From Adineta vaga (lineage: Eukaryota > Animalia > Rotifera): a stretch of DNA of 64,000 nucleotides. The notes beneath the pieces are model-generated. The model worked only from the letters and a program-made list of their open reading frames with translations, did not search any database and had not been told where the DNA came from. The position numbers and the translations under genes were made by a program. The stretch covers positions 4,216,001-4,280,000 of the forward strand of contig CP075494.1 in the NCBI GenBank assembly GCA_021613535.1, given 5' to 3'. This document shows positions 1 through 64,000 of this stretch, piece after piece. Within the stretch, counting starts at the first letter, position 1, and each line of letters starts with the position of its first letter.

Positions 1-1195
1 ACCAGTCATATGTTGCACCATTGATCACCATAAATGTTGATTACTGACTTCTATCTAATGTTCTATACTGTATATATTTTAAGTTGAAAAATAAAAGTTT
101 AAAAGTTGCCACTGGTTGAGGCGTCAACGCAAATGAGTCGTTGTTTAATTACCAGGCTGTTATCAAGACAGATAAATATGTTAGTCAGTGTCTAAACATA
201 ATTATTTATGAATATAGATGCTAATATAGAAGAGATGATTTTGTCCGGATCTAAGATCTCCATTTGATCGACTAAACAGAAAGAATGAGAATTACATTCG
301 TTCATATATCTATTCCTAAGGTGTCGGCAATGCGAATTTCGAGTGAATATTTTTTTAAATTTTTTTCGTTTCATCCGATAGAGTTTTAGGCGCTGCTCAC
401 GAATATTTACTTTTTAACCTATTAGCAAAATCTTCCTTCCGGTCGAAAAATACGAAATATTTCAGAACAGTCAGTTTTAAAGAAAAGTGTGTTTTTTCAC
501 GAAATATGTGATAATATCTACTTTGTTGTACGTTTTCGATTTTGAAACTGATTTTGCCTGATTCAGCAGCACAAGCCGAGTCTAAAAAGTTTCTAGCTGG
601 TCACCAGAATCATCGGCATTTCTAAAATGTTTGTAAACGTATAGATGATAAGAAAGTTAATTTAAGTCACCGTAGTTCGTATCTGACTCTAACCTAAGAA
701 CGTTTTATAGTAGACGAAAAAGGACAAGACTATTTTAAGATCTGTTGGATACATATTTATATGATATAGATATAGAAAAAAAAAATCTCCAAATAAAAAT
801 CTTACGATAAAATTGTGCAATATATGTGAAACGAAAAGAAATGGAGAAACAATTTTAAAGTACACTGCCATTTTACCTGCTGTTGTAGAAAAAATAGAAG
901 AAAATCTCTACCAATCGAACAGTGAGTATTGTGTTTGTTGTGATTACATCATATTAATTTCATCGTAATAAATAAATATGTAAATCAAATGAAAAGAAGT
1001 GAGTAGAGATTATAACATAAATTCAAAGATATACAAGTTGTCATCATCGTTCTCAATTGCATTCTAATAGATAATTTAGTAGTTTTTCTCCAGAAATAAT
1101 ATTACAAAAATCTTGATGTAACGACATAAACTTATATTAAGATGAAGAATATCCTTTAGATTTCATCGAATAACGTCAGTTTGACGAACGAGATT

Positions 1196-2570
1196 ATGGC
1201 TAGTTCGCGAAACAAATCTAATATGTCTTCAAAATGTATAAAATGGATGTGGAATTCCAATACAGATGCATTCTCAAAGTCAGATTCACCCAATTGGTGT
1301 TATTTTACAGATGCCGAAAATATGATTATAGAAGAAGCGTTTATAGCTCATAAAACTCATGCTATGCTGGACGACTATCATATCGACTTCAAGAATAATA
1401 TGCAGATTTCTAACAACGATGTTAATAAGCAACGACCAGTTAAACGAAAAGTATGTGATGAAAATGAAAGAATTCTACGAGAAGATAGATTCCTTCCGAA
1501 TCCTGTCGCTCCAGATCGTCCTTTTGGTGAACGATATGGTTTTATTTCACCTTTTATAAAAGAAGCAGCCTACTCTCTTAACATTCGCCGAGGTGAATTA
1601 CCTTCTAAAAATAAATCGATCATTCCAATAATTGTAGAAAAAGCAGCTCTTGGAATTATTGAAGAAGGTAAGAAAATGGGCAAACACAAGGAAGCTGAAA
1701 GCATAGCAAAGAAGTTGAAAGATACAAAGAATCTTGGAATGGATAAAGTCTGGCGATGTTGTGCATATCTGTATACTTTAGAGACTTTTCTGTATAAGAA
1801 AATAAATGAAATTATGCGATTGATTGGAGACAAGGAGCATGAACAAATTTGGAAAAGTAAAATAGATACGTTGGGCCCATATTGTCTACTTCTGTGGGAT
1901 AATCCATTTAATAAAAAAATGATTCAACCAAATACAATTTTGTATCGAGGAGCTAATGTACCTGATCATTTATTAGCATTATTTAAAGGTGATGATTCGA
2001 AAGTTGAAAAACCATGGCATAGCTTTCAAGCATTTACTTCTTGTTCCCGTAATCGAAAAGTTGCCGAAAGTTTCGGCAATGTTTTATTCATTATGAAAAC
2101 TCTTGTTGCTTTTACTGTTGATCTTAGTTCATTATCTGAATATCCTGATGAAGAAGAGGAGTTACTATTTCCTGGTGTGTCATTTACCATTGATCAAATA
2201 GATATTAATGATAAGGGAAAGCATTTAATTTATTTAACTCTTCATCAACGGCATAATAGTAAGTAAACATAAGTTTTCTTTCACTTATCCGAAGAAATAG
2301 CAAGTAATGAATTTGAGCTCATATTCACGGGAACTTCGATTAGACATATATAAAGTTTAAATAAAAATAATGAATAGATATAAAAGAACAAAGTTAATAT
2401 TTTGTTTTGTATATACTTTTCTAGAATTTGATATGGCTCAAATCGGTCAAGCATCGAACATGCTAAAGACAAAACCTTTTAATTCTCGTCTTCATCAAGG
2501 TACTAGTCTTCGTCTTGATCGTAACGATGATAACGCTGAACGTGATGGCTATGATGATGATTGGGATTGA
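1196..2570 (+). CDS. WWE domain + R-S-E type (ARTC/cholera-toxin-like) ADP-ribosyltransferase; 2 exons (1196-2258, 2425-2570)
   Basis: N-terminal WWE (WMWNSN...WCYFTDAENMIIEEAF...YHIDFKNNMQIS...QRPVKR). ART motifs LYRGA, FTSCS and EYPDEEEELLFPG. A phase-1 intron GTAAGT(2259)..CTAG(2424) joins in frame to ORF 2370-2570. Confidence 0.85.
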
Positions 2571-2793
2571 GACTGAAGTTTAATTCACAAACTAGAATAT
2601 TTTATGTTATAAACCAAAAAAGATTTTTTCTTGGAGTGATTTATGCCACTTCTTTAAGAAAATAATTTGATATCATGGTGTGAGTATTTTCTCTTTAGTC
2701 TTATATTCACCGAATGAATCCGGAGTTCAATCAAATTTATCAAAACCAATGATGAAAGAAACAAGAACAACTACTTAATGAATATTTGCCAAG

Positions 2794-3110
2794 TTACATC
2801 GTTTTAGGACGATTTTTAAGATATTCAGCAATTTTTGGTTGTTTTGCTACTTCAGCACGATTGTTTTGTAACCATGAATAATTATTAAAACAATCTGGAT
2901 TGAAATCAAGAATAAGTTCTCCAAAATTATAGAAATCTAAATCTGATGGAACGACACCTTTCAGAATACTAAGAATAGCTTCATTATCTACATTATTTTT
3001 ATATTCGATCCATGCGTGATTCTCGTGTAGCATACGTACCCTTCGCTGCTTTGTAGAGAACTACAAGAGTCTTCTCCATAGGTGGATATTTCTTGCGTAA
3101 TTGAAGATAG
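2794..3110 (-). pseudogene. Coding-like fragment of unknown protein
   Basis: 79-aa ORF with protein-like composition. The upstream frame is broken by a stop or frameshift. No family recognised. Confidence 0.25.
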
Positions 3111-3561
3111 AGTAAATGCAGTAGGACCCCTAAGATAGATATGAAATTCTTATTTTGAAGAATCATTTTAAACTGATATTTTAGTTACACTTCCAAGATT
3201 TTCAGATAGATGTTCTTGCTCAGTATAGATGCATGTATATAATTTTTCTTTAATCCAAAGGTATAAACAAACGGTTAAAGAAAATATACGGATATGATAA
3301 TAGCTACTGTCATTCTCACGGAGATCCTTTCGAAATATCGTATTCTTTGCGAATTAGATCGTCTAAATATTTGATCAATATATCATTATTTGTTAACGAT
3401 CAGCATAAAATCATTCGTGATCAGCATATGATGAAATATAAGCTTATTTGTAAAGGCTCATTTTTTTATGTTAATAAAAGTTAGTATCGTCAAAGTGAAT
3501 GATTCAGATGTGAAAATATAACAAAAACGACTCGTATTGGAAGAAGTATCCGTATACAACG

Positions 3562-6243
3562 ATGATGAAGATTCAAATCTTGCTAATTATTCTTATTAAA
3601 TATAATTTAGCCATTGAATTTGATCAATTCGATTATTCTATAAGTCCTGATGGTTATTTATCAATATTGCGCAAATCAAACGGAAAAACGCTCGATATTG
3701 CTGGTGTTATAATCAATACACCGATATGGAATTATTCAACGAATGCTAATGAAGATTATTCTAAAGTCAGTTTTTATAGAGATTATTCATGTAAAACGAT
3801 TGATATAAATTTAAAATCGATTACAAATGTTATTGCAATAAAAGGTGATCAATTTGTTTTTCTTGGTATAGATCAAAGTAATACGGATAGAATTGGCTTA
3901 GTTCAACTAAACTATATTTTTGAGGAAAATCACTCAATTGAACTTGAATTTGATATACTCAATAATCAAATGATCGAAAATGAATATGACGACCTAATTA
4001 CTGTATTCGATAATCGACTTGGAAATCAAACTTATTTCTTTTCGAACAATGGATTTTTTATATATAATATTCATACATTTGAAATAAGCTCATATTCCTG
4101 GATGAATTCATCCGATTTCAAATATTTTGATAGTTTATTAAATATTATCGTTGTTAATGAAAATTATCTTTTAATTGGATTTGAACAAATGAAATTTGCT
4201 AATGCTTGTGAAAATTGTCCTTTAATTGTATTAGTAGAAATCGATTCATCTACAAATGCACATGTTCATAGTTATGAAATAATCGATCTATCTGAATATG
4301 AAGATATTAATCACCAAATGTTGATATCAACAAATAATTATAATGACATAGTTATATCTTTTCAAGAAATCAATCTGATTATTTTTGGACATATTGATTT
4401 AAATAAGAAACAAATAAAAATCAATTCAAAAAATATTCTTTCAGATCAATTTGGACAGAGTTTTGGCCATTCAATTCTTTGGATAAATAATACGCGACAA
4501 TTAGCTATTCTTTCTTCAAATGCACCTCTTACTAAATTCGCAAATTCATTGATATTCTTTTTCAATTATGAAGATGACGACTTACATGTTCAAAATATTT
4601 TTCCAAATAATCAACAAAAAATTGCTTATGATGATGAAGATGAAGTACCAATTTTTTCAAATTTAATTAACATTAATGGAAACTATTTAGGAATACGATT
4701 AAGTTATTCAAACGATAATTGGTATTTATTAATAATACCATTAATATCATTAGAAGGAAAACAATTCTTTGCTTTTGGTGATGTTATGGATGATGATCTG
4801 ATATATAGATTTGCCAAATTCGATTTTTGCTTACCGGGAATGTATAAAAACTCAAGTAATTCATTGGAACCTTGCGCTTATTGTCCTGTAGGTGAAAAAA
4901 CATCAAAATACGGCAGTTTCCAATGTGAAAAATGTGAGAAAACGGAAAATTGTCCATTAGCTTCATTAAGCGATGAAATAGAATATAAAAATATAAATCA
5001 AATAGTTAGTTATCCATCAAGATCTGATTCTGATTCATTTGATGATATAATTCTATCAAATATATTTCATTTTCAATGTCTTCCAATATCTCCAACGTTT
5101 TGGATGTTTATCATTATTTCTATAACTTTATTATTATTATTTGTGGTTTTTGTTTGTTCATTTTTTCCAACAACATTTCGTTATCGATCAAAAATTCATA
5201 AAATCTTATCACATATTGATTTAATTACTGAAGGTCAATTCTGGCTTGGTGGAGTGGCATCATGTGGTATATTTGTTCTTGTTATATTTGCACTTTTATT
5301 TAGTTTTGAATACATGAATTTATATCCAATTGAAAACTTTCGTCAAGCAGTATTTTCGTGTGATTCAGATATAATCAATGCAAAATTTACTAGTGGATTA
5401 CAATTACTTGCCTTACCAAAAACCGATGAAGAACGTCCAATATTCGATTTACTTGATAATCAAGCATTTACTTTGATATTTCATTTAATAAATACCAATC
5501 TTGATTGTAAATGTTCTAAATTGAATATTACACAAAAGAATGGTGATCATTTCACTTCATATCCATCATTTACTTGTACAAAGAACGATACTAATGTGAC
5601 ATTAACATTAAGTATTACACTTCTCACACATGTCGCACGTACAAGAATAGAAATCAATTCATTTTATCCCATATCAAGTCTTCAAATTTGTTTACAAGGA
5701 TCAAATAAAACCATCGAAAATGGAAAATACGAATTACGTTCATTATTTGTTTGTAATGTTTTTTCTGATCTCAATCATACGATTAGTGATATACCAGACT
5801 TCGATATAACTTTAACAAAAGCTATTAATCGTACTGAACCATTAGATAATAATCAATCAGTAAAATATTCTGGTTTATGGATTCCATTGATTACAGGAAA
5901 CGATATCACAACAAAAACGCTTTTAAAATCTACTGATAATTACATTCGATATCTTCGATTTTCAACAACGATTTCAATTCGTTTATTGGAATCACAATTT
6001 TTTATTCAAAATACTCAACAACCAATTGCACGAAGAAATGAAATACTTTTTCGCAATGTTCTTTTTCTTGGTGTCGTTATTGAAATATTTTCCTTAACGT
6101 TTTTAATTAGTAAACTTCTTCTCTTACCAATTAGTCGTTTGATTTACTACTATTTATTCAAACTTTGTGTTTTCCATTGTTTTACATGTAAAGAAAAACG
6201 AACTAATCCATCAATAAATTACATTGAAAAAACATCAGTTTAA
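3562..6243 (+). CDS. Signal-peptide, multi-pass membrane protein with Cys-rich GCC2/GCC3 (ephrin-receptor-like) module
   Basis: 893-aa intronless ORF with a hydrophobic N-terminus, the motif CLPGMYK...CAYCPVG...CEKC, and three hydrophobic segments (about aa 512-535, 560-582, 830-860). Confidence 0.75.
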   Translation: MMKIQILLIILIKYNLAIEFDQFDYSISPDGYLSILRKSNGKTLDIAGVIINTPIWNYSTNANEDYSKVSFYRDYSCKTIDINLKSITNVIAIKGDQFVFLGIDQSNTDRIGLVQLNYIFEENHSIELEFDILNNQMIENEYDDLITVFDNRLGNQTYFFSNNGFFIYNIHTFEISSYSWMNSSDFKYFDSLLNIIVVNENYLLIGFEQMKFANACENCPLIVLVEIDSSTNAHVHSYEIIDLSEYEDINHQMLISTNNYNDIVISFQEINLIIFGHIDLNKKQIKINSKNILSDQFGQSFGHSILWINNTRQLAILSSNAPLTKFANSLIFFFNYEDDDLHVQNIFPNNQQKIAYDDEDEVPIFSNLININGNYLGIRLSYSNDNWYLLIIPLISLEGKQFFAFGDVMDDDLIYRFAKFDFCLPGMYKNSSNSLEPCAYCPVGEKTSKYGSFQCEKCEKTENCPLASLSDEIEYKNINQIVSYPSRSDSDSFDDIILSNIFHFQCLPISPTFWMFIIISITLLLLFVVFVCSFFPTTFRYRSKIHKILSHIDLITEGQFWLGGVASCGIFVLVIFALLFSFEYMNLYPIENFRQAVFSCDSDIINAKFTSGLQLLALPKTDEERPIFDLLDNQAFTLIFHLINTNLDCKCSKLNITQKNGDHFTSYPSFTCTKNDTNVTLTLSITLLTHVARTRIEINSFYPISSLQICLQGSNKTIENGKYELRSLFVCNVFSDLNHTISDIPDFDITLTKAINRTEPLDNNQSVKYSGLWIPLITGNDITTKTLLKSTDNYIRYLRFSTTISIRLLESQFFIQNTQQPIARRNEILFRNVLFLGVVIEIFSLTFLISKLLLLPISRLIYYYLFKLCVFHCFTCKEKRTNPSINYIEKTSV

Positions 6244-7401
6244 TAAAAGATATTCTATTATTTTCGATTCGATTGTAACTCATTTGAAAAACTATCTACT
6301 TTTATTAGCGAGGTTAAATATTCAACTAATTTAGTCCTTATGTAGGTTGTGTCATTTCTGAACACGATAATTTCGGATCAACATCAGATCGTCGATACAG
6401 ATATAATGTAAGGATATCCAGACTGAATGTTATTGAACGAAGTATAACAAGGGGATAAATATAAAATACTAAATTACGTGCAATAAGTTAAAACGATAGA
6501 AATATCCAGTCATCTGGAAAGATAAGAAAAGATGTCTGCGTATGTATGTATATCCTATTCAACTTACAGATACCATTAATTGAAGACCATGTGCTCTAGT
6601 CAATGTACAAATGAATGCTTGTTCTTTTGATAATATGACATAAAGTAGATGGAGCTGTAATATTTTTCGATGAATTATTTACATGAATATAACCACGCCA
6701 CAAGAGAACAACTCTTTTCTTAGTATACATTGTGCAATTGCAATGGACGATTCGTCAGTCATATTGTATTCGAAATAAATGACAGATATCGATGTCTCTT
6801 TTCTCTCCTTGACGTTTTTCTCCGAAAAAAAAAATGGAAAACTAATTACTTGTCTTTCTGCTTTGGTTTTGAAGAAAGATGAATAATTCATATGGAGAGG
6901 AACTGATCTGTGTGCTTACCATTTCTCTTTTTATGATGTACTCAAAACGTTTTTCATTATTCATGCTCTCACTGCAATCATTCTGTATAAACATACACTC
7001 ATCGTCTACGTATGTCATCGAAGAAAAAAACCACGTATAAGAATTGAAAGTGTCCGTTGCCTTTACTAATGTCGTCATACCAAAATTCGTCGAAAAATTC
7101 ATCTGACGCAGTCGACTGAATGTTGTATGTTTTCTTTTGCTAAAAGCATTAAAAAAATGCTAAAGAGTAAGCGATTTTTCCAAGTTTGCAGTGAGAAATT
7201 TATCGACTATAAATGGTATGGAATAATCAGCGTCGACAGTCACCATAATATTATTCTTTCTTCCGAATTCTTTCCGTTCTTCAATACTTCACACGCTTGT
7301 TTTGTGTTTGAAGTAACAACTCATTTTGAGTTCTGTAACTTTTAAATTGACAGAATCGTCGATACTCAATATTCTTTTGAAAAAAGTTGGTCTGATATCT
7401 G

Positions 7402-9028
7402 ATGTCACATGGTAATTATTCTACATATGTCGAATGGATGTGGCAATCAAATCCAAATCCTTATTCAACAACTGAGCCGGAAGAATGGAGTACTTATTCG
7501 GAAGAACCTTCTGGAATTATCGAAGAAGCATATCAAAATGGCGATCATTATGCTTATTTAGAGGATTATACTATTGATTTGGAAGAACGTTATCAGATTT
7601 CAAATAAAAATCGTACAAGAAGAAGACCTATAAAACGAGTAGAACATAATAAAGGTATTGATTTTTTTTGAATTGTACGAGATATCATCAGCAAAAATCG
7701 TAGAAAATCTCATCCATGTATTAGGGGAAAATAATGGAAAGGGTGATATATTCGGAGAATTCATTTCTAATGTAACTGAAAATTATAGAAAAAGAAATAA
7801 TGTTGTTAGTTTATCTACAGATATTATACTTTAGAATCTTGGCTTCAGCGTATAAGGAAGCTCGGTCGAGGAGGCTTTGGTATTGTGTACGAAGGTATTT
7901 ATCGTGGATCTCGACAAGTTGCTTACAAAGTCACACAATCTCACTTATCTCCAGAAGCTATGACTGAAACAAATATTCTTAAAACACTTTCTCATCCGAA
8001 TATAGTTCGTTATATCGACGTTATTCATACATCAAAACATACATTATTAGTTATGGAACTTGTAGACGGTGGTACTCTATTCAACTACATTCAAGAGAGA
8101 CCATTCTCAAATAAATATTGGAATGAATGTCAAAAAATGATGATCGATGTGGCTTATGCTTTGACCTATTTACAAGAAAAAAATATTGTTCATGCTGATT
8201 TGAAATCTGATAATATTTTATTGCGATCGGATAACATAGCAGTACTTTCTGATTTTGGTCTTTCAAAAATAGTTAAAGATTCATCAATGAAACACAGTTA
8301 CACAGATACAGGTAGGTTATTTTTACGACAACTTACTTATGTATTAAATATCAATGGATATTAATTTTTGAACTTGATACTATTAGTTAACATTCATTTT
8401 AGGAGCTATCCGATGGCTTTCACCAGAGCTTTGTACTCGTGTTCGAGTTATATGCTCACCTTTGTCCGATGTTTGGGCTTATGGATGCGTCTTATTGGAA
8501 ATAATAACAAAGAAACTACCTTGGGATGAATTATTTTTATCGAATGAAGAACTTATGCGTGCTCTTTCTGATGAGAGCAATGCTAGATTATTTCAAAACT
8601 GTTGCTACAATCAAAAAGCACCGGATCATTTTCATAAAATGCTTCGCGCCTGTTGTACTTGGTCAAAAAACAATCGACCAAGTTTCGCCAAAATCATCAG
8701 AGATTTTCACCCTACAACGATTCCTGATGACCAATCTCAAATCAGACGTTCCGTGTCTAATGACGAAACCGATGTAACGCACTCTCAATGGCAATCTTCC
8801 ACTAGAAATCGTCCTCAAACTTCCATGGGAATACGCAACTCCCAACGAAAGAGTCTACCTTTGAATAGAGCATTATATGACCTTGAAGATGATGATAACT
8901 ATACATTATCTTCATCATCATCGTCAAAACCGTATTATCCAACACAGACTACATATTCTAAAAATGCATCAATGAAACGTCCGTCCACATCATATAGATG
9001 TGATGACGACGATGATGATTATTTTTAA
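7402..9028 (+). CDS. WWE domain + protein kinase (TKL-like, non-RD); 3 exons (7402-7654, 7835-8311, 8403-9028)
   Basis: Exon 1 is a WWE domain. The spliced product reads LGRGGFGIVY, VAYK, HADLKSDN, DFG, GAIRWLSPE, SDVWAYG. Both introns are phase 1 GT-AG and restore the frame. Confidence 0.85.
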
Positions 9029-9628
9029 CAATGAAACAACGCACAAAACTCGCATACTTTCGCATTTTTTTCCATTTTGAAAATAATGAAAAGAAATACA
9101 GGAGATGCCCCATGACGATCTATTCTGAATGATATCGGTCTAGAGCGCAAATTTGTTTTCTCATTATTTATATCAACGTTTTACTTTTCTATAGATATAA
9201 CAAATTCCATGTAAATACCGTTAACAGATAGATTACATCTCGCTCTTCATCTTAGTGTATGGTATCAACGCATGATAAATGAAATAAAATGAAAACATCT
9301 ACTAAGGAACTCTCATACGTGATCTTTTTTAATATAGATTCTAAAAAATAAAATAACATACATAGGCCATCAACGAATCTGTCTATGTATGTACGTGATT
9401 GAACTTTTGCAATCAGTTAGAATAGATTTTTATACAAAACTACTGATTCATACTAATTACATACAGGTTCATTGGAATTTTATTGTCGTATACAATACAG
9501 TGAAACGTGAATTTCGCCGTTAGTTGATACACGTTTTCGGAGAGAAAACAGATAAAACAAAATATAATCGAAGTAAATTCAAATTTTATTTACAAAAATT
9601 ATAAATCATCAATTTCAAGTGACAAGAC

Positions 9629-10282
9629 ATGCCAGAGTTAATCATGCAACCACCTTCGTAAGATTATAGATACTGCTTTCTTATTGGTGAAATATCTGCT
9701 CGTTTCTAATGTTTTTTTTTAATCCGCCATAAAATCATATATCATATGTGTACCAAAATACTGTTTTCATTCTTTCTCAGAATGATCATTTAAAAAAGGA
9801 TCATCATAGCCCTAGTCATATTTATCGGTTTGGGTCTACTGGCAATTGCAATCTTAATCGTTGTTTCTTTGATTCCTGTATCATTAACATTTGATGATGG
9901 ACAATCTTCTGGATACAGTAGCAATACATACCATAAGGACATGCATTAGGTGAAAATTTATGGTGGATAGGTCCATCAGCAGTAATCAACATGGCTACTT
10001 TAAATGGTGAATACACGTATATTTTGAAAAGAATTCATTCCTGTTAATTCTCATTCTAGGTCCGAGTCCAGTTAATACATGGATGGATTAAGTAACCAAT
10101 TACACTTGATTGTCGCCTGGTTTTTCCGCGTATACAGGACATTTCACTCAATTAGTTTGGCGATCTACTACTATTTTGGGTATCGGTCTTTGGTGTACAA
10201 CAAGTGATACTAGTTGTCAATTATTATCATGCTGGACATTTTGCAAAGAAATACCCTCAAAATATTCTACTGCAATTGATTA
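9629..10282 (+). pseudogene. Degenerate membrane-anchored CAP/SCP (PR-1/GLIPR2-like) gene
   Basis: Manual translation gives a TM segment IIIALVIFIGLGLLAIAILIVVSLIPV, then GENLWW and TGHFTQLVWRSTTILGIG (CAP signature). It has in-frame stops near 10088 and 10107 and frameshifts. Confidence 0.7.
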
Positions 10283-10810
10283 AAAACTGACAGTCTACAT
10301 TCATTCTCTCTACAACTTCAATTCTTGAATATACATCAAACTCTTACTTTTCAGACACTAAATCGACTGCAATGAAGCTTGAATGTAGTGAGTGTCTGAG
10401 TTAAACGAAAAGCTAGGGATGTTATTTGACATTTATCAAATAAGAAAGTTGTTAAAATACGTATATTTTTATTCTCTTTCATTTGTATTGGTGATCGAAC
10501 AGACATTTCTTAGAATGATGCAATTACGTAATTCAAAAAAAGAAAAGCTAATAAAATATACCAAAAATCTTTGAACACGTTTATATTCACTTCTCACTGG
10601 AGAATTGACTTAAAAGTGCTGATGAATAAGTAAGAATTATAGTAATATTTCGATAGTTTGTAATGGCGCTATACTTTCTTCTATCGTTATAAAACGTTCT
10701 TTCTTTCTCGTAGAATCAAGACACGTGTACATTCTTTTTTTTTATTCTGTTATTATTACAATCAACTTGTCTGACGATGTATTTTACTTTATTCTTGGAA
10801 TAAATGTGCG

Positions 10811-12332
10811 CATGACAAGTATGTTTGGTCGACCAGTAATCAGAGGTATATGTCATAAAACGTCAATTGATCAAATATAGATCTTTTCTTTAATTTAATT
10901 GCTGCTGTTATAGAGTTTTTAAATATAGATTTTCTTTTACATCCTATTGAAAGAAATTTAAAACTAACTTGGTTTTCATAGGAAAAAGAGTTGCGAAAGA
11001 TTCATCGGTTATTGTATCTTCAACTGAAACGACGAATAACTTCATTCCTGTTGACGGTGTAGATAAAATCAATAAGAATGGTACTCAGATACAAATTCGT
11101 GTAAAACTCTTTCACCTGTGTGCTATGCCATTATATGAAAATAAATCAATTGAGGTTGGGCAAACACAAGATCATAAAAGATATATTTTTATTTTTGCTT
11201 ACATTTAGGAACATCGGTTTGAATATTATGAAAGAAATAGAAAATCTTCACTGCGAACAATTCAATACTCACCTTCGCCTTCAAATGCGAGTTCTTCATT
11301 TGGGGTGTCAACAATAAATGACATAAGCAGTATTTGAGAAATGCTGTTAAAATTTAATTTCTATGTATATGCATTTTATAATTGTAGCTAGATATCCGTT
11401 TGGATCGAATACTGTAACAACATTCTCAACGAGCCCTGTGATGGTAACATCTCTTATAAAAGAAAGCTAGAAATAAAAATCTCATTTTCAGAATACTCAT
11501 TTCAACAGTTTTGTTCCTACTACTGCATGCCTACCATCCACACCACTATTTACAGTGGCTCAAGATTTTGGTATAGTTAGCGCTTTAAAAGTTTTCAAAT
11601 TGTTTCTAGCAATAAAAATTATCGTTTGAGATTTCCTAAACTTTCAATTCATTTTCAAGAGATTTTTAATTTGTTCCATGATTTGCATGTTTTTATTTTA
11701 GCACTTGCCGTAAAAGAATTAAATGATTGTATGAGAGAACTCAACAAACACGTTCGTATTTCCATTCAATACATTAAGTTTTCATTAATTATCATTAGAA
11801 ATAATCTACTATCTAGAAAACTGCAACTGACCAAGAACAAACAAGTTTACAAAATAAATTTATACCGCACCCTTCTTCAGAGATTATTTGTTGTTGTACA
11901 GATTGTCAAAAAGCACCACAGATGCAATGTCTTCATTGTTCAAAACAAGTTTGTATAGATTGTGCACAAAAACATGTTGAACTCTCTAATCAACAAATCG
12001 AAGCTGCTAAACAAGTTCTTGCGAATAAGATAAACGTACTTGATCGATTGGTTGTAGCAGCAAAGGAACGGGTTAAAATTGAACGAGAGAAGATTATTCA
12101 ACAAGCAGACACCGAACGAGATCGAGCATTTATTCAAATAGATGAATTATATGAACAACAAAAGAAACAATTACAAGATAAAAGTACTGAAATGCATCAA
12201 TTAGGATTAGATAAAATATCGTCTTATATTCAACGTATGACAAATGAAATAGAAGATCTTAATGAAGATAATCAACAATTATTTTGCGTCATAGGCACAC
12301 CAGGTAAAATACAAGTGCAACACAATCACTAA
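10811..12332 (+). CDS. Multi-exon protein with C-terminal B-box-like zinc finger and coiled coil
   Basis: Last exon (from about 11817) reads CCCTDCQKAPQMQCLHCSKQVCIDCAQKH followed by a heptad-rich helix. Several short upstream GT-AG exons; the 5' structure is uncertain. Confidence 0.55.
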
Positions 12333-12547
12333 TTAAAGAAAACAATACGCCGAAAAAACTCATGATTTTCAATTGAAATACATTTTCATTCCGAAAATAA
12401 ATTTGGAATAAACTAATATTTTGTTGTTAAAATCAACAAGTCGTTCGACACGTGCGTCGTGTTTGCTTTCTTTCCTTTTCTTCCTTGGTAAGTTGGAAAA
12501 AAATAACGTTTTCACGACTAAAGTCAAATACATACGGCTATTCGAAC

Positions 12548-14361
12548 ATGTCTACTATCGAGAATCCATCGTTACTAACCTTGCCAGTCGAACTTATATT
12601 TTATATATTTCGTTATCTTGATGCGCCAACAATTGTTCGTTCAGTTCGAAGAGTTTGTAAACAATTCTATACAATTGTTCCCACTTATGATCGATTTCAA
12701 TTGAATTTTAAATCAATTCTGAAATCAGATTTTCATTTACTTTGTAATTTAGTAGAATCAAGGAATGTTGAAGTATTAACACTTTCGGATGATGATGAAA
12801 CACCAGGACAAATTGAATATTTTATTTCTACTTTTTGTATTGATCAATTTATTCGGCTTCGTAAATTGACTTTGTATGAAATTGATAATTGTTATTTACA
12901 TATTATCTTGACGAATATTAAAACATCCGAATTAAACTCATTGTCAATTTATTCGAAACGAGATTATTCACAAGATAATACAACTGCCGTTGATCTAGCA
13001 TCCGCTATCGTTTTACCTCGTCTTCTCACATTTCATTTAAATATTCCAAGTTTTGATGTAACTAACATCGCATGGCCTTTTCAATGTACCATAAAACATT
13101 TGGAAATTTGTTGTCATTCATTTGATGGATACTGCAATTTTCTTTATCATTTGCCTAATCTACAAACGTTAGTCGTGGAACAATTGCATGTGAACGATCT
13201 TGAACAGATAAAGGCTAAACTGACTGAATTCGAACCTGTGAATCAGTTGACTTCGTTAACATTGAAATATAGTTTGATTGATATGGCCATACTTGAGTTG
13301 CTCTTATCACTCACACCTTTACTTAAACATCTTGGATTGGTACGAGCAGTAAGTTTACACGCTTTTATATCACATTTATCTGAGTGGGAAAAATTCATTG
13401 GAACAAGAATGCTATTGCTCAAGAAATTTGAATTTTTCCTCATCGATGATCAAAATCATATTCTTCCTGAACTTGATCCTGAATCATATATAGCTTCATT
13501 TCGAACACCATTTTGGACTGAAATGAAAAAATGGTTTATTACATGTGACTGTATAACTGATTCAAATAGTAGTACTATCCTGCTCTATTCATCATCTTTC
13601 TTCGATCCTCAATTCGAATATGTTTGTAAATCGAGAAATATCCGACGATCAACTTCTGTATCCTCAATTTCAAATACGATAGTAATGAATGGAGTGCGTA
13701 AAATGCGTTTGAATATAGTAGAAGTAATGTCTCAAGTGACATCGTCCCAGGTATGTTTAAATCTTATAAAAAAACAGTTATAAGATAAATACAGAAATAA
13801 AAAATTTTCACAAAAACTTATCTCTATTTTATCTAGAATGGTTTTCCAAACAATGTTCTATTTCCCCAACTTGATGAACTGAAATTATGTATCTCTGATA
13901 AATGGCCATTAGGTACTCTTCGATTCCTTACGCATTTGATTAATTTTGAGCATCTTATCAAGTTTTCCTTCGAAATAGATACCGGAATTAACACTTCTGA
14001 ATGTATCACTTTCATCAATGTACTGTTGAAAAGAGCACCTAATATTCGAACAATTGCATTATTATTGTCTTCTCGCTTTTGGTGGTTAAAAGAATATAAT
14101 ATGGACATTTGCTCTGTAGTTCCTGATTATGTCAGACATGTCGTACTTTCGGTATCAACTGTAGATCATATGCATATGGTTCTTCGTCAATTAAAACATC
14201 GACCAACGATTAGATTTGAATACCCGAATCCGATTACGTATGGTGACAATGTGGTTGACACAGTTCTTGCATGGTTTAAACATGAAAATGGATATTATTC
14301 TTATCGATTAGGTAGTTCTTCGATATGCATATGGTTTGATAAAAATTCTAAGACATATTAA
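12548..14361 (+). CDS. F-box/LRR-type protein; intron 13751-13836
   Basis: F-box SLLTLPVELIFYIFRYLD...VRRVCKQF followed by LxxLxL repeats. The intron joins ORFs 12452-13783 and 13936-14361. Confidence 0.8.
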
Positions 14362-15073
14362 CAAGAATAGTTTGATATTCATTTACCTTCTTTTATGTAG
14401 ATATGTTAAGTGTTATAAACAACATTTTTTTCCATTTTATCAGAACAAAATTTTTTCGTTGAATCGTAATAATATGTAAATCTTAATTAGAAACTTACGA
14501 GTTCATATTTGAACTTAGACTCGAGAACAGTTTTTTCAGGGTATGGGTGTGAGAGAGTGTTAATTGAGAAAAGATAAAACGATGTTCACACTATCCCGAT
14601 GGTCTTAATAAGTAAACATGAACTCATCTTGTTTCTGATAACGAAACCTCACTGAAAGCTCGGGCCCATCTAATGCTTATAGCCCAAAAAAAACTTTATT
14701 TATGCTCATTTTTTCCCTTCAAGATAAATTTAAATATATTATAACATAAAAAGACGAAACAGTTTGGAAATACTCAAAAACCTTCTTATATGACAAAAGT
14801 CTATTTAGAGAATAAAGTTAATATGTAATTCTTTAGTAATTTATTTTTTGTCATTAAAACAAGAAGTGCTAATGGTTTTACCGTAAAACTTTCTCCTATG
14901 TGCATTACTTGTTAATCATTCTATTCAATATATGTGAGCAATAAATAAAGAAAAGGAAGAAAGAAATGCTATAAGCATATTTGATTAAAAAAAAAGAAGT
15001 TTTTCATAGATATTAAATTACAGAGATAAATTCATTTCTATCAAAATTTCATTTGAAGATAGTTGTTTGAATT

Positions 15074-15970
15074 ATGAGTGACATTATTGAACGAATCGAT
15101 CAAACAACTATTTATACTCAACCAGTATTCTTTTTTCTAATTTTATTTGCAAATACTCTCAACATATATATACTTTGCTCTCATACTCTTCGTTCATCTC
15201 CGTGCACATATTATTTCATTGTGTATTCGATTAATGCTATAACTCATGCATGCTTTTTATGTCCATTACAAATTCTACGTCGTTATTCTATAATATGGAA
15301 ATATACTTCAATTGGTTGCAAATTACAAGATTTTATATTATTTACTCTTACATTACAAGCTGGCATGATGCTTGTCTTAGCTTCATTTGATCGATTTTGT
15401 TGCAGTTCATCATCAGTACGTTTTCGTTCAATGAGTAGTTTACGAACAGTAAAATTAACGATAGGTTGTTGTGTTTTACTTATTGTTTTGTACATGTTAC
15501 CATTAATAATAATATATCATTATGATTCAACCATGAATGTATGCTCTGTCAATTTAAATTCAGTAACAAGTTTTTATATTTTTAGTCAAATAGTTTTCTA
15601 TTATATATGCATACCTTTATTTTTGATTATATTTGGTATGTTAACAATTATCAATATTCGGCAACAATCGAAACGTGTTGTTCCTATAGCAATAGTAACG
15701 CATAGACGTCGAACAGAAGGACAATTAGTTCGAATGCTACTTCTTCAAATTCTGATTTATCTTATTTTTTCATTGCCATATGGAATCACTTATACAATGA
15801 CTGCATTTGCACCCTCTACACGTACACTCATTGTTTTAGCTATTCGACAAGCTGCTGTAACATGGTTACAACCGAATTATTTTCTATCTTTCTTTCTTTA
15901 TACGGCTTCAGCTAGCATATATCGACAGCAACTCATTCAAATATTAAGACGAATAAAGTATTGTGCATGA
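15074..15970 (+). CDS. Class A (rhodopsin-like) orphan GPCR
   Basis: Seven hydrophobic segments, a TM3 GCKL...ASFDRF (DRY-like) motif, and TM6 FSLPY. Confidence 0.85.
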   Translation: MSDIIERIDQTTIYTQPVFFFLILFANTLNIYILCSHTLRSSPCTYYFIVYSINAITHACFLCPLQILRRYSIIWKYTSIGCKLQDFILFTLTLQAGMMLVLASFDRFCCSSSSVRFRSMSSLRTVKLTIGCCVLLIVLYMLPLIIIYHYDSTMNVCSVNLNSVTSFYIFSQIVFYYICIPLFLIIFGMLTIINIRQQSKRVVPIAIVTHRRRTEGQLVRMLLLQILIYLIFSLPYGITYTMTAFAPSTRTLIVLAIRQAAVTWLQPNYFLSFFLYTASASIYRQQLIQILRRIKYCA

Positions 15971-16174
15971 ACAATCTTGAAGGTGACAGTATGAGTTAAA
16001 ATATGCATATTATATTTTATATAATGAATATTTTTATTCTTTGACATTTCTATATAGTCCAATTATTTATTGTTGCTCAGGGTTATTAAAATTCTTGCCT
16101 TAATCAAGCGAAAATACAAGGGGAAAAGAGGTTAATGATGTAACCTGTAAATATTTTGAAAGCACTGACGATAA

Positions 16175-16855
16175 TTATGGACGATGAAGATTGTGTGCTT
16201 TGTAATTTGGAAAGATATGGCTACGAGTTCGATTACGTTTGTGTCTAAAGATGAAAAACAAAACAAAGTCAGAGACTAATCGAAAGTTCTATTTTTCAAA
16301 TACTGTTTCATACTTAAAGCGCATATGATCATAGGTTGGTTGTATTAAACTTAATTCTTCCAATGTAAAATCATATAAACCCATCCATTTCGAAAGATTG
16401 TCATTCTTAATTTGATTAACATAGGAATATTCATTGTGAAGATTTATTTCATTGGGTAGCTGTTCAAAGCCAGGTGATTTAAGAATGAGATAACCAACTG
16501 CACAATGAACGTTTCGATGATCAACGAAACGTGGACTTCTATTTTCATCAATATTGAAACTTGTATTGTGTTCAGGAAATTCACCTTGTTTCCAATAAGT
16601 ATTTAAATGATCTAATATCTTGAGTTTCATTGAATTATTATTATTCATTTCAGTTTGACGACGAATGAATGATTCAACATATTCCAAATGTGTTTGTATA
16701 CGTAAAATATCAGATGTTGTTTCTAAAGGAAAAGAGCCATGTTTTTCGATGAAACTAAGATCACCAATAACTTTATTAACAGAGAATAAATCAGCTGTTG
16801 AAATCGGTGACGTCGTTAAAGAAACTAATATGTAACCGACAAATATGAGTATCAT
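16175..16855 (-). CDS. Secreted uncharacterised protein, bacterial-like; short terminal exon after an intron near 16246-16313
   Basis: Signal peptide MILIFVGYILVSL and conserved-looking blocks RIQTHLEYVE, YWKQGEFP, PRFVD...HCAVGYLI and TLEELSLIQPTY. Confidence 0.65.
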
Positions 16856-17496
16856 GTTGCAATTCTTTGCGATAAATTTGTACTTTAGAAAATACCGAAC
16901 AGAACGAATATATAAAGAAAGAGAAGCATACAGTGACAAGACAAAAATAAATATTATATTGAAAAGAAAATTCCCGTATCATCAATCATATCCTTTTTAT
17001 ACGGAATAAATATCTTCTTTATGTAGATAATGATAATTCGATAATTAGTTTTTGCGCGGTTGCTAGCAAATATTGAGTCAAAATGATTCATATTAGCAAT
17101 GAAAAAAGGACTTTGTTATTGTAGGGAAGTGCATACAAAAATTAGATCGAAAATAGATTGCATCTCAACAGAAATATTGCCAATGATCTCGATAAAAGGA
17201 AAATGAGCGAAATAGTCTATCAATATCTTATTAAGATCCATCCACGTTCTCACACTCTCAAATACGAACAACGCAATCAGCCGTTGTGTTGTATTCGTCA
17301 TGAAAACCTTTACGAAAATTTTCAATACCTCCACTATTCTTGTTTGCTTGATTGTATTAAACAACAATACTGTATTTTTCGCTATTCTTTCCTCGTGTTT
17401 GCACACAGTCGTCGATCAGCATAGACGAATTCTTTTTATGCATACATATTTAAAAAGTAACTATTTTCATTTCATATTATTATAGCCAGTAACGTT

Positions 17497-20283
17497 ATGA
17501 AAGAAAAGAATTCTAAAACACGCATCGACGACACTCAGAAGACGAACATCATAAAGAAGGCTTACTCCAGTTCCAATCATCGACGGTTTATACAGAACTA
17601 TGTTTTAATCTGGTTACATGATAGTGTATCATCATCGTCTTCCAATCTTCAAAATGAGACGGAGCAACTACGCAGAATTGTAAATGACATCTATTTCTTT
17701 ACAGATTTGGATGAATGTGTGGCTTTCATAGGAGACATCCGATTAGAAAAGGTATATGTTATTACATCTAATTCAATGGGACAAAAGTTAATGCCCTTAA
17801 TTCATTGGATGATGCAACTCGGTGCTATCTATATTTTATGCGATAAGTATCTTCAAGATCAAAAATGGATAGAGACATGGTCAAAAATCGAAGGTATTTA
17901 TAATCAAATCGAATCCATATGCAAAGTACTTCAGGTAGCTGTTCAGCGATGTGATCGCGATTACGTGTCTTTTAGTTTCGTTTCGCCGAACAAAGCTGAT
18001 GATTCGAATTTGAATCTCGATCAGCTAGAATCTTCCTTTATGTATACTCAATTGTTTAAGCATACTATACTGAGTATGGAACATAACGAAAAAGAAGTTC
18101 AACAAATGGTTGACTATTTCCAAAAAATATATTCTACAGATCGGCCGCATTTACAAATGCTTGAAGAATTTCGTCAAACGTATTGTTCGAATAAAACGAT
18201 TTGGTGGTATACACGTACCGATTTCATTTATCCAACACTGAATCGTGCTCTTCGATCGCTAGAGGCAGATATGATTGTCAACATGGCTTTCTTTATTCAT
18301 GATTTACATCAACAACTTGCTCAATTACATGCCGCGCAGATTAGAGACTATGATGGTAAACCTTTTGTTGTTTACCGAGGGCAAGGTTTGACTGTTGCAG
18401 ATTTTGAGACATTGAAAAATAATCAAGGAGGATTAATGTCTTTCAATGAGAGTTATTATGGAGACGAAGATGAAGTACTTTTTACTATGCACGCTGTATT
18501 TCGGATAGATGACATTCGGTGTTTGAACGATATGAACTCACTTTTTGAAGTGCATATGAATCTTACAATGGATGATGATACACAATTACGCGCTATAACC
18601 GAACGATATATTGAACAACTCCAATATTCTAATGGATGGCATCGTGTGGGTAGAGTAATTCTTTTGGTAGGGAATGTAGAAAAGGCAGAGGAACTGTATA
18701 ATGCTCTACTTTCGCAGTCATCCGATGAAAAAGACGAAGCTTCATATAATTATCAATTGGGATATATTAAAAGTGTAAAAGGAAATTATGATGAGGCGTT
18801 TGACTTTTACGAAAAATCATTGCGATTTTGGGAAAAAACTTCTTCTGAAAATTGTCCTGACTTGACGATTTGTTACACTAGTATTGGTTCGGTGTACGAT
18901 GACATAGGTGAATACACAAAAGCACTGTTTTTCTACGAAAAAGCATTAGAAATATGTCAGACATACCTACCTGAAAACCATCCGCGTATGGCCACTTCTT
19001 ATAACAATATCGGTTCTGTGTATTATAACATGGGCAATCATTCGGAAGCACTTGCCTTTTACGAAAGAGCATTAAAGATCAAAGAGATAACTCTTCCCCC
19101 AAATCATCCCAGTTTAGTCGGTCTGTATAGCAGCATTGGTTGTATCTATCAAAATATGCGAAATTATGCAGAAGCTCTGTCTTTCTGTAAAAGAGCATTA
19201 GAGATTGGACAAATAGTTCTTCCTCCGAATCATCCTGATTTAGCCATTTCTCATAACAATCTTGGCTGCATATATCAAGAAATCGAGGAGAATCAAAAAG
19301 CGATATATTTTTTTCAAAAAGCATTAGATATCTGGCAAAAAACTCTGCCAGAAAGTCATTCATCATTAGCTACTTTCTACAACAATATGGGTACGGTGTA
19401 TACTACATTAGAAGAATATTCGGAAGCATTGTTTTTCTATGAAAAGGCATTGAACATTGATCAAATACGTCTACCGGAAAACCATCATAATATGGCTACT
19501 AACTATAATAACATTGGTAAAGTCTATGAAAGCATGAAAGATTATTCCAAAGCACTTTTATTCTATAATAAGGCACTAGACATTTGGCAAAAAGTTCATC
19601 CTGAAAATAATGTTGTTCTTGCGACTTCTTACAACAACATAGCCGGAATGTATCATAGTATGAAAGCATACTCAAAAGCAATGTCTCTCTATGAGAAGGC
19701 ACTAAAGATGCGACAGATATATTCACCTGAAAATCATACTGACTTGGCCGTTTCGTACAATAACATTGCTTTATTGTACAACGATATGGGTGAATATCCG
19801 AAGGCACTCTTCTTCAACTTAAAAGCGTTGGAAATGTGGCAAAAGACTTCTTTCGAAAATCATTCATCATTCGCAATTGTTTACCACAATACTGCTTCGG
19901 CATATACAAACATGGGAGAGCATTCGATTGCATTGCCTCTATACGAAAAAGCACTGGATATCTATCAGAAAACTCTTCCTGCAAATTCTCTATCTTTAGC
20001 TAATGTCAATAGAGATATCGGCATGGCATATTCAAATATGAAACAGCACATAAATGCGTTACCGTTCTATGAAAAAGCACTGGATATTCATAAAAATAAT
20101 CATCCTATGAATTATTCCGCTTTGGCAGATATCTACACTCGAATGGCTGCAGGATATCAAGCACTGGGAGAGGATTCCAAGACAATGCCCTTTATTATGA
20201 AATCATTCCACATGCTTTTTAAACATTATTTCTTTCAAACTATTCATATTAGTATGATATTTTTGAAAATCACACAGTTTTAG
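17497..20283 (+). CDS. ART-domain/TPR protein (about 12-13 42-aa TPRs) with an internally deleted ART domain
   Basis: IWWYT...LNRALR...VYRGQG...EDEVLF...FRI, followed by repeats of ATSYNNIGxVYxxMGxYSxALxFYEKALxI. An upstream exon is likely (acceptor at 17485). Confidence 0.85.
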   Translation: MKEKNSKTRIDDTQKTNIIKKAYSSSNHRRFIQNYVLIWLHDSVSSSSSNLQNETEQLRRIVNDIYFFTDLDECVAFIGDIRLEKVYVITSNSMGQKLMPLIHWMMQLGAIYILCDKYLQDQKWIETWSKIEGIYNQIESICKVLQVAVQRCDRDYVSFSFVSPNKADDSNLNLDQLESSFMYTQLFKHTILSMEHNEKEVQQMVDYFQKIYSTDRPHLQMLEEFRQTYCSNKTIWWYTRTDFIYPTLNRALRSLEADMIVNMAFFIHDLHQQLAQLHAAQIRDYDGKPFVVYRGQGLTVADFETLKNNQGGLMSFNESYYGDEDEVLFTMHAVFRIDDIRCLNDMNSLFEVHMNLTMDDDTQLRAITERYIEQLQYSNGWHRVGRVILLVGNVEKAEELYNALLSQSSDEKDEASYNYQLGYIKSVKGNYDEAFDFYEKSLRFWEKTSSENCPDLTICYTSIGSVYDDIGEYTKALFFYEKALEICQTYLPENHPRMATSYNNIGSVYYNMGNHSEALAFYERALKIKEITLPPNHPSLVGLYSSIGCIYQNMRNYAEALSFCKRALEIGQIVLPPNHPDLAISHNNLGCIYQEIEENQKAIYFFQKALDIWQKTLPESHSSLATFYNNMGTVYTTLEEYSEALFFYEKALNIDQIRLPENHHNMATNYNNIGKVYESMKDYSKALLFYNKALDIWQKVHPENNVVLATSYNNIAGMYHSMKAYSKAMSLYEKALKMRQIYSPENHTDLAVSYNNIALLYNDMGEYPKALFFNLKALEMWQKTSFENHSSFAIVYHNTASAYTNMGEHSIALPLYEKALDIYQKTLPANSLSLANVNRDIGMAYSNMKQHINALPFYEKALDIHKNNHPMNYSALADIYTRMAAGYQALGEDSKTMPFIMKSFHMLFKHYFFQTIHISMIFLKITQF

Positions 20284-20365
20284 GAACTAGTGAAAAGATA
20301 TGTAATCAACATGTTTGCCTTTTACATTTACTTTCAATGATTTTATTTGTTCAACTAAAAACAAA

Positions 20366-22081
20366 CTACCACCATAAATAGCATTTTCGTCTTGTATAGT
20401 TAAGAGAATAATCAGCAGGGAGTTTCGATGATAAAATCAACAAGTTCACTTCCTTCGTAAAATCTTCACGATCATTCGAAATACTCAACATACATAAATG
20501 GTGAATTTTGTCATAGGATATTGGCCACAAATATTCTGCTAATAATTTGAAATCTTGTACATAGATATCAATAATGAAATATTTCATTCGAGAAAATAGA
20601 GTAAGCAATATTTTGATTTGATCGAATCTAATTATTCCGTCGATGATCATTTTCATCACTGTATTCGTCTTGGATGCAATTTGAAATGCTTCGTTCTGTT
20701 GAATGGAACGAAAATCGACTCCAGTAAATTGCACCGTTTCAACTTTCAATGTATGAACATTCTGCATATATTGAAAGAGTACAATCAGTTGTTCGAACGG
20801 AAAATGACGACAATTCACAGTTAATTTCGTTAGTTGTTTCATAGGAAGAATGAACTGAAGATTAGTTGCACATGAATCATGTGATATATTAAAATTCTCG
20901 AGAAGAGTAAGTTGATTTGTATTAGGAAAATGACCTGCATATTGTTTCATTGTCTGTGAATCATGTAAATAAATATGATGAGTTGGATCTTCATTGATAT
21001 CATTCCTTGATGACCAGAGGTTTATCGTCTGTTTTTCATAGGAATTTTTCGAAAAGAAAATTGCTACATTACCCGACGAATTAAATTGATACGCAAAGAA
21101 CCATTGATGTTTCATCCAAAATGATGAATTAAATTTATCAATTAAAGCCTGATAATTTGGTCGATTGATTCTTTGGTACATTTCATAATGAACATGTCTG
21201 AAATTGAAGAAACGCAAGCTGGATATGTAAGTTGAAATCAAATTTTCCCATCGATTAGCATCCAAATAATCGATAGTTGTTTTATGCAATCCATCACGAT
21301 CAACTAAAACATTCAAAACTTGTACATGACGAAAATAATCTATTGCAATCAAATGAAAATCATCAAAACTAATAGATTGCATTTTAATGGAAACATTTGT
21401 CAAAGAATTCCAAGATAACGAACTTCTTTTTGTTCGATTACATCGAAATTCACATAAATAATCGATTGTTAAACGTTGTAACTGTGGTACATAAGATAAT
21501 AAATCATCGAATTGATCAAGATAAACTCTTTGCTTCATCACAAGATGTTCAATGGAACTCGATTCGTGTGCATTTGCAGTTGGCGATATTTTACATTCGT
21601 TCAATGATATTTCACAATATTTCAATGTAGGAAGGTGAAAGATTTTCCCATAAATATCATTTACATTTTGAACATTATCTGCCAATGTAATTGTCAACGA
21701 AGATAAAGCTGATAAACAAGATAAATGATCGACAATTCGTGTAATACAATAACTATCAATATTGTTTAGAGTAAGTGTTTGAAGTTGAGTGAAATTTATC
21801 ATTATCGGACATAGTGATAAACATATTTCAGAAGCAAATGCATTAGATAAGCGAAGTGATTTGATTCGAAAAGCATGTGGAATAATGATATGATTGAAAT
21901 AGCGATTAAAGATGGATTTTGATACGAACGAAATATCGATTGTAATCAAAAGATTTGAATGAATAAACAGATTTCGAAATCGTTGATTGAGATCATAAAA
22001 TGAATGAAATGCTTCATATGAATGTAAAAGGTCGAATATTTCATAAAGAATTTCATTGGAAAGATCTTCGAAAGTAGTCAT
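20366..22081 (-). CDS. F-box/LRR-type protein
   Basis: MTTFEDLSNEILYEIFDLL...FYDLNQRF F-box plus LRR-like repeats. Convergent with the TPR gene. Confidence 0.8.
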   Translation of the reverse strand: MTTFEDLSNEILYEIFDLLHSYEAFHSFYDLNQRFRNLFIHSNLLITIDISFVSKSIFNRYFNHIIIPHAFRIKSLRLSNAFASEICLSLCPIMINFTQLQTLTLNNIDSYCITRIVDHLSCLSALSSLTITLADNVQNVNDIYGKIFHLPTLKYCEISLNECKISPTANAHESSSIEHLVMKQRVYLDQFDDLLSYVPQLQRLTIDYLCEFRCNRTKRSSLSWNSLTNVSIKMQSISFDDFHLIAIDYFRHVQVLNVLVDRDGLHKTTIDYLDANRWENLISTYISSLRFFNFRHVHYEMYQRINRPNYQALIDKFNSSFWMKHQWFFAYQFNSSGNVAIFFSKNSYEKQTINLWSSRNDINEDPTHHIYLHDSQTMKQYAGHFPNTNQLTLLENFNISHDSCATNLQFILPMKQLTKLTVNCRHFPFEQLIVLFQYMQNVHTLKVETVQFTGVDFRSIQQNEAFQIASKTNTVMKMIIDGIIRFDQIKILLTLFSRMKYFIIDIYVQDFKLLAEYLWPISYDKIHHLCMLSISNDREDFTKEVNLLILSSKLPADYSLNYTRRKCYLWW

Positions 22082-23033
22082 TACTATAAACAAAAAACAA
22101 TTCACATTAAATGAAACATTTTCAATGTCTTTTTTACTTTCATTTTATAGTTATGATCCATTTCCTCCGTCTATGAAAAATGAGTAAGAGAAAGAGTTGA
22201 AGAATTGTTGTTGATATTTGCGAAAGATATTTTTACAACCATCTGATAAAATCATGGTTTTGTTCTTTACAGTCTTAGACGAGAGAAAAAGAAAAAAACG
22301 AAAGTGTACACACTAAATCTTCTTTTGTGTTTGACGAAAGACGAAAATCATACTCTATGAAATGAATAGTCATGTTTCCTAACATGTCTATTTCGACTAA
22401 AAGCTTTTTTTCTGGATTATTTGATTTCCCATAAAAATTTCAACTTCCCGATCATGCATTTATAGTGAAATGAAATATTTCGAAATTCTTATTCATAATC
22501 TTCCATATCGATTCAATCTAAGTTGATTTGATAATAATTCAAATCTTAATAATTCATACTGAATTAATCTTATTTTTATATCCATTAAATCTCTCAAATT
22601 TGAATACATTAAATGCATGTTGTAATCAAATTGAAAAAAATTGGATGAATCTATTTTTAAAAAAGTAACGTGACTGCAATTCATTGGTTTAATTTATGAT
22701 CATATTGAATCGATTCATCCAATGGCTTTCAATGGAACAACTCTTAATTTTCTTTAGAAATGACATATGTTGAACATTTTACACGTATAAATCGAACACT
22801 ATCATTTCTTAACAGTGTCTCATCGTCACTTATCGCTTTATGTTTAGCTACGATTACAAGTAAAAGATCTATAAACACAAAATACTTTTAGCAACAATAA
22901 TCCTTTAAATTTGTTTTTCATACGAAGTTGCTGACAACGTAGGAAACTATCATCGGCTTTTCTGTGTGTAAATTTGTTCAAGTTTACGATTTATTATTCT
23001 CGTTTTTTTAGAGAAGAAAATAAATAAAATATA

Positions 23034-24398
23034 TTAATAGAGAGAAATATTAGCAATTGTAGTAGCATTACAGCAGCCATAATTAGTTAACCAATAACTA
23101 ATAACATATGTATCACCCATAATTGTCGAAAAGGTTTGTTGTAGTGTATCTCCCATATTCATACCGGCACAAGGATCATAATAGTAGTAATTGCCTGATT
23201 TTGCATAAGTACTACCTGAATAAACTTGTCCAATGTTGAGATTACAATTGCCTTTACGAGTCCATCCCGTTAGACTACCTGTTTCAAATCCACCATTAAT
23301 TATCATTTGTGTTGAACCATGATAAACATTAACATCATCAATCATCCAACCCCCAGGATCATGACGAAAAAAGAAGGACAGCGTTGCTGATGGTCCTGTC
23401 GCTATCCATGTATATGCATAGCAATTGTATGCAGGATAAATGGATGTTGTAGGATTGAACAAATATAAGAGTGTTTGATTTGAAATTGGTTGAGGAGGAC
23501 ACGGAGGAATGACTGTAAATGAAATACTTTTAAAAAAAGAAGAAGCCTATTAAAATCATGATAACGTATCAACAACTTGAACGTGGCGAGCATTTCATCA
23601 GTAATGCATTCGATTTCAAGGGTAACAGTGAGAGAGAAACATCATAGGATATCACTTACATCTAAATTCTAAAAAACTATCCAATAGATTTATGAAATCA
23701 TACCTGTTAAAAGTGTTGTAGTGGAACTAGTTATTGATGATGAACTACCATCGACTAAAATGATACAATTATTCTTCTTTTTTTCAATTCTATTAAAACT
23801 CGATAACTAATTTATAAAAGTGAGATCTACAACGGCTTCTCTCTTTGCCTATTAAAAACAGAATATCTTATTCAGACTTACCAACACACATCAATGAGGC
23901 ACAACTAAGATTTAAATCCATTCGACACCAATTATGGTCTGCACATCTTTTACCAACATATCTTTGATTTATACATTTTGATCCATTCCAAACTGTATGC
24001 ATTGGACATTGACATAAACCAATCGTCGTATTACTTTTCAGAAATCGACTATTGACACAGTTATTACTTGAAGTATTGTAGAAACTATATGAAGATTGAT
24101 CGACAGTGATCTCACCCACTACTGACGTCGAACGAAGAGATAAAATAATGCCAGTATCAATAGATCCTTCGAATAGTCGACATTTTCGTGAATTAAAATC
24201 GTAATCGAATGTACGACATAAACTATTCTGATAACAAAGATTAGCACAACGAATAGTCGTCTGAATATTGGATATCACTGCTAGTAATTCGATCATATTT
24301 GCTGCTTGGAATTGATTTCCAATTGAACTGATTTGGAAATGAACTGGCGCAAATGCACATATCGTTACAATCAACTGTAGAAAAACAATTAGTTTCAT
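23034..24398 (-). CDS. Secreted PAN/apple + Cys-rich (EB/EGF-like) + galactose-binding-like (CBM) domain protein; multi-exon
   Basis: Signal peptide; PAN CANLCYQNSLCRTFDY...CRLFE; CQCP...W...C; a Ser/Thr linker exon; C-terminal NGGFETGSLTGW...TLQQTF...YVISYWL. Confidence 0.7.
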
Positions 24399-25057
24399 CT
24401 TAGAACATCAAATGAACAACTCAAATAGAGCTGTTTCCAACTATTTATATGATCTTCAGTTATTCAAATAGTTTCATGAAAAATCTGCATATAAAGCACT
24501 GAGAATATGTTTCATCACTTGAAACATTGTTCGTTGTCTTTTTTTAGCAAATGACAATTACGTGCTAAAAAATTATTATTTGCTACTAATGTAAACTTGA
24601 GAATTTCATTGATGCAGTTGCTATATATTAACGAAGAATGTTTTTTTTTCTACTTTCAATTTAATTGATATAGTAGAGATGCGAACATGACATTTACTTT
24701 GTACTCAGATTTAAACTGCTATCGGAAGTTTGAAGATTTTGATTGTTTTTTGTCTGGATACATATTAACAGACATGTATTCTTTAGTATTGATCTCTTCT
24801 GATGAAAGAATGTTTAGAGATGACGTTTCATGTTGATCGATGGTCTTATTATGTGACACATTATGACTCATGCAGTCTTCTATCTATATTCATATGTTTG
24901 CGTCGTGGTTTTGGATGATTGATTTTGTTTTCATATTATATGGTTAATATAAGCGTTTATTTTGAGTGTAAGTGTAATAGAGTCGATAAGGTAAAAATAG
25001 AAGTTAGAGAGTAATCGTTATGTTTTTTTGAATCAATATTTTTTGTAAAAGAAAATA

Positions 25058-25944
25058 ATGCGTACTGCTTTGGTAACTGGAGCTGCTCGTGGATGGGTCG
25101 TGCTATTGCTCTTCGTCTTGCTCGAGATGGTTTAAATGTTGCTATTAATGATCTGGAATCGAGTTCTACTGAACTCAAAAAAGTACAACAAGAGATTATA
25201 AACATCGGTCGAAAATCAGTAATTCTGACAGCTGATGTTACTCTTAGCAAATTAGTTGAAGATATGATGCAGGATGCAGCAGAACAATTAGATAGTTTAG
25301 ATGTAAATATACACTTTTTTTTCTTTTTCATTATTTGATTTTCTATACTATAGGTTGTTGTAGCAAATGCAGGCATTGCTAAATTTAAACCATTGATAGA
25401 GATGAGTACGGAAGATTGGGATGAAACTTTTGCCATAAATATGCGTGCTGTATTTCTTTGTTACAAAGAAGCCGCAAAAATTATCATTAAACAAGGAAGA
25501 GGAGGAAAACTTATTGGTGCAAGCAGTACTGCTGGATATAAATCATTTCCACTGCTCAGTCATTATTGCGCAACGAAATGGGGTGTACGAGGATTAACAC
25601 AAGCTGCTGCATTGGAATTAGCAACGCATCAAATTACAGTCAATACTTATTGTCCAGGTCAGTCGTCTTTTTTTTCTTAGCAAAATTTTCGATATGAAAT
25701 TGATAAGAAATATTTTGTAGGTTTTATTGAAACACCATTGACTGATAAATCGAATAAAGACATTGCAAAACTTCAAGGAAAAACCGTAGAAGAAGTTATT
25801 CAAGACATGATTAATATCACTCCGCTTGGTCGTGTGGGCCATCCAGATGATGTGGCAAATTTAGTTTCATTTCTTGCAAGTCGTCAAGCTGATTATATTA
25901 CAGGACAAAGTATTCTAGTCAATGGAGGAATGCACTTTTCTTAA
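25058..25944 (+). CDS. Short-chain dehydrogenase, acetoin/2,3-butanediol dehydrogenase-like; introns about 25303-25352 and 25658-25720
   Basis: [12 protein letters not shown] (NAD-binding), VVANAGI, YCATK (YxxxK), [18 protein letters not shown]. Confidence 0.85.
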
Positions 25945-26367
25945 TTGTTCAGACGTCATCATTCAATAAATAGATCGTGTGCATGAACACTTTAGCATAT
26001 ACATCAAAAGGCATACAAGAAAGAAAGAAACAAACAATTTTTTTTAATTTATATGACGCACATGATAATATGGTGCTTTTCAGTTCTTTATTTCTGTGCA
26101 AAAAATAGCATGTCCATGAAGCATTGTAGAGCAGAATACTCTCAAACACATATTCTATTGCTATTTTAACAAACTATCTTATCGCATTATACTTTCAAGG
26201 GCACACTTGTGACTGCTAATCTACATAAAGAATAACGACCTTTCAGATCAAAGTTATTAATTAATGAACGTACATGACTTTTTTTCATAGTAGTATTTAT
26301 GTTGTTCTTCGTTTTCTCTGTTATACTTAATCAGGAATCTTTATCTTTCCATTTCATTGTGAACATA

Positions 26368-27405
26368 ATGTTAGCATTTAGTGTCGATTCATCTCTTAAT
26401 ACAATGAAAGCTATTTATGATGATGGTATTGCTATACCACTTATTGTTCGTTATTGGCTTTTTCTCATTTCAAATATTCTCTCATTGCTCTGTTGTCTTT
26501 TCGTTCTTTATCATCTTCTATTTGATTCAACTCTTCGTCGTGGTTTGCATAATCATGCAACGATTGTTATTCTATTCATATGTATTCTATGGGAATTAAC
26601 CGATGTACCTTGGGCGATGCACATCTTTCTATACAATATTGCTTGGATTCAATCACCAATCTTTTGTATGATTTGGAAAATTCTTGATACTGCTTTGTAT
26701 ACATCAATAGCTAAACTTGTTGCTTGGACATCAATTGAACGGCATATTCTTATTTTTCATAAAAATTGGATTGCAACAAAAAGGAAACGTTATCTTCTAC
26801 ATTATACACCATTAATATTCATTGTCACTTACGGTCTTGTACTTTATGTAGTGATTGTTCCCATGAATTATTGTAATAAACCCTTCTATTATTTCATTCA
26901 AATGTGTGGATATTCAAGTTGTCTTTATAATAGTGCAACATTTACCTTGTATGAATATGCTAGTGGTGGATTATTATGTTCTCTATTAATTGGATTTGGA
27001 AGTATTTCTCTTATTTTACGAGTTATTTTACAAAAACGTCGTTTACAACGACATATTTATTGGCGAAAACATCGTAAAATGACATTACAACTTATATCCA
27101 TCACATCAATCTTCTATATATTATATCTACCTTCTGTAGTTTTAGCTACTGCTCGTCGACTTGGTCTTCCATCTTACATCGGAAGTGAATACAGTCGATA
27201 TGCTCCATTTTTTGCAAATTATATTATATTTCTATTTCCATTTGCATGCTTAAATTCATTACCAAAAGTTCGTACTCGAATACGAAATTCTCTTGCATAC
27301 TTTTCCAGGAGACAAACACGTCGAATTGATTTTCAAAAAGAACCTTCTAAAGTACTCACTGTTAAGAATCATAGTCGAACAAATCGACAAAAAAACAACT
27401 GTTAA
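26368..27405 (+). CDS. Class A orphan GPCR
   Basis: Seven TM segments, WTSIERH (DRY variant) and WRKHRKMTLQL. The start codon is approximate. Confidence 0.8.
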   Translation: MLAFSVDSSLNTMKAIYDDGIAIPLIVRYWLFLISNILSLLCCLFVLYHLLFDSTLRRGLHNHATIVILFICILWELTDVPWAMHIFLYNIAWIQSPIFCMIWKILDTALYTSIAKLVAWTSIERHILIFHKNWIATKRKRYLLHYTPLIFIVTYGLVLYVVIVPMNYCNKPFYYFIQMCGYSSCLYNSATFTLYEYASGGLLCSLLIGFGSISLILRVILQKRRLQRHIYWRKHRKMTLQLISITSIFYILYLPSVVLATARRLGLPSYIGSEYSRYAPFFANYIIFLFPFACLNSLPKVRTRIRNSLAYFSRRQTRRIDFQKEPSKVLTVKNHSRTNRQKNNC

Positions 27406-27433
27406 CTAAGCATATTTATTTCATGGAAATAAA

Positions 27434-27436
<3 letters not shown>

Positions 27437-27472
<36 letters not shown>
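27437..27472. repeat. (TC)n microsatellite, about 18 units
   Basis: Read directly from the sequence. Confidence 0.95.
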
Positions 27473-27477
<5 letters not shown>

Positions 27478-27689
27478 GTCCGTCAACTAACCTATGAACC
27501 AATCGATAGATATTTTCGTTTCACTTGAGTAAAATTCAACAAAAATGGTGAAAAAAAACTCATGAAGGATAACATTCACTTCTTTTTCTTCATGTGTTCA
27601 CATTGATTGGAAATAGTCCACTATATCATACAGTATAAATACGAAGATACTTTTCGTAATTATATAGACTCTATATTTCAATAGTTAAG

Positions 27690-28420
27690 AAATGATTATT
27701 GAACAGTTGAAGATTTAGCATGGATTGAACAATGGATTGGTCATGTTCTTTATTGGAAAGGTCAATGGACTGAAGCACGAATTTAATTACGATCAATCTT
27801 ATGATCGAATGATGAAAAATGATCCAAGCCACGTCTTAAAGATTCAGCTGTTCTAACTGTTCAATAGAAAATTGACGAAGCTTATGAATTTCATCACCGA
27901 GCATTAGCAATTCAAGAAAAACATCATCCATCTTCTCATAATCGTATCTATAGTGTTTTAGTACAAATTGGTCAATATTATTTGAATCAACATAAACTTG
28001 ATAAAGCAATTGAACGTTATTCTGAAGCATTAGTTTAAAAAAAAAGAATTTGATTCAAACAAATATCTGCTGTTTAGAATGGATTGGAAATTGTTGGTAT
28101 CGATAAAGTTGTTATAACTATACTATTGATTATCCAGAACAAATTAAAAAAATTAAAGAGTCTAGTTTTCCTTTAGATCATTTATCTATCGCTCGTACTC
28201 TTTCACATTTTAGAGATGTTTGTCAAAATCGATATTGATATGATCTCTCTCTCTCTCTTCAATATGAATTCAAATGCTTTCTAAAACGTGAAATTTTTTA
28301 TCCATATTGGCAAAAGTTTAGCAAACTTCGGTTTATCTTACAAAAGAATCAATGAACTAAACATGGCATTAAAATATTATCAACAAAGTTCATCTTATTC
28401 ATTGAAGGATATAGTAAATA
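27690..28420 (+). pseudogene. Degenerate TPR-repeat gene
   Basis: TPR-like pieces in shifting frames with stops: WIGHVLYWKGQWTEAR, AYEFHHRALAIQEKHHP, IGQYYLNQHKLDKAIERYSEAL, IGKSLANFGLSY...ALKYYQQS. Confidence 0.7.
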
Positions 28421-28684
28421 TATGCAACAGAATAATTATTCAGCAAATTTCAATAAGAATCAAGTATCAAGAGACTGACAGTAATTCTTTTGATGCACTT
28501 TTTCTCTAAAATATTTTATTGATGAGAGTCAATAAACTCCTATCAAACAACTGAAGTTCTTTCGATTATACATATGATTATAAATTGTCGTGTTTTTTTT
28601 ATGAGAGGATATATTATAAAAAACAAAAGGATCAATAAAATCATATATCTTGATATTCACGTGTTCTCACAACGATAATCAACA

Positions 28685-31600
28685 ATGAGATTTTGTTTGA
28701 TAACTTTTTTATTAATTCTCTTAAATATATCATTTAATTCGAGTTTAATCTGTTTTCAATGTGTTTGTTTTCTCAATCAATGTGAATGTGAACATCCCAG
28801 TGAAACAAATGAACATACTCATTGTACAATAACTCGAACAGATCCATTAGTCAATTCGATATCTCATCTAACTCATACCAAACATAATTCCACATTGGAT
28901 AATTATTACCTTATCGTCAAAAAATCGATTGTCTATAGTGAAAAATCGAAAGATTGGCTTATAAAACCTTATGAAATTATGTATGGATGTGATTGGGATT
29001 ATTGTAATGATCCAAAATTAATTTTGTTACTAACGGAAATATTGAAAGTAACAATTGATAGAACATGGTTTACGAAAAATATCTATGGAACAGGTTTACC
29101 AATGAAATGTTATGATTGTCAAGAGAAATTATGTAATAAAACAATTTATCCTATTGATTTTAGTCGTTGTCCAACTCGTACATGTGCAAATTTTGAAATA
29201 TGTCGTTTACATACTTTCATAAATAATGCTTTTACAAATGAACAATGTTTTCATGGGAAATGTATAACAGAAGATCATATTGATGAATCTAATGAATCTA
29301 GTGATGGAAAATATAAAGTTTTGCTTAAAATATTGATTTATTTAGCACAAAATCGTTCTGATTTTCATATATATGGATTAGATATCGTTTGTAATGCAAA
29401 ATATTGTTCACGAACAACTATTTTCGATGAAGTAAAACAACAAATCTTCATTACCATCGGCAATCTAACAGTATTTCCATTGATTCGACCAACGACAACG
29501 AGCACGATCACCACCACCACCAACACCACCACTCATAAATCAAGTATAAGTCCAACAACATCAATATCTTCTCATTTGAAATGTTACAATGGTTCTTCTA
29601 TTAACATGACAATCGGAGAATATTGGATCAATACCACTCATTGCATGATCAATTATAATGAACAACATGCTACTTTTTCATCGATTTCTTTCAATTCTTC
29701 TCAATCTTATGTTCGTGAATTTCCTTATATTCTTATTCAACAATCGATTATCTACAATAAAACTATTCATGATTGGAGTAATAAAACCGATTTCATTTCT
29801 TATGGTTGTAATTGGAATTTATGTAACGAACCTCGTCTCTTATCATCACTTTCTAACAGTATTCATCTTTCTTTAAATAAATCGTGGTTAAATGCCAATG
29901 TATTTGATCTTGGTTTCTCTACTCGTGATTGTAATCAATGTCCAAATAATCTACAATGTAGTACATATGAAGTATCAACTTTCGAAGCATGTCCAACTAA
30001 AAAATGTAATCATACTTGTTTTCTATCGAATATTTATAATCATATTGCAAATAATCAACAATGTTATCGATCATTCTGTGAATCATCTGATCCTGATCTA
30101 CGTCGTGTGATTATTCAAGGTATTTTATATTTAAATCGATCACAATTGAATGTTGAATTATGGGAAGTATATATACCTTGTCATGCAGCGGATTGTTCTC
30201 GATTGGAGATTTTTCGTGAAGTAAGTCAAGGTCGAAATTTCAAAGAAGATTTTTTTCACCTACTTTCTAGATTAATGATCAATTAATCGTACATACTGAT
30301 GATTTGAGTGCTTTCAATGGCATAGTCACAACAACAACGACGACGACGACGACGACAACGACAACGGCCACCACCACCACCACCACAGCCACAACAACAA
30401 CAACAACAACACCGACAACAATACCATCGTTTTATGATCGATATTCATGTAATAATTCAATGTTAGTACCAAGTTTGAATGGTTCCTGTGTTCCCATTCC
30501 TGATGCACACGTAATCTAATAAATTAATAGGAAAAAAGAATGTCATAATAATTATGTTGTTGTTAAAATTTTAGTATGAAGTAGTTGATTTTCTACTCAA
30601 TGAAAATAATACTGCAAATGTAACTGCAATTGCAAATGCGTTGACAGTTTATTTTGGTACAATTACTTCAATGGATATTATCGAACAAGAACAATTGAAT
30701 CGAACATTAACACCCGATTTAATTGATACATTAGTTGGAATTTTGAATATAAGTCTAATTCAAAATTCAACAACATCATTTCTTATATGTCGATCAATCT
30801 ATGAAGAAGATGTTCCATTAGGTATTTCATTTCAATCGGGTATTGGTGGTCAAATTATTTTGAATTCAACTGAAAATGATTTAATTCATTCAAATTTCAC
30901 TGCTGCAGTGATGATCAGTTCCGATTCGATTATTTCCAATGAAATAACGTATTTAAATATGTTTATCATAGATAAACCATCAATTGAATATTATCGTTTG
31001 AATAATTCGAATGAAAAACTTCTTTCCTCATCCATCATCGTCGTTAAAACCCAACAAAACTATTTTGAAACAATGAATGTCACGATTTATTTTCGTATTT
31101 TATCAGATATTGAACATGATGAAAATACTGGCGAATATTATTGTTCATTTTATGATATACATACATCAAGTTGGAATGAATCGGGATGTACATATCCGAT
31201 ATATAATTCGTATTTTCAACGATATGAATGTAATTGTGATCATTTAACATCATTTGCATTGATTTGGTTACCGAAAACTTTGGAAATCAATGAGAAAAAA
31301 TCTTTGGATCTTGAAGATATTTTTTCTCTTATGTTTCAATTGATTTCCATTCTTTGTTTTCTTCTTCTTCTTCTTCATAGTTTCATCAAACATCATTTTA
31401 TGAAAATTGAAGCACGTGATCTTTTACCATTAATATCTTGTGCAAGTACAATTTGCGTTTTTATCTTTTATATCGCACTTGTTTTAACTGTTTATACTCA
31501 AAGTACATCTTTCAATGAGAACAATTGTTTTCCTCTTGCTCATGTTCTGATGTTTATAGTTTATTTTCTTTTAATTTTTATGTTTTGTACGAAAACAAGT

Positions 31601-32203
31601 GTAGGTTACTTTAATTATCTGCGTTTTGTTCGTCCATTTTCACCGCCAACATTTCAACGATTACGTACATTAATTTTGATTTCATTTGTTATTTCGATTG
31701 TTTATGTACTTTTCGCTATTGGTTTTAATACAAAACAATCATTTCAAATTACACAATTGTATCCATATAGAATTTGTTGGTTTACAAAACATGTGATTCA
31801 TTATTTTTTAACGATTCCGATTATTATTTTTCTTCTGTTGAATATTATAATGATATTCTTAGTAGCGAAATGTTTAATTAATCATACACGAAATGTTATT
31901 TCATTGAATCAATTAAATCGACGAACAAAAATGTGTGTAATTGTTCTACTTTCATCATGTGTAACACAAGGTGTTGCTTGGCTTCTTGGTCCATTACTTT
32001 CTGTCATAAATTCAACAAATATTCACAGTTTATCCTGGCTGTTTATTATTTTCAATGGACTTGAAGGTTTATGGTCAATTATTCTTTACATAATTATTAT
32101 TCGGGTACAAAAATTTGATGGTAAACCAGATTTAGTTACAAGTGATACTCTAACAAAATTATCATCTGTTTCATCGAATCAACAACAGAAAAGAAAATTA
32201 TGA
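28685..32203 (+). CDS. Adhesion GPCR (duplicated Cys-rich ectodomain, Thr-rich stalks, GAIN/GPS, 7TM); introns 30221-30270 and 30511-30574
   Basis: Signal peptide; GPS CSFYD...WNESGC...CNCDHLTSFALIW; 7TM with ICW, QGVAWLLG and FNGLEG. The introns restore one frame across the three ORFs. Confidence 0.88.
30328..30420 (+). repeat. Coding (ACN)n poly-threonine tract
   Basis: ACA/ACG/ACC runs encoding a mucin-like stalk. Confidence 0.9.
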
Positions 32204-32349
32204 AACACATATGAAGTCACGCACGGAAAATAATAATGATGTGTTGTGTACTAAGTGTAAGTTAGTTCGTCTTTATTGTAAATAAAAAGTAATGAAAAAG
32301 AAATGTAGGAATAACTTTGTTTTTCTCGAATATTGATCATGTCTCATTC

Positions 32350-33636
32350 TTAACTGATAAGAAAAATTATTATGTAGATTATAATCATCATTGTCGAGGT
32401 TACAACTGATGTTGCTGATGAGTTTGCTGATTTGGTATTAACATATGCAGCAATACCAGCAAGTTTTGGTATACTTGTAGTATCACCTAATTGTGCCATG
32501 ACCATTCCATTTGCCGTTGCATTACCAATTGCATTTAATTGATAACCCGTAATCACATGTGCTGTAGTGCCTATAACATACAGATAATCTTTACCTGTCA
32601 AACTTATTACTGTTGCTTCAAGTGCACCAGTGTTGTTAGGCAGTTGATAGTATTGAATAATCTGAACAGGATTTGAAGTTGCACTGACATTAACCTTTAA
32701 TTCAACAATAGATGCTGTTCCGGCACCAATCACATAGTAAGTACCGAGATTTGGTGAGTAAGTTGACCAACATAAGGCACTAGCAAGTGTTGTATTAACT
32801 GGTGTTAGCATGCTGTTATTTAACATTCCAGTCGTTGATGAATAAGTCATTGTTAAAACACCGTCAGCACCTGGATCAGTAATTAATAGACCATTCGTAC
32901 CTACAAGAGTCATCGAAAATGGTAGAACACCACCCATTGGTGTCATTTGTATTGGTATTGTTGATAACGTAGTCTTATCACTATTCAACGTATAAAATAA
33001 GAGATAACCTGGTGATGTTGTATTAGAACCTTTGACTGAGATAATTAAGGCAAGATTATCTGCAGAGAATAAAATTTCACTGAATGTCTGTCGAGGACCG
33101 CTTGGTAGAGCAGTTTGTGATATATATGATGTCAGATTTCGATCGAATGACGTCACAACAAATAGACCAGATGAATTATAAGTGAAACAGCGAATACCTG
33201 TCATACTACCACCAGTTAAGACACATGCATACATATTATTGACAGTTACTGATACAGGAAATGAGCCATATGAAGATTGAACTGATGCTAAAGTCAATTG
33301 TGTAGCATCGGATGGATTGATCATAAACATCGATAATGAATTAGATCCTGGATTAACAGCAAATAAATAATTCGAATAAACTGCAAGTGCTCCTTGTGAA
33401 AATAAGGGATCGCCCGCTGTGGTATTAACACCAGTTCCATTGCTATTGACTGAATTTATCATTGTTAATTGACCACTTGCATTTACACAATGAACTAATA
33501 CTTGATTCGTATTTGCTCCATTTGACATTGTATAGACAGCGCCAACACAACCTGATGCTGTTGGATACAATGTTTGACCATCGATATTCTCTACTATGAG
33601 TAAAACAACTATCACATTGAGTGATATTAATCGCAT
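32350..33636 (-). CDS. Secreted, probably GPI-anchored lactonase-family beta-propeller (3-carboxymuconate cyclase-like)
   Basis: GAVYTMSN, DPLFSQGAL, LFAVNPGSNSLSMF, FPVSV, ALCW; signal peptide and hydrophobic C-terminus; intronless. Confidence 0.8.
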   Translation of the reverse strand: MRLISLNVIVVLLIVENIDGQTLYPTASGCVGAVYTMSNGANTNQVLVHCVNASGQLTMINSVNSNGTGVNTTAGDPLFSQGALAVYSNYLFAVNPGSNSLSMFMINPSDATQLTLASVQSSYGSFPVSVTVNNMYACVLTGGSMTGIRCFTYNSSGLFVVTSFDRNLTSYISQTALPSGPRQTFSEILFSADNLALIISVKGSNTTSPGYLLFYTLNSDKTTLSTIPIQMTPMGGVLPFSMTLVGTNGLLITDPGADGVLTMTYSSTTGMLNNSMLTPVNTTLASALCWSTYSPNLGTYYVIGAGTASIVELKVNVSATSNPVQIIQYYQLPNNTGALEATVISLTGKDYLYVIGTTAHVITGYQLNAIGNATANGMVMAQLGDTTSIPKLAGIAAYVNTKSANSSATSVVTSTMMIIIYIIIFLIS

Positions 33637-34523
33637 TTTGAAATTTAAGTAAGGATTCACCCAATCGAATATATATATATATATATTCAATAATGAGATA
33701 AACAAAAAGAGAAAAACACGACGATGATGATGATGATGATGATGACGAAGTCTTTTTTCGTCACAGTCTTCCTAGTTATAATTATATATATGAATACTCA
33801 TCAAAAGAGAAACTATTGAAAAACGTACCTGTAACTTTTTTTTCTTTTCAATAAGTATTCAGTGCTCGTCGTATCTATAAGAATGACGATGCAGAAAAAA
33901 CCGAAGAGAGAAAATATCCTTGAATGATGCATTTATATGTGTAAACGCCCATATTTTTATGAATATTGTGAGAAAAGAAAAGAATACAAGTTATAGAAAA
34001 AATTTGTTTTTAAGCCTGATCATATATGATAATGATCGTCTATGTAATGAAGTCACACTAACTACAATAGTATCTCTCAGCATATATTTTAAATAAATAT
34101 TCGATTATTCAAAACACATATTTACTCATTTTTGTTATCATCTATACAACGGATTATTTCTCTTTTCTTCTATAAGATAAATATTTTATCATAAAATTAT
34201 TCAACATTGTTTCCAGTTTTGTGAAGACTTGTGCAATTTTATGATTGGATGGGAACCGGCTTATATTCTTTTATAAATGCCCTGTGCACTTTCATCACTT
34301 ATTCATTCAATTGATTTGTTTATCTACAATTGCGATATTCATCAATCTTGGAAAGAAAAATTGTAAAAGTTATTTCATCACCTTGTGTAAATTATACGTC
34401 ATTAATAATTGTTTTTCGTTCTATTCTTTGTATGTATGTTGTCACATGGATGACATCATCGATATGTTACCTATTTCTTTATAAAAACAGGTAACTATAT
34501 TCGAAATAAACAGAACTACCAAG

Positions 34524-35478
34524 ATGGCTGCACTAAGTTTTAATAAAATGACCAAACGTAATGAATTGAATTATACAGATGCTTCATCCATAAATCGTTT
34601 ATCACGAGATAGATATGCAACTATTGCCGAAGATACTCTGAATAGATTTCAAACTGATTCAAATCGATCATATGGCAATCAACGTAGTAATTTACAAGAT
34701 AATGTCCGTTATTCGATTGATAATACGATTGTGTATAGAGAGAATGATTTAGAAAGACCAAATCAAATTCAATCGTCTGCATCGTCACCGATCTATGAAG
34801 TTCGTCATTGTACAACTTTACAAGCGGCTCAATCATTAGTAAACGAAGTTGATGATGAAAATCGTATTGGAATATTGAATTTTGCATCAGCAAAAAATCC
34901 TGGTGGTGGTTTTCTCAAAGGTTCAAATGCTCAAGAAGAATCAATAGCAAGAACATCGTCACTCTATTTAACACTTTCTCAAAATCGAATATTTCCTCAA
35001 TTTTATGGTTTTCATCGACAAGAAAAAAATGGACTTTATTCTCATCGAATCATCTATTCACCACGAATTACAGTTATCAAAGTAACGAGGAAATTAGCTC
35101 ACCATTCTTTAATATATTCGTTTTTCTACATAGGATGATAATGGTAAGTTATTATCTTCACCGTATCATATCGGGATAGTTACATGTGCCGCTCCAAATG
35201 CAAGTATTTGCTCTGCCGATGTTGAATTAGTTCGACAGACAATGAGAGAACGAATTGAACATTTATTAACTGTATTTAAAATACATCATCATGATATTAT
35301 TGTCTTAGGAGCATTTGGTTGTGGTGTATTTAGAAATGATCCATTGGAAGTTGCTACGACTTTTCGAGAACATTTACAATCGGAAAAATTTCGAAATTGT
35401 TTTAGTCGAATTATTTTTGCAATTTTTGATGTAGAGATGTGTCGAATATTCGAACGAGTATTCAATAGTAATGAATAA
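34524..35478 (+). CDS. TIGR02452/DUF2263 microbial-type poly(ADP-ribose) glycohydrolase (macrodomain); intron 35082-35133
   Basis: LNFASAKNPGGGFLKGSNAQEESIAR (GGG-x6-QEE catalytic loop), IYSP, VTCAAPN, LGAFGCGVFRND. Confidence 0.9.
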
Positions 35479-35495
35479 AATCGAATTGAACAATA

Positions 35496-35568
35496 AGGGT
35501 GTGGGTGTGGATGGATGTAAGAATCTTATTACAATCATCACTCTCACCTACTCACATCCATCCCAACC
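35496..35568. repeat. Dispersed GGGTGT-armed mini-hairpin (best copy; others at about 14538, 40082, 41221, 43220, 44165, 50045, 59179)
   Basis: AGGGTGTGGGTGTGGATGGATGT...CACCTACTCACATCCATCCC; related imperfect palindromes recur in intergenic DNA. Confidence 0.6.
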
Positions 35569-35960
35569 AAGCTTAGTAGTTATTACGACATCAAGATATT
35601 TGAATCTTTTTATATTTTACTTCAGGATATGATGGAGTAATCCGTTTTGGCTTCTTATTAGCTTTTGCGATTAAATGAAGCTTATATTATACATACACAT
35701 AGAATTATACAATTTTTGTAAACCATAAGAGTAGCCTTTTGTCGCTTTTGCATTTGACTTCTTTTCTCAACTTCCGATTTAGATATATGTTAAATATTTT
35801 ATGAAAACGAAATTTTCGCTAGATGTCTCAATTTTATTTTGTAAATCTATGACTCATATGAAAACATATTACAGAACATTTACTTCAGCCGTTTACGTTA
35901 AAAATAAGAAGAAAAAAACACGTTTTCTTTTCACTATAGTCGTCGACGAGCCATCAAAAG

Positions 35961-37598
35961 ATGGAAACTCTCCCCGATGAATTATTGTGTTTGATATTTA
36001 ATCATTTACATAAAATTGATTTATTTTATTCATTTCAAAATCTCAATCAACGTTTTCAACGAATAATCGTTCCTTATCTTTATTCAATTGATCTCACTCA
36101 AGAAACTATTTCTTACAAGCATTTTCTCATATTTCTTCAAGAAATACTTCCTCAACATGGTCATCTCATTCGATCATTTAAACTTGATAATCAACGCCAG
36201 TTAAAGTTAATTCTTCCTTATATTCATCATCTAACTCGTTTACAGTCTTTTACATTAAACATTGATCCTCCTACACACCACGTTGATGAATGTCTCAAAA
36301 AAATTCTTTCTATAAATTCATCACTTCAATCTCTGTCAATTCTCAATATTCCTCAAAGTTTAGAGAATATATCCTCATTCATAAAACAAGCATTAACATC
36401 ATTAACATTATTTTATCAATCTGATCTGAATTGTTGTTATCGTACACCGAAAATACCTTTTATACGATGTCTAACAATTAGTATAACATATCTCAATACA
36501 ATAGCTCAACTTTCTCAAAAACTGATCAATCTTGAACAATTAAATTTATCAATAATGTCTAATCGAGATTTAATAAATGTTCCATTCTTTGAAGTACCAA
36601 ATACATTATTGATATTAAAATTAGAATATCGATGTTTTAATAGAGATTCAGACAATATCAATTCGGAGAATTTAGAAAAGATTTTGAATATCTTCAAAAA
36701 TATTAACACATTAATTTTAATTATATTCAATGGTTACAGAGATTTATCAAATTATGATTATTTTCAGCATTTAATCAATGATTTTGTTCATCTTCAAACA
36801 TTTGAGTATTACATTGAAACTCAATATCAACCAGATGATCGTTTCATGAATATTGAAAACCATCCATTTCCTAATTACACAGCATCGACTCTTTCACAAT
36901 CTCGTTCTCAAAGTCGAATTCCATATGAATGTCAAGCAAACTTTCTTACATTACGTGATTTTCAAGAATTACTTCAATGTACAAAACTTGATGTTCATTT
37001 AAATCGATATTACATTACTTTTCCTTCATCTGAATTTCATGATCAAGTTCAATTTAACAATTTAAATACAATCATTTTTAATGCACAAAATGGTATATCA
37101 TATCCTCAAATAATGCAACATTTAATCAGTGTCATAAATCAAGCTCCTAATCTGCATATTATTGATTGTTATGGAAATGATTTGAGAGGAATCAAAGAAT
37201 TTTTACAAACAATGTTTCTTTCAAAAACATCCGCAAAGAAAATAACTCATCTTAAACTTATTATGGATCGATACTCTGGAGATTATTATACGGAATTCTT
37301 GAATGATTTGTCAACTATTTTTCCAAATCTGAAATTCCTGCAATTTCCATGTGTAGAAAAGTTTATATCCACAAATCCAACAACGTTAGCAGAGGTGATT
37401 GAGAATTTAAGAAAGTCTTTTCATAAACTTACTCATTTTAAATTACGAATTAATTCAGGAAATGATCCCAAACAAAATCCTTTTCAAACCTATAAAAGAT
37501 GCTTTAAAAAAGAACAAAATTTACATAAATCATTGTTTTACAAAGTCAAAAGAGAAACATATTGGCCTTTTGGTTATTCATTCCATATTTGGTTATAA
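35961..37598 (+). CDS. F-box/LRR-type protein
   Basis: METLPDELLCLIFNHL...YSFQNLNQRF plus LRR-like repeats; intronless, 545 aa. Confidence 0.8.
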   Translation: METLPDELLCLIFNHLHKIDLFYSFQNLNQRFQRIIVPYLYSIDLTQETISYKHFLIFLQEILPQHGHLIRSFKLDNQRQLKLILPYIHHLTRLQSFTLNIDPPTHHVDECLKKILSINSSLQSLSILNIPQSLENISSFIKQALTSLTLFYQSDLNCCYRTPKIPFIRCLTISITYLNTIAQLSQKLINLEQLNLSIMSNRDLINVPFFEVPNTLLILKLEYRCFNRDSDNINSENLEKILNIFKNINTLILIIFNGYRDLSNYDYFQHLINDFVHLQTFEYYIETQYQPDDRFMNIENHPFPNYTASTLSQSRSQSRIPYECQANFLTLRDFQELLQCTKLDVHLNRYYITFPSSEFHDQVQFNNLNTIIFNAQNGISYPQIMQHLISVINQAPNLHIIDCYGNDLRGIKEFLQTMFLSKTSAKKITHLKLIMDRYSGDYYTEFLNDLSTIFPNLKFLQFPCVEKFISTNPTTLAEVIENLRKSFHKLTHFKLRINSGNDPKQNPFQTYKRCFKKEQNLHKSLFYKVKRETYWPFGYSFHIWL

Positions 37599-37759
37599 TA
37601 AAATAAAAATCTCGTTGCATTTATACTCTCTATAGGAAAAAAAAAGAGATGAAGACATGATTTATGTAAAGATGTTATAGAATAGTAACGTCTCCTCGAA
37701 GAGAAGGAAGGAAAAAAGAACGTCGACTGATTGGAGACAACCTTGGTATTGGTGGGATA

Positions 37760-37790
<31 letters not shown>

Positions 37791-37996
37791 GAAAAAAGAG
37801 CGTCATATTTATTTCATTCGTAAACAAGTTATAAGGCAAGAAAGAGAAAGAAGAAGATTACATATATTTTTCTTCGGCGCGTGTTATTGTGCTCAAGAAT
37901 AGATTCCATCGAACTATTTTTATAACCTTAATGTGTTTGAAACGTTTGATCTAGAGCACGAATTATTTTCTTTGAAAAAAAAACAACCCCACCAAT

Positions 37997-39835
37997 ATGA
38001 CAAGTTTACCATATTCAAGTGTTGTTCAACCATTACTAACAGATCTTTATCAAATTTCCATGGCGTATGCTTATTGGAAAAATAATAAACATCAAGAACA
38101 ATCAGCATTTGATCTTTATTTTCGTAAAAATCGTAAGTAAAACTTCATTGATTTATTAAGAAGAAACGAGTTATTTTTTTCTTCTTCATAGCATTTGATG
38201 GTGAATTTACATTATTTGCTGGTTTAGAAGAATGCTTAAAATTTGTACGTGATTATAAATTTCATTCGAGTGATATCGATTATCTTCGAACTGTTTTACC
38301 AGGATATGTTGAAAATGAATTTTATGATTATTTAATAAAACTTGATATGAAAGATATTAAAATATATGCATTTCCTGAAGGTAAAATAAATCTTTTCGAA
38401 TATATGATTACATTTGTTTTCATAGGATCTGTCGTCTTTCCTCGTATACCATTACTTCGTATTGAAGGACCTATATTAAAAGCACAATTACTTGAAACAA
38501 CTTTATTAACATTAGTTAATTTTGCAAGTTTAGTTGCAACAAATGCAGCTCGATTTCGTGCAACAACAGGATCCGATAAAAGTTTCCATGAATTTGGTCT
38601 TCGACGTGCACAAGGTCCTGATGGTGGTTTAAGTGCTTCAAAATATTGTTATCTTGGTGGATTTGTGGGACATCGAATGTACTTGCAGGAAAACTTTTTG
38701 GAATTCCGGTTAAAGGTAAACAATCATATTCGAACGCAATGATTTATCTTTTTCTTCTCTATGAATTTGTTTTTAGGTACGCATGCACATGCGTATGTTA
38801 GCTCATATAACAATATGGATGATTTAAAAGTTCATGAACTTCATGATCAAACTACGAATGAACTTCGACCTTTTGCAGCATTATGTGTCAAATATTTAAA
38901 AGAACTTGCTCCAATCTTAGGATTTATTCCAGAAGAAGCTAATCAAGGCGAATTAGCGGCATTTATATCATATGCAATTGCTTTTCCAACAGGTTTCTTA
39001 GGTTTAGTTGACACTTATGATGTTTTAAAATCAGGTGTACCCAATTTTCTTGCTGTTGTCCTTGCTTTACATGAATGTAATTATCAAGCAATTGGCCTTC
39101 GATTAGATTCAGGTGATTTAGCTTATTTATCGTTGGAAGTTCGAGCAAGATTTACAAATGTTTCGGAAAAATTTAATATACCTTATATAAAAACGTTAAA
39201 TATTGTTGCAAGTAATGATATCAATGAAAATATATTACTTTCATTAGAAAAACAACAACATGCGATTGATACATTTGGTATTGGTACACATTTAGTTACT
39301 TGTCAAAAACAACCAGCATTAGGTTGTGTTTATAAATTAGTTGAAGTAATTTCTCATTAGAAATCGAATTAAATATATATTTCTTATTAACTTTCTAGTT
39401 AGAGGGATCACCACGTATAAAATTGAGTCAAGATATTGCCAAAGTAACAATACCTGGTCGAAAAAATCTCTATCGATTGTATGGTCAAGATGGCAAAGCA
39501 TTATGTGATTTAATGACAAAAATTGATGAATCTCCACCTACAGCTAAATCTCGCATACTTTGTCGACATCCATTTTTAGAGAAGAAACGTGCATATATCA
39601 CACCATCATCAGTACAATCTATGTATAATTTATATTGGTCTGATGGAGAAATCAAACATTCATTACCAACATGGGAAGAAGCACGAACATTTGCACAAGA
39701 ACAAATTCAATCATTACGAAAAGATCATATTCGTAATTTAAATCCAACACCATATAAAGTTTCAGTGACTGATGAACTTTATTCATTTATGCATCAACTT
39801 TGGATTGAGATGTACCAATCGGTGAACTCTCTTAA
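37997..39835 (+). pseudogene. NAPRT: Nicotinate phosphoribosyltransferase with two 1-nt deletions (pseudogene or sequence error); 5 exons
   Basis: [74 protein letters not shown]. Frameshifts at about 38665 and 39810. Confidence 0.85.
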
Positions 39836-40254
39836 TATTTCATTATTTAAACAAAAACTAAACTAAATAAATGTAGAGCTATATACACACATATGTAAGA
39901 TGAAACATTCAATATGATTATTTTTAGGAAGAAATACTCTATTCTCCATCTTACGACGGAAGATTTCTCGCACTAATAAAAAAGATTCTTATCTGATATC
40001 ATTATTTCATCTAATACTTCTTTTTAATCCTTTTCAAAAATATTATTCGCTGTTCTATTCTAAACAGTAAATCAGTCGATCAGGGTGTGGATATATCTTA
40101 TTCACCCACATCCACCTTCAAGATTTATACAGTTGAATAAAGACAATAATGTCTATTACAATGGAATATTATACTGAACTGAATGAAATAGTAAATAAAT
40201 TCTATTTCATTCTGCCTTTCATTCGAATTTAGATGTGATTTACAGAAAACTCAT

Positions 40255-41050
40255 TCACTTCCACTGTGGGCTATCAGTATTCCATTGGTGGTGAAAAAAG
40301 TATTCACTAAAATGAGATAAAGTCATAATATTGTCATAGGATAGGTGCGGATGAAAATACGAACTTGGCGAGCAACTATTACTCAAGAATACCCAATACG
40401 GGAAACTATCACGAACAGCTGAATGTTGGTCAACCGACATATAAGTGCTTCTATTTACTATACTATGAATAAATAATTGACAATAAGCATAAGCATTCAG
40501 TTGTTTTTCTTGATATAAACGCATTTAAGTTCAGTCCAAAGATACTCGATTTATTCGTCTTTGTTTTCCTTTTTTTAATTATTTTGTATATTAGAGAAAC
40601 GATGAAAGAGGACGAGGATGAGCAAAGAATTGATTATAAGATACATTCGATGAACAAGCACTTCAACAATCCCATTAGATAAGATACGATTTTCATTCTG
40701 GTTCAATGCTTCGGGTGTAGGTAAAGGTAAGTTAAAATATGTATTCAACAGATTGAGACAAGTCTTTTCATACAGACACTCGATTGAACTCCGAAGAAGT
40801 ACTTCGAGTTGTGTGCATCCAACAAGATATCCTTGAATAAAATATGTTGACGGTTGAGTACAGGTCGATGTCAAACAACTACAATTGTCATAATATTGCG
40901 CTTTCACATAGATTTTTAAAAGATAAGTTAAATTATTCAAAAGCGGATACCAATGCATTGCTTTATATAATACCACGAATTAATTGAAGATTATTCAAAT
41001 ATTGATCAGATAATGTGGTTTTAAACTCAACTATAACACGGTCTTACGAT
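40255..41050 (-). pseudogene. Degenerate fragment of a large Cys-containing membrane-protein family
   Basis: YDNCSCLTSTCTQP...GYLVGCTQLEVLLRSSIECLYEKTCL in a broken frame; no complete gene. Confidence 0.5.
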
Positions 41051-41664
41051 GAAACAGGAGAATTTACAGTTATTGTATCTAGTCCGAACTATCTTCAACT
41101 CTTCTAATAAATAATTCACTAAGAAAAATAATCATAAAAGTTGAATTTTAAAATAAATATCGAACTTTCACGGTTGATACTTGTTAGTTACATCAGATTT
41201 GCACTTAAAGAAGGATCTTGAGGGTGTGGATGGAATGCACAAGACATAATCATATTCTCACTCGTCATTGCCATTTAAACGCAAGATAAAGATGCACCAA
41301 ACTAGGTTTTAAAAGGTTTCTGTATAGTTGTTGTTAAACATATGATAGACAATTCTTCGTGACTAACACATGTTAACGAAACTTTTCGTTATTTTCTAAT
41401 CATTTTAATAATAAAATGAGATTAAGCAATCTACACTTCGACACTCTCGTTTTCACAAATAAAATGGTAATCTTTATTCTTTGGTATTCTGATAGAGAGA
41501 AGCTTGAACTATTAAAAGATTTTCCCATATCAAAGTGTATCACAGAGTGCAACGGTTAAATATATTCAAAGCTTTTCAGGCAATTAGTTTAAATGTCATT
41601 TACAACACAAAAGATATATATGATGTTGTTTTTTTGTATTTAAGCAAAGTCCTTTAAAATAAAT

Positions 41665-42660
41665 TTAATCGTGTGTTAAATGGTTTCTCCGAATAGCTTG
41701 AGGTGCAATGAATCGTTGTCGTTTTTGACAACAGAATAATTTGCTTAATTTTGTTTTGAGTTCAGGTAAAGTTCCTAAACAAACAAATGGGAAAAGAAAA
41801 ACAACATAATAAGAAAAGAAATAAGCATATGGCATATATTCCATCCCAATATTTCGTGATAAGCCTAATTCATATGAAATATTTATAAATACACCCGGTG
41901 CACTTATAATAAGAAATACGATTGATATTGATAGAATTTGTATAGCCATTTTTTTTTGTTTTCTCCACTGAAGTGTTCGATTTAAACGAGATTTTTGCCA
42001 AAGAATTCGAAAAAAAAGAGCGAAACTAAAACAAATTATAATAATTATTGGGATTAATTGATGACAAATAAGTTCCCATAGAGATACAATTGGATAGTAA
42101 GCATAAATACATGGATAATAAACACCATGCATTGGCAATTGAAAAAATAAACGTGGACAAAATGGAATAAATATGACAATTATATAGTAAAGGAAACTAT
42201 ATAAACTTATGCAAATTAAAGGAAAATAATGAATAAAGAAGCATCTCATTTTTGTTCCTAACCATCGATCATAAAAAATCAAAATATATCTTTCAATTGT
42301 TGAAAAAGAAAATATTAAAAATTGTGTACCATACAAACCATAATCAATAAATGACCAAAATAATGAAAAACTTTCTGTTACATGCCAATCTGTTCCATAT
42401 AAATAATAACTTAATATAAATGAAACATCAGTTAATTCATAAATTAGACAAATAAAGATAAGAATTATTATGGAATGATTATATAATGATTGACGAAGAT
42501 TTCGATCAAATAAAAAATAATACAGAACAAATAAACAACAACCTATTGAGAAAATATTTGAAAAAAGAAAAAGCCAAAAACGAAATCGAAATGAAAATAT
42601 CACATCAGGATATAATTCAGTATCTTCTTCATTTACTGACGTGTTGCTGAAGTTTGACAT
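41665..42660 (-). CDS. Class A orphan GPCR, paralogous to 26368-27405
   Basis: Seven TM segments; shared motifs LYNHSIIILI, ELTDV, IERY and WRKQKKMAIQIL. Confidence 0.85.
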   Translation of the reverse strand: MSNFSNTSVNEEDTELYPDVIFSFRFRFWLFLFSNIFSIGCCLFVLYYFLFDRNLRQSLYNHSIIILIFICLIYELTDVSFILSYYLYGTDWHVTESFSLFWSFIDYGLYGTQFLIFSFSTIERYILIFYDRWLGTKMRCFFIHYFPLICISLYSFLYYIIVIFIPFCPRLFFQLPMHGVYYPCIYAYYPIVSLWELICHQLIPIIIIICFSFALFFRILWQKSRLNRTLQWRKQKKMAIQILSISIVFLIISAPGVFINISYELGLSRNIGMEYMPYAYFFSYYVVFLFPFVCLGTLPELKTKLSKLFCCQKRQRFIAPQAIRRNHLTHD

Positions 42661-43572
42661 TTTTAATAATGAATGTATTCATTCTCTTTTTATGTCCACA
42701 TACAAACAAATCATTTTTGAATGAGTGCAAAATAAGATTATTTTTAGTTTTTAATTAATTTCTAACTTTCAGAGGCAAAACGTTTCAATAGAAAACGTTC
42801 TCATTTTTATATGAAGTCAGTTGAGATAGATATTAAATCATCATAATCTATTTATGATTGTCTTATTTTTATCCTTATAAACATTTAGTCTTTCTATTGT
42901 TGAACATCTTCACGGAGAAACGACGAATACCTGAGGTGATTATTCATGATTGTGTCAAACAAATACTAAACGATTTTTCTCGATAAAATCCTCTTCAATT
43001 ACAATGTGAATACTTTCGGCGAGAATCATTATTGAACATGTCTTAGTAAAAAACAAATTTGATTGAAGATTCAGAAGAAAAAAAATGCTAGAATTATTCT
43101 ATTAAAATATTTTCCCGTAAAGAACGTTCTCCAAAACCAAATTCGTGTAGTCTCTTCATAATACTAATAGAAAAGAAACTACTTCGAATTCTTGTTTAAA
43201 ATTGAAAACTAGAACGCGATGGTGTGGATGTAGATGGGCTTATAGACAAACAGTGATCATAATACCTACGCACTCTCTACATCTGCAATCACCACTGTTA
43301 CGTTTTTTGATTAATAATACCGATAGGACTAACTATGCTTTAAATAAATGATTTGAGTTGGGGAGAAACCGAAAAATATCATATCATATTCTAATATACT
43401 GTTTAATCCTTTTTTGATTTGAGCAAACAAATCTTTTTTTTGAATCATACAGTCATACTTTGTTTTTTACTCAGTAATCTTATGACACTTCCTTTTTCTC
43501 ATTTATTTGTCAGTATACAAGTATCAGTGGGTTTTATTTGCCAAAAACAATATTAAAACGATAAAAGTAAAA

Positions 43573-44091
43573 ATGTTTTTCAAAACTCTTTTCTTATTTA
43601 TTTATCTATCATTAACGAACTGTGACGCTATAAATAAAAGTCCATCATCTGATGTTTCGTTTATTCAAGCACACTATTTTTATTATCGTATGATTTCCAA
43701 TCCTTATTATACAAATATTCGAACGAATTTCAATACTATTCCGAAGTATACTAAAATAATGGATCTTCAATTTACATATAATCACTCAACACCTTTATTA
43801 TATGAATTACAATTTCAAGGTTCATGTTCGTCATTAATCAAAAACTATCAAACATTAATTCGATTTACATATGACAATCGATCTTATTCAAATGATTTAG
43901 AATTATCAAGTCCAATTGAAGGAATTGTTACATCATGTTCAAAATCTGGTAGAACTTATTTTCCAGCTGGTTATCATACAATTGATGTCGAAATTCAAAC
44001 ATTTGGTGGAATAAAAATATATTTTGGAGAATTACATGTTAAATTAACACAGTTTAACCCAACATCCCAAACTAATTTACAACTCTTTTAG
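43573..44091 (+). CDS. Small secreted hypothetical protein
   Basis: Signal peptide MFFKTLFLFIYLSLTNC and a beta-rich body (AGYHTIDV). Confidence 0.55.
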   Translation: MFFKTLFLFIYLSLTNCDAINKSPSSDVSFIQAHYFYYRMISNPYYTNIRTNFNTIPKYTKIMDLQFTYNHSTPLLYELQFQGSCSSLIKNYQTLIRFTYDNRSYSNDLELSSPIEGIVTSCSKSGRTYFPAGYHTIDVEIQTFGGIKIYFGELHVKLTQFNPTSQTNLQLF

Positions 44092-44816
44092 ATTGGGAAC
44101 ATTAAATTGAAGATTTCGTCACTATCATAGTGAGGATATGCAAATTGAATAAAATAAATTCTATAGGGTGGGGGTGCCGAATAGAAGACACTCTCATAGC
44201 TTCTGAAAGGAGCAATCTCAATAGGCTTTAAGATCTGTAAAAATTATAAGACTACACGACTGAAGACTACCGAAGCTATAAAAGTATTTGAGACGTTAAA
44301 GTGTCAAGTCGTAGTTTATTTATAGGCATATATATATATTAATGTCTAGTGTATATATGTGCCTATTGAATTCTAGTTCAACCTTTGAAACAGTGTACCC
44401 TTAACAAGAAAGAAAAGCCATGCAGTATGTACGAAGTCTATTAACCTGCTTCTTTGATTCAGTATGGAATGGATTAGCAGTGAGCAATTGAATATATGGT
44501 ATTTTCATCAGTTTCTTCGACGCTCCAAACACATCTTCATTTAAAGAACAGAAAGTAATTCTGGAATTCACTCCAACATTTGAAACAACAGCGAGCAGTC
44601 GGAAGTGGCGAGTAGTGATTTGTCATATAAGATTTCAAAAGGATACTGAAGTTTTTACAGTTTGTATGAAATACTCCTCACTGACAATATGACACATCTT
44701 TTCATGAGACTGCGCACAATGGAAGCTTTTAAAGCGCACTCAAAGAGCGTTATTTAATATAAAACTTTTATCTTTTTTTAGCGATAAATTTTGTAAATAT
44801 TTATTTAAAAATAAGA

Positions 44817-47800
44817 TTAGCACATTTTAACTAATGTTTCTAAATGATTTGTTTGATAACATGCAATAATCATATCCATCCATCCATCTTTATTTAAATC
44901 GTTGACAGCAAGTGAATAAGGAAGATATTGATATCCTAATGGATATGATATTTCATTTCCAAATGTTCCATTTCCATATCCATATAGAATTAAAATATTA
45001 CTTGTGCCAGCATTTGTAATAATAAGATCGAATTGTTGATCATTATTCATATCATTGATAACAATTGTATATGGATTTGAACGATCTCCAGTTGAATAAA
45101 TTGATGTGAGAACAAATGTTCCATTTCCAAAACCAAGAAAAATACTAATTGTATTACTTTCTGAATTTGTAACAACAATATCAGATTGATTATCTTTATT
45201 AAAGTCAGCTATGGCCACAGAATATGGTCCAGAATTGGTTCCCGTTGAATATGTTGTCATATTATGAAAATTTCCATTACCAGATCCAAGTAAAATACCA
45301 ATATTATCAATTCCATAATTAGCTACAACAATATCCATCCATTCATCATGATTCAAGTCATTCACAGCAATTGAATAAGGTTTTGATCCATCACCAGTAT
45401 CGAATTTCTTTATGCCTGCAAAAGGTTCACGACCATTAGCAAGAAAGATTTGAATATCATTTGATTGTGAATTAACAACAACAATATCTAATTGTTTGTC
45501 ATGATTAAAATCACCAAGACTAACTGCTTGTGGAATTGATCCTTTTCCAGTTGAATAAGCACGTCCTAATAGAAATGTTCCATCGCCAAATCCAAATAAA
45601 ACAACTATATTATCAATGCCAGTATTTGCGACAGCAATATCTAAGATATTATCATTATTAAAATCACCAACGCTATGATATGTTGGACCCGAACCATCAC
45701 CAGTCGAATAATAAACAGCGTTAGCAAAACTACTATTGCCATAACTAAGAAAAATACCTATGTATTCATTATTATATGTGGTTACAGCAATATCAAGATT
45801 ATTATCTTTATTAAAATCATTTATTGTTATCCATATTGGCCAACATTGATAACAAATATTATAGGTCACTTGTTTTGTAAAACTTCCATTTCCATAACCA
45901 AGAAAAATGATCATATTACTGATAAGATAGTTAACGACGGCAATATCTGCATGACCGTCATTATTTAAATCATTGATAGCAATTGCTCGTGTGCCAGAAA
46001 AATCTCCAGTTGAATATGTATCCATGAGAATAAAACTCCCATTACCTAATCCAATCAGAATACTTATGGTGTTAGTACCATAATTTGCTGAGACAATATC
46101 TGATACATTGTCATTGTTAACATCATCAACAGCAGCACAGACAGGACCGGAATGTTCTCCAGTTGAAGATGTTATCATAGGAGCAAATGTTCCATTCCCA
46201 AATCCAACAAAAATGCCAACACTACTTAGACCATTATTAACAACAATAAGATCTAATTGTTTATCGTTGTTCAAATCATTTGCAGTTATCATATATGAAT
46301 ATGAGTTATCTCCTATAGAATAGGACATTGAAATAACAAAACTTCCATTACCTTGTCCAAGAAGAATAACTAAATTAGAAGTTCCAGAAAAAACAACAGC
46401 AATATCAAGTTCATTATCATTATTAAAATCATTAACAACAACACTATATGGTGTTGTATGATTTTCAATCAAATAAGTATTTACATTCATAAAAGTTGTA
46501 TAATCAAATCCAAGAAATATTCCAATATTATCTTTTCCTTCATTAGCAATAATTAAATCATTTCTTTGATCATTATTTATGTCATTCATAACAATTGAAT
46601 AAGGATGTGAATCATCTCCAGTTGAATAAATTAATTGTTTAGCAAATGAACCATTTCCATATCCATAAATTAAACTCATTGTATTACTTTTTGAATTAAC
46701 AACAATAAGATCTAAATAATTATCTTTATTTACATCATTTGTAATCACATATTGTGGATAAGAATCAATTCCGATTTCATAGATCATTTCATTTGTCAAT
46801 GTACCATTATTTGAACCAAAACGAATACTTAAATTATCAGTTGCAGAATTAGCAATAACAACATCTGTTTGATTATCAAGATTAAAATCACCTGTCGCTA
46901 ATGAATATGGATGTGGAGCAGATCCTGTTGAATATGTTGATTGATTAGTAAATTTTGCAGCATTATATCGAGTTAATATTCCAACATAACCCGTACCCCA
47001 ATAAGTCGCAATAATTTCTAATTGATTATCATGATCAAGATCAGCGATCGCCAGAGCATAGAGATTTGAACCATATTTCGTTGAATATAATCTTGCAAGT
47101 TCAAAATTACCCTGACCATCATTGAAATAAATAGCAACTTCACTCGAACTCAAAATTGTCGCAGCAATATCGATATAATTATCATTATTAAAATCAATTG
47201 CAGCTAAATAATATGGTTGACCAATATTTTTTGTTGAATAAATAACTCTGCTCTTAAATGTTCCATCTCCATTACCGAAAGAAACACCTATGATTGCTGA
47301 ATTGATATATGAAATGGCAGAATCCAAATAATTATCTCCATTAAAATCAGCAAGAACGATCATAAAACCATCGTCAGAAATCTCAATCGGAATTGATGTC
47401 ATCAATGTAAAACTTCCGTCACTATGGCCTAAGAAAACACCTGGCATATCAGATATTGTATTTGCAAAGATAAGATCGGAATGATTATCGTTATTAGCAT
47501 CGCCAACAGTGATCCCAAATGGGCTACCATAAATATCAGTAGAATATGTTGTCATATTAGTAAAAGAACCATCACCCAATCCAAACCAAATAGTTATTGT
47601 TCCAAAACCGCTATTTGAAGAGACAATATCTAAATAAGTATCATTATTAAAATGACCAATAGTTGCAAACCATGGTTGTGATCCAATACCGCTCGAATAA
47701 GGAATAATCGATTCAAAAGTTCCATTATCTTTTCCAAGAAGAATACCAACATTATTCCCAGCAAGATTTGCAACAAGAATATCCATTCGATGATCATTAT

Positions 47801-49441
47801 TAAAATCTCCAATACAAAGATATTGTGGTGATGAATTTTCTCCAGTTGAATAAGAATTTCCTCGAATAAAACTTCCATTGCCAATACCATAAAAAATAAC
47901 GATATAATTATCATTAAAATTATCAATAATCATATCTAATTCACCATCATTATTAAAATCATAAATAACAACAGAACTTGGACGTGAACTACGTCCAATA
48001 AAATATTTTATTTCCCTAATTGATGGTTGACTATAATATCCTTTCAAAATCATAATATTATTTGTATTAGAATTAACAATAATAAGATCAGATTGATTAT
48101 CAGAATTTAAATCATAAGCATCAACAAATAATGGATTTGATCCACTAATTGAATCATAAGTTGTTAATGCGGAGAAATTTCCATCTCCATTTCCTGGTAA
48201 AATATGAATTTGATCATTAACAGAGTCAATAATAACTAAATCTAAATAATTATCTTTATTAAAATAACCAATATTAACATATTGTGGAAAAGATTTGGTT
48301 GATATTTCATATGTTATCTGTTTTGTAAATGTTCCATTTCCATAATTAATAAATATTCCAATATTTCCATGATTAGAATTTGTTACAATAATATCAAAAT
48401 ATTGATCATTATTTAAATCACCAATAACAATAGATGATGGATGAGAATTAGAATTTGTTGAATAAACAACTGGATTTTGAAATGTTCCATTTCCATAATT
48501 AAAAAAGATTTCAACATTATTTGTTTCATAATTAGTTACAACAATATCTAAATATTGATCATTATTTAAATCTTTGATTGCTAATGAATGTGGAAGAGAA
48601 TCATAACCAGTTGAATAGATGATTAATTTATCAAAAAATCCATCATTTTTACCAAAAAGAATACCCATATTATCTGTTCCATAGAAAATAACAGCTAAAT
48701 CGGAATAATTATCTTCATTCAAATCATTAGAATCAATAAACCAAGGACGAAAAGAATTTGTTGAGATTATTATTTGATCTTGAAATGTTCCATTACCTTG
48801 ACCAAAGAAAAGACCAATGTTATTCGTTCCATAATTTGCTACAGCAATATCTAAATAATGATCGTTATTAAAATGATTGAGAACAAGTGAATATGGTTGA
48901 GATGTTGATCCAGTTGAATATATTTCCTGATTTTGAAAAATTTCATCGTGGATCGAAAGAAAAATTCCAATAGTATTTGTACCAGTATTGGCAACAACAA
49001 TATCCATTTGATTATCATAATTAAGATCACCAATATCAATCGATCTTGGATGTGAACTATGAACAATTAAACTTTTCATCGTTTGTCGAAATGTCATTTG
49101 ACAAATGTGATCTTTAATAAATGAACAAAAGTTAGTTTATAAATTTGTTAGTAACTCACTTTGTCTTGGTACAGTATAATAAACAACTATGATTCCAATA
49201 ATCATTGCAATGCATGTGAATACTGCAAATAATACAAAAAGCAAAGTAGAACCAGTTTTCTTCCTATAAATGATAGAAGTTAATTAAAGTGAAGAAATAT
49301 TAATGAGAATACAAACTGTGCTTCTAATGATATGCCTTGTTCGTTTAAGGTTTCGAAATCATCAGAACTCATGTTTCTCGTAGTAGATTGATGCTGTTCA
49401 GCAGTTGAAGACTGCTCGGTTCTTACCACTTCGATATCCAT
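44817..49441 (-). CDS. Type II membrane protein with more than 25 FG-GAP/VCBS repeats; 3 exons
   Basis: Repeats of PYSxxxGDFNxDxxLDIxVxNxxxxNIGIFLGxGNGTF. Upstream exons give a cytoplasmic N-terminus and a TM segment (TLLFVLFAVFTCIAMIIGIIVVYY). Confidence 0.9.
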
Positions 49442-50499
49442 GTATAGATAAGATAAGTAAAAAATTTTAAAATGTGAGAAAAACAATTCAAGCTCTTTTG
49501 ATCGACTCTGTGGGTTTACTGTTCATAGTGAAAAAAAGAAAGAAAAAAAGAACTTCGTTTTATTTATTTATATAAATAGTCACCTTTTCTTTACTTCAAA
49601 GCTTCTTTTTTCTAAAACATTTTCTCTTATGATTGAATATTTTCATGTCAAATAAACAACGTCAAGAGAAAGTATATTCGTTATGCATGACAGAGTCGTT
49701 TTTTCGTTGGATCGATAATGTTGTGTCATATTTTCGATATAATAATATTGCTTCAGTTATATGGAAAAAAGGTTAAAGCAAAATAAATGACTAATAACGA
49801 AAAGCAATCTACGTACGACTATAGTGTACACGTGGTATTCTACGACGTATAAAACAAACTTGTAACTAACGCTCGTCACTACCAAACACATTGTTTTGTT
49901 CGATAGTTGCGTATTTCTTATTGTCTATTTAATTAAAATACGTTTTCATCAAACGTTTGATTTTGTTATATGAAATACTGGAAATAGATAAATAATCTTT
50001 TGAAGTACCCCGAATGCATCTCTTGGTCAAAAGTATAGTATGTCGGTGTGTGTGCGATTATAAAACGGGGATACATATCGTTCATACACACCCACACCCA
50101 TCAAATAGGTTGAATATCGTGTTTCACGTTCATCTAATGCGTCTTTTTGGTTGTTCATAATATTCATTTTAAGATTTATGTCGGAGTATGGGATTGGTGG
50201 ACCTGGGTACTGTCAAATTGTTTATAGATTGATATGACAGAAGTATTCCATGAATAATAAAAAATTCATTTGCAAAACAACAAACTTTATAATGAATAGT
50301 TAATAAACTACTTTTTTGTTAATCTGTCAGTCGAGGGTCCAGCGAATCACCCTCGACAAGCGTTATTTATTCTTTTAAGATTAACAGTATATACAATTGA
50401 ACGCTTCAAAACACAATGGAAGAAATATAATATGAGACATGGAGAGAAAAAAGAAAAAAAATACGATGAAAGAAAGCTTCAAATTCAGTGAACTATTGG

Positions 50500-51400
50500 A
50501 TTACGAAAGTTTCGACAATACAGGGGCGACATATGAAATGACCGTATTCAATTTTGTGTATGTTGGAGTAACACTATCTAATTTGCTCACTTGTACTTTT
50601 CCTTTGCCTAAAATGGACCCTAGGTCTTGATTAATGCCATATACTTCGCGTATTTGAGACATGCACTCATCAAAAAATATTAATCATCACCTATAAAAAA
50701 AATACAATAAGAAGTCGATATTGTTGAAAAAAACAATTCTCTCGTATTTAACTATAAGTGCTTTGATTTAAGCATTCATATCCTTTTAAATTCTTTTCTG
50801 AGAATAATAACCATCAACGTTTTTAGCGTAAACGAAAAAAAAACTATTGTAATTCCAGTTATCTTACCTTTTGTGCATTTTCAGAGTATATATACAATAT
50901 ACTTATGTCATCATTCTGTTCCATTGAGTTAAAACAATATAAAACATATAACAAATAATTCAGACTGGGCTTCATTTAATAGAGGGATACAAGGTTCATA
51001 AGCAGAAAACAGGAATCGAACCATAAGACCATCGTCATCCGGCTGATTGGATAGAGAGACGGAAATATATCAGCTGGATGTACTTCTACAACAATAGATC
51101 CTGAAGTAACGTATTTTTCTTTGTAAAGACCGAATGACTGTAAAACAGTAATTGCTTCATCGAAGTATTTTTGAGTTTATTTAGGAGCGACTGGACTCTT
51201 TGCGATTTTATGCCTATATATCGATAATTGTGATCAAACGTTAGATACTTGTTGGTGTTCCTATATTTGATCGAATTTGTCCACTGTTGATGATAAAACT
51301 AATAGCAGGTAATAACATTATAATGAGATATTCGTAAGGTATCTGACTGTCAGAATAAATATCATTAGCCATACTGCATGCATTTGCATCTACAATTTCC
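50500..51400 (-). pseudogene. Possible degenerate coding remnant
   Basis: Protein-like pieces (ECMSQIREVYGINQDLGSILGKGKVQVSKL; KYFDEAITVLQSFGLYKEKY) in broken frames. Family not recognised. Confidence 0.25.
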
Positions 51401-51626
51401 AACACATCATGTGTGTAAAGTTGAAAAAGAATAAAACTGGATGGAATAAAATAATATGGAGAATAAATGTGAAAGTGTATGGCTATAGTTATTCTAGTAA
51501 AATATATAAAGCAATATTTTACAACGTTTTAAGATCGTTTTTATTTTTCGTATTAGCAAAAGAAAAGATCATATACTACGTAGTAGGCAAATTCTCATTT
51601 ATATATAAAGTCAATGCATATGAATA

Positions 51627-54165
51627 TTAAAGCATCATGTCTTCTTCAATGATCTTAATATCTTTGCCTGTGATTGCTGATTCCACTAAAACCTAAAATA
51701 AAATATTCAGAACTATCAAAAGAAGATTTTAGTTTGAGAATCTATTCACTTTTCTTGATGGTAAACATGGAAGAATATCTTTCAATGAAACTAACAATAC
51801 CGGATCGATCACTTTTGGATCTTTTGAATCTAAAATTCATGAATAACGCTTCATTCATGAATCTAAAGTTGAAGATATTTTACCAAGAATAAAACTAAAG
51901 ATCAATCCAACAATAATAGTAATCAAAGTACCAATACATATAAACCAAAGTGGTGATATTGAAAACAAAGAAACCAATGCATTCGATCTATATTATATAG
52001 AAATACTCATTTCATCTTCCTTTCTCACATTTTATTACTTTATTTCTGCAGATGTTGTTGTTGAATTAGTAGCATTAATGGAAGGAAAGCATTCATCAAT
52101 CGAAGTAGGTAATCGTCCTCCTTGTTTATTGGGTGGTATGGGCGTAAATATTGAACCAAAGAGTAGAAATAATTGAAAGATTAAACAAACAAAAAAAGCT
52201 ACGAATACACTCTAAAAATATTTCATAAGATTATTAGAAAAGAAAAGAAAAGACATCTCATTTGTTGTTCTATTTACTCGACTTTTAACTCGTGAGGTAA
52301 ATAATCCAAGAATATAGATTCCAAGAATTGGAGCTGCAAATACACCAAAGATTTGAATTATTATCTAAACAAGAATTTAATATCGATAATTCAGATAACA
52401 GAAAACTTCAAAGAACGAACGAACGAACAGTGATTATATTGCTTTGCATAAACGATACCAAAAATGCCATCAGTACCGTTAAACATCCAATGCACACCGC
52501 TATACCGTCAAACATAGAGAATTAAAAACAAAACAAAACGAAATAAATTTACTCACATAAAATTTTCGAAAGAAAAACTTGTCGTTCATTAGTGATCAAT
52601 TCTTTCTTTGTTAATCTTTTATACATATCTTCAAGAATAACAGTTGCCATACTATTCACTCCACTGGAAAATGTACTCAATGTTGCACTTAATATACAAG
52701 CAATAAAAAGACCTGTTAGACCAGGAAATCTTCCTAATGTTTCAATTACAAACAATGGATACATCTAAAAATCAGATATTATTTTCCATTCTAATCTTCA
52801 TAGTTCCATCTTACTTGATCTGGTCGAGAAATTTTCTTCGATCGAAGAGGATCACATTGACTATATTTCGCATAGAGTAAACATCCTACACATAAGCAAA
52901 GCATTTGCATTGTAACAAACATCACATAATTAGTCCAAGCAACTCTTTGAGCAGATTTTATATCTTTAACACACATATATCTTTGTGCTTGAGTTTGAAT
53001 ACATGCATATTGTGCTGTACTTGAAAATATCACACCAATAAATATACTCCAAAATGTATATCGAATCGATAGATCAAAACTTGCACTAAAAGAGATTTGA
53101 TAATTAAATTGAAAATCTGATTCATGTGATAATTTTACACAGCAAATTGTAACCGATTTCCATTGCTAACTATTTCAAAGACTTTGGATACTCCACCAAG
53201 ATCAATAAAACCTTGAATTCAATTAACAACACTTATATTTCTGTCTTTCTTTCTTTCCTATAAATCTCTACCGAAAATAATGGACAAAATTAAACCAATA
53301 AACATAATTGATGCTTGAATAACATCAGTCCAAATGACTGCTTTCATTCCTCCCTTGAATATTTTATTTTCGAAATAGAATCTGTTTTTTAATTTAAAAA
53401 AGAAACATTTCTCTTACAATACTTGTATAAATTGTACAGATGACTCCACATAATCCAACTGATATCCAAATATTTAATCCAGTTACTTGACTTAAAGCTA
53501 TACTTGGTCCATATAGAATAGTTGCCATTGAAAGAATCTATATATCCTCTATCAAAATCACGAAAACAAATCGTTAGATTTCTACTTACAGTAACTAGAA
53601 GAAAACTACATGTAACCAAAATACGAATTGTTAATGAAAAACGTTGTTCAAGATACTATAAAATCATTGGAAAATATTTTCCATTCCTCTGAGAAGGAAA
53701 ATAACTTTACATACAGCATAAATACTTGCATTTCCAACATAATGAAATTTTGGTATAAAAAATTTCATTGTAAAATAAGTTCCAATAAACCAGGGAATTA
53801 CTTTTTTTGTTTGAAAAGAAACGAATAAGTAAAGATGAGAATATCTTTTTTTCATATGAAATCTTACTGCAATAAACAAGCATTGATCCGAAATAATAAA
53901 ATTCTACAGGCATCCCAAGTATTGATGCCGCTGATGTTAAACTTGCTAATAAACTCATTGCTGTTGGCAGAATTTTCATTCGGCCATCAGCAAGAAGAAA
54001 TTCTTTTGTAGATTTTTGTTTTGATCGAATTAAACCTTGATAAATTCCAATTCCACATGAGAAAACTAAAATTTCATTTCATTAAAAAGAAAACATTCGA
54101 TATATTGAAGAAGAATTACCTAATAGTAAAACAAAAATCGTATAATCAATCCAACCGAGATACAT
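51627..54165 (-). CDS. SLC5 sodium:solute symporter, NIS/SMCT/SMVT (SLC5A5/8/12/6) clade; multi-exon
   Basis: WIDYTIFVLLL, EFLLADGRMKILPTAMSLLAS, YLEQRF, GGMKAVIWTDVIQ, QTQAQRY, CDPL, PDQ, PGLTGLFIACILSATLSTFSSGVNSMATVILED. Confidence 0.9.
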
Positions 54166-54320
54166 TGAGAATTTATTTCGAATAAAACCTTTTCTTCTTT
54201 TTATTTTTGTTTTATTATCCTTCGCATTGATGACATTGCAATAATGACGTTGTCTCTTCACATGATAATGATATCAAAGATTAACATACAGAATGAGAAA
54301 GAAAAATCAAAAAAATTTAT

Positions 54321-54403
54321 TTCTATTTTAAAAGAGAGACAAGATCAATTTTGTATCTTTGGTCAGAAATCCAATTTCAATACAAAATATCATGGAAATA
54401 GAA
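54321..54403 (-). promoter_or_regulatory. Type II SECIS element in the 3' UTR of the deiodinase-like gene
   Basis: Minus strand reads TTCTATTT-cc-ATGAT-ATTTTGTAT-tg-AAA-TTGG-atttctga-CCAA-ag-ATACAAAAT-TGAT-...-AAATAGAA. It has helix I, the UGAU/UGAU core, a perfect 9-bp helix II, an AAA bulge and an apical mini-helix; AATAAA follows. Confidence 0.85.
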
Positions 54404-54419
54404 AATAAAAATAAAAATT

Positions 54420-55412
54420 TTAATTTTGATGAAGAACATTCGTTTTTAAGAAATAATCGACGGATGGAATCGAATATCCTGTTGGACCATTTTGACCTTG
54501 ATAAAGAATTTTTTTATCGTATAAAACATAAAGTTTTTCTGGCCATCCACGAAATATATGATTCGTATGATCATTCATTGTATCAGAATAAATTGATATT
54601 TGATCACTTTGATTAATTCCAGTTAATTCTACAAGAGTTTCAATTGCATCAATTCGATCTTGTATATCTCGATGATTTGCAATAAAACTATAATTTGGTC
54701 CATCAAATTTCCATCCATCTGAAGCATGTGCTTCACGAATATAGATTATTATAAAATCAATAGGCGAATTGTTCTTTTGATGATATTGTGCAAGTTCAAT
54801 AAAAGATTTTAAACTTGCAAGAAATGGAGGTCATGTACAACTACCGAAATTAACAACAAGATAACGTCCATTTTTCATTAATGAACGTAAACTAATAATT
54901 TCAATATTTTCATTATTATTTTTAGTCAATAAATTAATATTTTCAGTTAGAACAGGAATTAATTTTGCTGTTTCTGGTACTGGTTGACCAGGTGAAGTGA
55001 GACTTGCTGGAAGTGTTCGAGATAGTCGAATACGTTCACGTTCTAAATTCCAATAAAAGATCCAAAATTGTAATCGTAATGCAGAACGAACAGCTAAAGA
55101 TGGTGGACATGTCTGTGCCTAAAATAACATAGAAATCTATTCATGTTGTAGGCTTTACAAAGAGCAAAAAATATATAGACATACGGTAACAGCAGCACCC
55201 TGAATAAATTCATTTGGCATTCGATGTTCATCATTATTTCTATCTTGTTCAGCAAGGTTTTTTGCATTTTTAATCCATTCTTTTTCTTGAAACGTTATCA
55301 CAATCCAAAGACAATGTAAAATCATCATTACAGGATTGAGTATCATTCGTTTCATTGTTAAAAAAATTTCAATTATCTCATTTTTTAATCGAACAAACCT
55401 TTCGTCCCACAT
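54420..55412 (-). CDS. Iodothyronine deiodinase-like selenoprotein (Sec UGA at 54831-54833); exons 55412-55185 and 55118-54420, 308 aa
   Basis: Manual translation gives RYLVVNFGSCT-U-PPFLA...IIYIREAHASDGW...NHRDIQDRIDA...DTMND...GWPERLYVL...YQGQNGPTGY, with a hydrophobic N-terminal segment and a downstream SECIS. Confidence 0.92.
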
Positions 55413-56029
55413 ATTTTTCAATTGATAATAATTTTATATAAAATTTACGCATTTATATAAGTATCAACTGATAAAAGAACAATATTTATTTTATATCAAT
55501 GCACTTTTTTTTCTTCTTCATTACATCTAGCAATCATTATTGCCTCGTGCGCAGGTATATACAACCTTATCGAAATAGTCAAATGTATGATTTATAAACC
55601 TCATGTCGATGATGCACATTAGATCACTTATCAGTAGTATTTTTTTTTCTTTTCGTCCTTCTTACGTTAAAGAAGCTGCTACGTCATGATGAAACATATA
55701 TTATTCTTAGCTGTTTACCACACAATTCTAAAAATATAAAGCGAAGAAAATAGATGCGAATATGATACAAATCAGTCAACAATTCTATCGATAATTGATC
55801 AAACTTAACTCTATGACAAGACAATGACTATACCATAAATAAATTTTGCACTTATACATACAGATGACTCATACGACAGAACGAGTGGGAAACAAATGAT
55901 GCAATGTTTACTCTTTTCGCAATGTGTCATGAGCTAGTTTGTTTTTATAAAAACAGCAATGGATATCTGAAAAACAAACCATAAAAAATTTGTTTTTAGT
56001 TTCGATTATACCCGTAAGAAAAAGTAGTC

Positions 56030-57252
56030 ATGGATAATTTGATGCCCGAGCTGTATGAAAATTTAATGTCATTATGTTCAAGAAATATTGGATTTTATTT
56101 CAAAGATAGTGAACTTGATTCCATAAAATATCGTGTATTTAATTATCGTCTTTGTTCCTATGAACAATTTCATAATTTTCCATCAGCTTTAAATTGTCGT
56201 GGAATACTATTCAATATTACAGATCCAGAAAATATTCAACTTGTTAGTTTACCACCAGAAAAATTCTTTAATTATGAAGAAGGAAATGGTTTAAAAATTC
56301 ATCCACTAGGAAAATTCGGTGTGCAAATGGAAAAACTTGATGGATCATTGATATCAACTTATTTACATAAAGGAGAAGTTCGTTTAAAATCAAAAACAGC
56401 ATTAGGATCATCACAAGCAACTGAAGCTATGACGTTATTAACAGGTAAAGATACATTCTTTTTAACTTCGCATTTCATTGAATAGAATCATTTCTTCTAG
56501 GAAAATATCTTGACGAAGTAAAACAAATTGTTTGTGATAATAAAACAGTTAATTTTGAATTGACATCACCTACAAATCGAATTATTTTATATTATAATGA
56601 ATCAAAACTACGAATTCTTTCAATTCGTTGTCATTTAACTGGTGATACATTATTTGGTGATCGACTTATTCAATATCTCAAAGAAAAACAATTTTCAACT
56701 ATGATTGAAAATGTTGTGTCTTTCAAACAAGTATCTGGTGGTGTATCACATGAAAGATTTGTTGACGATATTAGAAATGAAACAGAAGGAGAAGGATATG
56801 TAGTGGAAATTATTAGTTCAGATAAGAAATGTTATTTGATTAAAATTAAAAATCATAAATATTTATTACTTCATCATACAAAATCTAGCTGTACATCAGC
56901 TAAATATTTGTGTCAATGTGTAATTAATGAACAAACCGATGATATAAGAGCCTTGTTTATTGATGAAAATGCAACTTTACAACGAATAACAGATATGGAA
57001 AACAAAGTGAGACCAGTATATAATCAATTAGTTCATACTGTCGAATCATTCTATGAAGAAAATAAAGGTCTATCAAGAAAAGATTATGCAATCAAAATTA
57101 GTAATATAAAAGATTTGAAAATTTATATGCCATTACTTATGAATTTATATGGAGGAAAAGAAGTTGATTTTAAAAAATTTGCTGTCGATCGTATGAAAGA
57201 TATTTTCGATATTACTGAAGATACGAACATAGATATCGATGAAAATCTATAA
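56030..57252 (+). CDS. T4 RNA ligase 1 (Rnl1)-like RNA ligase; intron 56445-56500, 388 aa
   Basis: ALNCRGILF, PPEKFFNYEE, motif I EKLDGSL, NFELTSPTNRI, EGYVV, IKIKN, and C-terminal HHTKSS...TDDIRALF...RKDYA...MNLY. Confidence 0.88.
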
Positions 57253-57358
57253 TTTTTTACGTCTGTTTTTCTGCTCTGCTTTTGTATTTTTATTGCCATG
57301 GAGTTTTAATAAAATTATAAGTATTATTTCTCTGGAAGAAAACAAATCGAGTTAAACA

Positions 57359-58402
57359 TCATTGTATTATTAAGCCAATTTTTTCAAATTCTTGAGATAT
57401 TTCCGAAAATCCGACGAATCGATGTTGTTCTTCATCCCACAGCGTTTTACCAAGAGAGTCGATGATTTTATGAAATGAATCGAAGACAAAAATATTATCC
57501 CACGAATACGGTGGTGCTTTTTTATGGACATGCTCAAGATTATAACAAGGAATTCTAGTTGTGAGATGATGAATATGATGATACTCAATTCCCAAAGTGA
57601 ACCATTTCAAAATTGGTGGTATAATAATATGAGATGATCCTCTTAAAGAAGCGTCAAATTTTGAATATTTATTAGCAATATGATTGATGTATGTTGGATT
57701 GTACGTATGTTGAAAATGAAATAATATAAATCCACCACTACTAGCTAATATCATTGTCATAACAAACAGCATTATGAGACGAATACCCCCAAAATAATAG
57801 AAAAAGTAGCAATGAAGAGGTACACTAACATTTGTTATGAAGGCGCCTTTCTTGAATCGATTCATAATGAAGAAATGAATGAACGGAATGATGGTGAAGA
57901 ATATGATGGGATCTCGACCGAACCGGTACAAGTAACGCTTCCAACTAGGCAACAATACGTATTGCCGTACGGTTAAAGGAATAGTGTCGTTGAAATTATA
58001 CTTAGTTGATGTTTGATCTCCTGAATTTTCATGATGTAAGATATGATTTGTACGCCAATAAGTATACGGAGTAAAGACTAAACATGATAGCAGTTTACCA
58101 AAATATATACACCATGTTTTATTTTCCCAAAATGATAAGTGCGTGCAATCGTGGAAGATCATAAACCAACGTATAAATACCAGAGCATATGTTACTACGA
58201 ATAAACACGGCGAATTCAAACCAAAGTAGGTCCACAAGGCAAATACATGAAAACAAATTGTAACAACAACGGTCGAAAATGCCTTCAGATCGTTCGCTAA
58301 GAATTCCCTATTTTTAAGATAGTCTCGAATTAAATGTTCATCATTCACTGTGTTTTTTAATGTGGTAACTTGATCCGCATGTGAAGTTTTCGCTTGAACC
58401 AT
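57359..58402 (-). CDS. Membrane fatty-acid desaturase, bacterial Des-like
   Basis: Three His boxes HDCTH, HILHH and HHIHH, plus RIPCYNL and TM segments. Confidence 0.88.
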   Translation of the reverse strand: MVQAKTSHADQVTTLKNTVNDEHLIRDYLKNREFLANDLKAFSTVVVTICFHVFALWTYFGLNSPCLFVVTYALVFIRWFMIFHDCTHLSFWENKTWCIYFGKLLSCLVFTPYTYWRTNHILHHENSGDQTSTKYNFNDTIPLTVRQYVLLPSWKRYLYRFGRDPIIFFTIIPFIHFFIMNRFKKGAFITNVSVPLHCYFFYYFGGIRLIMLFVMTMILASSGGFILFHFQHTYNPTYINHIANKYSKFDASLRGSSHIIIPPILKWFTLGIEYHHIHHLTTRIPCYNLEHVHKKAPPYSWDNIFVFDSFHKIIDSLGKTLWDEEQHRFVGFSEISQEFEKIGLIIQ

Positions 58403-59884
58403 TACTGTATATAGATTACGGCCTTCCCTAAACAAACAAAACCTTTTTATCCGAATAAATAATACTTTTGATGAATTACTATAAGAAAAAGTCTGAATCC
58501 TGCTACTCTAGATTTGACCTAACATTTGAAAAGAAAGTCAACTTTTCATTACTGACATTAGTTGAAATAGAGATACAATGGCAACAATCAATCAGCTGTT
58601 GCCCATAAGCAGGAAGGTTTTTCTTTCTTTGACTATGTAAGAGGATGCAATTAAAGCAGATACTTCAATTTTTCTTGTTCTTTTTCTTCATTTTTATCGT
58701 CAATTATTCTTGGTCTTATCTCTTTTCATTTTCCATCTCTTTTATTTTTCTTTCGCATCCATCCTCTCTCGTTAATTATTTCTTTTTATGGAATTTACTG
58801 TTGAATATTCAACTTTCTCAGAGAGAAAAAAACGAAATTTCTCTATCTATTAACATTATTATTCCAGGAAACTCATTTTTCAACGATTTTTTTTCTTACA
58901 TCATGTATCATATTAATTCTTTTGAAGAATACATGAAAAAAAATCTATTCAATTTGTTAATATAGTTATGATTATTCAAAGTATATTTTACGTATTTGGT
59001 TTGTTTAGTAGGAGTGAAGATGAAATAGAAAAAGAAAATTATTTTTTTCGTCATTTCATATTTTTAAATGAAAGTCACTGATACAAAGATGAATGTTATT
59101 GGATATTTCTGAAGTTCCATTACCACGATTGGCTCATTTAATTATATTAGCTACAATTAATATATTTCGAAATCGATTAGGGTGTGGGTGAGAAAGAAGA
59201 AGATACATCTATATCATACCCATTCATTGTCATTTTCATAATTTCTTCTTGTTTTTTTTCTGTTTAGAATTCAATAAATATAGATAAATTAAAAGAATCA
59301 AATAAATTATCCCTATAAATGGTCAATACACTTCAAAAACTTTTATTTTCCAGAATAAATTCTCTTTCCAGAAGTAATAATAGAAAATAATATTATTTAA
59401 AATTAAATAACCAATACAAGATGATAATAAAGGATAAAAAGTATTGATAATCATTTTTCTGTGAGATAGAATATCTTGTAATTCCAAGAATTAGTTCAAC
59501 CATACTAAAAATATTCTTATTCTTCTAGTGTACAGAATGTGTGTAAGGACGGTGGATGTAAATTTTAATTTAGTCTAATCCTAATCCTACAATTGCATCC
59601 TGGCAAAATAATAGAATAATGTATGATTAAACTTAATGAGTTTAATATAAGAAAACTAAATGACCAAATATGTGGAAAATATAATGCTTTGTTTTTCTCA
59701 AATATCTAGATTTATGATATGCTATATGATATGCGATACCTAACGCCATCTTTTATTTTAAAACTGCGTCGAGATCTTTCCCTGCAGCTCTATCATTTGT
59801 CGAGAGATCATAAATGTGATAAGATCACTAAAGAAAACATGCTTTTTCAATAAAAAAATTACATTTTGTTTTTGTTATCTGATT

Positions 59885-61108
59885 ATGGCGAGTGGAACTA
59901 CAATGGATCAACGACGTAAAGCCACGTGTAAGGATCAAATTATCGAGACACAAATGTTAAATGATCTGTATAAAGCTTGCTATGAGAACGATGTTGAATT
60001 TGTTCGACTATTACTGGAAACAACTCCGTTCGAAACGATAAATTGCACAGAATTCAATGTTAGTACTGCTTTAGAAATTGCAACAAATTGTGATCATGTG
60101 GAAATCATTCATCTTCTACATGAATATAATGCATTAAGACATTTAACTGAGAATCAAGATCGCACTGATTTTGAAACAACACAAGCAGAAGAAATAGAAC
60201 AATTATTTCGACAACCGGTTTCGAATGAAAATCGATTTTGTACAAAGACGAGAATTTCTACCATGTTTTCTCCCTTACAAAAAGATACGAATTCGCAGAT
60301 CCCTTATGGGTACATAGAAGGTATGGAAAATTTTACTACTATCCGAAAATATTATGCCGAGGAAGTATATCCTCATTGTGATAGTTTGATACATCGTATC
60401 TCTGATAAGATTCCATGGAGCCCATTCAGTAACGCAACAAGGTTAAAACATTCAAAAATATTGTTTGAATTTATTGAAGAACATATTAACTCAAAAGACT
60501 TATACATTAAAGCAAAAATGTTAGTGAAACGATTCTCTGAAAATGGATCAATAGAAGAACTTCTTCGTTTGTATACGCTAGAAACACCATTTTATCGATG
60601 CATTAATCAAAATAAAGAATCGAGTGAAATACTTGCGTCTCCCATCTATCACCACCTTCGATTTCTTCGTAAACGTGTTTTCAAAGGTACTTGTTATCGT
60701 GGTCTTAGTATGACAAATGAAGACATCGGTGTGTATCAATGGGCTGAACAACATACTAATCGTTATATAGTAACAAATACTTTTTGTTCAAGTACAACAG
60801 ATGAAAATGTAGCAAACGGATTCGCTAAAGCAAATACATATGATAAACATAAACCAGTGTTAATGATTTTCACATTTCATCAATCAGCTTTTACTGCTAT
60901 ACAACTTGGTGAAATTTCAGACAAATTACCTTGTATTTCTGAGAATAAAGATGAACAAGAAATTCTGATTTTACCCAGAACAGTTTTCACTGTAACAAAA
61001 GTCGAACCAGATTCATTTTTGACAAAAATATATTTGGAATATTTCGATCTACATGGAGAAGTAGATATGTTTCTTACTTACTGGGCTGATGCAGCTTTTA
61101 ACTATTGA
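59885..61108 (+). CDS. Ankyrin repeat + R-S-E ADP-ribosyltransferase
   Basis: LYKACYENDVEFVRLLL and STALEIATNCDHVEIIHLL ankyrin repeats; LYTLETPFY, CYRGL, TFCSST, DEQEILILP. Confidence 0.82.
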   Translation: MASGTTMDQRRKATCKDQIIETQMLNDLYKACYENDVEFVRLLLETTPFETINCTEFNVSTALEIATNCDHVEIIHLLHEYNALRHLTENQDRTDFETTQAEEIEQLFRQPVSNENRFCTKTRISTMFSPLQKDTNSQIPYGYIEGMENFTTIRKYYAEEVYPHCDSLIHRISDKIPWSPFSNATRLKHSKILFEFIEEHINSKDLYIKAKMLVKRFSENGSIEELLRLYTLETPFYRCINQNKESSEILASPIYHHLRFLRKRVFKGTCYRGLSMTNEDIGVYQWAEQHTNRYIVTNTFCSSTTDENVANGFAKANTYDKHKPVLMIFTFHQSAFTAIQLGEISDKLPCISENKDEQEILILPRTVFTVTKVEPDSFLTKIYLEYFDLHGEVDMFLTYWADAAFNY

Positions 61109-61419
61109 AATAGATTTATAATTTTAATTAAATAAAACTGTAAGATATAAACTTTGTGGAATTGAAATGTAAAATATGAACTTGATATACTTAGCCCTCA
61201 CCATGTTTTATAAAAACTATATGAAAAAATGAGAAGCGTTAAACTCAAATTCAATTCGTCTAATCTGTTTATACACGTCATTGTTTCTAATTGGCCATAT
61301 TTTTGTACCTTTATGTTTTCTTTGTTGTGCCGAAAACGATGAGACTATAAAATGGATGAACTATAACGATATAATCACATATATTACATTTCAATTCTTA
61401 ACAACTTCTTCGTTAAAAC

Positions 61420-61710
61420 ATGCAGACAGTGATTTTTTATGGACTGATTGCTGTTTTATTATTTATAACGATGATCAACACAACATATGCTATGCAAAAC
61501 ATAGCTCTTAATGGTACTGTTGTTACTTTCTCTCGTCGTGGAATTTTTGGTGGTAAATCAAAATGTAAGATCAGTGGTCAAACTTGTAGTAATACTGGTC
61601 AGGATAAATGTTGTGCCAATCTTCGATGTACGTTTAATGCTGGAAAGAATAAACCAATTAGTGATCGTTTTAAAAAACGCGGTAAATGTACTCGATTCGG
61701 TGGAATATAA
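61420..61710 (+). CDS. Secreted cationic knottin (ICK)-like prepropeptide
   Basis: Signal peptide, RR dibasic site, C-X6-C-X7-CC-X4-C-X19-C, K/R-rich; AATAAA downstream at about 61821. Confidence 0.72.
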   Translation: MQTVIFYGLIAVLLFITMINTTYAMQNIALNGTVVTFSRRGIFGGKSKCKISGQTCSNTGQDKCCANLRCTFNAGKNKPISDRFKKRGKCTRFGGI

Positions 61711-61893
61711 GTAAATATGCTTTTTTTTTCCATTTGATTCATAAAATACTATTTGTCTATAACAACAATATTTGTGACTTAGTTTATCTCTTTATGTTTA
61801 TCTGTTCATCTTATTATTCAAATAAAATGTAGATTCTTATGAAAGTCTTTCTTTTATCAATGTGAACTATCATTCCATTTAATTCTAATACAA

Positions 61894-62130
61894 CTAAATA
61901 CACCTATGTTGTTCTATTAACAACACAAATTTGTCTTCGTTCATCGACAGATTCAGTTGATCACCATTGATTACAATATTACCACTAATTTGTATTGATA
62001 CTTGTTTAAGTACAGATGTATATCTTCCTCGATATTCTTTCAAACCCCATCCAGCAATAATAACTGTTTTATTAGGATAAAATGGAGAAGATAATTGCAA
62101 GCATTGACAGGTTGTTTGTCATTTTGAACA
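61894..62130 (-). pseudogene. Trypsin-like serine protease fragment
   Basis: TVIIAGWG...SVLKQVSIQI; catalytic motifs and the rest of the gene are absent. Confidence 0.45.
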
Positions 62131-62227
62131 TTCGAATAAAAATAAATATTATGAATTACGAACATATAATGATAACAAAGATGTTATTTCTTGGGCACTA
62201 TGTTTTATTTAATTAATATACAGGTAA

Positions 62228-62888
62228 CTATAGGGAAAAACGACCGCATAAGTTTTAAAAAAATGAAAGTGTATGTATAATTCTAAGTAATGTGATATAA
62301 TCGATTTCCTCCATGCTTTGTATTCAATTCCATGTAAAAAAGAACTAATGGAGAATATGATTAAAATCGATTTTTTTCGAGAAAATCAATAAAATCTGTC
62401 TTGATATGTCATTTTGCGATTAAATTTGATCCATTAATTGATTTTAACGGATTTTTCAAGTTTTAATTCATTATAACACCGAAAATAAATCAGTTTCAAT
62501 AGATTTTTTGTCTTTAATCTGTTAAGATCGATTTTAATAACGCTCTAGAAAAACTATTTTCTTGCGTTCTCAACCATCTGCCAGATTTCTCGACCTTTTT
62601 TTCGTAATCCTCTCACCGACAAATAGTAGGTACGGTAGCAGAGCAATCTGTTTCCCCTTGTCATACTTCGACCGATACCGATACTATCGTTTGATATTCA
62701 TCCACACATGAAAAAATACTACTGATCTTGATTTAAGTCGATTTTTTTCTGACGAAGAATCTGATTATCGCCTGATGAAAATCGTACCATTTATTTTTAC
62801 ATGGGAATGTGACTTTTATTGAATGAAGAAAAAAAATTTATTACCCTCATTAATGGCGGATCTGAGCTGTGTCTTACTTACCTATAGT
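62228..62888. mobile_element. Possible MITE with imperfect terminal inverted repeats
   Basis: ACTATAGGGAAAAACGAC at the left end versus the reverse complement ACTATAGGTAAGTAAGAC at the right end (14/18 identical); non-coding interior. Confidence 0.3.
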
Positions 62889-63240
62889 AATCATGAAAAA
62901 GTTTTCTGTTTTCAAAAACATTTTTTTAATAAGATCATAAGACACAACAAAGAATAGGATATTATCCAAAGTAATCTACTCGAATTACATAAGGGAAAAA
63001 ATCCATTTCTATTGCAGACATTGAAGTTTAATGTTTTTAATCATTATTTGATCGAAAGAGGATTAACAGATGTTTATAGCATATTATGTTCCTCATTTCA
63101 AGTAATTTTGTCTCTATATACTTAGGGATTTTTCACACAAAAATAAATATTTTATTACAAACCTGGGAGATTTTTGTTCTAATGGTATATAAAACCAATG
63201 GAGTGAAGAAATAAAAGCAGTTCTTTTCATTTATCCTCAA

Positions 63241-64000
63241 ATGTCGAATTCAACTACACAAGATTTAATTGTTGATGGAGCAGAATTAAGCCATCCAATA
63301 ACCATCAAACGTGGTAAAACATCACGCATACATCAAGTTGTTGCATATCCAACGCAGTTAACAAGAAAGACAACAAATGGTTTTGCTGATGGAACAACAA
63401 CACCCGATGAAAAAACTGTAAAAAAATGTCGATGGCACACTGCCGGTATCATTCGATTTCATCTGAATCCTGAAACGAATAAAATCTATGAAGCACGACC
63501 AAGTTTACATGAATTAGAAATAACACTTGAATGTCTTCTCGACGAGTCTCATAAAGAACAATTAGCTAAACGAGCTGAACAAATCTATGGTTTAGAATTT
63601 ACAGCTGATAATTTTGTTATTTGTCCATTTCAAACATTTATGGCACAATTAACAGTTCCTATGGATGGAATTCCGAAAACATATTATGGTGTTCTTGTTG
63701 ATAATAAAGAATTACATCCAATGAGAATTATTTTTGACATCAAAGATCCAAATGAAATCAGCGAAATTGCTTCAAAACTTGATCATCCACGTGATCATGA
63801 TATTGTCTTACGTTATGATTATAGTTTAAGTGGTACATCAACAGCTCGTGCAGCGTTAACAATCAGTGCTGAAGATATCAACAAAATCGATTTAGAAAAA
63901 CAAGTTTTTGGAAAGAGTGAAGCTGATAGTATGGTAGTAAGTCGATCAGTAATGGATAAAATTACAGCAAGTATCAGTACTCAATTGAGAGTTGTAGAAG
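63241..64000 (+). CDS. 5' part of an unknown protein running off the window end
   Basis: Open frame of about 253 codons from ATG 63241: MSNSTTQDLIVDGAELSHP...YDYSLSGTSTARAALTISAEDINKIDLEKQVFGK... Confidence 0.7.
   Translation, partial: MSNSTTQDLIVDGAELSHPITIKRGKTSRIHQVVAYPTQLTRKTTNGFADGTTTPDEKTVKKCRWHTAGIIRFHLNPETNKIYEARPSLHELEITLECLLDESHKEQLAKRAEQIYGLEFTADNFVICPFQTFMAQLTVPMDGIPKTYYGVLVDNKELHPMRIIFDIKDPNEISEIASKLDHPRDHDIVLRYDYSLSGTSTARAALTISAEDINKIDLEKQVFGKSEADSMVVSRSVMDKITASISTQLRVVE

Follow-up and report, generated by a model that had tools for sequence, protein, structure and literature searches.

The window, a 64,000-nt stretch of the Adineta vaga genome, contains on its minus strand a real and expressed two-exon gene in which an in-frame UGA is recoded. 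Coding exon 1 (55185–55412) is an open frame of 76 codons with its ATG at 55412, while coding exon 2 (54420–55118), defined by its translation and by the gapless cover of RNA contigs, holds 232 codons and the TAA at 54422–54420. They are separated by a 66-nt, phase 0 intron with GT..AG ends (55119–55184), the removal of which is recorded by a joint at 55117/55184 (cut +1) in three RNA contigs, which also sets the end of the first exon. Within exon 2, the minus-strand sequence is VVNFGSCT-TGA-PPF (TGA at 54833–54831), and the frame then continues for exactly 136 sense codons, through IREAHASDGW and WPEKLYV, before reaching the TAA. An initial annotation of this DNA had described NFGSCT-TGA-PPF followed by about 136 in-frame codons, with EAHxSDGW and PERLYV as later motifs. 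The active-site context, the length and the first of these motifs (present as EAHASDGW) are all borne out, but the last was misread, as the window gene has PEKLYV, and it is most of the orthologues that have PERLYV.

A mechanical list of open reading frames breaks the gene in two at the TGA, with the standard-code frame ending at 54831. On the evidence of the translation, and of the position of this codon in orthologous loci, the TGA is instead a selenocysteine codon (54831–54833), lying within SCT-U-PPF and specifying residue 172 of a 308-residue product. Near the other end of the protein, residues 23–41 (55290–55346) constitute the best 19-residue Kyte–Doolittle window (mean 2.05), and are predicted to form an N-terminal transmembrane helix. 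This hydrophobic segment is kept among orthologues, and, if the prediction is correct, it would match the single N-terminal anchor of deiodinases.

Transcript and neighbouring genes

The transcript was reconstructed from contigs of three runs (X1, X3 and X5) in two studies; these contigs extend from 54287 or 54338 to 55117, skip the intron, and resume from 55184 to 55408 or 55461. These runs were labelled as RNA by guess, and what marks them as transcripts is that the intron is gone, that a poly(A) tail is present and that the flanks of the gene are uncovered; the DNA run X15 crosses the locus colinearly with the genome, and has no splice joint. The X5 contig stops at 54287 and then carries 15 untemplated T (plus strand), representing a poly(A) tail that starts 29 nt past an AATAAA signal read in the sequence at 54321–54316. 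This delimits a 3′ UTR of 133 nt (54287–54419). At the opposite end, the 5′ UTR covers at least 55413–55461, with the X1 contig reaching up to 55461 and the X3 contig up to 55446. Outside the deiodinase gene, runs X1, X3 and X5 cover nothing except for a separate, low-depth X3 contig at 53783–54156, on the next gene.

Translation is taken to start at 55412 because residues ahead of the second Met are conserved in the first exons of the orthologues. By the same conservation, the end coordinate of 55412 that had initially been given for the gene coincides with its true start codon. An upstream open reading frame of 24 codons and a TGA (55376–55452, minus strand) starts at 55452 and runs past the main ATG (55412), within the span of the X1 contig.

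The next gene on the same strand is a multi-exon SLC5-family symporter gene (51600–54171). Its likely ATG is near 54171, approximately 116 nt past the deiodinase poly(A) site, and its first intron (54066–54119) is seen in the X3 RNA contig. One of its exons matches SMVT, SMCT1 and NIS about equally, with E values from 3e-10 to 5e-9, and therefore NIS cannot be specified for this gene. The pairing of the deiodinase and SLC5 genes as a conserved unit was considered and rejected, with their adjacency kept in one (L045) of the six orthologous loci that had enough flanking sequence. A plus-strand open reading frame at 56030–56485 also adjoins the deiodinase gene.

Conservation of the UGA, the SECIS element and the decoding machinery

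The exons, and the pieces of the gene before and after the TGA, were each searched separately. With the post-TGA piece as query, a word-index protein search returned 34 relatives at 56–79% identity, all of which are gene calls of 96–192 residues from metagenome or environmental assemblies. DNA was compared from eight of these loci (L042–L049), and in six of the eight the gene call begins past the TGA, while in L047 it begins six codons before a Cys codon. Invertebrates are well known to possess deiodinase selenoprotein genes, and the splitting of such genes by gene callers is routine.

The in-frame VVNFGSCT-TGA-PP and a SECIS element are both kept in six intact loci (L042, L043, L045, L046, L048 and L049). 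At L047, the Sec codon is replaced by TGT (Cys, positions 1693–1695), and no SECIS was found in the 183 nt past its stop codon (2101–2286). The joint loss of UGA and SECIS in the Cys member of a Sec/Cys pair is the classical hallmark of a Sec codon that is translated, and this orthologue set provides a clean, textbook example. The remaining locus, L044, has an intact TGA and SECIS, but its frame is shifted by 1 nt right after the PP codons when compared with L049 (2480–2520); this may be an assembly error, in a contig with 5x coverage, or the mark of a pseudogene.

The ratio dN/dS, calculated against the window gene, is 0.17–0.35 past the TGA and 0.19–0.43 before it, showing that purifying selection acts equally on the reading frame upstream and downstream of the UGA. 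Of the six orthologues compared, four have a post-TGA frame of exactly 136 codons, and the other two have frames of 135 and 138. Two lineages, L042/L043 and L044/L049, come from a single ENA sample, and have 68% and 60% amino-acid identity, respectively, to the window gene past the TGA. As the window genome has a single copy, a duplicate could have been lost here, or several species could have been sampled.

The 3′ UTR contains a type II SECIS element (54340–54397, minus strand), identified by its motif pattern, its fold, the Rfam SECIS_1 model, a model built from paralogues, and an alignment of orthologues. It comprises AUGA at 54393–54390, a helix II of approximately 10 bp, AAA at 54377–54375 (12 nt from the AUGA), a helix III of 4 bp (54374–54371 with 54362–54359) beneath an apical loop of 8 nt, and UGAU at 54347–54344; the minimum-free-energy fold has an extra lower stem, and the element has a G+C content of 26–28%. 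The initial annotation had correctly assigned this element to type II, but had placed its start 16 nt past the TAA, whereas the AUGA lies 26 nt past the TAA, and the lower stem begins approximately 5–16 nt past it. The whole element is within the 3′ UTR of the mature mRNA, which ends past the SECIS at the 54287 poly(A) site.

A pattern match alone is weak evidence for such an element, because in A+T-rich DNA the loose SECIS pattern yields around one chance match for every 10 kb of each strand, although the chance of a match inside the 133-nt UTR is roughly 1–2%. One match elsewhere, at 35012–35053 on the minus strand, has 11 of 12 helix pairs, but was rejected as a chance occurrence, as it is inside a plus-strand open reading frame (34524–35138) and has no Rfam SECIS match. 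This candidate serves as a negative control for the pattern. The window also has a further pattern match at 7278–7324 on the minus strand.

Searches with structural models recovered the element at modest scores. Applied to 116 nt, Rfam SECIS_1 gave 20.3 bits (E 0.062), below the gathering score of 35, with the AUGA, AAA and UGAU all in register; an Rfam search of the 1.5 kb from 54000 to 55500, with E values of up to 10 allowed, returned no SECIS match. A covariance model, R1, was then constructed from the SECIS elements of five paralogues, a narrow set of related sequences from which the window element was left out. The paralogues L020 and L022 were also omitted, the MAFFT alignment (A1) of seven paralogue elements being structurally inconsistent. 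With its filters off, R1 ranks the window SECIS first in 128 kb (both strands of the 64-kb window), at 19.4 bits (E 0.031) against 16.0 bits for the next best match; with default filters, it misses the window SECIS, and likewise the L020 and L022 candidates.

The same element is present in seven orthologous 3′ UTRs, including that of the frame-shifted L044. In the alignment of the orthologous elements, standard pairs make up 94.9% of the pair cells, compared with 37–48% when the partners are slid. Two pairs have changed on both sides (from G-C to A-U), and three have changed by wobble only, this covariation being modest because the element is highly conserved.

Components for decoding such an element are encoded elsewhere in the assembly, which totals 100.8 Mb in six contigs at approximately 30% G+C. 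The genome has one tRNA-Sec with a TCA anticodon (66.7 bits), a homologue of SBP2 (E 3.8e-47 to 7zjw_B), eEFSec domain 4 (95.6 bits) with matches at two loci, SepSecS (300 bits) and two SelD loci; for PSTK there is a weak candidate only, at 49 bits, which is under the cut-off. The second match to eEFSec domain 4, L030 (C6:8076000–8076350), has one TGA and two TAA codons inside it, and may be a pseudogene or interrupted by introns. Five of the 21 long open frames in the window are closed by TGA, which is therefore otherwise a stop codon here. Following established eukaryotic Sec decoding, SBP2 would bind the SECIS, and bring in eEFSec together with Sec-tRNA(Sec) where the ribosome meets the UGA.

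Family membership and active site

The deiodinase domain spans 54444–54890 on the minus strand, where it matches positions 95–234 of PF00837 (T4_deiodinase) with 121.9 bits when read through the one TGA. The post-TGA piece alone reaches 94.5 bits (E 7.8e-27), and both scores exceed the curated cut-off of 27 bits. This piece also matches the catalytic domain of mouse Dio3 (4tr3; E 6.1e-18), with 45 of 128 aligned residues identical (approximately 35%), as well as Dio2 (9h48; E 1.4e-14). The catalytic domain sits mostly downstream of the TGA. The sequence NFGSCT-TGA-PPF also fits the family's active-site motif, S-C/A-T-U-P-P/S-F, whose catalytic residue is Sec or Cys. When the pre-Sec part of exon 2 was searched alone, nothing significant was found in the PDB, and the best Pfam match had an E value of only 0.24.

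The proton-relay residues of Dio3 have been described (PMC11592359), as has the clamp for the substrate carboxylate, which is Arg275 in Dio3 and Lys241 in Dio2 (PMC11592359). In the alignment to 4tr3, for which Dio3 numbering is the chain numbering plus 113, the equivalents of Dio3 Tyr197, Glu200, His202, Trp207 and His219 are conserved, and those of Ser167 and Thr169 are present in the SCTU motif. The equivalent of the clamp residue is Asn in the window gene, and N, P, S or E among orthologues; the equivalent of Dio3 Cys239 is Ile. With the relay conserved and the clamp replaced, the catalytic apparatus is therefore complete, and the substrate pocket different. The change to the clamp bears on substrate choice, rather than on family membership.

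The 308-residue product would combine one N-terminal membrane helix with a catalytic domain that probably adopts a thioredoxin fold. Judging from the residues conserved with Dio3 and Dio2, its selenolate would reductively take the halogen (iodine) off an aromatic substrate, and the conserved Ser/Thr/Tyr/Glu/His/His relay would aid this dehalogenation.

A six-frame profile search of the genome, which reads through stops, identified nine PF00837 loci. All have an active-site TGA in xGSxxUPP, and all nine have a SECIS-like hairpin 30–160 nt past the stop codon. The eight other deiodinase-family genes (L020–L027, distributed over C2, C3, C4 and C5) are similar to the window gene in having the PF00837 domain, the active-site TGA and the hairpin past the stop, but are only 26–28% identical to it, score 46–70 bits against PF00837 compared with 122 bits for the window gene, and have the motifs AGSxT/S-U-PPF and IAEAHARDQWP, whereas the vertebrate-type motifs are found in the window gene only. 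The predicted N-terminal membrane helix is likewise exclusive to the window gene within this genome's family. As the eight other members are divergent in both motif and score, the window gene is therefore the only copy found of the vertebrate-like subfamily. L020 and L022 are near-identical copies on contig 3, oppositely oriented and approximately 20 kb from each other.

Interpretation and comparison with known deiodinases

The window gene is best explained as a functional gene for a selenoprotein of the iodothyronine-deiodinase family, a reading to which we assign a probability of approximately 0.9. It is very improbable that the TGA is instead a true stop codon, leaving a pseudogene or a truncated protein of 171 residues, and making the downstream frame a relic. 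The standard-code frame does end at 54831, and ORF and gene callers agree in ending it there, but six intact orthologues share the TGA at this codon, and a seventh has Cys in its place; the frame past the TGA is without decay, at a dN/dS of 0.17–0.35; most of the catalytic domain lies beyond it; and a conserved SECIS is accompanied by complete Sec machinery in the genome. Slightly less credible still is the near-cognate decoding of the UGA as Cys or Trp, with the hairpin being a chance structure. The SECIS scoring under the Rfam threshold would be expected of such a structure, as would the loose pattern yielding chance matches around once per 10 kb, exemplified by that at 35012–35053. Yet seven orthologous 3′ UTRs carry the hairpin, in which compensatory changes have occurred, and the one locus with a Cys codon is also the one that lacks it; the hairpin is the window's best match for an independently built model, and such a hairpin accompanies all nine of the family loci, in a genome with a dedicated tRNA-Sec and SBP2.

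The conserved catalytic residues suggest that the selenoprotein would be an active dehalogenase. Its natural substrate could be something other than a thyronine, given that Asn replaces the basic carboxylate-clamp residue. It is unlikely, but deserving of serious consideration, that this genuine selenoprotein is no thyroid-hormone-like dehalogenase, and acts on another substrate or as a peroxiredoxin-like selenol oxidoreductase. The substitution of Asn for Dio3 Arg275 / Dio2 Lys241, at a site that varies among orthologues, is consistent with such an activity. We know of no thyroid system in rotifers. These animals are also unmentioned in the review PMC10083991, and the deiodinase fold itself is described as thioredoxin/peroxiredoxin-like in structural papers. 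Nevertheless, the full set of deiodinase-specific motifs is kept (SCTUPPF, YIxEAHxSDGW and the second His), and the deiodinase-family enzymes of an ascidian, a scallop and amphioxus have been tested and do deiodinate, as summarised in PMC10083991.

A far more speculative proposal, which we consider improbable, is that bdelloids keep one vertebrate-type, membrane-anchored deiodinase beside eight divergent members, and that it metabolises an iodinated signalling or dietary compound, in this genome together with the adjoining SLC5 (NIS/SMCT/SMVT-clade) symporter. If true, this would represent a thyroid-hormone-like or iodine-salvage pathway in Gnathifera, and the loss of the carboxylate clamp would suggest that the substrate is neither T4 nor T3.

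As a functional selenoprotein gene, the locus should be annotated as encoding one 308-residue protein, and the database calls for its relatives should be regarded as fragments, most of which start past the UGA. The initial annotation had anticipated such truncation, which is evident in all 34 database relatives (96–192 residues), and in the six of eight fetched calls that start past the stop. Its other main claims also withstood scrutiny: membership of the deiodinase family (PF00837 at E 7.8e-27 past the TGA and 121.9 bits when read through, with mouse Dio3 at E 6.1e-18), and a recoded UGA at the catalytic position, which is kept in orthologues or is Cys in the one locus without a SECIS. The checks it had proposed gave concordant results, with tRNA-Sec, SBP2, eEFSec, SepSecS and SelD all present, the UGA kept in orthologues without downstream decay, and the mRNA extending beyond the SECIS. 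More broadly, the full Sec-decoding apparatus of a bdelloid rotifer serves a family of nine deiodinase genes, and the vertebrate-type deiodinase subfamily now reaches the rotifers, which do not appear in the searched reviews of thyroid-like signalling in invertebrates. The known workings of selenoproteins and deiodinases are unchanged by the window gene.

Within the literature that could be searched, no description of a rotifer deiodinase or a rotifer selenoproteome was found. Elsewhere among animals, a published table lists 11 deiodinase (DI) selenoprotein genes under Trichoplax, and its next three columns, Lottia and Capitella among them, have counts of 4, 12 and 9 (PMC3473315). The window gene is less hidden than the initial annotation implied, such invertebrate DI families being documented (PMC3473315). 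The family in A. vaga, with its nine loci, resembles these in being multi-copy and Sec-containing in a non-vertebrate animal.

Relative to vertebrate DIO1-3, the window gene is approximately 35% identical over the post-Sec domain, whereas the pre-Sec linker is not recognisably similar, and the equivalents of Arg275/Lys241 and Cys239 are Asn and Ile, respectively. The position of the Sec is nevertheless close, at residue 172 in the window gene and 170 in Dio3. In common with DIO1-3, the window gene has the PF00837 domain, the FGSCT-U-PPF context and the Tyr/Glu/His/Trp/His relay, alongside a single N-terminal membrane helix (predicted here), a UGA-encoded Sec and a SECIS in the 3′ UTR.

What the first reader, a model, noticed from the sequence alone, without database searches (positions are those of the whole stretch)
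56030..57252. Full-length phage T4 Rnl1-type RNA ligase domesticated with a spliceosomal intron
Seen: 388 aa with nucleotidyltransferase motifs (KLDG, NFE, EGYVV, KIK) and a 56-nt GT-AG intron. Known (T4 Rnl1 recalled from memory): it is collinear from the N-terminus (ELYENLMSLC vs ELFNNLMELC; ALNCRGILF vs ALECRGIMF; EKFFN; PTNRI) through the C-terminal helical tRNA-specificity domain (HHTKSS vs HSTKSS; RKDYA vs RKTYA; MNLY vs MSLY). In phage, Rnl1 with Pnk repairs tRNA cut by the PrrC anticodon nuclease. Inference: a virus- or phage-derived RNA repair enzyme used against ribotoxins or desiccation/radiation RNA breaks. The intron argues against contamination. No Pnk partner is visible in this window.
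Basis: partly seen in the sequence, partly recalled or inferred. Interest (0 to 1): 0.8.

Follow-up and report, generated by a model that had tools for sequence, protein, structure and literature searches.

The report
Rotifer's borrowed phage-type RNA ligase
This is an intact, spliced gene of the bdelloid rotifer Adineta vaga for a phage T4 Rnl1-type RNA ligase, likely taken from a prokaryotic virus or plasmid long ago and predicted to reseal cut tRNA during fungal infection; the gene family, its foreign origin and its induction by a fungus are already published.

Summary
Observation confirmed. Exons 56030-56444 and 56501-57252 with a 56-nt GT-AG intron give a 388-aa protein identical to A. 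vaga I4U23_023105 (UJR19973.1). The intron is skipped in contigs of 6 of 8 runs laid. The protein passes the TIGR02308 cut-off, keeps T4 Rnl1's active-site residues and C-domain, and its model matches T4 Rnl1 (Z 35.5, 360 residues), not fungal Trl1 (Z 20, N-domain only). It is not new: Nowell et al. 2024 list bdelloid HGT genes whose top hit is T4 Rnl1, all six A. vaga models induced by a fungal pathogen at 24 h, not enriched under desiccation, and propose the anti-ribotoxin role. The A. ricciae ligase g43506 sits beside an induced deiodinase (g43507), as this gene does. Added here: homologues in three bdelloid genera share a bdelloid-only deletion, and five metagenomic copies share the intron site, favouring one ancient gain; descent from T4-like phages is rejected (AU p=1e-6), the nearest relatives being uncultured jumbo-phage and low-GC large replicons; the kept C-domain points to tRNA rather than the sarcin-ricin loop. 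Activity, substrate and end-healing partner are untested.

The parts
56030..56444 (+). Exon 1 of the Rnl1-type ligase (codons 1-138 plus one base): Rnl1 N-subdomain (R57, K78, F80), motif I KLDG (K102, predicted adenylated lysine), K120/K122
   Evidence: PF09511 E 2e-8; T4 Rnl1 E 3e-20
56445..56500 (+). 56-nt GT-AG spliceosomal intron, phase 1 at Gly139; same site and phase in five metagenomic bdelloid-type copies
   Evidence: skipped in contigs of 6 of 8 runs
56501..57252 (+). Exon 2: motifs III (E158), IV (E236 G237), V (K253, K255) and the all-helical T4 Rnl1 C-terminal domain (PF20819, about residues 266-371, with R331/K332), acidic tail, stop
   Evidence: (PF20819 E 1e-16)
54420..55355 (-). 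Neighbour, head-to-head: iodothyronine deiodinase-like gene (in-frame TGA in GSCT*PPF, likely selenocysteine; 66-nt intron 55118-55183). Used as synteny marker to the induced A. ricciae pair g43506/g43507
   Evidence: (PF00837 E 8e-27)

Best explanation
This is an intact, spliced A. vaga gene for a T4 Rnl1-family RNA ligase, likely gained once by an early bdelloid from an uncultured prokaryotic mobile replicon and predicted to reseal nuclease-cut RNA, most likely tRNA anticodon loops, as part of an infection-induced defence. Shown: gene structure, splicing, family membership, kept active site and C-domain, spread across Adineta, Rotaria and Didymodactylos. Published for the family: induction by the fungus Rotiferophthora at 7-24 h. 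Inferred from T4 Rnl1: K102 is adenylated by ATP, AMP is passed to a 5'-phosphate, and a 3'-OH attacks to seal; the C-domain steers it to tRNA anticodon breaks. Inferred, not shown: because toxin RNases leave 2',3'-cyclic phosphate and 5'-OH ends, healing is supplied in trans, by the co-induced 2H-phosphoesterase/EEP protein on the 3' side and a 5'-OH kinase (native Clp1-type or the induced PNK/ligase-like HGT gene) on the 5' side.
For: Family: TIGR02308 above cut-off; only T4 Rnl1 hit in PDB by sequence at E<=10; model pLDDT 90, Z 35.5, rmsd 3.6 A, 360 aligned to 2c5u versus Z 20.4, 252 aligned (residues 3-263) to Trl1 6n67. T4 R54, K75, F77, K99, D101, G102, K117, K119, E159, E227, G228, K240, K242, Y246, H250 are identical in all 16 aligned relatives, R318/K319 map to R331/K332 and stay basic in 16 of 16; R54 and K75 essential and the C-domain responsible for tRNA anticodon-loop specificity per PMC6379707 (passages). 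Domestication: splicing; dN/dS 0.30-0.42 against 4 metagenomic copies, 8 synonymous and 6 missense variants among 14 in the CDS, no stop; GC3 0.12. One gain: K120-E158 spacing 38 in 15 of 21 bdelloid-labelled rows, Didymodactylos included, and 0 of 312 measurable non-rotifer rows; 17 of 18 bdelloid rows one clade 99/93; full monophyly not rejected (AU 0.61, 0.30). Induction: 6 of 6 A. vaga 'virus tail fiber assembly' genes up at T24, 5 of 6 at T7; 4 A. ricciae genes with top hit T4 Rnl1 up (PMC11258130 supplements); ARIC g43506 (ligase) is next in number to g43507 (deiodinase, up at T24), matching this window. The two most induced A. vaga HGT genes encode PF13563+PF03372 (bioRxiv passage); 2H enzymes clear cyclic ends for ATP-dependent ligases (PMC7824862 passage). 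Nearest relatives also sit beside repair-type genes: Rnl2 (L001, L003), cREC (L035), kinase-phosphatase-ligase fusion (L062), weak 2H (L071).
Against: No enzyme assay exists or could be run. I could not map this gene to an AVAG model id directly; the link rests on all six T4-like models being induced and on A. ricciae gene numbering. No ribotoxin or cut RNA has been shown in infected rotifers (the authors call it a hypothesis). No healing partner was identified here: no genome was held, and the fusion-protein search listed no rotifer-named protein among the best 120 of 2697. Didymodactylos falls outside the bdelloid clade in both careful trees and is closest by identity to a prokaryotic row (53% to L036), and it lacks two small insertions the others share, so two gains are not excluded. 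The sister group is unresolved (L062/L071, 94/62 and 83/89) and bootstraps had not settled. dN/dS of 0.3-0.4 is moderate. Animals already have RtcB, which joins cyclic-phosphate/5'-OH ends without healing (PMC11494293 passage).
Confidence: 0.55

Rival explanations
1. Active Rnl1-type ligase induced by infection, but its target is the sarcin-ricin loop of 28S rRNA cut by a fungal ribotoxin (the published hypothesis), or broken RNA in general, not tRNA.
For: Hypocrealean relatives of the pathogen secrete SRL-cutting ribotoxins; Nowell et al. propose this. T4 Rnl1 joins many single-stranded RNAs in vitro and the C-domain is not needed for catalysis (PMC13717052 passage). Rnl2-type and 2H enzymes are co-induced.
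Against: The tRNA-specificity domain is kept whole, with the basic pair R331/K332. No SRL repair by Rnl1 appeared in the one search aimed at it (listing only).
Confidence: 0.22
2. A general RNA-damage enzyme for radiation, oxidative or desiccation breaks; fungal induction is a side effect of cell damage.
For: [quoted passage not shown]
Against: RNA-ligase and RNA-repair terms were not enriched under desiccation, nor at FDR<0.05 in the radiation study. The two radiation genes are compared by their authors to Deinococcus DraRnl, a different family; their table could not be read.
Confidence: 0.13
3. The gene is kept for a non-ligase role (tRNA binding or shielding, RNA adenylylation or circularisation, small-RNA processing).
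For: No dedicated Pnk beside it; T4 Rnl1 has side activities and a second, non-catalytic job in tail-fibre attachment (T4 annotation).
Against: Every checked catalytic position is invariant across bdelloid copies.
Confidence: 0.07
4. Contamination, a pseudogene, or a vertically inherited Trl1-type eukaryotic ligase.
For: Trl1 shares the adenylyltransferase fold and Pfam PF09511.
Against: Spliced contigs in 3 studies, intron-bearing animal-type neighbours, 16.9-Mb contig, homologues in three genera, intact ORF, T4-type C-domain that Trl1 lacks, no Trl1 sequence hit at E<=10.
Confidence: 0.02

Closest known systems
Bdelloid HGT RNA ligases with PF09511 / top hit T4 Rnl1 (Nowell et al. 2024, PMC11258130; bioRxiv 10.1101/2021.09.04.458992): AVAG g8740/g40265, g11232/g12150, g27012/g30102; ARIC g9962, g15788, g30137, g43506
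   Same: Same species, same family, introns noted, HGT call, fungal induction, ribotoxin hypothesis; ARIC g43506 lies next to a deiodinase as this gene does.
   Different: That work used Pfam seed trees and GO terms; in the passages and supplements I saw it does not discuss the C-domain, catalytic residues, intron position, number of gains, the donor clade or the need for end healing.
Phage T4 RNA ligase 1 (gp63, RnlA; PDB 2c5u, 5tt6, 9do4) in the Pnk/Rnl1 repair of PrrC-cut tRNA-Lys
   Same: Collinear, 32% identity, same two domains, all checked active-site residues kept.
   Different: Intron-bearing animal gene; 4 residues shorter between K120 and E158; no Pnk nearby; not derived from the T4-like branch (AU p 1.2e-6); activity untested.
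Uncultured Rnl1 clade on jumbo-phage contigs (L001-L006) and large low-GC contigs with bacterial-type genes (L031-L041; L062 with DotM/IcmP)
   Same: 43-51% identity; the bdelloid genes nest in this clade (100/99).
   Different: Intronless, gene-dense context (PARP-WGR, TerD, PilT, photolyase, cREC, Rnl2); the exact sister lineage and the nature of the low-GC replicons are unresolved.
Fungal tRNA ligase Trl1-LIG (Rnl6 family)
   Same: Adenylyltransferase domain superposes (Z 20, 16% identity).
   Different: Different C-domain, needs a 2'-phosphate, fused kinase and CPDase; none of these here.
Human RLIG1 (C12orf29) with ANGEL2 and Clp1
   Same: 5'-P/3'-OH RNA ligase in an animal, proposed to mirror T4 Pnk/Rnl1 tRNA repair (PMC11494293 passages).
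   Different: RLIG1 lacks the T4 RNA-binding C-domain; a separate family.
A. vaga DNA ligase E (PMC10665377)
   Same: Horizontally acquired ligase domesticated in bdelloids.
   Different: DNA substrate, radiation-induced, studied at protein level; that paper's main text has no mention of RNA ligase.

Membership tests
T4 Rnl1 (RnlA) RNA ligase family | Curated whole-protein model TIGR02308 above cut-off | tested here: met
   251.9 bits vs 242.25; 6 other bdelloid copies score 198-238, just under
T4 Rnl1 (RnlA) RNA ligase family | Nucleotidyltransferase motifs I, III, IV, V with the adenylated lysine | tested here: met
   K102/D104/G105, E158, E236/G237, K253/K255 align to T4 K99/D101/G102, E159, E227/G228, K240/K242
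T4 Rnl1 (RnlA) RNA ligase family | Rnl1-type N-subdomain with R54, K75 contacting ATP | tested here: met
   R57, K78, F80; role from PMC6379707 passage
T4 Rnl1 (RnlA) RNA ligase family | All-helical Rnl1 C-terminal domain | tested here: met
   PF20819 61.7 bits, cut-off 27; model aligned over 4-379 to 2c5u, Z 35.5
T4 Rnl1 (RnlA) RNA ligase family | ATP-dependent joining of 5'-P and 3'-OH RNA, with tRNA anticodon preference | not testable with these tools
   needs purified enzyme
T4 Pnk/Rnl1 two-enzyme tRNA repair system | Linked T4-type Pnk (kinase + HAD phosphatase) near the ligase | tested here: not met
   no hit in the 64-kb window at E<=0.1, while the same query finds Pnk beside the ligase in L025, L093, L099, L105, L106
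T4 Pnk/Rnl1 two-enzyme tRNA repair system | An end-healing partner elsewhere in the genome | tested here: inconclusive
   no genome held; one search lists only the best 120 of 2697, none rotifer-named; published candidates ARIC g36236 (PNK/ligase-like hit) and PF13563+PF03372 genes not examined by sequence
Descendant of T4-like (Straboviridae-type) phage rnlA | One clade with T4, KP15 and the Flagellimonas prophage-like copy | tested here: not met
   AU p = 1.2e-6, lnL 105 lower
Fungal Trl1 (Rnl6) | Trl1 C-domain plus fused kinase and CPDase | tested here: not met
   388-aa protein carries PF20819 instead; Trl1 structures align only to model residues 1-264 (one to 293)
Fungus-induced bdelloid HGT RNA ligases (Nowell et al. 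2024) | A. vaga gene with T4 Rnl1 as best characterised match, intron-bearing, shared with other genera | tested here: met
Fungus-induced bdelloid HGT RNA ligases (Nowell et al. 2024) | This very locus is one of the six induced AVAG models | tested here: inconclusive
   no sequences or coordinates found in the supplements searched; indirect: 6 of 6 induced and ARIC g43506/g43507 adjacency; I put it at about 0.9

The most novel reading that the evidence does not exclude
Bdelloid rotifers run a complete, borrowed heal-and-seal tRNA repair pathway as an immune response: an Rnl1 taken once by their common ancestor from a giant low-GC bacterial replicon (jumbo phage or type IVB-secretion plasmid), triplicated, given an intron, and switched on with a horizontally acquired 2H/EEP end-healer and a kinase to undo anticodon cuts made by a fungal toxin or by the animal's own shut-off nuclease. 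It would be the phage counter-defence trick re-used by an animal as host defence.
Probability: 0.25. Interest if true: 0.7.

Novelty: already known. Interest (0 to 1): 0.27.

Why it matters
As a finding it is largely in print: bdelloids carry T4 Rnl1-like HGT ligases that rise on fungal infection. What would still matter is the untested mechanism. If the enzyme repairs toxin-cut tRNA in vivo, an animal would be using RNA repair as immunity with a phage-type enzyme, and the locus gives a ready, single-polypeptide assay. The anatomy worked out here sharpens the published guess into two predictions: tRNA rather than rRNA as substrate, and dependence on a co-induced end-healing enzyme.

Tried and rejected
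No whole genome was held, so copy number and Pnk-type genes in A. vaga could not be counted. Run search listed no holder on record as RNA: 'no RNA holder listed'; the RNA label of X1-X5 is the tool's guess and X11's kind is unknown, so only the spliced joint is used, not depth. X16 does not cover the gene; not used. Search with the L062 kinase-phosphatase-ligase fusion for a co-transferred rotifer partner: best 120 of 2697 hits, none named as rotifer; inconclusive. GTDB pattern scan gave 1 locus, a prophage-like region with nrdAB and Pnk; pattern-limited, so weak. Mapping to AVAG ids by neighbour numbers in two supplement files found nothing for A. vaga. Moris et al. tables were too large to read, so the family of the two radiation-induced ligases is unknown; Nowell supplement MOESM5 (too large) and MOESM3 (scanned) were also unseen and may hold per-gene values. 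Burroughs & Aravind 2016 and Wang et al. 2007 are not held; the R318/K319 role and the essential status of motif residues other than R54, K75, K99 are recalled. A literature search for Rnl1 + horizontal gene transfer + eukaryot + phage + RNA repair returned 0 papers. Earlier scan findings: none by sequence, place or words. Baculovirus, giant-virus and Trl1 sequences were not in the trees (not fetched); Trl1 was excluded by structure and domain content instead. Trees: 366 rows by FastTree, then 74 and 48 hand-picked rows by IQ-TREE LG+G4 without mixture model; for the 48-row tree 21 non-rotifer and 5 near-redundant bdelloid rows were dropped and the partial Didymodactylos row replaced by the full one. 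L030's acceptor is uncertain (spacing 34). Rejected: contamination, pseudogene, Trl1 orthology, T4-like donor, desiccation as main trigger.

Full report
What is there. The window is AT-rich (GC about 0.30) animal DNA with short introns. An ATG at 56030 opens a frame that breaks at a GT donor at 56445 and resumes after an AG at 56500; the 56-nt phase-1 intron removed, the CDS gives 388 aa. That protein is letter for letter P0003, named 'hypothetical protein I4U23_023105 [Adineta vaga]', UJR19973.1, on a 16.9-Mb contig. The host is thus a bdelloid rotifer. Contigs of six of eight runs laid skip exactly these 56 nt with GT..AG ends (X1, X2, X5; X3, X4, X11; three coded studies); X10 reads through the intron and X16 does not cover the gene. 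The runs' RNA label is the tool's guess, and contigs cannot give level or strand, so only the joint is used.

Family. Exon 1 hits PF09511 and exon 2 hits PF20819, the T4 Rnl1 C-terminal domain; both hit phrog_562. The whole protein scores 251.9 bits on the equivalog TIGR02308, above the 242.25 cut-off. Against the PDB by sequence, only T4 Rnl1 appears at E<=10 (E 1e-42, residues 5-359; profile search E 1e-80). The AlphaFold model (pLDDT 90.2) aligns to T4 Rnl1 at Z 35.5, rmsd 3.6 A over 360 residues, and to fungal Trl1 at Z 20 over the adenylyltransferase domain only. RNA ligase families are defined by the domain appended to the core, and Trl1's C-domain is its own (PMC6379707, passages), so this is Rnl1, not Trl1. 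In an alignment of T4 with 16 relatives, T4 R54, K75, F77, K99, D101, G102, K117, K119, E159, E227, G228, K240, K242, Y246 and H250 are invariant; R318/K319 map to R331/K332 and stay basic; overall identity to T4 is 32%. R54 and K75 are essential per the passage read; K99 is the lysine replaced in PDB 5tt6; the roles of the other residues and of R318/K319 are recalled, as the primary papers are not held.

Domestication and age. Named homologues come from A. ricciae, A. steineri, four Rotaria taxa and Didymodactylos carnosus. Five full metagenomic loci of low coding density carry an intron of 49-355 nt at the same codon and phase (L030's acceptor is uncertain), and two partial ones show the same donor. 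L027-L029 are an intronless copy among intron-bearing animal-type genes; it nests among intron-bearing copies, which suggests intron loss. dN/dS against four metagenomic copies is 0.30-0.42 (Nei-Gojobori); 14 coding variants in the laid contigs are 8 synonymous, 6 missense, no stop. The K120-E158 distance is 38 residues in 15 of 21 bdelloid-labelled rows, including Didymodactylos (3 not measurable, L030 34, two gene calls that likely read through the intron 53 and 58) and in 0 of 312 measurable non-rotifer rows (31 not measurable; rows include duplicates). In IQ-TREE, 17 of 18 bdelloid-labelled rows form a clade (99/93; 12 of 13 at 92/67); Didymodactylos falls outside in both, but monophyly of all is not rejected (AU 0.61 and 0.30). 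Against a single gain, Didymodactylos lacks two small insertions the others share and is closest by identity to a prokaryotic row. The bdelloid label on unnamed rows is my assignment from introns, context or tree position. One gain before the bdelloid radiation, followed by duplication into at least three paralogue groups, is the simplest reading; two gains remain possible.

Donor. Cultured phages reach 38% at best. Closer relatives, 43-51%, lie on uncultured viral contigs (L001-L006) and on large low-GC metagenome contigs of up to 785 kb with bacterial-type genes such as PARP-WGR, TerD, PilT, ThrRS, photolyase and sigma factors; related proteins occur on 2.2-Mb contigs. The bdelloid genes nest in this clade (100/99) and a clade with T4, KP15 and a Flagellimonas prophage-like copy is rejected (AU p 1.2e-6). 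The weakly supported sister, L062/L071, includes a locus with DotM/IcmP and a kinase-phosphatase-ligase fusion. A pattern scan of GTDB species genomes gave one locus. So 'phage-type' is right, 'T4-derived' is not, and the donor may have been a jumbo phage or a giant plasmid-like element. Bootstraps had not settled and no mixture model was used.

Partner. T4 Pnk finds nothing in the window, while it finds Pnk beside the ligase in five loci of the T4-like and CBB-like branches (annotated also). Near the closer relatives stand other repair-type genes: Rnl2 directly downstream in L001 and L003, cREC in L035 and L041, the fusion in L062, a weak 2H match in L071. Without a genome I could not search A. 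vaga; a search with the fusion listed no rotifer-named protein in the best 120 of 2697.

What is already known. Nowell et al. 2024 (PMC11258130; passages; supplements searched) and its preprint (passages) report horizontally acquired RNA ligases, PF09511 among them, as a leading part of the response of A. vaga and A. ricciae to the fungus Rotiferophthora, note introns against contamination, and propose repair of ribotoxin cuts. Their tables give four induced A. ricciae genes whose top hit is 'Rnl1 [Escherichia virus T4]', and six A. vaga models under the T4-derived term 'virus tail fiber assembly', 6 of 6 up at 24 h and 5 of 6 at 7 h; orthogroup rows pair them as three loci of two copies, each found in other genera (the pairing is my reading of the matching rows). 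These terms were not enriched under desiccation. I found no sequence or coordinate to tie this locus to an AVAG id, but ARIC g43506 (ligase) is followed by g43507, an induced deiodinase, and here the ligase lies head-to-head with a deiodinase gene. I put the chance that this is one of the six at about 0.9. Moris et al. 2024 (PMC10809525, passages) report two HGT RNA ligases up after irradiation; their family could not be checked.

How it most likely works. By homology K102 takes AMP from ATP, passes it to an RNA 5'-phosphate, and a 3'-OH seals the break (PMC13717052, PMC11494293 passages). T4's C-domain gives specificity for tRNA anticodon-loop breaks, and it is kept here, so tRNA is the likelier substrate than the sarcin-ricin loop that the published hypothesis names. 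Toxin RNases leave ends that this class cannot join, so healing is needed (PMC7824862 passage). The two most induced foreign genes in A. vaga encode a 2H domain plus an endo/exonuclease-phosphatase domain, and an induced A. ricciae gene has a baculovirus PNK/ligase as top hit; animals also have Clp1- and ANGEL2-type activities. That these heal for this ligase is inference only. Confidence: active Rnl1-type ligase about 0.9; infection-induced tRNA repair 0.55; rRNA or general RNA repair in infection 0.22; abiotic damage 0.13; non-ligase role 0.07; artefact 0.02.

Verdict. The additions here (verified splicing, shared intron site and deletion, donor clade, tRNA and healing predictions) are incremental. 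Novelty: already known. Interest 0.27; 0.7 if the full borrowed repair pathway is shown.

Noticed in passing
window 54420-55355 (-) and 55356-56029: Iodothyronine deiodinase-like gene with an in-frame TGA (GSCT*PPF, likely selenocysteine) lies head-to-head with the ligase, about 670 bp between start codons; in A. ricciae the adjacent pair g43506/g43507 are both listed as up at 24 h, and deiodinase activity is enriched there. A shared infection-responsive promoter is possible.
   Followed up: partly
window 57359-58507 (-): Single-ORF 382-aa fatty acid desaturase (PF00487), tail-to-tail with the ligase; lack of introns may mean another foreign gene. One spliced ligase contig (X1) runs on into it.
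   Followed up: no
window 55985-56029: A T-rich tract ending in AG (ttgtttttag) about 30 nt before the ATG could be a 5'-UTR or spliced-leader acceptor; contigs start at 55990-56020 and cannot decide.
   Followed up: no
L027-L029 (e.g. L028:6001-7146): Intronless bdelloid-type copy beside a mitochondrial-type aspartyl-tRNA synthetase gene and F-box-like genes; nested among intron-bearing copies, so likely intron loss.
   Followed up: partly
L001:5986-8192, L003:5998-8111: Rnl1 and Rnl2 (PF09414) in tandem on two uncultured viral contigs close to the bdelloid gene; bdelloids also carry induced Rnl2-type HGT genes, so a common donor type is worth testing.
   Followed up: no
L031-L041, L062: Large low-GC contigs (up to 785 kb; related proteins on 2.2-Mb contigs) with Rnl1, WGR-PARP, TerD, PilT, cREC, and in L062 DotM/IcmP; many proteins end in short basic tails. 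They look like a family of giant uncultured replicons hardly seen in GTDB species genomes.
   Followed up: partly
window 59762-61108 (+), 1160-2266 (+), 17461-20283 (+): Ankyrin-ART, WWE-like-ART and ART-TPR proteins of the expanded bdelloid ADP-ribosyltransferase-like families (first by weak Pfam hit, others by eye).
   Followed up: no
window 38152-39866 (+) and 34485-35478 (+): Nicotinate phosphoribosyltransferase-like gene and a TIGR02452-like macro/PARG-type gene (recognised by eye, not searched).
   Followed up: no
window 16289-16978 (-) and 32350-33771 (-): Bacterial-looking ORFs (an 'HCAVGYL' motif protein; a lactonase-like beta-propeller), possible further HGT genes; by eye only.
   Followed up: no
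window 56272: Three runs (X3, X4, X11) show the same loose end joining here; may be a paralogue or unrelated transcript sharing a short word.
   Followed up: no
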